The notes beneath the pieces were generated by a model. It saw only the letters and a list, made by a program, of their open reading frames with translations. It did not search any database and was not told the origin of the DNA. From Zygophlyctis sp. KS116 (lineage: Eukaryota; Fungi; Chytridiomycota), in NCBI GenBank assembly GCA_054661495.1, contig BAAFSQ010000124.1, forward strand, positions 1 through 28,450: DNA of 28,450 bases. The letters run 5' to 3'. The position numbers were made by a program, and so were the translations under genes. Below are positions 1 through 28,450 of the stretch, piece after piece (positions within the stretch are counted from its first letter, which is position 1; every line of letters begins with the position of its first letter).

Positions 1-210
1 GTCTAGATTACAGTTTTTGGAAACACAGTCATCATTCTTCCCACATTTTTCGCCAAGTGGAGCCCTGCATTTGCCATTATCACACACCAATCCTTGCATA
101 CAGCGCTTGTAAAAATTGCCATTCTCTATGCATGATCCACCCACTGGCACACCACAACTAACTACATTAAACAATGCAATAATTCCAACAGTCAAAAGAG
201 TAAGTTTCAT
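1..210 (-). CDS. Small secreted cysteine-rich protein (3' end runs off the window)
   Basis: Missing from the ORF track because there is no stop in the window. ATG at 210 reads MKLTLLTVGIIALFNVVSC-GVPVGGSCIENGNFYKRCMQGLVCDNGKCRAPLGEKCGKNDDCVSKNCNLD. Hydrophobic signal peptide followed by 7 more Cys in about 50 aa. Confidence 0.85.
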   Translation of the reverse strand, partial: MKLTLLTVGIIALFNVVSCGVPVGGSCIENGNFYKRCMQGLVCDNGKCRAPLGEKCGKNDDCVSKNCNLD

Positions 211-274
211 TTTAGAGATTTAGAAGAAAGAGATTTTAGTTTTTTTACAAGATGTCCCACCCAAAATCAGCTCA

Positions 275-355
275 TTTTATATCCGTTCCTGTCCCGCCGG
301 ATGACATAAGCGGATGACATAATCAAAGTGACGTATTTACTATGTATGACGTAAA
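275..355 (-). promoter_or_regulatory. Putative promoter of the Cys-rich gene: TATA box plus clustered bZIP-like sites
   Basis: TATAAAA on the minus strand at 275-281, about 65 bp upstream of the ATG. Tandem CGGATGACATAA x2 (298-322) and TGACGTA x2 (329-335, 347-353), resembling ATF/CREB/AP-1 sites. Confidence 0.45.
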
Positions 356-522
356 TCAATTTAATTAATAAAAGGAGAGATGGACTGTTGTAGTAGAGAT
401 CTAAATAATATTTTAAAGAGTAAATAAATGAATTAGTTTTTCAAGATTGTTATCATAGCCTTCTAGTTCATTCTTGAATTGAGATAATAATGCATTCATT
501 CAAATATCGGACAGATTGAGTT

Positions 523-2116
523 TTAAGAAGGCTGCAAATCTACAACCTCTCTGAATTTCCAAGTTTCCAAATCTCTTTGATACTCAACTCCGTTATGGAC
601 AACCATTATTAATCGAGGAAATTTTTCCAGATCTTCCATGTTTAAGTCTTGAGAATTATTCAATTCTAAGTATTCAAGGTTGGGGAATGCACCAATAAAT
701 TTTGAGATTTTGTTGAAATCTTCTTGAGAACGATTTCTTCCGCCTAATTTTATGACAAGACTCTTGAGATTATAAGAATATTCAGAAATGTCCGAAAATT
801 GAACATTTGAAAAACTAACTAATTCCAAATGTTCAAGTTTAGGAACCGATTTAAATAGATCATGAGGCACTGAATCTGAATTCAATCCGATTATACGGAT
901 CCTGGTAAGATTAGAAAATCTCTTCAGGTTAAATTTGTTGAGATATGAATGATAAGTAAAAGCCCAAGATTCTAAAGTGTTCCAATTTTCATACAGATCA
1001 TAATTATAAATAGAAATACCAGCCATCATTGTTAGATGCTTCATTTTGGGCAGTTTAACACTCCCATGCCACCCTGACCTGCCTGAATGAAAAGGTGCGT
1101 GCAATTCAAGTGTTTCCAACTGCTTCAGTTCATTTAAAACTTTTGAATTTTGATTCCAAGAAAAATTCTGTATATATAATTTTTTTAAATTGGTTGCATA
1201 TTTCATTTCTTCCATCAAAATATTATACCCCCGGAGTTCTGTCAACTGATTTCCTCGATAGAGTCTTCGAAGTTGGTCCTTGTCATAAATATCAGCAAGA
1301 CCAAGATCGAGCTTCTTCAAAGACTTTGCGTTATGAATTGATTCCCACATATTACGTAGTATATGCATTTTCTCAAATTCAAGCTGTTCTAACTGGCCTG
1401 CGGTTCCAATTATTGTCGAAACATATCGAGCCAAGAGCACTTTTTTATCTGACCAATTCAGATCTAAATCAGCTACTTTAAATTCTAGAATTTTTTTAAT
1501 GATCGAGCTATTGATTACAGAATCAAGGATTAAGGAAATCATATTCCCGTCTAGCCCACTGTCAGAGATAATTTCAATTCGTGATACATTGATTGGCGAT
1601 AAATTAGCAATGTAATCTCTATCAAGATTATTCCATCTGTTTGTAATCACCAATGTATCTATGGGTAGAACATCAATATATCTCCAGTCATAGTATGTAA
1701 ATGATTCAAAAAAATTAGGATATTCCTTGAAGCACTTTTGTATGATTTTAACACATTCTAGAGATATTCTTCCTTTAATGACCAGATGCGGATACAAAGA
1801 TGCAGGCTGACACTTTTTTTGTAAATCAACTATTGGAAGAAATAGTTTCAATGCAACTCCCATTTTCAGATATTCAGCAGTAGACAAATACTCCTTGAGA
1901 TGATGATGTAGAAGAGAAGAAAGATCTATTTTATCCATGGGATTTTGTGGTTTCATCAATGATTTTGGATTTGCAAGTGCTACAAGTGCATTATTAGTCT
2001 GCAACTGGTTCGGCAAACATTCTGTCAGCTGTAATAAACTATCATTAAGCCATTCTGCAATCATACCATGTCAATAGAAAGAATGCACTGAATAAATTCC
2101 ATTTCAAATAATTCAT
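523..2116 (-). CDS. Secreted LRR-like protein, tandem paralog A (~521 aa)
   Basis: ATG 2116, with a 28-nt intron at 2039-2066 (GTATGA...CTTAATGATAG) joining in frame to the 523..2064 ORF. N-terminus MNYLKWNLFSAFFLLTCLLQLTEC-LPNQ is signal-peptide-like. Repeated LxxLxL motifs (LKKLDL, LETLEL, LEHLEL, LEYLEL). Confidence 0.8.
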
Positions 2117-2145
2117 AACTGATAAGATCGAAAAAAATTTGTTGC
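1582..2145. repeat. 564-bp direct repeat, copy 1 (identical by eye to 3580-4143)
   Basis: Line-by-line comparison shows a constant 1998-bp offset and sharp boundaries. Covers the 5' UTR, exon 1, the intron and about 170 N-terminal codons. Confidence 0.93.
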
Positions 2146-2439
2146 GAAATTTTTACTTTTACTGAAATACTTATCTGCGCATCCTTTTTCTTCTTCCTAC
2201 ATGTTTAGAGAATCTTATAAAGATGCATTATGAAATTTAGAATGAGAAGATACCCAAATAAAATCCAGCGGACGTCCCAGTGGCTTTTTTAATTAATAGC
2301 GGATCGGTATTTACGGTCACTGAAGAATACTTTCCAAAATAACATATATTCTTTTAAAGTTTTACCAATCCAAATAAATCCTAATTTTCTCAATATTTGA
2401 GGCATAGACTTGAAATCATCGAAATATATTTTAGAATAA

Positions 2440-4114
2440 TTACTTGTCCGAAAGTATTTCCTGATTGTTTACAAAAAACTGCTGCATTCGGTCAAAAATC
2501 GGGCTAATAGAATCATCAGAGATCTGCAGGTTTTCAATGTTTTTAAATTTCCAAGTTATCAAATCCCTTCGATATTCAACGCCATTGTGCGTGACAACAT
2601 AAAGTCTAGGAGCTTTTTCAAGTTCATCAATATCAATTGGATAAACACAATCTATAATAAATGATTCAAGATATGGAAACTTGGCGATTACTTTCAAAAG
2701 CCGTCTCGTTTCTTCTTGAGATAGATATCCTCCCCATACCCTTATAACTAGACTCTTTAATATTTTAGAATATTTAGATATTTCAGAAAACCTTACGTTT
2801 GTATAACCATCCAGCTCTAAGTGCTCTAGTTTAGGGATTGATTTAAGCAGAAAATGAGGCAGTGAATTTGAATTCAGTCCCATGATATGAATTTTGCTGA
2901 GATTATTACATGACTGCAGATTTAAGCTATAGAGATTTGGATTAAAATAAACGGTTAAAGATTCCAAACTTTCCAATTTTTTAACCATAGCATAATCATG
3001 TATATGATCCATTGTTAAATGTTTCAGCTGCGGGAGTTTTAATTTTAGTGGTATTCCCAACCTGCCCAACAGATGCCAGAAAAGGTAGACGTGCAATTCT
3101 AAAGTTTCCAAATGCTGAAGTTCATTTAAAGCTTCAGAACTTTCATTCCAAAAAAACTCCTCGATACAAAGCTTCTTCAGATTAGTTGCATATCTTATCT
3201 CTTCATTCAAAATATTGAAACCACGAAGTTCTGTCAACTTGTTTTCCAGATACAATCTGCGAAGTTCCTCCTGATCATGACTTTCTTCAAGACCGAGGTC
3301 CAATTTCCTCAAAGACTGTGAATTGTGGATTGCCGCCCAAATTTCTCTAATTGCATTTGATGGTAGTTGAGGAATTTCAAATTCAAGTTTTTCCAAAACA
3401 ACGCCAAATTTGAGTACCTTGCAAACAATATCAGCAAAAAAAGATGATTCCGCATGCTCATTTCGGCATAATATTTTGAATTCACGAACCTTATCAAGAC
3501 GAACGGCATCTAACATGGTGAACTTGAGCAAGGAACGGAATCCTTCATCCATATCCCAGTCAGCGAACAATTCAATTCTTGATACATTGATTGGCGATAA
3601 ATTAGCAATGTAATCTCTATCAAGATTATTCCATCTGTTTGTAATCACCAATGTATCTATGGGTAGAACATCAATATATCTCCAGTCATAGTATGTAAAT
3701 GATTCAAAAAAATTAGGATATTCCTTGAAGCACTTTTGTATGATTTTAACACATTCTAGAGATATTCTTCCTTTAATGACCAGATGCGGATACAAAGATG
3801 CAGGCTGACACTTTTTTTGTAAATCAACTATTGGAAGAAATAGTTTCAATGCAACTCCCATTTTCAGATATTCAGCAGTAGACAAATACTCCTTGAGATG
3901 ATGATGTAGAAGAGAAGAAAGATCTATTTTATCCATGGGATTTTGTGGTTTCATCAATGATTTTGGATTTGCAAGTGCTACAAGTGCATTATTAGTCTGC
4001 AACTGGTTCGGCAAACATTCTGTCAGCTGTAATAAACTATCATTAAGCCATTCTGCAATCATACCATGTCAATAGAAAGAATGCACTGAATAAATTCCAT
4101 TTCAAATAATTCAT
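2440..4114 (-). CDS. Secreted LRR-like protein, tandem paralog B (~548 aa)
   Basis: ATG 4114 and intron 4037-4064. Same signal peptide and N-terminal region as paralog A. LRR region homologous but diverged. Confidence 0.8.
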
Positions 4115-4143
4115 AACTGATAAGATCGAAAAAAATTTGTTGC
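3580..4143. repeat. 564-bp direct repeat, copy 2
   Basis: Identical by eye to 1582-2145. Confidence 0.93.
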
Positions 4144-4487
4144 AAATCTTATTGAAATTGACATTGGAAACGCACATTTCAGGCATGATTATTAGTTTAC
4201 TGATTATTTTTTATGCTCATATACGGGCTACTCAGAAATGATCAGCGATACTGACGGCCGGAGTCTGTTACGTCCAGTCGTAGAACTCGTAAGAGTCTCC
4301 TTTTTTGCCTCGATTTTACGAAAAGAGTTTCGTTTCTGAATTTTAGAAAGTTGCTTTACTAGTTGAGAAGATCGGACATCATCAAAAGACAAAATTTCTG
4401 CCTGAAATATTTATATTTTTAAAGAACAATCATATTTAGAGAAACTTGCATCCCTTCTCCAATCCAGTTGTGAAGTCTATAGCGGGA

Positions 4488-5066
4488 TCAAGCATTAGCA
4501 TCGGGGCTAACGTATCCTATGCCAGATTCTTCAGTATTCTTAGCCTTTTTTCCTTTTCGGACAAGATTATTAGTAAATTTTTGAATTGATTCTTCTGCAT
4601 ACTTCTTATTACTGCGATCATCATCATTTTGCATTTGATGTAGATCATTGGATTCATCCAATTCCTCCATCAAAGCGTATTTTGAGTCTTCTAATGCAAT
4701 AGAATCTTTTTTTGTTTGCTCTAATTCACTGGAATCTTGTTGGCCTAAGATTTGGTCCGAATTCATTTCTTCTCGAGGTTGGACTTTTATCAAGGGCGCT
4801 GGTAAACGCTGCTGCTGAAGGTCTCCATCCAAAAGAGAATTTTCTGCTGATTTTAAGGAATCTTGTATTGAATAGACAACCTCATTGACTGGTTGGACAT
4901 TGAATTCCGCGCTTTGAGATACTATTTGGTCTAATTTTAGTCATTAAAAATTACATGAAACGTATTTGGTAATGAAAAAAAGTAAAACACTTGCGCCTAT
5001 CAATATACTCAATTTTTTTCTCTTTATAAATATATTGGATAAGACTTGGCAAGTTTTGGACTTCAT
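4488..5066 (-). CDS. Hypothetical type II membrane protein (~184 aa)
   Basis: ATG 5066 and a 24-nt intron at 4931-4954 join in frame to the 4488..4832 ORF. KRKK followed by hydrophobic LSILIGASVLLFFIT, then an acidic/Gln-rich low-complexity region. 3' end uncertain. Confidence 0.6.
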
Positions 5067-5147
5067 CTGGAAATTCTTGCACGTAACCGTGTCAAAATGT
5101 CCGAACGCTAAAGAACAAACACCAGATTTATAAGTTATTTAATTTGT

Positions 5148-6425
5148 TTACAGAATCAGATTCTCTAGACTAGGACATGATGCAAATAAATTGACAGAAA
5201 CTGTGATCCCACTTAAATTCAATCGTTTTATAGATTTCATCGCAAGAATTGGCTGATTTAATTCTAAATTCTGACTATTCGAAAGATTCAAAGATTTTAG
5301 ATTTTTGCCAAAATTTGAGAATATTTTAAAAATCCTTGATGAAAGATGGATCGATTCCTCTAATTCTAGATCTTCAAGATATACACATTCTTCTAAAAAC
5401 ACTTGCACAGCATCATCAGAAAAGCTTGAATTTTTAAACGAAAATCGCTTCAGGTTTTTTGTGTGTCTGGCCAAACAGAGTAAAATCATATCATTATAAC
5501 CTAAACTAGATGTGCTGATGCTTAATTCCAAGTCAGTTAGATTATGATTATGGATTATTAAGCTTTTAACTACATTCTGCCATCTAATTATTATTTTTAG
5601 AAAAATATACTCTGAACAGCACAAGTTGATCAATTCAACTTTTCTTAAATTTGTGATTGATCTGAAGAGTCCTCTAAGAGGTGAAGAATGAGAATGAATC
5701 ATTTCAGATACATGATTTACAGATATCTCTTCTAAATTTAATAATTTACCCAGTTCATTCAATGATAATGAATATATTATTCCTACATCTTGACACACGC
5801 AAGGCAACCGTAAAATTCTTAAATTCGGACAAAAGTCTACAATATTTCTAAGAATATTTTCAAATGATCTATTGCGATCACCCAAACTAGATGTCAAATC
5901 TAATTCATGCAGTTTAGATCCATAATCTTTTAGAAAGTACATTGGCTTCAAGATTTTGGTTGGAGGTAGAACTAATTTTTTAATTTTTGGAAGAAACTTG
6001 AGCAGATTTCTGATATATACACTCGGATCAACACCACAAAACAACCAGCTAGACCATTTACAGGTAGATAGATCAAGATTTTCAGTTTTGCGCAATTTCA
6101 TGACGATTGTTGAACGCTTTGCGTTTTCGGACTTAAATAGCGTAAATGATACCCCTCTACAAACATTGATTAGATTCAATAGATTTTGAGATTTTGAAAG
6201 AGATAATGTATTCCATAATGCTGCATATGCTACAATATACCATGATTTATTTAATATCAAGAGCGGTGCAATATCTCTTGAAGATTTTAATTTGCAAACA
6301 ATCATATAAATAACATCAATAGGAATATTTTGCCTCTTTCCATGATTCTTACGATTGCTTAAAATCAGCCCATCTTTAAATACATTCATTCTCAAAAGAT
6401 CAAAACAAACTCCGAAACGACTCAT
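5148..6425 (-). CDS. F-box/LRR protein (FBXL-like)
   Basis: F-box-like IPIDVIYMIVCKLKSSRDIAPLLILNKSWYIVAYAALW followed by Cys-containing LRRs (CPNLRILRL, CVYLEDLEL, CPSLENLIL). The true start may be a later Met. Confidence 0.85.
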   Translation of the reverse strand: MSRFGVCFDLLRMNVFKDGLILSNRKNHGKRQNIPIDVIYMIVCKLKSSRDIAPLLILNKSWYIVAYAALWNTLSLSKSQNLLNLINVCRGVSFTLFKSENAKRSTIVMKLRKTENLDLSTCKWSSWLFCGVDPSVYIRNLLKFLPKIKKLVLPPTKILKPMYFLKDYGSKLHELDLTSSLGDRNRSFENILRNIVDFCPNLRILRLPCVCQDVGIIYSLSLNELGKLLNLEEISVNHVSEMIHSHSSPLRGLFRSITNLRKVELINLCCSEYIFLKIIIRWQNVVKSLIIHNHNLTDLELSISTSSLGYNDMILLCLARHTKNLKRFSFKNSSFSDDAVQVFLEECVYLEDLELEESIHLSSRIFKIFSNFGKNLKSLNLSNSQNLELNQPILAMKSIKRLNLSGITVSVNLFASCPSLENLIL

Positions 6426-6454
6426 CTTGCGGCGTGGAAAAGGCTAAACTTTAA

Positions 6455-7217
6455 ATGCTTTCAAACTCTTTTAGATTTAGAGATCGAACTCATGCAGGAA
6501 AGTTTCTAGCTCAGGATCCTAAAATTAGGGACCTGGCCGATAAGAATCCGATTGTACTAGCATTACCCAGAGGAGGAGTCCCAGTTGCATTTGAGTAGGA
6601 TAACCTTCTAACCGCTAGAATCGCAAATGCTCTAAATTCACCCTTGGATGTATTGATTGTTAGAAAATTAGGAATTCCTTATCAGCCAGAAGTCGCTTTT
6701 GGTGCAATCTCTTTGAATGGCGTCAAAGTCTTGAATTCGGATTTCATTCATAGAATTCGCTTGTCCGAATCTGAAATGATGTCTGTGATTGCAAAAGAGT
6801 CAAAGGAATTGGATCGAAGAAATTCAATGTATAGAGGGAATCGTCCTTTTCCTGTTTTGGAAGGTAGGATCGTAGTGGTATGTAATAATTTATTAATCGT
6901 AGATTGTGGATGGTATATCTTTTCCTTTAATAATAGATGGAATCGCCACCGGAGCTACATTGAAAGCTGCTATTATGGCTGTAAAGCAATTAAAGGCTGC
7001 TAAAACAATCGCTGTAGCACCTGTAGGACCAGAAGATTCTGTCCAGGAAATTCGTCAAATTGCAGATGAAGTCATTTGTCCTCATCAACCTGTAGACTTT
7101 CATGCAGTTGGTAATATTTAAAATGTTTAAATTATAGGATTATGGTATGAATTATTCCCACAGACAAGTGACGAGGAAGTGATCAACCTTCTCGATAGAA
7201 AATTCAAGGAAGAATAA
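6455..7217 (+). CDS. Type I phosphoribosyltransferase of the bacterial-like COG1926/Rv0571c family (~220 aa)
   Basis: Introns 6595-6618, 6878-6902, 6913-6936 and 7111-7137. The spliced protein has FRDRTHAG, VLALPRGGVPVAFEIA, VRKLGIP, the PRPP loop IVDDGIATGAT and FHAVGLWYELFPQTSDEEV. Confidence 0.9.
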
Positions 7218-7237
7218 AAATGTTGGTTATTCTTGCA

Positions 7238-9329
7238 TTATAAAAACTTTATTACATTGAGTTTTAAATCTTCTTTGGATTGCGATGATTCCGAACCAAA
7301 AGCATTGATCGCTTCATAAACTTCCGTTCCAAAACTTGACGATTTTTGCATTTGAACTTCATGAGGAATACAATCAGCTGGTAATTTGATCCATCCCTGT
7401 TGTTTATGAGAAGGGATAGTTTCTTTGTATTTAGAATCAGATATAAATTGATGTCTTAACGCCTTTTTCAGAGATGATTTTTCAAGCAATTCATCATCTT
7501 CATCCTTTTTAAGAGATATTTGTTTGAGTTTTTTAAAAAAATCATCAAATACTGGACTTTTGAGAGATTTTTCCTTGACCGAAACTATTCTTGTCCGAAA
7601 TCCTCCCCAAATCTGGACATTCCATGTAAAAAGTGAAAAAATCAAAACTATCAAGTCCAATACACTCTGCAAAAGAATGCTGTAAAGGGGATAAATTATT
7701 CCTAGCATCGGCTTTCCAAATTTAGAAGAAAAAAAAGCGAAGGCAAGACATCGAATAAGATACGGTATGAGGAGAAGAATAATCTGAGTTGAGGAATAGG
7801 CATTACTAAATAAACATGTCAACAAAAGGCTGAAAATGGTCAACTGTGACGCCTTTGTGGCTAAATTCCACATATTGAAATAATAGACTCTTTTAACTTC
7901 AGTAAAGAGCTTTCTGCTACCCAAAATACCTACTGTAGTCGCTACTAGCCCCAAATAATGCCTTCTTTTTTCATCGATATAGTTTGCCCAGCTACCAGCT
8001 GACCGATGCTGAATTTTTACAGATTGAGAATAATACAGTCCTCGCGCTCCATAATTTTCGATAATTACTATATAAAGTTACGACTAAATACTTACAATTT
8101 TGAAGAAGTAAATGATCTGCAAATCGCGTCCTATTGTAAGATGCGATAGAAGTTCTCTGATCCAAATTTCCGAAATATCTTAGCTCTATATCTCGAAAGG
8201 CCGCAAAGCGCATCATTATCAATTGGCCAGGCATATCTAGAATTATTAAATAAATTATACCATAATAACAATCATATCGCTTTTCAGCCTGCAATACAAA
8301 AATTTCTTTTTCAATACACTCCATCGTTTCGACAATCTCCAATATGTCATTGTTACATTTCTTTATACTCTTGGATCCAAGAACTCCCACTATCCTTCGA
8401 TCATTGTAAAGTTTCATAGAACCGTTGAGGATTGCATGTTTATCGAAAATAATGTCCGAATCTGAGAATACTAGGATTGGATCAGATGAAATGTCAGGAT
8501 CAGAACCAAAAACACGACGAATAATCTCCAGTCCATATCTCTGAAAATTAGAATAATATAATCACCTGTGAAGATTGCTTTCCGGTATGCCTAAATTTTC
8601 CAACAATGATACGAACGCCATTATATTCTGTTTCTCCATATTTGTATTTAAATACAGCATCGAAAATATTTAAACGATTTAGAAACATAATATATTCCAA
8701 TCCTTCTGAATTTTCATCAAAAGCAAGTATTAAACGAAGCTTTGATTTTGGATAATCTGATTCTACAAGCGAATCGACAGTTTCAATTAAAGCTGATGTC
8801 GGTTCACGAAATATAGACATCACAATAAACACATCTGGATATTCTAGAGCATTTGATGTGGACTCGGAATCCTTATTTAAAATTTCATTTGCTTTAGATC
8901 GAAGGGAATTTACTGAAACAATACTTTTCAGATTAAAGATGATGACTATAAGCCACAGACTCCAATAAGTTAAAAGATCAAATACGATCCCCTTGATATC
9001 AAGACTAATCTATGAGTTTCTAAACTTATTTACAGAGCATTTAATGTCCATCCTAGCATGATTCCCTTTGAAATAAAAAACAGGCCAACTCCTATTAGGA
9101 AGACACCTTTATGAAACTGAGGATATTTGGAAGATGGATTTTGATTCAAACCGACCCAATGCAGAACGACCAATATCAAATAACTGCACATATGGATTAT
9201 TGATAGAGTTGATATGATTGCTAGTCCGATAGCGAATCCATTTGTAGATCGGACGACATCGGAATGAGTTATCGCATTATTGGCACCACCACTGACAAGA
9301 GTAAAATCAGAAGCGGGTTTAAGTAGCAT
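7238..9329 (-). CDS. GT2 chitin/hyaluronan-synthase-like membrane glycosyltransferase with degenerate motifs (~661 aa)
   Basis: Introns 9005-9033, 8541-8565, 8237-8260 and 8068-8095 give one continuous frame. N-terminal TM helices, IFRE...DSLVESDYPKSKLRLILAFD, DSD motif, FADH and EKRRH at the EDR/QRRRW positions, C-terminal TM helices and WGG.R. Confidence 0.75.
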
Positions 9330-9427
9330 GTATTCCAATTATCAAAATTCCGGTTTTAAATCAGTCGGACAAGTTACATGAAGCGGAAGCGATTACTTTT
9401 GATGAACACGTCAGTCACGTCGCGCTA

Positions 9428-10346
9428 ATGAAACTGCCACTGCGAGTCCTGAGTCGATTGGTTGCGATTTCACTGATTGTATTATTAATGATGTGCATAG
9501 GATCATACAATTATCTCGGATATCAGAGATATGGATGGCTGGAAAATAAAATGACAAACATTCATTTACAGTAATGATTTCTATTTATTCACCATCAGAT
9601 TCAAATCAAACGCCCATATACCACGTATAATTCACCAAACATATAAAAATATTACCATTCCACAAAAATGGAAGAAATACCAGGAATCTTGCAATTATAC
9701 CGATCCTTCTTGGGAGTATAAATTCTGGTCGGACGAACAAAATTTAGCCTTCATTACCAAGAACTATCCCTGGTTTTTAGACACATATAATAGCTATTTA
9801 TATCCTATTCAAAGAGCCGATGCAATCCGTTACTTTTTACTCTACCATTACGGGGGAATTTATGTGGATTTAGATATTTCGTGCTCAAAAGACCTCGAAC
9901 AACTATTAAAAGTGCCAGCATGGATTCCCAAGACAGATCCAATCGGATTTTCGAATGATGCGATAGGAAGCAGCCCAAAGCATCCATTTTTGAAGCAAGT
10001 CATAGAAGCATTACCATTTTGGAACATAAACTTGATTACTAATTATCCAACAGTGATGATAAGCACAGGACCATTATTTCTTTCTGTACAAGCCTATAAA
10101 TATCATAAAAATCCAAATCGCACCGAACTGATCATTCTGCCAATAAACTGGTATACCCAAAAATATTTTTCACATCACAACGCAGGAAGTTCGTGGCATT
10201 CAACGGATGCATTCATCGTCAAAAAGCTTTTTTCTAATCGATGGTGGATCATTTTTCTCGTAGTAGTTATTGCTAGCCGAAAGTTTTTAACCAATGTTTT
10301 GAGTCTTCTCAAATATATCAAGAAGACTCCCGGTTACTCCTTCTAG
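9428..10346 (+). CDS. SUR1: GT32 mannosyl phosphorylinositol ceramide synthase (SUR1/CSH1-like, ~296 aa)
   Basis: Intron 9571-9598. N-terminal TM, IPRIIHQTYK, YPIQRADAIRYFLLYHYGGIYVDLD (DxD), STGPLFLS, GSSWH, C-terminal TM. Confidence 0.88.
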
Positions 10347-12751
10347 AGAATCCACAGAATTCACAATATGTAATGCCCTACGTAAACCACCCTGTTGATC
10401 AACATTGATTTCTAATTCCTTTCTATAGCGTATGGTGTCATGGTTATAGTGTTTGCGGCCGTTTTGATTGATACCAATTTGGTCAGTTGGAAATGAAAGC
10501 TCGTTCTTTTGATATTCAATCGTGTCATCAATTTTAGGTCTATTTTGAGCCATCCGGTTGATAGAAGCAATGAGCTCCCCACATTGATCATTTGCAATGT
10601 TCTTGAAACCAGCTATACTTCAATTTTGAAAATAAGTTACCATTGCCTTGGCAAAGTATTAGAAGAAGGTGACTAGCATTCAGCGCTGTAATTGAATCCA
10701 GCGTCGAATATTCAGACCCAGCAGCATCAGCTTGAGTGAAAACTGACTTAAAAAAATGCATTAAAGGAATTTCATATCGAGCGATAATCGACAGGGCTTC
10801 TTCACATAACGAGCATAAAAGTACTAGAGCGACAATCCCTTCATTTTGAACAACTGGAAACGTTTGAAATGCCCTTACTGGATTAAAATCGACATAAATA
10901 TCCAATGAAAAGTCAACCAATGACATTTGATGTGGGGGAGGTGAAGATAAAATGAATCCAGTAACAATTTGAAGTAGCAGCGTTACGCATCCGTACTTCA
11001 AAAGCAATCTCCCTAAGCCAGGAAGATTATGTTTATGAATAAGTTTGATAAGATTAGCATTTAATCGACCAACTTCGTTCCTAATGTTACTATCCGCTTC
11101 ATCTGTTGAGCACCAGCTTAATATATTAATTTTTTCAATAAGTGAATGGGTTCTTGGTGTCAGTTCAGATTCTACATATTCTTCTTCAATATAATATTCA
11201 TATTCACAATCAAGGATAATTCTGAAAATATTTCGAAAATCTATTCCATTAGTATTAAAATAAATTACCTGATTTTCCAGTCGTTAAATTTTTTAGGATA
11301 CTTATGCAGTTGCAAGTTAGTTGCCTGTTATGGGGCGCCTCCACTAGATCCATAATAGTCTTGAACAGCAAAGTTGAGCTTAATCTTTCTTTACATGAAT
11401 CAGCCAAAGTTATGTTTTTCAATGCACTTATGATTGCCTGTATTAGATTTGCGGAAGAAAGCTGATGGTCCTTATTTAACTTTTGAACTTCCTTGTTTAG
11501 TAGTCTGATCAGAACTTCATCTACTTCATAGCTTTTGACAAGCTCATAACAAGTCTCATCTTTCATTAAATTTGAAAAAATACCGCTCCGAGCTAAATTC
11601 CCCAGACATAAAGCACCCGCGATAGCCAATTCTAATTGCATTCTTTGAGTGACATGGTCTGTTTGGATCCATCTTTTGAATGTATTTACAATTTTATGAC
11701 TTGATGCTAGATCTTTCATATGAAAATCTTCAACTTTTAAATTAAAAATAAGTACCATTTAGAGAGAGCAAAGTAACTAAAACGGAATAAGTTTTTAGCA
11801 AATCGGCTACAGTTCCTTGAAATTCATATGAATAACTATAGTTAGCATAAATCAACGAGGGATCAATATCGACAATAAGTTTGTATAGCTCTTCAATGAT
11901 CCATAATAAATCAGTTGACAAAAATGAGCTTGAGATAATTTCTTTTTGAGTGTAATCTTCAGTCAGAAACCCGTAATCTTACCATCTTCTATGATTGTTT
12001 CTAAAATCAAACCACAAGCATCCAAGGCCTCCAATCTTTGCTTGATTGCTACCAAAGAACTTTCATTCCCAGATTTGCAAATTTCAAGAATCTCTTCTAG
12101 ACAGAAACGCAAAATCAATTTTAGCGTGGCTAATCCACTTGCTAAAATGAGCGCTCTAGGACCTGAATCTACGAAATTATTATGACAAACCAACCTATTT
12201 CTAAAACATTTGCCAACAATCGTAGCCCCGTAACAACAAAAGATATATTTTGATGCTTCGAATCGATTGATATCTTTGATAGTATTTTTGGAATCCCGTT
12301 TAAATCCGCAATCATTTTTTGTGTTGTTCTATTTTCCATTGTTAGATTAACTAAAACCGATAATGTCAAATCTAATTGGAAATCAATGCATTGAAATATT
12401 CTATGTTTTAGAGAATAAATTATCTACCTCTCCACTGCATTGGGAGTTTCTGATATTATGTCCCTATTATAACCTAAGCCTAAACTACTGTATTCATTTA
12501 CCATTGTTAAAAGTCAAATTGCCAATACATCTCAGGAGTTGAAAGGTAATAGGAGATTCAGAAGGGGTAATCATCTGAGCTATAAATGGAAGAAGCTCGG
12601 AATTTCCAATAAATTCCCTCCATTCATCTACTCATTAATATTGAATCTTACCATCCTTTGCAAATTCCGCGATTTCGTTCGCTGCGTCAACTGCGTCTTT
12701 AGACTCGAGCCTTGATTTAAACGCCTGGAGAGTTTCTGAATTCATTTTCAT
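10287..12751 (-). CDS. Armadillo-repeat SmgGDS/RAP1GDS1/Bem4-like protein (~741 aa)
   Basis: Nine introns (12628-12651, 12474-12501, 12401-12427, 12169-12194, 11957-11982, 11728-11755, 11560-11583, 11241-11268, 10613-10640) give one frame. Motifs LRCIGNLTFNNGYNR, GALCLGNLARSDETC and ALKNI. The last exon is the least certain. Confidence 0.75.
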
Positions 12752-12814
12752 TACAAAAGCACCTCAATTCTAGCCCAGAACCTCTATAACCCACCCATTT
12801 GACATGTCCGATAA

Positions 12815-15800
12815 TTAATTCGGACCTTTTATTTTTTTTAGAAAATCATCAATGTTTTCCTCTACTTCTTCCTCAATCTCCACACCTTCAATGTTCTGTG
12901 CATCAGTTGGGAATAAATCTAAAAGTACGTCGGTTGACATACTCTCAAGCCCAGCGTTTTCAGTGTTAATTACAGTATTTGCGATTGATAATTTGAATTT
13001 TTGTAGTCTAAAAAATTAAATTAAATATCATACCCCATAATCTTCTCTTCGATTGTTCCTTTGGTAATAAGTCTGTAGACATTTACTACCCGTTTCTGAC
13101 CTATTCGGTGCGCACGGTCCATGGCTTGTACGTCCTTCATTGGATTCCAATCATGCTCAAAAAATATAACAGTGTCAGCTCCTGTCAAATTCAGGCCCAG
13201 GCCTCCAACTGAAGTGGTCAACTAGTTTGTAAATTATCAAAATCCTACCACCAGAATGTCAATCGATGGGTCAGCATTAAATTGCGTTACAATTTCATGC
13301 CTTGCATCCAGACCAGTGCTACCATCCATTCGTAGCCATGATAAGCCTGGAATATGCGTTTCAAACAAATCTTTTTCGATGATATCAATCATGGTCTTCA
13401 ATTGTACAAAAATTAGAGCCCGATGGGGAGCGACTGCAGTGTCTTCTGACTTGAACGCTATTCCACATTGTGTTAGTAAATCTTTTAATGCCAATAGTTT
13501 AGGGGCGTGTCTAATATCATGTAGGCTTGATCCTTTTCTTTCGAGCTCTTGTTTGATCTGAGAATATTCTGGTTTTTCATTTGAAAGTACCAGTAATGGG
13601 TGATTGCATACCTTACGAAGATATTGAAGATTTTGAAATATATGAGTTCGTTTTTGGGGTTCTTCCTGCTCATGGACTTTTGAATCAGAATTGTCCTTTT
13701 CATACTCTTTGTAGAGTGAAACTTGCAACTCGCTCATATCACAATAGTAATCTTGGATAATTTTGGGTGGCAAATCGTCTAATACATCGTCTTTCATTCT
13801 CCTGAGAATAAAAGGAAGAACTTGCTTATGAAGTGCCTCAACAGCTAGAGCAGCCTGTTCTTGTTCTCTTCCAGAAGTTTTTGAATCTCTTGAAGCTAAA
13901 ATCGGTTTGCTGTATAGATCGTTAAATTCTTTTTCCGTTCCTAATAATCCAGGCATTAAAAAATCGAAGAGGGACCATAATTCTAAAACATTGTTTTGTA
14001 TAGGTGTTCCGGACAAGATTAAGCGATGAAAAGCCTGAACAGATTTGACTGCCTTTGTGAGTTTAGTCTTTGGATTTTTGACTATAAATATTATAAAAAA
14101 TTAAATACTAATATGCCCTTCATCAAGAACCATGTAGTTAAAAACAGCACTTCCACTAAAGCAAAACTCGAGATCAACTTTCAAAGTGTCATATGATGTG
14201 ATAACAACATCATAGAGAGAGAAATCTTTCACCATTTTCCGTCTATCATTTTTGTTTCCTATATGAAGGATTGGCTTTAAAAAAGGGGCAAATACTTGAA
14301 TTTCGCTCAGCCAATGTCTACATAATGAAGGAGGGCAAACAATGAGAGATGGTAAATCTCTAGAAGCAGCTGGAGTGCGATTCAGGGCTCTGTTAGCATG
14401 ATCAGAAGCGATTATACATATTGTCTGAAGAGTCTTTCCGAGTCCCATATCTTTTCATCAACGATATTCAATACTTACCGTCACATAAAATACCATGAAG
14501 TCCATATCTATTTAAAAAGGCCAGCCAATTCACTCCATCTTTTTGATACGGGCGCAGCTGAGCTTTAATGTCAACATTTAGCTCAAAATCTTCCACTTTT
14601 TCGGATCCAACAAGTTGTCCCATAAACTTCCTTTCTTCATCCTTCAATCTTATCATTTCCGGGCTAAATCCTTCTGGATTAGGAATTCCTTTTTCCAAAG
14701 GAACCAATTTCACTAGTTTAGCAAATATATTTGAGCATAAAAATCGAACATTAGAATCAGGATCAGACATTCTTCGCAGAATAGGTACAATCAAAAATAC
14801 TATATATGCCAAAACTTCATCTTTCATCATTTCCAAGATTTGAAAAATGGCCTCTGATGCTCCAAGGCGATTAACTAATTGATTGGTATCCGACATTAAA
14901 GGAAGAATTTCGTCGATAACAGCTTTCATTGAAGGAAAAGTTAAATGAAGGCACATAGTTCCCAAACAAGTAGATGCGCGATATCTAACTATCGAGAGAT
15001 TGTGGTGGCAAAGTTCACATATAATTTCCAGCAGCGGTTGGATTTTAGTATCGAGAATTGATCTTTCCAAAAAAGGAATAATAAATTGTAGTAATGTCAT
15101 AGCATTTAAAGTTTCGCTAGTTGAAGAGATTGATTTGGAATCAAAGGTTGTGAGTGGCAAACCAATTAAAGTCCACACGCTTGGTATTTCAATTAATAGA
15201 GCGGCACCAAACATTTTGCAAACTTTTGAAAAAACAGCGATTGATCCCCGAAATTCAATTGATTGGGCGGTTTGTAACTCTGCGTCTTCATCACCAGTAA
15301 GATCACCCATCAGCGAATTTTTTCTTGAGTTTTTCGTCTTTTTGCTTTTTTCACTCTTGATTTCTATCCCCAGCCGAAGTTTCTCGAGAGAAAGGATGGG
15401 AAATTGAACTTGATCTATCGGATCGTTTATAATGAATTCGGGATCATTACAAACCATATTTGATACTGTCTTAATTATTTTTTCATTTATAGCTAAAGCT
15501 TTACCTCCCTTTTTGGAATTATAATAAATTAATTCAGACATGGATTCCGCTGATCTTTGCTGGAAATATAATTCGGATTCCTTTTTTAAGCTATTTAGAA
15601 GAGACCTTATTACATGATTCTGCTTTCCAGGAAAATATTCGGTACAAACCAATAGACTTGCCATTGATGACATATATATGATTTCCATACTTTCTTGACG
15701 GGAGTAGAAATCACCAACTGCATTTTTGAGTTTTGTTTTCTTATTATTTAAATTTTCCAACATCTGAGATGTCGAAGATGTAGAATTCATCATTTTCATC

Positions 15801-18172
15801 AGATCGTCGAAAATATTGCTGACAATATTTTCTGCTATATGTACTGTAAAAATAGGTCCAAGATCTGAACTTACACGGTTTTGATCAAACGGCAGCAAAG
15901 GTAAATTCGGAACTTGACATCCTGCACTTGAAAAAAGTCTAAACAATGTATCTGTTTGCTGCCACACATCTACAAGGTGTGACTGAAGTTCGAAGAAAAG
16001 CGGCTGATTTCCACCATAAACAGAAGTAAGTTGATCATTTATCAAATATATCAGACCGTTAACAACCGGAAGATGTGATGAGTCTTTTGAAGGATACTTT
16101 TCATGAAAATTGAAAAACCAGTATTGAATAACTATAGCGACAAAAATGCGATTAAATACATAAGGACTGTTTATACAATTTGTAAGAATTTGAGAGACTG
16201 ACTGGATTGATAATTCAGTGGTATTTGTGTCAAATATATGAAATAATAATTGCCCAAGAGCCTTAGAGGCAATTACGCGATTAAACATCACCTGCGATCT
16301 CGAAACAACAGTGAAGTCTTGCATCGCCATTGCTTTATCATGAGGAGATATATTAATACCCTCATTACCTTGAACTTTTCGAACATTTCCTATTATAAAA
16401 CGACCCAACTTTTGAGCATTCGATTTTTCAGATGTATAATAAATGAACTGTCCAGGATCTATCCGTGAACCTAGCGGATACATTAGCATGGTAAAAAACC
16501 CCGGCATAAATGAAGAAAAATATGAATACAAATCATCGGATAATATGTTGGCGTTTAAGGCCAAAACATTAACTATTTCGTTCCATATTTTAAGTGAAAG
16601 TTCAACAATTTCGGGCTTCTCTTCTAGGAAAAAATTCTGAAATAGTAAATGCAGTAAATCAGGAGTTATCCAAGAAATGCTTGATCTTGAATTAAACTTT
16701 AGAGATGCAAATGTAGACAATGACTCTAATATAGAAGCTCTTGCAGAAGATATAGCATGCCTAAAAAAAGGATAAATTTGTGGTACTAAATGTGATAGAA
16801 AATCACAGGTTTCATTTTGAATAATGATAGATATTTCTGGTCGAGTTATTAATTTGGAAATTAAGTCCATAATTGAAACTGTGGCAGAAGTCAAATCATC
16901 TAATTCATGCAAACTGTTCCATAAAGGAATGAGTATTGTATCAAAAATTTTAGGTCCAGAGAATATTCTAACAATATGATCTACAATTGGCACCAAAGTG
17001 AGTGCAGCTACAACACGGACATCATCATTCGCATCCAGAAGGCCATCCAGAATAGTTGAAAGAATCGGAGAGAAATCACCATCTTCACCTTTAAACAAAA
17101 ATTCCAATAAATCGGTCCTAACAGCAAGTATATATTTGAGCCCAGTAAATGCAGCTAAACGAATTCCCCAAGATTGACCGACAAGTTCCGAAGAGATTTT
17201 AGATTCTCTAATTAAAACCAATAATCCTTTAGAAATAATGTCAAAAATAAGTTCTTTTGAAGCAAATTGCGATACAACCCCTAGAACCTGAGCAGATACT
17301 TCCCTTACAGGGATTTGGGGATTATCACCTACAAAATCAGTAAATTTATCTAATGCCAAAACGCATAATAGCCTAACTGATAGATCTCTACACCAATCTT
17401 GATGAATTTTAATATTCTTCTCGTCTTCAAAATCATCCATTTTCCCCATACTCCCCCCTAAATTCCTTAAAATCTCACGTAGAGCCAAAGCTGATCCATG
17501 ACGCACTTCCCAAAAAGGAGAAAAGAGCTGTTTTAACAATTTTTGAATCAGATATTGCATAGGATGTTGATTTTCAGGAATTTGAAATTCCAATTCCTTT
17601 TTATATGCAACAACCACCTTTTCATTTTCAATTTTGATCCTTTTTGTTGATTGATTTGAGCTTTTTTCTTTTCTCTTTGCCCGATTTCTTTCTCTTGCAG
17701 ACATTTCTGGCACATCTTCCTTTTTCAAAGACTCTTCCTTCAAGTCTGCGACATCAACCAACCCATCTATGATCAGTAAAATACTAATAATCGTACCTAT
17801 TTCTAGACCAAGTTTTTCCTTTATAATTTTTTTTTGTTCGTCCGCTTCCATTATAAACGCCTCGTACTCTTCGCCGGGACTTTCCAACAATGGAATTCCA
17901 TTTTTCAACTCTTCAAAGTCTGAAAACTCTAAAAATTCAAAATCTCTCAACTGCCAAATCACAGATACCTGCATGCTTCCTAGAGTCATTGCCGTCTGAG
18001 TTCTAGTGTCCCAACTCTTAAATCCCAAAAGTGGCACAATTTTGACCAGCAAAGAAGCCAGATCCTGAGGCCTATTATTGACAATCTGTGCAAGTTGAAT
18101 TGATGCATTTCTCTTGATTCCACTAGACGATCCCTGGTCCAACAATACAATTAAACGATCCAATCGACTCAT
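12815..18172 (-). CDS. MOT1: TBP-associated Snf2-family ATPase Mot1/BTAF1 (~1739 aa)
   Basis: [15 protein letters not shown] start and HEAT repeats. ATPase motifs [42 protein letters not shown] and [11 protein letters not shown]. Introns 17767-17796, 14451-14478, 14082-14108, 13222-13248 and 13008-13033. Confidence 0.97.
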
Positions 18173-18394
18173 ACAATGAAAGTTTAGGTCCTGGTTTTGC
18201 AAAGTATCACTAGTCCCTAATGACCATTATTAAAGGCCATTTTTCTATGATTAGATTGGATATAAATAATTATAATTATAAGCCTCTTGTACTCTAGTCA
18301 TCTATGAGAATATCTAAACACGAGGGTGAAATTCGTAGTGTCCGAAATCTACACAATTGCATAACTTGCATTTCTAACCTAAACTTGAACCAAA

Positions 18395-18652
18395 ATGCTT
18401 CAAATACTTCCCTGCTATATTGACAAGGATGGCAAAGAGCCTGATTTAGAAAAATACTTTCTACACGATGGAGAAACTGGGAATTTTAGGGGTAGAAAGC
18501 TGGTCGGAGTGACTACAGAACTAGAGGAATTTAAAGGACTATATAAAAAGAAATCCTTTTCTAAAGTCTTGATGTGGAGTCATGATACGAAATCAGAGAG
18601 TTTGGGACAGATTTTGAAGGTGATGAAGACTCTGGATGCATTAAATGGATAA
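18395..18652 (+). CDS. RNH203: Ribonuclease H2 subunit C (minimal, 85 aa)
   Basis: LPCxIxxDG...YF and FRGRKLxG motifs plus a C-terminal W-S-H-D segment, typical of RNASEH2C. Confidence 0.75.
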   Translation: MLQILPCYIDKDGKEPDLEKYFLHDGETGNFRGRKLVGVTTELEEFKGLYKKKSFSKVLMWSHDTKSESLGQILKVMKTLDALNG

Positions 18653-18806
18653 GGAATGCAGTAAATAATTATATTTTGTATATTTGAGCTGAATTGAAAA
18701 GTTTTGTCCGATCCATCAGATTCAAGATTTAGTGCATTCTAATGTAAAGTAAAGAGCAAAAGAGATCAAAACAAAGTGTCCGATTTCGTGTCCTAAACGA
18801 TAAAAA

Positions 18807-20103
18807 ATGAGCAAAGTTGTGATTTCAGATAATGGAACTGGCGTAAGAAGTATTGTCTAATTTTAGTATGTCAAATGTGGTTTCAGTGGAACTAATTTCC
18901 CTCAAGCCATTTTTCCTGCTGTCGTTGGAAGGCCGCTCATGAGAGCTGAAGAAATTAAACAATTCAATTCTGTTAAACTAAAGGATATTATGGTCGGGGA
19001 GGAAGCTACAGATGCCCGTTCTTTCTTACAAATGACTTATCCAATGGAAAATGGGATCGTGCGTAATTGGGAAGATATGGGGCATATTTGGGACTATACT
19101 TTTCAGAAATTAGGGATTACAGACGCATCTCAACATAAAATATTACTCACTGAACCTGCGATGAATCCTAAAAAAGGTAGGGAAAAGATTGCACAGATTA
19201 TGTTTGAAAAGTACGGTTTTGAAGGAATTTATATTGCAATACAAGCAGTTCTTACTTTATATGCTCAAGGTAAATTAACTTAAAACGATTTCTAGGACTT
19301 CAGACGGGTGTTGTTGTGGATTCTGGGGATGGTGTGACTCATATTGTTCCAGTGTATGAGGGGTATTCTCTACCACATCTTGTGAAGCGATTGGATGTTG
19401 CAGGAAGAGATATTACTCGTTATTTGATCAAATTATTGCTTTTAAGAGGATACGCTTTCAACAGAACTGCAGATTTTGATACTGTTAGAGCAATTAAAGA
19501 GGAATTATGTTATATTGGGTATGTTTACCAAATTTTATAGTTTAGATATGATTTGAAATTGGAACAGAGATTGGCTACGGAAACTACAGTCCTTGTTGAA
19601 CAATACACGGTATTTTATCTCTAAATAAGTATAGTTGCCAGATGGTCGTGTTATCAAGGTCGGATCTGAACGTTTTGAGGCGCCGGAAGCTCTCTTTCAG
19701 CCTCATTTGGTTGATGTTGAAACTCCTGGAGTAGCTGAATTATTGTTCAACTGTATTCAATCTGCTGATATGGATCTTCGTCCTGAATTGTATAAACATA
19801 TTGTCTTGTCTGGTGGTTCTTCAATGTATCCTGGACTACCAACTAGACTAGAAAAGGAGCTGAAACATCTTTATACGGAACGTGTATTAAAGGGCGATAC
19901 ATCAAGATTAGCGGTAATTACAAATATTAATCCATTAGAAATTTAAAATTCGTATAGAAGATCCTCCACGTCGTAAACATATGGTATATTTAGGAGGTGC
20001 TGTATTAGGAGAAATCATGAAAGATCGTGATTCATTTTGGATCTCAAAAGCAGAATGGGAAGAAATGGGTCCTAGAGCTCTTGATAAATTAGGTCCTAGA
20101 TGA
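18807..20103 (+). CDS. ARP2: Actin-related protein 2 (~389 aa)
   Basis: [74 protein letters not shown]. Introns 18843-18866, 19270-19295, 19519-19545, 19610-19634 and 19914-19938. Confidence 0.97.
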
Positions 20104-20133
20104 TTTTTTATTGAAGATGGTTGATTTTTAATT

Positions 20134-21553
20134 CTATCCAATACAAGGTGCCAATTTTTTCCACCACGGTACATGAACTTTTTTGAGCGCATCCTAGATT
20201 TTTAACAAATATGTATACTCACTCTAGCGTCCCATACTCTAATTGATTTATCGCCAGATCCAGTAAAGAGGAATCCAGCCAATACCTTTACGCAATATAC
20301 TAATATTTTCAAAATTTAATTAGATTACTCCCATCAGTATGCCCTTCAAATACCGCTAAACAGTCCCCATTCTTTGCATTAGATACATTAATAACTCTTA
20401 CATCAACTCTAAAACACCTGGAATAAGAAATTTATATTTTACCTGATCGTTTTATCGTATGATCCCGAGAAACATCTATCATTAATGACGTGAAGACACT
20501 CGACCCCCCCTGTGTGACCATGAAAAGTTTTGATGGTTTTTAAAGACTAAGAATTATTTTAGACTTGAGTTATACCTCTAAATCCCAAACTCTAACAGAT
20601 TTGTCCATTGATCTATACAAATTATTAACAAAATTAAATAAAAATACCCACTATATAATAAATTATTTACAACTTGAAGGCATTGAATCCCATCGGTATG
20701 ACCCTTTAAAGTAGCTACGGGAATTCCACTCTTTTGATTGAGAACATTATGACTTACTCCACGATTCCATCTTATAATCGTCATGTCCCAACTTCCACTA
20801 TATATATCCGTTTCTGTAATATCTAAACAATTTACAATATTCTTGTGCCCTTTAAAAATATGCATTAATTTTCCAGTCTGATATTATAAAATGATTTCAA
20901 TTACTTCTAAATTCCATGATCTGACTGTTGTATCCCATGATCCGGAAAATACACGTTTGCCTTTGACTTTCGTACATGATATAAATCCAGTATGTCCACT
21001 AAAAGAATGTAATAGAGCTCCAGTCTTTATTTTAGATAAAAAATAAAACCTCGGTATTCCATAATTTAAGACAATGATCTCCAGCTGAAATAATAGAATT
21101 GAATTTTTTCTGATCATCTAGAGCTATTGACAATGCATAAACATTCCCTTCATGGGCCTTGATTTTTCGGACTTGATCCATCTTTAATTTAGTAATTTTA
21201 GTTAAATTGATCATTTCAACTCATTTACAATATTAATACCTTTATTTTCATATCAGAATCATTAGTAAAATCCCATGAAATAATATTCTGATCGTGCGAT
21301 CCTATAAATTTTAGAATTTTTAGATACCAGTGAAAAGTGAAATATTTAATTTTTGAGTTGGATTTACTTGCTTTTTACTAACTTCATGATCATCTGGCTC
21401 TCCAAATTTCCAATTAACATCCAGACTATATACAGTACCTTCATGTGCTCTATATATTCCTAGGCATTTACCAGCTTGCGTCGCAGTTTCGGACATCGCG
21501 CGAAAGTTTCGCGTTTTTGAATTTTGCAAATGGAGATTTCTCTTGACGGCCAT
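20134..21553 (-). CDS. WD40-repeat beta-propeller protein
   Basis: Eleven introns join about 7 GH...WD repeats (e.g. GHTGFISC...FSGSWDTTVRSWN, GHTDGIQCL...SGSMDKSVRVWD). Ends DALKKVHVPWWKKLAPCIG* at 20134. Start is at 21553 or 21496. Confidence 0.85.
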
Positions 21554-21613
21554 CCTAGGCCATTCTTGTACTATGGTAAGCTTAACTGACTTATTCAAGA
21601 TGAGAAAGTAAAG

Positions 21614-22870
21614 ATGCTATTGTCATTTCCAGAATATAAACCTGGAACAGTTCAAATTGTGGTCACTGAAGACGAATCAGACGTAATTCTCATCAAACTG
21701 AGCAAAGTTATAAAATCAATGAATGATTTGATACATGAAAGTAATGTACATCTACTTCCGTTTGATTTTAAAATCGATCTCTCTTCTCATAATGTAAAAT
21801 CTATAAAAGTAACTGTAATTTTCACATCAACTGAACAATTTGATAAAGAAGGATGGATATTAAAGGATCAGTCTACTCTTCAGTCTCTATTGCATGGGAT
21901 GCATCTAGGAGAAATTAAGTCTTCTCTTATTACAGGAGGAAAACAGTCTCATGTTTCAATTAGTAAATCATGGGATTTAAAATGTCCTATATATGTTGGC
22001 GTAATAGCATCTACAGAACCAAGTCATCCTCTATTTTCAATTCTATTAGAATCAGAAGAAGAAGAAGTCATTGTCAAGGAAATTGTAGTTAATGTAATGA
22101 ATGGGATTGTATGTGGTTTTCAACAGGTAATTTCTAGTTTTAACTAGAAGGAAATAATTCTACTAAAACCTGGGATAAAACATCATTGGTCATTTGGAAT
22201 ATCTTTTCTTGACAATTCTACGAAATTAATTGTAGAATTTGAAAAGGGAAAAAGAGAATCTCAGCATGTTCAAGAAACTAATCCAGCCGTACTAAATATT
22301 CAAATACATTTACAAATAAAGGAAAATTCAAAAATCAGTTTCTGTAGTCACTGGGTCTCTTTATTAGATTTTTATAGTCTCTATAACAGTCTAGAGCCAT
22401 TAAAATCTTTGGAAACTAAACATGGAAAGAATTTCTTTAAAAAAGATTTAACAAACAAAGAACTAAATCCATCTCTTGAAAATAAATGTCAAATTTTCTT
22501 TACAGGTAATCTTTATAGAATAATAGTAGCACCAAACTGCATTTATCCACGCCAAATATTTTCTATTCAAGTTTATGTAGTTAATACTTCTACAAAAGAG
22601 AGAAACTTTCTCTTGAAAATTCCAGACCAACAACTTTGCGATTCTAAAACCAAATCTAACCAAAACCAGAATTTACTTTCTAATGACTCTATTGTCTGTT
22701 TGGAGGACTCTATATTAATTCAACTTTTACCTGGAAAAAGTTCATTTCTTAATCTTCATTTTGTAGCTCTTAAACCATGCACTAGCTGGATAAACAAGTT
22801 TCAACTTTATGATTCAGATCAAGATGCATGGATTGATTTGGTTAATTTATTAAAAATAACAACAATATAG
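21614..22870 (+). CDS. TRAPP II subunit Trs65-like protein (~411 aa)
   Basis: Intron 22127-22147 (or -22150, NAGNAG) fuses two ORFs. C-terminal FSIQVYVVNTS..R..L...SIVCLED.ILI.LLPG....L.FVAL...LYD resembles the Trs65 domain (recalled consensus, not searched). Confidence 0.6.
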
Positions 22871-22894
22871 ATGTAATTAAAATACCTTGAAAAT

Positions 22895-23398
22895 ATGACT
22901 CTACTCTTTGGCGGAGCAATTTCTCTTGAGATCCCTATAGACTATGTTGATGCAAGGTATTTAAATATTTGTAATTTGAGTAGTGATTTTCGTCCGATTC
23001 CCAGTCATCAGGAAGTATTTGTAGACTCAAAATCGGACTCATCACTCATCATTGAGATTCTAGAAATGGTTAATATTCAGACTGATAGCATGGCAGAGTA
23101 ATTTATTTTATTAAAGACTAGATATCATCTAAGACAAGTCTGTGAATCAATTTCAAATCTTAAAGTGGAGATTGGACTAGAAAATCAATTGTATTAAATA
23201 TTTTTTAATTATAGGGGTGCAATAGCATCACTGGCTATTGGGAATATTGATGATTTACAGATATATATGGTAGTATTTAGACTAGAGAGATTTAAAACAG
23301 ATTTATTAATTAGTTGGAATTCAAAGGAAACTATAACTGAAAGAGTCAGAGCTCTTGCATCAACCCTCATTGTTCTCGACGACTCATTGTTCTCATGA
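22895..23398 (+). CDS. MOG1: Ran guanine nucleotide release factor Mog1 (~142 aa)
   Basis: LFGGAI...DASDFRPIPSHQEVFVD..SLIIEILE, RL...TDLLISWN and terminal D-SLF. Introns 22957-22983, 23098-23121 and 23191-23214. Stop TGA at 23396-23398. Confidence 0.9.
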
Positions 23399-24025
23399 AA
23401 TTCCTTTCAAAGATCTTTCTATTTCTACTAATCTATATTATTATTGGATCTTTTATAGCCTGGGAGGCTTATTCGGACTATACTAATAGTAGAATTGATA
23501 ATTTATCAGAAGACAGTCTAGTCTCATTTTTAAATCCATCCAATCTTGTTATTGCTAAAGATCCAATCATGAGTAAAATGGGGAATGAAACTCTTAAACA
23601 AGAGTTGGGAAGATCTTCATGGAGACTGTTGCATGTGTATTATATTATATTAAATCTTTAGAATGATGGGGAAATTCCCAAAGACTCCAACTCCTGATGA
23701 AAAAAATGCATTAAGGGATTTTATATATTTATTTGCTAGATTGTATCGTAAGATTTCTTAAATTCTAAATTTACAGCATGTGGTGAATGCGCCGGGCACT
23801 TTCAACAAGTACTTTTTTAGATTAAACTCTAGATTCTAAAAAGACATCCACCAACTGTAGACTCTAGGAATGATGCATCTCAATGGGCTTGTAAAGTACA
23901 TAATATTGTCAATGAGCGGTTAAAGAAACCAATTTTCAATTGTACTAGCGTCTTGGAAGTCTGGTATTTTCATTTTTTAAAACTGATTTAAAAGGAAATG
24001 TGGATGTGCTGATGATCTTGAATGA
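23395..24025 (+). CDS. ERV2: ER FAD-linked sulfhydryl oxidase Erv2 (~173 aa)
   Basis: N-terminal TM, MGNETLKQELGRSSWRLLH, YPCGECAGHF (CxxC), C.VHN.VN.RL.KP.F.C and C-terminal CGC. Introns 23637-23661, 23748-23776, 23809-23832 and 23964-23994. Confidence 0.93.
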
Positions 24026-24169
24026 ATTTGATCAACTCAAAAACTGAGTTTGAATAACTTTGTGAATAGAATTCATTACAGTTTAGAGGTTGAAGGAGAA
24101 TTGAGTCGGTCGAATTACGTAAGTTAAGGGAAATAAAATCTCTCTAGTCTTTATTCACCAGTTTGAGGA

Positions 24170-24847
24170 ATGGAAAATCTGTTCTCATCTCTACTTGGTA
24201 AAAAACCAACGCCAGAAGAACAAGTATGATTTATTTACTAACAATAGGTGAAGAAATGGAGATCTCTCCTTCGCTCACAAGAAAGAGAACTGGACAAGAC
24301 AATTCGTGGAATAGACTCTGAGGAAATCAAGACAAAGAGACTTGTCAAGGCTGCAGCTAAAAGGGGAGACAAGGCATCTTGTGGGATACTCTCAAAGGAA
24401 ATCATCCGTGCTAGAAAAGCAAAGGATAGAATAATTACTTCAAAAGCAACTCTAAATTCTTTAATTTTAACAATACAACAACAAGTTTCAACTGCTAAAG
24501 TAGCAAATTCACTTGGAGAGAGTGCTCAAATAATGTCTCTAGTGAATTCTCTAGTTAAATTACCAGAAATTTCTTCTTCAATACAAGAATTATCAAAGGA
24601 AATGCTAAAGGCAGGAATTATTGAAGAAATGATTCAAGAGACTATAGAGTTTACAGACTCTGAAGATATTGAAGAAGCTGCATCAGAAGAAGTAGATAAA
24701 GTCTTGTTTGAGTTGACGGATGGACTATTCGGACAAACTAGCGTTCCAGATAAACCATTACCAAGTGTAATTTATTTTTTTTAAATTTTTTAGGAGGAAA
24801 CAAGAGAATCAGAGCTATCAAAGAGACTGACTGCCTTGAAATCTTGA
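24170..24847 (+). CDS. VPS24: ESCRT-III subunit Vps24/CHMP3 (~208 aa)
   Basis: PEEQVKKWR...ERELD, LVKLPEI, LSKEMLKAGIIEEMI, EEVDKVLFELT and C-terminal MIM KRLTALKS. Introns 24224-24247 and 24767-24793. Confidence 0.93.
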
Positions 24848-24853
24848 TCTAAA

Positions 24854-25506
24854 TTACTTTATATCTATCTAGTAAATTTCAGAAAAAAAGTACACTTTGA
24901 CATAAACTTTCGATGAAAGTCTGACCTTAACAGATCATTTATAAATCTCTTTTTTGGTTTATCTTCTACGACTGCTTGATTCTTGAAAATCACATCATCA
25001 TCCCATCTTTTTTTAATTTTAAAGTCTGAAGAGATCAATGGATTACCAGAAATTGCATCTTGTTCTCTCTGCAGTCTTTTAGATTTTTCCTCTTCATCTT
25101 CCTTTTGAAGAGCTTCTTCAGCCCTTTCTCTTTTTATAGCTTCTAATTCTCTCATTAATGCTTCAGTCTCATCTTCCGACTCTTCCGACTCTTGAGAGTC
25201 TGAAAGAGATTCATCAGCGTCCAAATCCTGAATTTCTTGTAAAAAAATTCTTCTCTTTTCCAAAGATCCACCTTGAATTTCCGAGAATCTTTTCCCTAGT
25301 ACAGTAGACTCTTTTTCATTTAATTCCTTTAGTAAATCCTTGTTTTGGACTTCTTCAACTGAATTCTGCCCTTGCCCTCTATATTTTATTTTGAATTCAG
25401 ACTTTAAATCCAGATTCAGAACTACTCTTGAAGCCAGCTGATTATTATCTCTGAGAGAGAAACCTCCCATGGCAGGAAGGAAAGTTGGTCTTGCAGCTGT
25501 TGTCAT
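24854..25506 (-). CDS. CWC15: Spliceosomal NTC-associated protein Cwc15 (~207 aa)
   Basis: MTTAARPT, KKRWDDDVIFKNQA, FINDLLRSDFHRKFM. A 29-nt intron at 24865-24893 restores the canonical KYIK* end. Confidence 0.95.
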
Positions 25507-25643
25507 TTCACACTATTTGAGTTTAAGACTTATTTAAGAACTTTTTCTTTATAAGAATAAGAACTTTTAAAAGAGAATTTTCCTAAAGGGTTAAAGGGTT
25601 TTCTTAAAGGGCTAGTTGGAATCTCAAGGTCTGGGGTGGAAAA

Positions 25644-26036
25644 ATGAAATCGCTGAGAAATCTAAAATTCAATAATCTCTCTGCAATCATTTCAGTCAAA
25701 GACAAACCCTTTAAAGTCTCTGAGAATGATTTGATTTATACTCCTAGAAATAATTCCCTAAAATTAGGAGACTTGTTGGCTTTTGATAGAGTCTTTGAAA
25801 TTTCTAGTAAAGATTTTATTTTACAAGGACATCCTCTTGTATCAAGTGAATTTTATTCTATAAAAGGAGTAGTCATTGAACATCCTAGATCTCCTCCTAT
25901 AACTACTATTAGAGCTGGAAGAAAAGTACAAAAGAGAAAAGTTTTGGGAAATTATGCAGCGTATACATGTATTTTAATCAAGGAAATTTCAATCAAGGAC
26001 AATTTACTGCAAGAGGTTAATCAAAACCCTTTTTAA
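25644..26036 (+). CDS. Mitochondrial ribosomal protein bL21m (yeast Mrpl49-like)
   Basis: AIISVKDKPFKVSENDLI...LKLGD.L.FDRV.EI.S.DF.L.G.PLV...KGVVIEH...YT.ILIKEI fits the bL21 pattern. Confidence 0.8.
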   Translation: MKSLRNLKFNNLSAIISVKDKPFKVSENDLIYTPRNNSLKLGDLLAFDRVFEISSKDFILQGHPLVSSEFYSIKGVVIEHPRSPPITTIRAGRKVQKRKVLGNYAAYTCILIKEISIKDNLLQEVNQNPF

Positions 26037-26043
26037 AGCCTAC

Positions 26044-26211
26044 CACTAGTGTCACTAGTAAACCTTCTATAATAGATTTTCACCCAAGATTATAAGCCTT
26101 TATAAGCCTAAGTGAGATTAAGTAACTTTATGACCTAGTGAGTGAGATAAAGTAACCCTTGAAAATAAAGCTAGGTCCAAAACACACTCTTAAAGCGCGG
26201 TGCGGTGCGGT
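26044..26211. repeat. Cluster of short paired repeats upstream of ATP1
   Basis: CACTAGT x2 (26044, 26053), TATAAGCCT x2 (26091, 26101), AGTGAGATWAAGTAAC x2 (26111, 26141), GCGGT x3 (26197-26211). Confidence 0.7.
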
Positions 26212-26236
26212 CTAGGGGGTTTTAAAAATAAAAAAA

Positions 26237-28014
26237 ATGAATTTTTCGTTTGTAATTTTACATTTCTAAAATTAGTCAAAACTCTTGGCAAAGCGAAGTC
26301 TGTCTTCCTCTTTACTAGTAAGAGCATCAAAACCAGGTACTTTTGCCACGCTAATTCTAGGAACGGCTGAAGTCTCTTCAATTTTAGAAGAAAGGATTTT
26401 GGGATCTTCTGCGTCTTTTGACATTCAGGAAACTGGTCGTGTGCTGTCTATTGGAGATGGAATTGCTCGTGTTTATGGTTTAAAGAATGTTCAGGCAGAG
26501 GAAATGGTGGAATTTTCTTCTGGAATTAAAGTATTTTTTTTATTTAAAAGAGTTAGGGACAAGCTTTGAATTTAGAACCTGATAATGTTGGTATCGTCGT
26601 CTTTGGTAATGATCGTCTCATCAAGGAAGGTGATATTGTCAAGAGAACAGGCTCAATTGTCGATGTCCCAGTGGGTAGGGGACTGTTGGGGCGTGTGGTT
26701 GATGCGCTCGGGAATCCAATCGATGGAAAAGGTCCATTGGTAGATGTAAAGCGACAGAGAGTACAGGTTAAGGCTCCTGGTATTATTCCTCGTCAGTCTG
26801 TGAATGAACCAATGCAAACAGGTATTAAATGCATTGATTCTATGGTTCCTATTGGTAGAGGTCAGCGTGAGTTGATTATTGGGGATCGTCAGACTGGAAA
26901 AACTGCTGTGGCTTTAGATACTATTTTAAATCAAAAGAGATGGAATCAAGGAACAGATGAATGTAAAATTTAAATTTTTAAAAAGATTAGCAAAAAAGTT
27001 GTACTGTGTTTATGTAGCTGTTGGACAGAAAAGATCTACTGTTGCTCAATTTGTTCAGACTTTGGAAGAAAATGATGCTTTGAAGTACTCTATTGTGGTT
27101 GCCGCTACAGCTTCAGATGCTGCTCCCTTACAATTTTTGGCTCCTTATTCAGGTGCTGCAATGGGAGAGTATTTCCGTGACAATGCGATGCATGCTTTAA
27201 TTGTGTATGATGATTTATCAAAGCAGGCTGTGGCTTATCGTCAAATGTCTCTACTTTTAAGACGTCCTCCTGGTCGTGAGGCATACCCGTATTTTAATTT
27301 ATAAATTTAACTTGTAGTGGTGATGTCTTTTATCTGCATTCTCGTCTTTTGGAGCGTGCAGCAAAAATGAATAAGACTTTTGGTGCCGGGTCAATGACTG
27401 CCCTTCCAGTTATTGAAACACAAGGTGGTGATGTGTCTGCATATATCCCAACAAATGTGATTTCTATTACTGACGGGCAAATCTTTTTGGAAGCTGAATT
27501 ATTCTTTAAAGGTTTTTATTAAGTTATCCTAATAGTAGGTGTTCGTCCAGCTATCAATGTCGGTCTTTCCGTATCCCGCGTGGGATCAGCGGCGCAATTG
27601 AAGGCTATGAAGCAAGTTGCTGGTTCTTTGAAACTTTTCTTGGCTCAATATCGTGAAGTAGCTGCTTTTGCTCAGTTTGGTTCTGACTTGGATGCCTCCA
27701 CTCAATTTTTACTTAATCGTGGCGCGCGTCTCACAGAATTACTGAAGCAAAATCAATACAAACCACTTTCAGTTGAGCATATGGTTGTTATCATTTACTC
27801 TGGTATTTAATTTATTTAATAGATAGGTGTGAATGGTTTCTTGGACAAGATCCCTGTCAATAAGGTGACTGCTTTTGAATCTGCACTTATACCCTATGTC
27901 CAGACTAACGCTCCTGACATATTTGAAGCTATCAAGACAGATGGACAAATTAAGCCTGATACTGATAAGAGAATCAAGCAAGTTCTTGGAGATTTTGTCA
28001 AGAGTTTCTCTTAA
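26237..28014 (+). CDS. ATP1: Nuclear-encoded mitochondrial ATP synthase F1 alpha subunit (~531 aa)
   Basis: Ser/Arg/Lys-rich presequence, [18 protein letters not shown] (Walker A), [21 protein letters not shown]. Introns 26252-26275, 26337-26360, 26531-26556, 26963-26990, 27289-27317, 27512-27538 and 27803-27826. Confidence 0.98.
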
Positions 28015-28450
28015 ATCTAATTGTTGCTGGTTATATTTAGGATTTCTCTTAATAAACTAAAACATTTTCTGCCAATTTTTTTGTTAATCAATTTTTAAAC
28101 AAGAATATAATATATATACAATAGCTTGCGTTCTAATGCAGGAATTACTGTATAAATTGGAATGCCCCCATTGATACTCTTTTAGGAAGAGTTTCGGGTG
28201 ACTAAATTTTTGTTTCTTGAAACTTCTGGCGCTTAATATGATGGAATGGAAAATAAAATGTTTTATTCCTAATCAGTTTGGATATCAGTCAAGCTAAATG
28301 GTCAACCATTAATCTTAAAAATACATTCGTATAAATTTTACATGAATGTTATAAAGCCAAGGTGAAATTTGAATGTTACAACTGTAGTTGGAATATTAGT
28401 GTGAATGATTGATAGTGAACTCTAGATCTCAATCTGATGACAGATTGAGG

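Follow-up and report, generated by a model that had tools for sequence, protein, structure and literature searches.

A 564-bp identical patch in two diverged tandem LRR genes of the chytrid Zygophlyctis sp. KS116 is probably an interlocus gene-conversion tract

Plant LRR resistance-gene clusters undergo sequence exchange that is comparable to conversion between tandem paralogs. Interlocus conversion tracts measure 50 to several hundred bp, and conversion is efficient above 80% sequence identity (PMC3924818). A preprint (bioRxiv 10.1101/2025.10.29.685298) describes 'mosaic divergence in tandem paralogues', which is comparable. Among proteins of related architecture, FBXL2 and FBXL17 carry an N-terminal helical segment directly before an LRR solenoid, and FBXL-type SCF adaptors have no signal peptide. 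The GALA/RipG effectors of Ralstonia join an export signal, in their case for type III secretion, to F-box-like and LRR parts, and in Crinkler (CRN) effectors a single N-terminal module is joined, at the edge of a domain, to numerous C-terminal modules that are unrelated to each other. Here we set against these systems a pair of genes, A and B, from the window (the whole 28,450-nt stretch of contig BAAFSQ010000124.1 that was analysed).

Genes A and B lie in tandem, both on the minus strand, and each is dominated by a long open reading frame (ORF; 523–2064, 513 aa, in A and 2440–4062, 540 aa, in B), neither of which has an exact entry in the protein collection that was looked up. In gene A, an ATG at 2116 would start a 50-nt exon that a putative GT...AG intron at 2039–2066 links to the long ORF in frame and in phase 2; the predicted spliced products are 521 aa (A) and 548 aa (B) long (Table 1). 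Introns of 25–28 nt are usual in this genome, as in Mot1 (28 and 27 nt), Skp1 (25 nt) and the paralog C187 (27 nt), and the inferred gene A intron resembles the confirmed introns of these three genes in size and in its TAAT-like branch motif. A 12-nt stretch, GTATGATTGCAG, was also considered as the intron and rejected, since neither its frame nor its size is right, whereas the 28-nt intron fits. Gene B ends in a 27-aa C-terminal extension that is absent from A and common to the metagenomic relative P0005. The same contig is fungal-like and not human in content, carrying the genes for Mot1, Snf7 and Cwc15 together with spliceosomal introns.

Table 1. Positions in the window of the features of genes A and B.
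Feature	Position	Strand	Description
Gene A exon 1, inferred	2067..2116	-	Encodes MNYLKWNLFSAFFLLT and 2 nt of a split Cys codon; reads as signal-peptide n- and h-regions
Gene A intron, inferred	2039..2066	-	28 nt, GTATGA...CTTAATGATAG, read from sequence
Gene A exon 2, stop included	523..2038	-	Disordered linker, F-box-like three-helix segment and LRR solenoid; from ORF, AF2 model and LRR matches
Gene B exon 1, inferred	4065..4114	-	Same sequence as gene A exon 1
Gene B intron, inferred	4037..4064	-	28 nt, same sequence as gene A intron
Gene B exon 2, stop included	2440..4036	-	ORF
Identical patch, gene A copy	1582..2145	-	Exact match to 3580-4143
Identical patch, gene B copy	3580..4143	-	Exact match to 1582-2145
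Diverged LRR-coding part, gene A	523..1581	-	351 aa aligned to B, 47% identical
Diverged LRR-coding part, gene B	2440..3579	-	Alignment to gene A

Direct sequence comparison within the window found the two patch copies to match over 564 bp without a mismatch, at an offset of 1998 bp, in agreement with the first-pass annotation, which had described identity through the 5′ UTR, the intron and synonymous sites. The patch takes in 29 bp of 5′ flank or UTR, all 50 nt of exon 1 and all 28 nt of the intron, and runs 457 nt into exon 2; 1.4 kb separates its two copies. All third codon positions within it are identical, leaving ~97 synonymous sites unchanged, and the intron and the upstream 29 bp are identical as well. 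Identity had been said to end at ...NVSRIE; at the protein level it does continue to Glu164 of that motif, and nucleotide identity stops past ORF codon 161, the first mismatch being a synonymous CGA/AGA difference at Arg162. Across this junction the two genes keep frame and homologous register. In the 50-bp windows that border the patch, identity is 40–58% on the 3′ side and 41% upstream. Elsewhere in the MAFFT alignment of units A and B, the longest concordant run is 13 bp. A GENECONV-type test, as that annotation had proposed, permuted the 478 discordant columns 10,000 times and never gave a run longer than 45, against the 564 observed; the analytic bound on a chance run of this length is P about 1e-79. 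A genome-wide search of the 12.7-Mb assembly (1175 contigs) found two copies of the patch, both at this locus. With only two copies in the genome, a transposon origin of the cassette was ruled out.

Beyond the patch, A and B share 47% protein identity over 351 aa, close to the half that had been estimated by eye, and 62% nucleotide identity, with third codon positions 50% identical against a chance expectation of 29%; silent sites are saturated there. Pairwise comparison of the LRR halves gives a dN of 0.41 and a dS of 1.36–1.61; the corresponding omega of 0.25–0.30 indicates overall purifying selection on these halves, which does not bear out the earlier suggestion that they are diversifying. 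Codons 162–245, directly after the patch, evolve fastest in the gene (dN 0.73 and omega 0.47 by NG86; maximum likelihood was unstable), which leaves room for some local diversification there.

The gene family is small and lineage-restricted, with a few freshwater fungal sequences. Because the LRR half of gene A, which flanks the patch, clusters with the metagenomic sequences P0007 and P0151 (support 99/98, 87% aa identity) and not with B, from which it lies far, the A/B duplication is old. The lake-metagenome contig L012 has 93% nucleotide identity to the diverged LRR part of gene A, and the sister-population contigs L012 and L039 reach only the 3′ half of the A ortholog. Neither word searches (with the cassette alone and with a junction-spanning piece) nor two metagenome DNA scans returned an ortholog of the patch, and a whole-protein word search found one relative. 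The N-terminal part is homologous throughout the family: relatives are 25–45% identical to A in this region, and P0001 and P0006, paralogs in one metagenome, are ~40% identical there, with no common cassette.

We consider it probable that the patch is a recent interlocus (non-allelic) gene-conversion tract between old tandem duplicates. A and B would have arisen as old tandem duplicates within a small, lineage-restricted family, and the 5′ end of one copy, beginning 29 bp ahead of the start codon and ending with the codon that precedes Arg162, would recently have been overwritten by the other through repair of a break with the neighbouring paralog as template. That diverged sequence bounds the patch on both sides argues for this mechanism; a single unequal crossover is disfavoured because the whole of one side would then be identical, and we infer conversion rather than a double crossover. 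Selection at the protein level cannot explain the patch, because synonymous, intronic and flanking sites are also identical, and protein constraint alone fails in view of how far the relatives have diverged from A in the N-terminal part. Given zero changes at ~165 near-neutral sites in the patch, against the dS outside it, the patch is at least ~75-fold younger than the A/B duplication. The length of the run, its bounds on two sides and its silent-site identity leave recent gene conversion or recombination, as first proposed, the best explanation.

The patch also resembles published cases of interlocus conversion between tandem paralogs in being a bounded stretch identical at silent and non-coding sites too, in its diverged neighbours and in its length, which falls within the published range (PMC3924818). 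It departs from them in its flanks, which are far below the ~80% identity usual for efficient conversion (PMC3924818), and this low identity suggests that the event was rare or that the locus has been homogenised over the long term. Homologous repair would not be efficient at the 40–60% identity of the sequence adjacent to the patch, and a single conversion event is for this reason unlikely on mechanistic grounds; the 5′ part was probably homogenised repeatedly, as local concerted evolution, and not once.

An artefact of assembly or polishing, whereby differing 5′ ends were made identical by consensus or one patch copy was misplaced, is unlikely. The assembly is fragmented and this contig begins within another duplicated segment, both of which favour an artefact, but at repeats assemblers collapse or break and do not generate new copies, each junction preserves frame and homologous register, and flank identity falls to 40–58% within 50 bp. 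Polishing homogenises near-identical sequences only, so conversion would still be implied, at a slightly older date. Also unlikely is a one-off rearrangement other than conversion, with one 5′ end replaced through a double unequal crossover or a partial duplication of recent date. It would leave the same bounded identical patch, and the locus is duplication-prone, contig C86 carrying a copy of window positions 1–649 that is 85.6% identical; such an event, however, needs two precisely homologous breakpoints, which conversion gives in one step, and the locus has neither target-site or junction scars nor an extra gene copy.

Genes A and B encode LRR proteins, as the first-pass annotation had recognized. 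Pfam LRR models scored below threshold on both, and a profile search of the PDB matched the family profile to LRR proteins at 2e-7, with only generic LRRs among them. An AF2 model built from a 12-sequence alignment (pLDDT 74.7) replaced a single-sequence model that was too poor (pLDDT 50); it has three helices at residues 48–85 and LRR strands from residue 93, about 17 in number. All matches of this model in Foldseek and VIA-align are LRR proteins, the top structural matches being FBXL2 (Z 20.3, rmsd 4.8, 346 aligned) and FBXL17 (Z 19). The LRR domain of RipG4 aligns to the A model with a Z of 16.3, no better than generic LRRs. In the model, the 3′ limit of the patch falls within the fourth LRR β-strand of the solenoid, with the first three LRRs inside the patch, which is no mobile module. 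The patch terminus coincides with (L/V)SRIE, a short motif kept in the closest relatives.

The N-terminal helical segment lies directly before the LRR solenoid, as in FBXL2 and FBXL17, and has the F-box-like pattern L..LL..YL...dY..lG.VSK.F. The family differs from those two proteins in having no Pfam F-box match over threshold: neither PF00646 nor PF12937 exceeded the cut-off in A, B or C187, and a six-frame PF12937 scan of the genome found 47 places, of which 30 exceeded the cut-off, without A and B among them. The homologous segment gave sub-threshold Pfam F-box matches in P0004 (E 0.016, 15.4 bits, cut-off 24.3) and P0023 (E 0.18), and hhalign against the genome's own F-boxes aligned the same place at P 0.0014 with a probability of just 18%. 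Atlas feature matches at 0.90–0.92 were F-box clusters, which we treated as a lead only, and a complex prediction that paired residues 40–200 of A with the genome's Skp1, supplied as two exon chains, scored 0.26 (mark, 0.34).

Signal-peptide-like N-termini, called by eye with exons handled separately, occur in 5/5 members with a visible 5′ end. They read MNYLKWNLFSAFFLLT and then Cys-LLQL across the inferred exon join in A/B, MCLRLFCGLLSFFILLNSANA in C187, MNTRIINLIL and then SLLLASVGA in the P0004 gene, MNRLLLVLCLFLSINTTQIHG in the P0006 gene and MRFFSSLLFASTITIP in P0011. The layout of a signal exon and a phase-2 intron recurs in C187 and in the P0004 gene, and the reading of a signal-peptide exon with a 28-nt intron after it, conserved in relatives, is credible. 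The A/B products would enter the secretory pathway, and the earlier view of them as secreted has gained support from these by-eye readings, which extend to all relatives whose 5′ end is visible, and from the 25–28-nt introns. Members of the family thus begin with a signal peptide and a short linker, continue with a weakly F-box-like segment of three helices and end in an FBXL-like LRR solenoid; they differ from FBXL-type SCF adaptors in their signal-peptide-like N-termini.

Although the secretion signal and the F-box-like segment lie in the patch, divergence within the gene is greatest in the 80 codons after it and it ends at the conserved (L/V)SRIE, we find very improbable the constant/variable effector system of Crinkler type that had been proposed, with a secretion/adaptor cassette actively recombined onto diversifying LRR halves, since the cassette exists in just two copies without another partner in the genome, the C-terminal halves are homologous LRRs, the junction falls within LRR 4 of the model and does not mark the edge of a domain, all family members have a homologous N-terminal part with no cassette shared by P0001 and P0006, and omega in the LRR halves is low overall. 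A cassette with no other partner and LRRs under purifying selection are the outcomes that the first-pass annotation had itself named as refuting its shuffling reading. The likeness to CRN effectors, a constant N-terminus with a variable C-terminus, is superficial, and A and B do not fit the CRN pattern.

Read as a conversion tract, the patch is an ordinary outcome of recombination between neighbouring duplicates and no new effector-shuffling system. It also serves as a warning, as whole-gene trees or dN/dS estimates on the A/B alignment would be wrong. The placing of a signal peptide before an F-box-like segment and an FBXL-like LRR is an unusual combination that could point to exported ubiquitin-ligase adaptors. 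We regard as doubtful the larger proposal that A and B are secreted F-box/LRR proteins of a lake chytrid, delivered into host or prey cells whose SCF ubiquitin ligase they would borrow, with repeated conversion keeping the export and Skp1-docking end uniform and the LRR target-binding ends kept apart. Like GALA/RipG effectors, the A/B family unites F-box-like and LRR parts with a signal for export, although its signal, read by eye, is a eukaryotic ER signal peptide; if the secreted-adaptor proposal were true, A and B would be a eukaryotic parallel to these bacterial effectors.

The tandem LRR genes A and B, both on the minus strand, contain a stretch of 564 bp that is exactly identical between them (1582–2145 and 3580–4143, offset 1,998 bp), as the first-pass annotation had reported. 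Searched at the DNA level, the entire 12.7-Mb Zygophlyctis sp. KS116 assembly (1,175 contigs) yielded only these two copies. When the duplication units 491–2200 and 2483–4198 were aligned, the second-longest concordant run was 13 bp, permuting the 478 discordant columns 10,000 times gave no run above 45, and a 564-bp run has an analytic bound of ~1e-79; the identity of this patch is real, and chance is ruled out. In the flanks, identity is already down within 50 bp: to 58%, then 40%, 3' of the patch, and to 41% 5' of it. At the annotated end point, NVSRIE, protein identity reaches Glu164, and nucleotide identity stops after ORF codon 161, the first difference being a synonymous CGA/AGA at Arg162. 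Word searches with the patch and a junction-spanning piece, metagenome DNA scans and an exact protein look-up found no ortholog of the patch.

The patch includes a putative 28-nt intron, also noted at first pass; its predicted removal completes the split codon TG|T and leads in frame into the long ORF at ...LLQLTECLPNQ. Such short introns, of 25–28 nt, are usual for KS116. Its Mot1 gene requires two on the minus strand (14451–14478, 28 nt; 14082–14108, 27 nt) to restore its GILCDDMGLGKT and DEGHIIKN motifs, a Skp1 gene has one of 25 nt (L030:1074–1098), and C187, a paralog named for its contig, has one of 27 nt (L010 about 3582–3608). A TAAT/TGAT-like motif lies 4–10 nt 5' of the AG in these three genes. 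The spliceosomal introns of KS116 are extremely short, and they begin with GTA(A/T). The genome holds two Skp1 genes, on contigs C139 and C126; the former is short, at 141 aa from two exons.

Features in the window and on contig C187 (stretch L010)
Feature	Position	Strand	Remarks
Gene A long ORF	523-2064	-	513 aa
Gene B long ORF	2440-4062	-	540 aa
Exon 1 (predicted)	50 nt from ATG 2116	-	encodes MNYLKWNLFSAFFLLT
Intron (predicted)	2039-2066, 28 nt	-	GT-AG, GTATGATTGCAGAATGGCTTAATGATAG
Patch make-up (predicted gene model)	29 bp 5' flank + exon 1 + intron + 457 nt of exon 2	-	
Small cysteine-rich protein gene	1-210	-	signal peptide MKLTLLTVGIIALFNVVSC..., cut by contig end
Mot1/BTAF1-type SNF2 ATPase gene	13237-18202	-	HEAT repeats, DUF3535, SNF2, helicase C; at least 2 mini-introns
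Snf7-family gene	24248-24784		
Cwc15 gene	24865-25506		
C187 family member	L010:1760-3700	-	canonical signal-peptide exon, 27-nt intron, EEEPNIDK tail after hydrophobic segment

Outside the patch, A and B are 47% identical in protein, in line with the initial estimate of about half, and 62% in nucleotides; third codon positions are 50% identical versus 29% expected from composition. Pairwise dN is ~0.41 and dS ~1.4–1.6, near saturation, giving an omega of ~0.25–0.30 and, by window, 0.17–0.43, except in codons 162–245 immediately after the patch (dN 0.73; omega 0.47 by NG86, unstable by ML). Within the patch, ~165 near-neutral sites (~97 synonymous in exon 2, roughly 11 in exon 1 by our estimate, 28 intronic and 29 upstream) carry no differences, which makes it at least ~75-fold younger than the duplication. 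Protein constraint does not account for this identity, because relatives are only 25–45% identical to A over residues 47–161 (18–31% in the LRR part); without homogenization, the expected identity between A and B over those residues would be ~60–65%. When the LRR halves are placed in a maximum-likelihood tree, that of A groups with the metagenomic fragments P0007 and P0151 (support 99/98; 87% amino acid and 93% nucleotide identity), and that of B forms a separate long branch that the tree does not place relative to P0005, a related fragment with the same C-terminal extension as B.

We read the patch as a gene-conversion tract of the ordinary kind, lying in two old tandem paralogs, and the recent conversion or recombination proposed at first pass stands. 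Its bounds on both sides, homologous register and frame, together with the lack of further copies and of junction scars, argue that interlocus conversion between A and B would have created it; either copy may have been the donor. It is improbable that an assembly or polishing artefact made the 5' ends identical, and polishing could erase only small differences, so that the conclusion of conversion would stand. A single unequal crossover would leave one whole side identical, which does not fit the two-sided bounds. A transposon, which would have other copies, does not fit either. [quoted passage not shown] This difference points to repeated conversion, which would keep the 5' end similar, rather than a single rescue from full divergence.

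The first-pass annotation had further proposed a shuffling effector family, with a constant N-terminal cassette joined to variable LRR halves. We reject this reading on grounds it had itself set beforehand: the cassette has no partner beyond A and B genome-wide, and selection on the LRR halves is, overall, purifying. Unrelated C-terminal modules are ruled out, as both halves are homologous LRRs, and so is a modular border at the junction, as the patch covers a helical segment and repeats 1–3, then stops inside the fourth LRR strand (residues 162–166) of an AF2 model. The family diverges in its N-terminal part as well, an ordinary segment that is ~40% identical between P0001 and P0006, paralogs from one metagenome.

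Window positions 1–649 have an inverted segmental duplicate on contig C86 (L011:3100–3749, 85.6% over 658 bp) that reaches the very start of the window's contig. It holds the last ~42 codons of gene A, truncated and with stops around, intergenic DNA and the start of a small gene. C86 also carries a full 132-aa paralog (L008:1949–2347) of the small cysteine-rich protein encoded at 1–210, with a repeated C..G.C/N..C.S..C spacing. The Mot1, Cwc15 and Snf7-family genes are ordinary eukaryotic housekeeping genes.

The AF2 model, built from a 12-sequence alignment (pLDDT 74.7, pTM 0.73), has disordered residues 1–46, helices at 48–56, 62–71 and 73–85, and LRR strands from 93 to the C terminus. Its top VIA-align match is FBXL2 (Z 20.3, rmsd 4.8, 346 aligned). 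Three entries for FBXL17 come next (Z 18.6–19.2). These scores are only about 1–2 Z units above those of generic LRRs. The F-box resemblance lies in the segment L..LL..YL...(D/E)Y..(L/M)G.VSK.F. PF12937 scores below threshold at the homologous segment of P0004 (E 0.016) and P0023 (E 0.18), and neither a Pfam search nor a six-frame genome scan matched it in A, B or C187. An hhalign comparison with the 14 F-boxes of the KS116 genome found the same segment (P 0.0014), at a probability of only 18%, and language-model look-alikes at 0.90–0.92 were F-box clusters. A complex prediction for A residues 40–200 and a KS116 Skp1, entered as two exon chains, scored 0.26 against a mark of 0.34, which speaks neither for nor against Skp1 binding. 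The segment appears weakly F-box-like, and we do not class the family as F-box.

Pfam matches of A and B to LRRs were all sub-threshold. A search with a family profile against 1.8 billion representatives returned very few true relatives (P0001, P0004, P0006 and P0011; the C187-like P0002 from a sister strain; and the fragments P0005, P0007, P0019 and P0023), the remainder being generic LRR proteins. The KS116 genome contains one further member, C187 (31% identity over residues 43–112), and a 3' pseudo-fragment on C86. A signal-peptide-like start is present in every member with a visible 5' end: in A and B, read via the 28-nt intron; in C187 (MCLRLFCGLLSFFILLNSANA|IG, then a phase-2 intron); in P0004 (a 32-nt exon and a 35-nt phase-2 intron with TACTAAC, L036:2260–2294, leading to ...SLLLASVGA); in the intronless P0006 (MNRLLLVLCLFLSINTTQIHG); and in P0011 (MRFFSSLLFASTITIP). 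These starts make entry into the secretory pathway likely, in keeping with the original description of the genes as secreted. Near the C terminus, C187, P0002 and P0004 carry a hydrophobic segment with a short acidic tail behind it, as a membrane anchor would have; this segment is missing from A, B, P0001 and P0006. Together with its signal-peptide exon, this end of C187 suggests a type I membrane-anchored form of the family, and P0002 and P0004 share the layout. Judged from sequence, A and B belong to a small family of F-box-like LRR proteins that are probably secreted.
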